From positions 1 through 10,552 of the forward strand of contig JBHLRQ010000109.1 in assembly GCA_048882385.1 (NCBI GenBank): a DNA stretch of 10,552 nucleotides, read 5' to 3'. Numbering within the stretch: the first letter of the stretch is position 1; every line of letters begins with the position of its first letter. A program made the translations under genes and the position numbers. The notes beneath the pieces were generated by a model. That model was given only the letters and a program-made list of their open reading frames with translations. It made no database searches and was not told the origin of the DNA. This DNA is from Candidatus Thorarchaeota archaeon. GTDB taxonomy: Archaea > Asgardarchaeota > Thorarchaeia > Thorarchaeales > Thorarchaeaceae. Below are positions 1 to 10,552 of the stretch, one piece after another.

Positions 1-43
1 CTTGTGAAAATACCTCCTTCTTATAATCTAAGCAGAAATAGAT

Positions 44-86
44 GTGGGCTAGACGAATTTTGAACTCGTGACCAATTCACTGTCAA
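44..86 (-). repeat. Degenerate intron-less 3' fragment of tRNA-Val(GAC), att-like direct repeat
   Basis: Minus strand TTGACAGTGAATTGGTCACGAGTTCAAAATTCGTCTAGCCCAC matches the spliced 3' half of the tRNA at 1870-2009 (TTGACAGTGCGGTGGTCACGAGTTCAAATCTCGTCCGGCCCAC) at 36/43 nt by manual alignment. No 5' half is recognisable. Confidence 0.8.
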
Positions 87-262
87 CGATGTGTCTATTC
101 AATCAATGGAATGATTGAATTAGAAGAGGATGAGTGGTATCACGGAGATGTAGGGTTTTTAAGAAAGGTCCGCAGAGGATAATCGGACCGTGTGGTGTGG
201 ACAATCATTGTGCATACTGGGGGAGCGTCCTTTGTTCTACACACATACTACAAGATGGAAGT

Positions 263-1753
263 ATGAAAATGAAGAAGGTTCAATTAATCGGAATTGAGAG
301 GTTGCTAAAGGAAAAGAGGAAACTGGACGTTCGAGATGTCGCCAAAGCACACTATAGACTTTTGCGTGAATATCCAATGCCTGTAGTGGAGATTGATTCG
401 ATAGAGGAATGTAAACCTGGTTCCTCAGTAAATATACGGATTAGAGATATGCCTGCACCAGCAGTGGATGTGTTTAAGGGCAAAATCACAAAGGACTCCG
501 AAAACGATCTTGATTTGCCGATATACCTGTCGTTTAGAACTACAACCGGTATTACTCTGAAGCCGTTATTATGCGAGAAAGAGGATCAATATACAGTTGT
601 AATCCCTGGAAATATAACAAATGGTCTCATAGGCATAATTTTTCCAATTCATGAAACCTTTGGACCTAAGGAAATCAGAGAAAATTATCCGGAGGATGTT
701 CAGAGATGGATAAATAAAAACAAGCATATTTCCCGCACGAGTCTGACCAAGGACGACTGTCCTATCCCTCCATTATCACCAAAGGATTTCCGATACTTGA
801 CGATGATATATCCCAAACCATTTCTCTCAGAGTTTCATTTTGTTATCGGAACGTGTCCAATTTGTCCTTACGGTGCGATAAAGGTAACAAGAAACTCCTG
901 TTTCGTTGATCCACTAATCTGCAGAGGTCAGAAGTACAGCTACCCTCCTAGGAACGAGGAGATTTGTTGGAACTGTTTCAATCCCACTGATGGTACTATA
1001 TCCACAAAATGCGACTACGTGACTCTTCGTAAAGTATTTCATATTAATCCTGACCCGCCAAAAAAGGAAGTTCCTTGTTGTGGAGCCTGTATCATAGGTG
1101 ATCTATGTTCTCAAGGAGCTATCGATAATTCGTATGGATTCTTCTCTGCTGACAAACAAAAATGCAATGGATGTATGGAGTGTTACTATGGCAAAAACTG
1201 TCCGTGGAACTGTGGGATAAATTGCTCACCTGACTGTGTACAATGGGACATTCACGAATCTGTGACCCTTCAGGCTGCAGATGGAGGTGGGTATCAGAAG
1301 AACGTCCACTATAACTACACAATGAGAATGGTTTCCCACATTGATGAGAAATCGAAACTAGTATTGTCAAAACTTGTATTGAGATTAGAAGACTTCTGGT
1401 GGAGGTCCCCATACGATTGGTACTTTGACCGTGACGATTTTGACTTTGATTCGGATGAGGCCAGCTTCGAGTTGTATCTCTGGGGCGATAAGTTCGAAAA
1501 AATACCTATCAAGCTAGACAAGAATGGTGTTCAGAATTTAAAACTGAAAGAGGTTCCATTCACAAGGAGTATACATCTTGGGCTCTTCAAAAAGGATGGG
1601 AAACTATTTGGGTTCTCACATTGTGGTTCAAATATACCGATACGGTCGTTAGGTGGGAAAAGATACTCCGACCCAACAATAATGATGAATGGAGGTACCT
1701 TTGACTTCGACTCACCAATCGGAAAAATTCAGATTGAATATCTGATAAAATAA
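263..1753 (+). CDS. Cys-rich protein with two 4Fe-4S ferredoxin-like repeats and uncharacterised N- and C-terminal regions
   Basis: ORF open from 134 (GTG); ATG at 263 (MKMKKVQ) preferred but uncertain. Motifs CPICPYGAI..VDPLICRG..CWNC and CCGAC..CSQGAI..KQKCNGCMEC..CP. Confidence 0.7.
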   Translation: MKMKKVQLIGIERLLKEKRKLDVRDVAKAHYRLLREYPMPVVEIDSIEECKPGSSVNIRIRDMPAPAVDVFKGKITKDSENDLDLPIYLSFRTTTGITLKPLLCEKEDQYTVVIPGNITNGLIGIIFPIHETFGPKEIRENYPEDVQRWINKNKHISRTSLTKDDCPIPPLSPKDFRYLTMIYPKPFLSEFHFVIGTCPICPYGAIKVTRNSCFVDPLICRGQKYSYPPRNEEICWNCFNPTDGTISTKCDYVTLRKVFHINPDPPKKEVPCCGACIIGDLCSQGAIDNSYGFFSADKQKCNGCMECYYGKNCPWNCGINCSPDCVQWDIHESVTLQAADGGGYQKNVHYNYTMRMVSHIDEKSKLVLSKLVLRLEDFWWRSPYDWYFDRDDFDFDSDEASFELYLWGDKFEKIPIKLDKNGVQNLKLKEVPFTRSIHLGLFKKDGKLFGFSHCGSNIPIRSLGGKRYSDPTIMMNGGTFDFDSPIGKIQIEYLIK

Positions 1754-1908
1754 CTCGTTTCCAAATAGCTGGGAAAAATACTATCTGACTGAAACAGTCA
1801 TACCCAGTGAATTCCAACTTTACAAGAATCGAATGATTGAACTCTGCTAAGTAATCAATGAGAATGAATTGGTGGGCCGGACGAGATTTGAACTCGTGAC
1901 CACCGCAC

Positions 1909-1938
1909 GTTTGAGCGTGCGTGGAAGTCAGGCTCGCA
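1909..1938 (-). other. Canonical tRNA intron at 37/38 (30 nt)
   Basis: Strict BHB: TTGA/TCAA 4-bp helix, bulges CA^T and AC^G, outer helix GCG/CGC. Confidence 0.9.
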
Positions 1939-1952
1939 TGTCAATGCGGTAT

Positions 1953-1984
1953 TTTCTCGCCAATTGGATTGATTCCAATCTGCT
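1953..1984 (-). other. Non-canonical tRNA intron in the D-stem 3' strand (about 23/24, 32 nt)
   Basis: Insertion with hairpin ATTGGA/TCCAAT closed by GC/GC; bulges TG^A and AA^A. The central helix is imperfect and the boundary is ambiguous by 1 nt. Confidence 0.75.
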
Positions 1985-2057
1985 CATAGCCGGGCTAGAC
2001 CACCGGCCCTGTGAAGTCTTTCTCCCTTGCTGATGATTAAAAACGTTGCGACAGTGC

Positions 2058-2330
2058 TTACATTTCTCTGTCTTTCCAACGGCTATAGAAATAGACCACA
2101 AAGACCAGAACGATCAATAATGGCATGCTAATAAGCATGTATGGCAGCATCGCTAGAAATCCTGGATCAAAATCTACAAGTGAGGAATCTGGTATTCCCA
2201 AGAAGATAACGCCCCCACCAAGAATTGCAGGAATAATTAGCAAAACCCCAATCACTATCAAAGTGATAATGACTCCTACGATTGAACAACCATAATCCTC
2301 AGCAGAATGGCTGCTACTGCTCTTGTTCAT
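2058..2330 (-). CDS. Small hypothetical membrane protein (about 2 TM)
   Basis: 90-aa ORF with two long hydrophobic stretches; GGAGGT just upstream of the ATG. Confidence 0.75.
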   Translation of the reverse strand: MNKSSSSHSAEDYGCSIVGVIITLIVIGVLLIIPAILGGGVIFLGIPDSSLVDFDPGFLAMLPYMLISMPLLIVLVFVVYFYSRWKDREM

Positions 2331-2353
2331 ATGGACCTCTCCAAAAAAGGCAT

Positions 2354-2572
2354 CTATGGATAATATCTCCTCGCTTGCCTAGCTTTTTGGCGAGCTCTTT
2401 CTTTTTCTTCATTGGTCACTCGTTCTGCATTCTGTGTTGCTCTATATCGGATTCCTTCAGATTCACTATAATGCCTTCGATTTCGAGAGTCCGATTTAGT
2501 CGCTTGATATAGAAGAACCACGACCACCACGATTACAACAACAAGTATGTATTCAAGCAAAGACATCCCCAT
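2354..2572 (-). CDS. Small single-pass membrane protein with basic C-terminal tail
   Basis: ORF open to 2623; MGMSLLEY start at 2572 preferred. TM YILVVVIVVVVVLLY followed by an Arg/Glu-rich tail. Confidence 0.6.
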   Translation of the reverse strand: MGMSLLEYILVVVIVVVVVLLYQATKSDSRNRRHYSESEGIRYRATQNAERVTNEEKERARQKARQARRYYP

Positions 2573-2664
2573 ATACAATCTATTCTGAAGTAAGATAAGA
2601 CTTAGGAAATTCATCCAGACCAATTTAGTGCAAACCTCAAACGTCTATTTCTGGAGGAATCATA

Positions 2665-2835
2665 ATGAGGAAGGGCGATAAACTCCTAACTCCATTGCTG
2701 TTTGTTGTATTCACAGTACTAGGATGCAATCCATTAGTTGGAGCTTATACTCATATGCAGGAGGAAATCAAAGTCTTTGTGGACTTGGATGCAGTTGTGG
2801 TCATAGGCGTGGTTGTATGTATACGTAGAAAATAG
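2665..2835 (+). CDS. 56-aa small ORF with hydrophobic ends (absent from the ORF track)
   Basis: MRKGDKLLTPLLFVVFTVLGCNPLVGAYTHMQEEIKVFVDLDAVVVIGVVVCIRRK*; GGAGG at 2653-2657; fills the gap between neighbouring genes. Confidence 0.5.
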   Translation: MRKGDKLLTPLLFVVFTVLGCNPLVGAYTHMQEEIKVFVDLDAVVVIGVVVCIRRK

Positions 2836-2844
2836 CTGATTGTA

Positions 2845-3279
2845 CTATTTTCCTGTGCTACCAAATCCTCCCTCTCCACGTTCTGTGTCCGAGAGCTCCT
2901 CTACTTCTACGAACTCAACTTCAGGTACTGGCCGGATTGCCAACTGGCTGATCCGCATTCCTTTCGTGATCTTGAAGGGCTCGTTGTTGTGGTTTATCAT
3001 GATGGTCTTCACCTCTCCACGATATCCACTATCGATTGTGCCAGGCGTGTTGAGGACACTGATGCCTTCCTTCAGCGCCAGTCCACTCCGTGGTCTGACC
3101 TGTCCCTCATATCCCAGGGGTATCTCCACTGCTATCCCTGTAGGAACTGCAAACCTTTCTCCCGGTCTAAGTTCATAATCAATGACTGAGTAGAGATCAA
3201 AGGCTACATCTCCTTTTCTCGCAGCTTTAGGAATCTGGGCATCTGGAGATAGTCGTTTGACACGTACCTTCACAGGCAT
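2845..3279 (-). CDS. dut: Trimeric dUTPase
   Basis: All five motifs: AFDL, RSG, GTIDSGYRGE, RISQL, RGEGGFGSTG. ATG 3279 follows GGAGGT; ORF open to 3303. Confidence 0.96.
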   Translation of the reverse strand: MPVKVRVKRLSPDAQIPKAARKGDVAFDLYSVIDYELRPGERFAVPTGIAVEIPLGYEGQVRPRSGLALKEGISVLNTPGTIDSGYRGEVKTIMINHNNEPFKITKGMRISQLAIRPVPEVEFVEVEELSDTERGEGGFGSTGK

Positions 3280-3366
3280 GGTTTGCACCTGACCTCCACA
3301 CATCTCTCATTCAGATATACGTGTAGGTGATAATACCGCCTAGTTGATAACATTTATATACAAATT

Positions 3367-3411
3367 ATGTATAGTACTATATGTCGTACAGTACATTGTT
3401 ACACACAATGT
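3367..3411. promoter_or_regulatory. Putative PadR-family operator cluster
   Basis: ATGT-N8-ACAT at 3381-3396, near-match ATGT-N8-ATAT at 3367-3382, inverted repeat ACATTGT-N5-ACAATGT at 3393-3411, just after TTTATATA (3353-3360). Confidence 0.6.
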
Positions 3412-3450
3412 CTGAAGAACAATAATAAAACAGAGGTAAACTAAGTGTCA

Positions 3451-3807
3451 ATGTCAAAAAAGACACAGGAAGAACTGGACCGATGGTCCAAAGAAGTAAA
3501 GCGGGGTGCTGTCACTCTGGCTATCCTTGCTCTTCTCAGCAAGAGAAGGGCTTACGGATATGAGGCTGTAAAGCTCCTCGATGATAAGATGTCTTTCTTG
3601 GCTCTCGAACAGGGCACAGTCTATCCCTTGCTGAGACGATTAGAGAAGCGTGAGCTCCTAGTATCTGAGTGGGACTATGATGATCCTACCAAGCCCAAGA
3701 AGTACTATGCAGTGACTGAAGAGGGCTTGAAGGCTCTTGGAGCTATGACGCAGACCTGGTCAGTCCTCTCGCGCGAGATGCGCGGTGTCTTAACGGAGGT
3801 TGAATAA
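3451..3807 (+). CDS. PadR-family transcriptional regulator
   Basis: RG..LAILALL..YGYE..GTVYPLLRRLE..KKYYAVTEEG winged-helix signature and C-terminal Trp helix. Confidence 0.95.
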   Translation: MSKKTQEELDRWSKEVKRGAVTLAILALLSKRRAYGYEAVKLLDDKMSFLALEQGTVYPLLRRLEKRELLVSEWDYDDPTKPKKYYAVTEEGLKALGAMTQTWSVLSREMRGVLTEVE

Positions 3808-3809
3808 TA

Positions 3810-4928
3810 ATGAGTAGTAATGATCCATTAGAACTAATCGATCAATATCTTGAACGTGTTAGAGTGTATCTTCCTCTAGACAGCGAAGATACAATCGTCG
3901 AACTTCAGACCCACCTTATTGAGGAGGCTGAGAGAATCGGCGGGGGTACAATGACTGCTGGCTCTGCCATGATGGCCATTGAGAGAATGGGTGATCCCAA
4001 AAGTGTTGCCAATGAGTATGCAGGCTCTGGCGAGAAAGTTGGACCTGTTCCAGCTGAGTATGTCAATCCACTGCTTCGGATGCTAGTTGTACTTGCTGGA
4101 GTTGCAGCCGCAATCATAGTGGGTGCCCTCACAATTGGAGGAGTATTCAGTGAATTGACAGGTCTGAACATTCAGAACTGGCCTTTCAGCATTCCAGTCA
4201 TGATACTGATTAACTTGGCAATAGCTTTCACAATAATCGGTATAATCACACTGCTTGATCGTAATAAGCCAATGACTGACAAGACAATTCTAGAGAATAT
4301 TTTCGGAATCGGTGTTGAAGGTTTCAAGCCGAAGGGGAGGTGGGATGCCTTTGGAGACCTAGTCATGGGTATCTTCTGGGGGCTCGTTCTCATGATTCCC
4401 GGTGTAGTTTTACTCTATACTCCAGCTTTCCGAGAGATCTACATGACAGTTGTCATCTTTCTGTTCCTTGGAGCAGTAAGAGGCGCACTATTCTATGCGC
4501 GTGGTGAGAACAACTTCAACTTGATTGTGGAAGTTGTCCTGAGCGTCGTTTGGATAGGAATTGCCGTGATTCTCATCAATGTTGGTTGGCCAATCCAATA
4601 CTTCTACAACTATGATGGTGTATCTTGGACGCTGTTCGATATGGTGACATTCTTCCAGACTAATGATATACCATTCGTCCCCTTTGACTGGATTTGGGCA
4701 TTCGTAATGTTCGTGACAGTTGCTATCTCAATCTGGAGAGTGATTGTCAACAGCATGAAGATCACCATGCACCTACGAGCTGGTAGGGGACTTTGGTGGC
4801 AAGGCAACTGGGGCAAGAAACGTCGTCTGCGAAGACCCTTCTGGAAGAGGGTACTTGGAGACCAGAACTCTACATACAATGAAACGACATACCATGATGG
4901 GTATATCGAATCCGATGAGTCGCAATAG
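3810..4928 (+). CDS. Multi-pass membrane protein with N-terminal HAAS/permease-prefix-like helical domain
   Basis: IDQYLERVRVYLP..ELQTHL..AIERMGDPKSVANEY followed by about 6 TM helices; starts 2 nt after padR. Confidence 0.85.
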   Translation: MSSNDPLELIDQYLERVRVYLPLDSEDTIVELQTHLIEEAERIGGGTMTAGSAMMAIERMGDPKSVANEYAGSGEKVGPVPAEYVNPLLRMLVVLAGVAAAIIVGALTIGGVFSELTGLNIQNWPFSIPVMILINLAIAFTIIGIITLLDRNKPMTDKTILENIFGIGVEGFKPKGRWDAFGDLVMGIFWGLVLMIPGVVLLYTPAFREIYMTVVIFLFLGAVRGALFYARGENNFNLIVEVVLSVVWIGIAVILINVGWPIQYFYNYDGVSWTLFDMVTFFQTNDIPFVPFDWIWAFVMFVTVAISIWRVIVNSMKITMHLRAGRGLWWQGNWGKKRRLRRPFWKRVLGDQNSTYNETTYHDGYIESDESQ

Positions 4929-4939
4929 ATTATGAATTC

Positions 4940-4971
4940 GTGAGGGTGTAATTCCCTCACATCTCTCTCTT
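4940..4971. terminator. Hairpin between convergent genes
   Basis: GTGAGGG-N7-CCCTCAC followed by pyrimidine tract ATCTCTCTCTT. Confidence 0.4.
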
Positions 4972-5180
4972 TATCCGCTTGAATCCTGTTTTTGTTTTAG
5001 TTCTCTAACTCCATAAGCGATACTTAGGACTATGATGACTGTAACAAGAACTGCCGAGAAGAGCGGAAGAGTCATGAATATAGCAATCACAAACACTGAT
5101 AGGATAAACAATGCTAGAATGAGCATCATGAGGTCCGATTCTTCAATTCCTAGTGGGAGTAATCCCCATTCAGCGCTCAT
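4971..5180 (-). CDS. Small 2-TM membrane protein
   Basis: 69-aa ORF with a hydrophobic hairpin; AAGGAG upstream of the ATG. Confidence 0.7.
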   Translation of the reverse strand: MSAEWGLLPLGIEESDLMMLILALFILSVFVIAIFMTLPLFSAVLVTVIIVLSIAYGVRELKQKQDSSG

Positions 5181-5295
5181 GTCGAAACTCCTTGTTACTC
5201 CCTCACAATCATATCTCGATATGAATAAACTGGTGATATCTAAAATCCTGCGTGAATAGAAACTACTTTTGTCTAGTCTACACTGCTAACAATCT

Positions 5296-5592
5296 ATGAG
5301 AGACATCAAACTAGAGATATTCGAGAGCGGTTGTGTAAAACATAAAGTTGGTGACAAGTTTGATTATCCTAGAGACACAGGCAAAATGTGTAACTGGTTA
5401 ATCGATAGTGCAAGTCACATGATTCGCGTACTCCAATATGATGGAAGACTAGGCTGGTCTTACAAGGGAACATCATATGAGAAAATCATCAACAAGGATG
5501 GAGTTACAACAGAATTTGTGAGGTGTCCAGACCCAACTTCTGCTGGAGTAGTCCTTAAAATAACTGCGACAAAGAGAATCCAAAAGAAATAG
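5296..5592 (+). CDS. TIGR04076-like small Cys-motif protein
   Basis: CxxHKVGD..F..MC..CPD..V pattern. Confidence 0.7.
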   Translation: MRDIKLEIFESGCVKHKVGDKFDYPRDTGKMCNWLIDSASHMIRVLQYDGRLGWSYKGTSYEKIINKDGVTTEFVRCPDPTSAGVVLKITATKRIQKK

Positions 5593-5595
5593 AAA

Positions 5596-5674
5596 TGGTG
5601 GGATGTGGCGGATTCGAACCGCCGATCTTCGCCATATAAGAGCAATGTCATTGACCCAGCTAGACCAACATCCC
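5596..5674 (-). tRNA. tRNA with anticodon UAU (Ile by anticodon) and Val-like body
   Basis: GGGATGT TG GTCT AGCTGGGTCAA TGAC A TTGCT CT TAT AT GGCGA AGATC GGCGG TTCGAAT CCGCC ACATCCC A CCA. Perfect acceptor and T stems; two G-U pairs in the anticodon stem. Confidence 0.85.
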
Positions 5675-5676
5675 AG

Positions 5677-5750
5677 TGGTAGGCCAGGAAGGACTGAAAC
5701 CTTCGATCTTCTCCATATCAGAGAAATGTCATACCCTAGACCACTGACCC
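5677..5750 (-). tRNA. Atypical or pseudo tRNA with anticodon GAU (Ile by anticodon) and Val-like body
   Basis: GGGTCAG TG GTCT AGGGTA TGAC A TTTCT CT GAT AT GGAGA AGATC GAAGG TTTCAGT CCTTC CTGGCCT A CCA. Stems pair with four G-U pairs; aberrant T-loop and short D-loop. Confidence 0.7.
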
Positions 5751-5953
5751 TCACTTATCAACAAAACAAGAAACCTGACAGGGACAACACCAATACTATG
5801 CACGTGGTATGATCCTGTAGGTTGTCATCTTAATCAGCACACTGACCCGCTTGATAGAATATAAGTCCGTGGTCAATTCCATTTGTCTTTACAATACCGG
5901 CGTACGCATAACAAGATTATTAACAATAGTTAAAATAATTTACCAGAACAACA

Positions 5954-6841
5954 ATGATCATATCTCCAACTATCATATCTCTCAGGGAAGGCATAGAGGC
6001 AGCTCTCATAATCGCGATTATGTTATCCTACCTTCGGAAAACCAATCAGACCAGTCTCAGAAAGTATGTTTTCTATGGGACAATTGCAGCAATTATCTCC
6101 AGTCTGGGTGTTGCGATAGTGGTTGGTCTACTATGGGGAATTTTTGAAGGTCCAATGCTTAACATCTTCGAGGGTTCGGTAGTTCTCATAGCAGCCATTC
6201 TACTCACAACGATGATTGTCTGGATGTGGAATGCTGGAGCTCGGGTGTCCCGGGAGATCGAAGAGTCTATGGAGATGTCAGTTGTTCAACAGAGTGGTAT
6301 TGGTCTTGCTCTACTTAGTTTCTCTCTTGTGATGCGAGAAGGAGTCGAACTGTCCCTATTCAGTATGGCACTTGTGATTCAAGAGGGATTAGTGAGCTAT
6401 GTTGGAATTGCTCTAGGTCTGTTGATTGCTATTGTTCTTGGAATTGGAATTTACAGGGGGTCATTACGTATCAGTATGCGAGCATTGTTCAAGTGGACCT
6501 CAATCTTTCTTATCCTATTCGCTGCAGGGATGGTAGCTTACGGAATCCATGAGCTACAAGAAGCTGGGCTGCTGCTTGTTGGACCAATTGAGATATGGAA
6601 TATCAATCCCCCCCAGTTGCCTGATGGAAGCTATCCCCTTTTTCATGAAAGAGGTGCCATAGGTGCTATGGCAAAGGCTCTGTTTGGATATAATGGGAAT
6701 CCATCAGCACTTGAGGTCGTGGCATATGTTGGATATCTGGTCATTGCATTGGCCTTCTATTGGAGAAAACGTAAAGGATTGGATTCCTTAGAATCAAACA
6801 AATCTACCAAAGCATCTATAGCTACAACTCCTAATCAGTAA
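5954..6841 (+). CDS. FTR1/EfeU-family iron permease
   Basis: Two REGxE motifs (REGIE, REGVE), about 7 TM, AAGMVAYGIHELQEAG and LFGY..PS signatures. Confidence 0.95.
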   Translation: MIISPTIISLREGIEAALIIAIMLSYLRKTNQTSLRKYVFYGTIAAIISSLGVAIVVGLLWGIFEGPMLNIFEGSVVLIAAILLTTMIVWMWNAGARVSREIEESMEMSVVQQSGIGLALLSFSLVMREGVELSLFSMALVIQEGLVSYVGIALGLLIAIVLGIGIYRGSLRISMRALFKWTSIFLILFAAGMVAYGIHELQEAGLLLVGPIEIWNINPPQLPDGSYPLFHERGAIGAMAKALFGYNGNPSALEVVAYVGYLVIALAFYWRKRKGLDSLESNKSTKASIATTPNQ

Positions 6842-6885
6842 AATCATAGAAACAAAGTGTACCACGGACCAGATTTGAATTGTGT

Positions 6886-7326
6886 TCAGCTTTTTGATTT
6901 CGGTTTTCTCTTCAATTGAATTAATTTCTTGATGTCCTCTACTGTACCCGTACCTGGCTGTTTGATCCACAGCCATCGCCCATCATGCAACTGCTTTGTT
7001 TCATCAAAGAGTTGCACAATATCTGTACTGAGCTTTTCTCTCATACTCTGAAACTTCTCTACTTCTTTCTTTCCAAGAATTACTTGAACTGTGAAGCCTC
7101 CATTTTCTGGATAGAACGCTGTGAGTGTTTTTCCACCCCTCCGGTATCTAATTGTCCAGCCATAGTTGTTTCCCCAATAACTCAACTCGGGTTGGAAATC
7201 ATAGTTCTCTGCTAAAAACTCCTGAAGTTCGTTCCATAATTTGGTCGCCTTCGTTCCTATGAACTCGAGTATCTGCTTCTCCGTCGGTTCAAGCTCCCCA
7301 CCAATCATCCGGTTTCTTTCGCTCAT
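6886..7326 (-). CDS. DUF3788-like protein
   Basis: GW..RYRRGGKTL..FYP....F...VILGKKE..HDGRWL..DIKKLI.LK pattern. Confidence 0.75.
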   Translation of the reverse strand: MSERNRMIGGELEPTEKQILEFIGTKATKLWNELQEFLAENYDFQPELSYWGNNYGWTIRYRRGGKTLTAFYPENGGFTVQVILGKKEVEKFQSMREKLSTDIVQLFDETKQLHDGRWLWIKQPGTGTVEDIKKLIQLKRKPKSKS

Positions 7327-7397
7327 GACTATCGTACTAAACTAGCTGTTTTCACTATTTCAAATAGATGCAAGTAAAAAAACCTGTTCACTCAAGC

Positions 7398-8570
7398 TTA
7401 ATACTTTCTGAAAGCTTTTGCAGCTGTAAACATAGCTGTGATATTCTCTGGAGGGACTTCTGCTGTGATATTATGGATATTTGATGCAATATATCCACCC
7501 CCTGGCCTCAAGCATGCCATGTTGCGTTGCACCTCTGTCCTTATTCTCTCTGGTTTTTCAAAAGGCAAAGTGCTCTGAGTATCACAAAGACCTCCCCAAA
7601 AAGTGATCATGGCTCCAAAACGTTGTTTGAGACTACATGGGTCCATGTCAGAAGCACCAATTTGAACTGGATTCACTGCATCATATCCGATCTCAGCAAA
7701 ATGAGGGATGAATCGAGATACTGCACCACAAGAATGATAGTTTATCCTCACATCTGCAAGTTTGTGCAGATTTTCTGAGAACCGTTTCTCAATCGGTTTT
7801 ATTATCGGTTCATAAATTCTCTCAGGGCTCATAATTGGACCTCTCTGTTGTGCGAGGTCTCCATTGTTGGATACAATATCAACATAGAATTCATCCCCAA
7901 ATTTGACCTCATTCAGAAATGTCTTAGCATAGTCAGTCCAATATTTCTCCAATTCCTCCATTGTGGCTACAATAAGGTCTGATCTTTTTTGTAGGTGTTT
8001 CATTGCTGTTGTGAATCCAAAGAGGAAATTTGTATACTCATAGATACACCCTAATGGCGGTGTAGCTATCGCATAATCAGTATTCTCTCTCAGTTCCTTT
8101 GCTTGTTCCCTTAGTCCCTTCAGAGATGATTTGTCAGAACCATCAGGCCAATCATATTCTCTTATCTCTTGAACTGAGTTCATCTCACATAGAGGATGAA
8201 TCACAGGATCATAGTATAGAATCTCTTTCAAGTCCTTGTCCGCACTATTTCCCCAGAACACTCCAAACTGATCCCAAATCCCTTGAAATTTACCCTCTAC
8301 CTCCGGGATGAAGTTTTCTGGAAGAATTGCAGATGGGGGATGCAACCATCTGACATCTATCTTCAGTTTCTGAAGTAACTCCTCACATGGTTTTGCAGCT
8401 TGTTGCACAAAATCACTATAGCTGATAGCTTTATCCTCTATGCTGAGAAAATCAAGAAGGTTCTTGTAAGCAATCATGTGGATGCCTGACTGGTTGCCTC
8501 CGAGGTCAAGAGGAACCATATCGGGTTCCTTGTGATTTAGAGCTGTCATTACCCGTTCTCGTGATTTCAT
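7398..8570 (-). CDS. Uroporphyrinogen decarboxylase (URO-D)/methyltransferase-like family protein
   Basis: MKSRERV..AL.H.EPD.VP start, D.FGV.W, HSCG, NPVQ, FWGG.DTQ..LP, GGGYI....HNI. Confidence 0.9.
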   Translation of the reverse strand: MKSRERVMTALNHKEPDMVPLDLGGNQSGIHMIAYKNLLDFLSIEDKAISYSDFVQQAAKPCEELLQKLKIDVRWLHPPSAILPENFIPEVEGKFQGIWDQFGVFWGNSADKDLKEILYYDPVIHPLCEMNSVQEIREYDWPDGSDKSSLKGLREQAKELRENTDYAIATPPLGCIYEYTNFLFGFTTAMKHLQKRSDLIVATMEELEKYWTDYAKTFLNEVKFGDEFYVDIVSNNGDLAQQRGPIMSPERIYEPIIKPIEKRFSENLHKLADVRINYHSCGAVSRFIPHFAEIGYDAVNPVQIGASDMDPCSLKQRFGAMITFWGGLCDTQSTLPFEKPERIRTEVQRNMACLRPGGGYIASNIHNITAEVPPENITAMFTAAKAFRKY

Positions 8571-8571
8571 G

Positions 8572-9615
8572 TTAATATCCCCCGTATTTTTCTACTACTA
8601 ACCTAGCTAGTCTGAGATTCTGTATCACTAGGTCTAAGGGCTTCCAAGGCCACTCACAACCTCCCGAATACATGTACCTTCCTTCCGGTTTGCCATCTTG
8701 AATGACTTGTATGATATTCTTCTCTATCTCTTCTTGAGTAAAAGCGGAACTCCCAAGAAGAGTTGTATTAGTGTTCCCACGTAAACACACTTTGCCACCT
8801 ACTTTCCTCTTAGCTAATTTCATATCAACTTGATAATCTATGTCAAGAATGGATGCACCTGAACTTGCAATGAGCTCGAGCATATCCCTGCCTTCTCCAT
8901 CAATAACAGAACTATTTCCACACACATGATAGAGAACAGGTACTTTCATTGATATGCTTTTGAACAAGTGGCGTGTCGGATCTAGGCAAGCTGTTTCATA
9001 ACGTTTGGGACCAATCTGGGATACCGCTGAGTCTCCCACACCAATAATCTCTGCTCCAACCTCAATCTGCATCTTGGCAAATTCAAGCTGAATTGGCAAG
9101 ATACGGTCGATTAGTTTCCTGATACGATCAATCCAGTCAGAATAGCGTGCCATCTTCAAGACGCTCATCAGCCCAAACAAACAACAAATCTCAGCAAATG
9201 GTGCTTCAATCCATCCCACAACACACTGTTCTGATCCAATCTGCTTACTTAGCAATTTCACAGCTTCTATACGGTTCTGGACCCTTATTGCAGAATCAAG
9301 ATCTGGTTCTTCAGTAGAATCAAATTCGCCCAAGGACAAGTGAGTCTTTGCCACTGGTGTATGTCCAGTAAAATCCATTTCGACTCCCCAAGCACTGGCT
9401 TCTCGATACGCATCGGTCGAAACATGTACATGGTCCAGACCAAATACAGTAGCGAGTTTAATTTGAGACTTCGCAAGCACATGGGCATCTTGACAATAGA
9501 CATTTGAATAATCAATATCATCGATAGCTGCGGCTAGGTGCATGATGAAGGGATTGAATGGGACTCTCTCTGGAACATCATCGATAGCAGTAAGCGTGAG
9601 ATTCCTCGAGTTCAT
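8572..9615 (-). CDS. URO-D family, MtaA/MtbA/CmuA-like methylcobamide methyltransferase
   Basis: EASAWG, GW.EAPF, HVCGN and C-terminal GCE (His-x-Cys...Cys Zn-ligand arrangement), CLRGN. Confidence 0.8.
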   Translation of the reverse strand: MNSRNLTLTAIDDVPERVPFNPFIMHLAAAIDDIDYSNVYCQDAHVLAKSQIKLATVFGLDHVHVSTDAYREASAWGVEMDFTGHTPVAKTHLSLGEFDSTEEPDLDSAIRVQNRIEAVKLLSKQIGSEQCVVGWIEAPFAEICCLFGLMSVLKMARYSDWIDRIRKLIDRILPIQLEFAKMQIEVGAEIIGVGDSAVSQIGPKRYETACLDPTRHLFKSISMKVPVLYHVCGNSSVIDGEGRDMLELIASSGASILDIDYQVDMKLAKRKVGGKVCLRGNTNTTLLGSSAFTQEEIEKNIIQVIQDGKPEGRYMYSGGCEWPWKPLDLVIQNLRLARLVVEKYGGY

Positions 9616-9629
9616 ATCAATCCCATTTT

Positions 9630-10552
9630 TCAGTACTCAACTCTCCATATGAGTGGTTCTTCCCGAGTGCTATCTCCCCTGATAATGAGTCGGTCTTCTT
9701 CTAGAACCAACTCAGATTTCTTCTCGTTAACAAACAACTTTGAAATTCTACTAGGCTCTTTATCACTTAGCTTTATGTTTATAGTCCAAGTCCCTGAAGC
9801 AGATGGAGAGTATCGACCTGAATACCCACTCTTTGACTTCTCTAGTTCAAGTAATGGTGACGTGAACCTATAGGTTTCAAAGGGTAACGATGGGGAGAAG
9901 TCAACACCCGAGATAGTGAACTCAATTCCCAAGAGCTTTGCAGCCGAGTAGACTGGCCATGCGTGTGGATGCATATTCATCACAGGAAAGTCTGTCCATC
10001 CCACACCCATGAATCCCTGTTCCTCCTCCTGCTGATCTTCTTCAAGTGCATCACTCACTCCACCTCTTTCCTCTACAACAATTGTTTCTCCGGGTTTATC
10101 AGAAAACTCCGAATTGTAAACATCTGGTCCACTCCAAATACCATACCATACATCAGGATATTCTTCAGCATGCTTTGATAGAGTATTACGTTTCCACTCT
10201 TCCCAAGCCATGTCTGAGTCAATCAATGCTAATGCCCATACCAGAGTTCCATTGATTGAGAGCCAGACCCCTGCATTTGTACCTATTCCTGGTTTTCCTG
10301 CCATCTTCTCAAGAGGTTCGGAGAGAATAACTGCGCCATGTTTTGAAAAACGTCTCGCGCCCTCGTTTATAGACTTCAATAGGACTTTCACTTGATTTTG
10401 GTCTGCTGCACCACCAATGATTGTCCAAGGTTGTGGTTCAAGCCACATAATATCAGTACCTACCCATCCAAGCGTATCGCTCAACCAAGCACGTTTGAAC
10501 CAATCCCCATTCCATTGTTCTTTAACAGCTTCTTGTTGCTTTCTGGCAAAGT
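9630..10552 (-). CDS. GH94-like glycoside phosphorylase/hydrolase, C-terminal part (5' end outside window)
   Basis: Frame stays open to the window edge (FARKQQEAVKEQWNGDWFKRAWLSDT); W.G.W..RA, LEPQPW, NAGVW and YGIWSGPD motifs. Confidence 0.65.
   Translation of the reverse strand, partial: FARKQQEAVKEQWNGDWFKRAWLSDTLGWVGTDIMWLEPQPWTIIGGAADQNQVKVLLKSINEGARRFSKHGAVILSEPLEKMAGKPGIGTNAGVWLSINGTLVWALALIDSDMAWEEWKRNTLSKHAEEYPDVWYGIWSGPDVYNSEFSDKPGETIVVEERGGVSDALEEDQQEEEQGFMGVGWTDFPVMNMHPHAWPVYSAAKLLGIEFTISGVDFSPSLPFETYRFTSPLLELEKSKSGYSGRYSPSASGTWTINIKLSDKEPSRISKLFVNEKKSELVLEEDRLIIRGDSTREEPLIWRVEY

Follow-up and report, generated by a model that had tools for sequence, protein, structure and literature searches.

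Tandem tRNA genes with the isoleucine anticodons UAU and GAU accompany a canonical isoleucine set in a Thorarchaeaceae genome

The window analyzed here is the whole stretch of 10,552 nt taken from contig C109 (JBHLRQ010000109.1) of a Candidatus Thorarchaeota genome, G000 (GCA_048882385.1), an archaeal metagenome-assembled genome (MAG) of 3.7 Mb in 256 contigs, 95% complete with 4.9% contamination. Two tRNA genes lie in tandem among ordinary chromosomal genes encoding a dUTPase, a PadR protein, a HAAS-domain membrane protein, FTR1, a DUF3788 protein and two URO-D/MtaA-like proteins. The window has an even GC content, and the segment with the tRNA genes has the GC of its flanks. Both genes, called UAUx and GAUx here after their anticodons, were found by ARAGORN and by Rfam model RF00005, whose gathering score of 29 bits each of them exceeds with a cloverleaf match that spans the full model (1-71). 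The features discussed below are as follows.

5674..5596, minus strand: UAUx, tRNA gene with anticodon UAU (ARAGORN; Rfam RF00005, 58.3 bits, E 8.4e-11)
5675..5676, minus strand: 2-nt intergenic spacer, between the CCA of GAUx and G1 of UAUx
5750..5677, minus strand: GAUx, tRNA gene with anticodon GAU (ARAGORN; Rfam RF00005, 53.5 bits, E 1.8e-9)
5751..5835, minus strand: leader of about 85 nt that reaches the first tRNA (GAUx), from an alignment of 18 loci
5857..5876, minus strand: promoter-like element TTGACCAC..CTTATATTC (TTGACCA..CTTATAT), from the 18-locus alignment
5579..5904, no strand assigned: segment present or absent as a whole (promoter-like element, leader, both tRNAs), from comparison with pair-less FTR1 loci
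5296-5592 and 5954-6841: ORF98 and the FTR1 gene, respectively, between which the segment lies

An earlier, sequence-only reading of this DNA had described two CCA-encoding tRNA genes 2 nt apart with anticodons UAU and GAU, and both gene finders agree; CCA is encoded in each. Among orthologues the spacer is CT, AT or CA, and it is shifted by one base in two loci (L036 and L185). The common central block described for the pair does exist: over 29 nt, beginning with ATGAC, crossing the anticodon arm and ending in AGATCG, the two genes differ at 3 positions, with 11/11 identities in the D stem, 12/14 in the anticodon arm and 5/5 in the variable loop. Divergence is concentrated in the acceptor (6/15 identical) and the T arm (10/17). 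Both genes carry A37 and, as had been claimed, U38, in the loops CTTATAT (UAUx) and CTGATAT (GAUx).

UAUx is an intron-less gene of 76 nt plus CCA with a canonical cloverleaf, including the acceptor stem GGGATGT/ACATCCC, U8, A14, a D-loop GG, U33, A37, the T loop TTCGAAT, the G53-C61 pair and A73. Across 18 orthologous loci, which comprise 14 distinct sequences, its mean column identity is 97%, versus only about 73-77% for the FTR1 DNA beside the pair. The anticodon loop CTTATAT (U33, A37, anticodon UAU) is invariant in 18/18 loci. Every stem substitution keeps pairing, one of them being a compensatory change from C-G to U-A, and non-standard pairs are confined to position 13-22, which is unpaired in 14/14 distinct sequences. 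As far as comparative sequence can tell, UAUx is a well-formed elongator-type tRNA on which strong purifying selection acts, and its conservation pattern is that of a decoding tRNA. Unconserved, untranscribed pseudogenes, which would have refuted the earlier reading, are not what is seen, as the genes are conserved across orthologous loci.

GAUx consists of 71 nt plus CCA. Its D loop is 6 nt long and lacks GG in most orthologues; its T loop is TTTCAGT, with U replacing C56, and orthologues have TTCCAGT or TCTCAGT. The first pair is G1-U72, or A1-U72 in four orthologues. Over the 18 loci, mean identity is 92%, paired cells stand at 91% and compensatory changes number 0, which is weaker support for stem selection than in UAUx. 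The anticodon loop is retained, with GAU, in 15/18 loci; of the remainder, two (L040 and L183) read GAC and have broken stems, and one (L185) reads UAU. The gene is pseudogenised in L040, L183, L201 and L202, and in genus g3 it is wrecked, with the CCA gone.

The leader upstream of GAUx contains the conserved blocks GATTAAGATGAC, ATCATA, TGCATAG and GTCAGGTTTCTTGTTTT, plus a possible hairpin; its 5′ end was placed from the spacing to the TATA-like box. Conservation of the leader begins about 25 nt downstream of the promoter-like element. Within this element TTGACCA and TAT do not vary among the 18 loci, while the flanking bases do. It resembles an archaeal BRE/TATA box in sequence and may act as a promoter. 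An Rfam search with the leader returned no significant family, the best non-tRNA match having an E value of 0.15, and RNAalifold gave no convincing consensus for it, with 5 weak pairs only. A hairpin drawn by hand from one of the leader sequences is 73.5% paired, versus 29-40% when slid, and shows weak covariation, reached by 49/500 shuffles. The leader was also considered as a C/D-box sRNA; this was rejected, AUGAC alone being conserved rather than RUGAUGA, and CUGA occurring in some loci only. RNA evidence amounts to one run in which a small share (0.10) of the sampled words occurred and to one contig. The contig, 351 nt long and from a sediment metatranscriptome, spans 5596-5776, covering both tRNAs and 26 nt of leader at 90-95% likeness. 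It is a weak hint of expression, as DNA carry-over may account for it, and the parts left uncovered are uninformative.

Of the 86 other Thorarchaeia genomes, 11 were found to contain full-length UAUx at 89% identity or better (8 in genus g1, 1 in g4 and 2 in g3), a count affected by MAG incompleteness, and a metagenome scan added 12 further loci. A decayed UAUx remnant is found in G009. The two g3 orthologues differ in condition: that of G086 has mismatched stems, and that of G090 has an intact cloverleaf with anticodon UUU and discriminator G73. G73 is also carried by the tRNA-Lys of the lineage. At the level of the locus, presence and absence are clean. In L165 and L170 the alignment to the window breaks off at 5578/5574 and picks up again at 5905/5908, leaving just 26-58 nt in between. 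The segment comes and goes independently of the neighboring ORF98. L163, L177, L162, L167 and L176 have neither ORF98 nor the pair, and L171 has the pair without ORF98. The unit always adjoins HAAS and/or ORF98 across g1, g3 and g4. In most loci the pair lies just upstream of FTR1, which is alongside in g1; FTR1 was not found beside the unit in G030 (g4) or G090 (g3). A 23-nt UAUx pattern had 0 exact matches in 2.9 million viral contigs, and no integrase or repeats were seen beside the unit. We read the clean presence or absence at a fixed locus, together with the lack of viral matches, as vertical inheritance in Thorarchaeaceae with repeated loss.

The host genome has a canonical isoleucine-decoding set of its own. 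Its tRNA genes encode CCA, many contain introns, and a tRNA-SeC is present. A canonical tRNA-Ile(GAU) lies at G000:C20:576-679, with the loop CTGATAA, the acceptor GGGCCCG/CGGGCCC and a 29-nt T-loop intron, because of which ARAGORN and the first scans missed it. A CAU tRNA on contig C108, putatively tRNA-Ile2, has the same GGGCCCG acceptor stem as the canonical tRNA-Ile(GAU); separate elongator-Met and initiator types also occur. TiaS is encoded by an open frame of 445 aa, and there is one IleRS and one ValRS. By BLAST, the canonical tRNA-Ile(GAU) was matched in 30/36 genomes of the family and the CAU tRNA in 33/36. TiaS was found in 76/87 Thorarchaeia genomes and in 11/12 of those with full-length UAUx, the exception being G015. 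With tRNA-Ile(GAU), the CAU tRNA and TiaS all present in G000, the pair is an addition and not a replacement. UAUx has the UAU anticodon, U33 and A37 of a decoder that replaces TiaS or TilS, but TiaS and tRNA-Ile2(CAU) are not absent.

The earlier view that UAUx and GAUx are not the normal isoleucine tRNAs of the lineage is thus borne out by the isoleucine tRNA inventory of G000, in which the canonical set is complete and sits elsewhere in the genome, and the body of the pair is not that of the normal tRNA-Ile. Both canonical isoleucine tRNAs of G000 have the GGGCCCG/CGGGCCC acceptor, A38, A73 and a loop ending in AA. The pair shares only A73 with them, its acceptor stems differing and its position 38 being U. 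A GCTCAG..GAGC D arm, which had been expected of archaeal tRNA-Ile, is absent from the canonical tRNA-Ile(GAU) of the lineage and occurs in the CAU tRNA only. The identification of 1870-2009 (minus strand) as a tRNA-Val stands: alignment to an intron-less orthologue in genome G035 shows a tRNA-Val(GAC) gene that two introns, 32 and 30 nt long, interrupt. ARAGORN missed this gene, as did Rfam at the gathering score. As a matter of annotation, the pair is named tRNA-Ile from its anticodons alone, while the intron-bearing canonical tRNA-Ile(GAU) is missed. In intron mode ARAGORN miscalled several intron-bearing genes, among them Val(CAC), taken for Arg, and Val(UAC), taken for Thr, and proposed 4 implausible long-intron genes. 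The splicing heuristic also misplaced introns in some genes, as with those of the D loop and with the loop of Val(CAC). About 10 of the anticodons expected in G000 have no gene assigned to them.

The reading that we prefer, to which roughly even chances are given, is that the pair forms an accessory isoleucine tRNA unit in which UAUx would provide an agmatidine-independent route to AUA and GAUx would be redundant and decaying. The unit, probably dicistronic, would comprise promoter, leader of about 85 nt, tRNA-GAU, 2-nt spacer and tRNA-UAU, and would have been inherited within Thorarchaeaceae and kept in some lineages only, on top of the canonical isoleucine set. Through A35, U36, A37 and A73, UAUx would most likely receive isoleucine from the single IleRS, and once charged it would read AUA in parallel to the TiaS/agmatidine-dependent tRNA-Ile2(CAU). 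Transcription as one unit would be a further step of this scheme, as would any modification of U34. GAUx, the faster-evolving paralogue by its alignments, would in this reading and with the same even confidence duplicate the canonical tRNA-Ile(GAU) and be dispensable; it has decayed in several lineages. Dispensability is in keeping with the decay of GAUx and, in G009, G086 and G090, of the unit as a whole. In favor of the reading are also the conservation of UAUx, the complete isoleucine set beside the pair, the fixed locus, the frequency of ATA, which accounts for 24% of isoleucine codons in G000 (18.4 per 1000 codons), the alignment of ATA columns with Ile, the in vivo charging and AUA binding of Haloferax U34 mutants (PMC3895270) and, as a weak hint, the metatranscriptome contig.

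Several observations weigh against an accessory isoleucine unit. The pair lacks the acceptor stem and A38 of both canonical isoleucine tRNAs of G000, and if IleRS reads these elements, UAUx and GAUx would be poor substrates. In Haloferax, according to the available text of one study, UAU mutants were poor IleRS substrates and bound AUG too (PMC3895270), and from this AUG binding an unmodified UAU tRNA would risk placing isoleucine at methionine codons. AUA usage is alike in relatives with and without the pair: in small samples it was 21.9 per 1000 codons in pair-bearing relatives versus 15.5-24.5 in pair-less ones, a similarity that gives no signal of codon demand. Finally, in most genomes of the class the search revealed no unit or a decayed one, as the count of full-length genes given above indicates.

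Among the alternatives, the one that retains most weight, although it is unlikely, holds that the genes are non-translational or decaying tRNA-like elements, which would serve in processing or regulation of the leader transcript, act as the substrate of some other enzyme, or be en route to loss. The condition of GAUx speaks for it, as its elbow is degenerate (no GG in most D loops, odd T loops), compensatory changes are absent and four loci have it as a pseudogene; the conserved leader, which extends to the first tRNA, points the same way, as does the patchy distribution. UAUx speaks against it. It retains all canonical tRNA features and an anticodon loop that does not vary among the 18 loci, and even in GAUx the GAU anticodon loop is intact in 15 of them.

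Another alternative, somewhat less probable still, concerns ancestry. It proposes that the pair descends from tRNA-Val(UAC/GAC) through a change of C36 to U and now serves isoleucine codons, a case of tRNA remolding or alloacceptor recruitment, concepts set out in the accessible parts of two papers (PMC3923123; PMC4783518). The sequence-only reading had described valine-type bodies, citing a D arm with ATGAC like that of tRNA-Val; the TGGTCTAG..ATGA(C/T) arm occurs also in the tRNA-Pro of the lineage and in part in tRNA-Gly and tRNA-Arg. For a broader comparison, 77 class-I tRNAs of genomes G000, G001 and G035 were parsed into 62 columns with the anticodon and D loop excluded, a set that leaves out Leu, Ser and the tRNAs missed by Rfam or by our own scan. 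Within it, the best matches of UAUx were tRNA-Val(GAC) of G035 (43/62), other tRNA-Val (41), tRNA-Pro (38) and tRNA-Ile(GAU) of G000 and G035 (35-37, with 35/62 to the canonical tRNA-Ile of G000 itself). Those of GAUx were tRNA-Pro(GGG) (41), tRNA-Val (40) and tRNA-Ile (35-37). In a control of 75 ordinary tRNAs, the best cross-isotype match averaged 44.4/62 (range 37-51), and isoacceptors of the same isotype mostly shared 47-62 of the 62 columns. The valine likenesses of 43 and 40 fall within this cross-isotype range and below its mean, and the likeness is therefore background.

Evidence from further relatives and from trees leans no closer to valine. The canonical tRNA-Ile(GAU) of G063 (genus g5) shares 46/62 with UAUx and 44/62 with GAUx, above any tRNA-Val, with 12/14 in the anticodon arm, 5/5 in the variable loop and a BLAST match of 77%; it is a lone outlier, the other 24 of 25 canonical tRNA-Ile(GAU) of the family scoring 33-41/62 to the pair. 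A maximum-likelihood tree of 134 rows recovers a UAUx clade (100/95) and a GAUx clade (100/99), both in a polytomy, its deep forks being beyond the resolution of 62 columns. Under the AU test, grouping the extra genes with tRNA-Val cost 10.6 likelihood units (p 0.35) and grouping them with tRNA-Ile(GAU) cost 3.95 (p 0.44), and both groupings were retained. What can be said for recruitment is that tRNA-Val tops the matches to UAUx in G000, G001 and G035, that 3 of 6 BLAST matches outside the family are tRNA-Val(UAC/CAC) at 75-77% identity, that the D stem and variable loop are Val-like, that degenerate GAUx copies in L040 and L183 read GAC, and that the anticodon does shift in the UAUx family, as in the UUU and G73 of G090. 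The GAC copies, however, have broken stems and D arms, and their anticodon may be mere drift. As in remolding, the body differs from that of the normal tRNA with the same anticodon, and anticodons shift (UUU with G73 in G090, UAU in L185, GAC in L040 and L183). In remolding, the new gene is clearly nearer to its donor family and usually replaces the old one, whereas here no donor rises above background, the body is not significantly closer to tRNA-Val than to other families, and the canonical genes have been kept. The alignments and trees do not favor a valine origin; tRNA-Ile, tRNA-Val or another source of the body would each be compatible with them.

There is also a small chance that UAUx is no ordinary IleRS substrate and is served by another synthetase, or is used conditionally when agmatine or TiaS is limiting. 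Such a reading is suggested by UAUx lacking the isoleucine acceptor-stem signature of the lineage and having U38.

Very improbable is the idea that the extra tRNAs keep a valine or other identity and insert that residue at AUA/AUY, which would make decoding ambiguous. The missing acceptor stem and A38 of the canonical isoleucine tRNAs would allow it, and an exchange of isoleucine and valine is mild enough to be tolerated. ValRS relies heavily on A35 and C36, so that U36 should cripple charging, and purifying selection on a mistranslating tRNA beside correct decoders would be odd. Valine insertion at AUN codons had been proposed from the sequence, and a codon alignment of five neighboring protein families, in which loci with the pair were set against loci without it after removal of identical sequences, speaks against it. 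ATA codons of pair-bearing loci align in pair-less orthologues with Ile in 70% and Val in 11% of cases (n=304) and ATT/ATC codons with Ile in 66% and Val in 16% (n=981), which is near the reverse comparison of ATA codons in pair-less loci with pair-bearing orthologues (Ile 68%, Val 15%, n=194), the rows being related sequences of one genomic region and the check a coarse one. ATA in pair-bearing genomes shows normal isoleucine usage and no hint of valine. Equally slight is the prospect that the cassette was delivered by a virus or mobile element, for although 5579-5904 is a clean indel in a variable intergenic spot, patchy over three genera and with a tRNA body unlike any of the host, the 2.9 million viral contigs contain no exact match to the 23-nt UAUx pattern, the neighbor HAAS/ORF98 (mostly FTR1 too) is constant in g1, g3 and g4, no integrase or repeats adjoin it and its GC is that of the flanks.

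To our knowledge, AUA is the only sense codon that bacteria, archaea and eukaryotes each read by a different chemistry, the archaeal one presumably depending on TiaS-made agmatidine. Eukaryotic tRNA-Ile(UAU) genes require an intron for their pseudouridine-A-pseudouridine anticodon, whereas UAUx is intron-less. Nanoarchaeum equitans and Korarchaeum cryptofilum, which have a UAU tRNA, reportedly lack TiaS, whereas the UAUx of Thorarchaeota coexists with TiaS and the CAU tRNA. The tRNA-Ile(UAU) of these two archaea is likewise presumed to read AUA, and they account for the 2 of 167 archaeal genomes with anticodon UAU in the available part of a survey in which no Asgard genome was included (PMC6000648). 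The same source describes the Korarchaeum gene as a close copy of the tRNA-Ile(GAU) of that organism (PMC6000648), unlike UAUx with its 35/62 to that of G000. The literature searched yielded no description of a UAU tRNA from Asgard archaea or Thorarchaeota, although the supplementary tables of the survey may list further cases (PMC6000648).

Other U34 tRNAs offer closer or looser parallels. The cytosolic tRNA-Ile(UAU) of eukaryotes, as described in the accessible text, is likewise a U34 tRNA that reads AUA with no modified C34 (PMC8879553). In Mycoplasma mobile, a tRNA-Ile(UAU) is likewise a U34 decoder of AUA and, as far as the consulted portion of the report goes, replaces the TilS system (PMC3575796), whereas UAUx adds to TiaS. 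The Haloferax tRNA-Ile U34 mutants are likewise archaeal UAU tRNAs beside a native system; in the part of the study that was available, they were charged in vivo, although less well, carried cnm5U and bound AUA > AUG > AUU (PMC3895270). They were made in the laboratory on an authentic isoleucine body and were poor IleRS substrates (PMC3895270), whereas UAUx is natural and conserved and has a different body.

The gene family illustrates the drift of spare tRNAs, with anticodons moving to UUU, GAC and UAU and with repeated decay. If UAUx is used conditionally or charged by another synthetase, AUA would have, in some Thorarchaeota, a second meaning or decoding route that is under regulation. If instead the pair is an accessory isoleucine unit, an Asgard lineage would have independently evolved a eukaryote-style U34 route to AUA with the archaeal route retained, and natural genomes with both routes would open the shift between AUA decoding strategies to direct study.

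The accessory tRNA pair lies in a variable stretch of the contig and is preceded by a conserved element:
Window 5238-5912, intergenic: indel hot spot flanked by FTR1 and the gene for the HAAS-domain protein.
Window 5751-5876, minus strand: TATA-like box and leader of about 85 nt, compared across 18 orthologous loci.
At the hot spot, relatives carry none, one or both of ORF98 (window 5296-5592), which has no match in Pfam, and the tRNA unit, made up of the box, the leader and both accessory genes. The leader reaches the first tRNA, and both box and leader are conserved in all 18 orthologous loci. This region has no significant match to any Rfam family; the leader could possibly form a hairpin (73.5% paired), for which covariation is weak.

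One orthologue of the second, UAU-bearing tRNA has a different anticodon:
L201 (G090:C105), locus 1501-1579, minus strand: UAU-tRNA orthologue in a genus-g3 genome.
This tRNA keeps an intact cloverleaf with a UUU anticodon and a G discriminator, both features of the lineage's tRNA-Lys. The first tRNA of the pair at this locus is a wreck. The UUU orthologue may represent a natural anticodon shift.

Several further tRNA genes occur in the window and the genome (G000):
Window 1870-2009, minus strand: tRNA-Val(GAC) with two introns.
G000:C4:5427-5517, minus strand: tRNA-SeC.
G000:C188:1420-1518 and C229:490-588: two near-identical initiator-type tRNAs with introns.
One intron of the tRNA-Val(GAC), 32 nt long, interrupts the D stem in its 3′ strand; the other, of 30 nt, lies at position 37/38. 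This gene is overlooked by ARAGORN and also by Rfam at gathering score. The initiator-type genes sit on two short contigs, possibly a sign that the MAG, with 4.9% contamination, mixes more than one strain.

Three loci concern the canonical isoleucine tRNA of the lineage:
G000:C20:576-679, plus strand: canonical tRNA-Ile(GAU) with a 29-nt intron within the T loop.
G000:C115:9459-9540, plus strand: degenerate second copy of tRNA-Ile(GAU), matching its 5′ half plus the anticodon arm at 82% over 55 nt.
L203 (G063:C160:8825-8902): tRNA-Ile(GAU) of genus g5.
The canonical gene of G000 was overlooked by ARAGORN and by simple scans; its orthologues in relatives lack an intron or carry one elsewhere (D loop, position 38). 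The T region of the second copy is not tRNA-like, and this copy may be a pseudogene or an integration-site remnant. The L203 tRNA combines a canonical acceptor stem with the anticodon stem (TCGCT/GGCGA) and variable loop (AGATC) of the accessory pair, and could be a link between the canonical and accessory types or a product of gene conversion.
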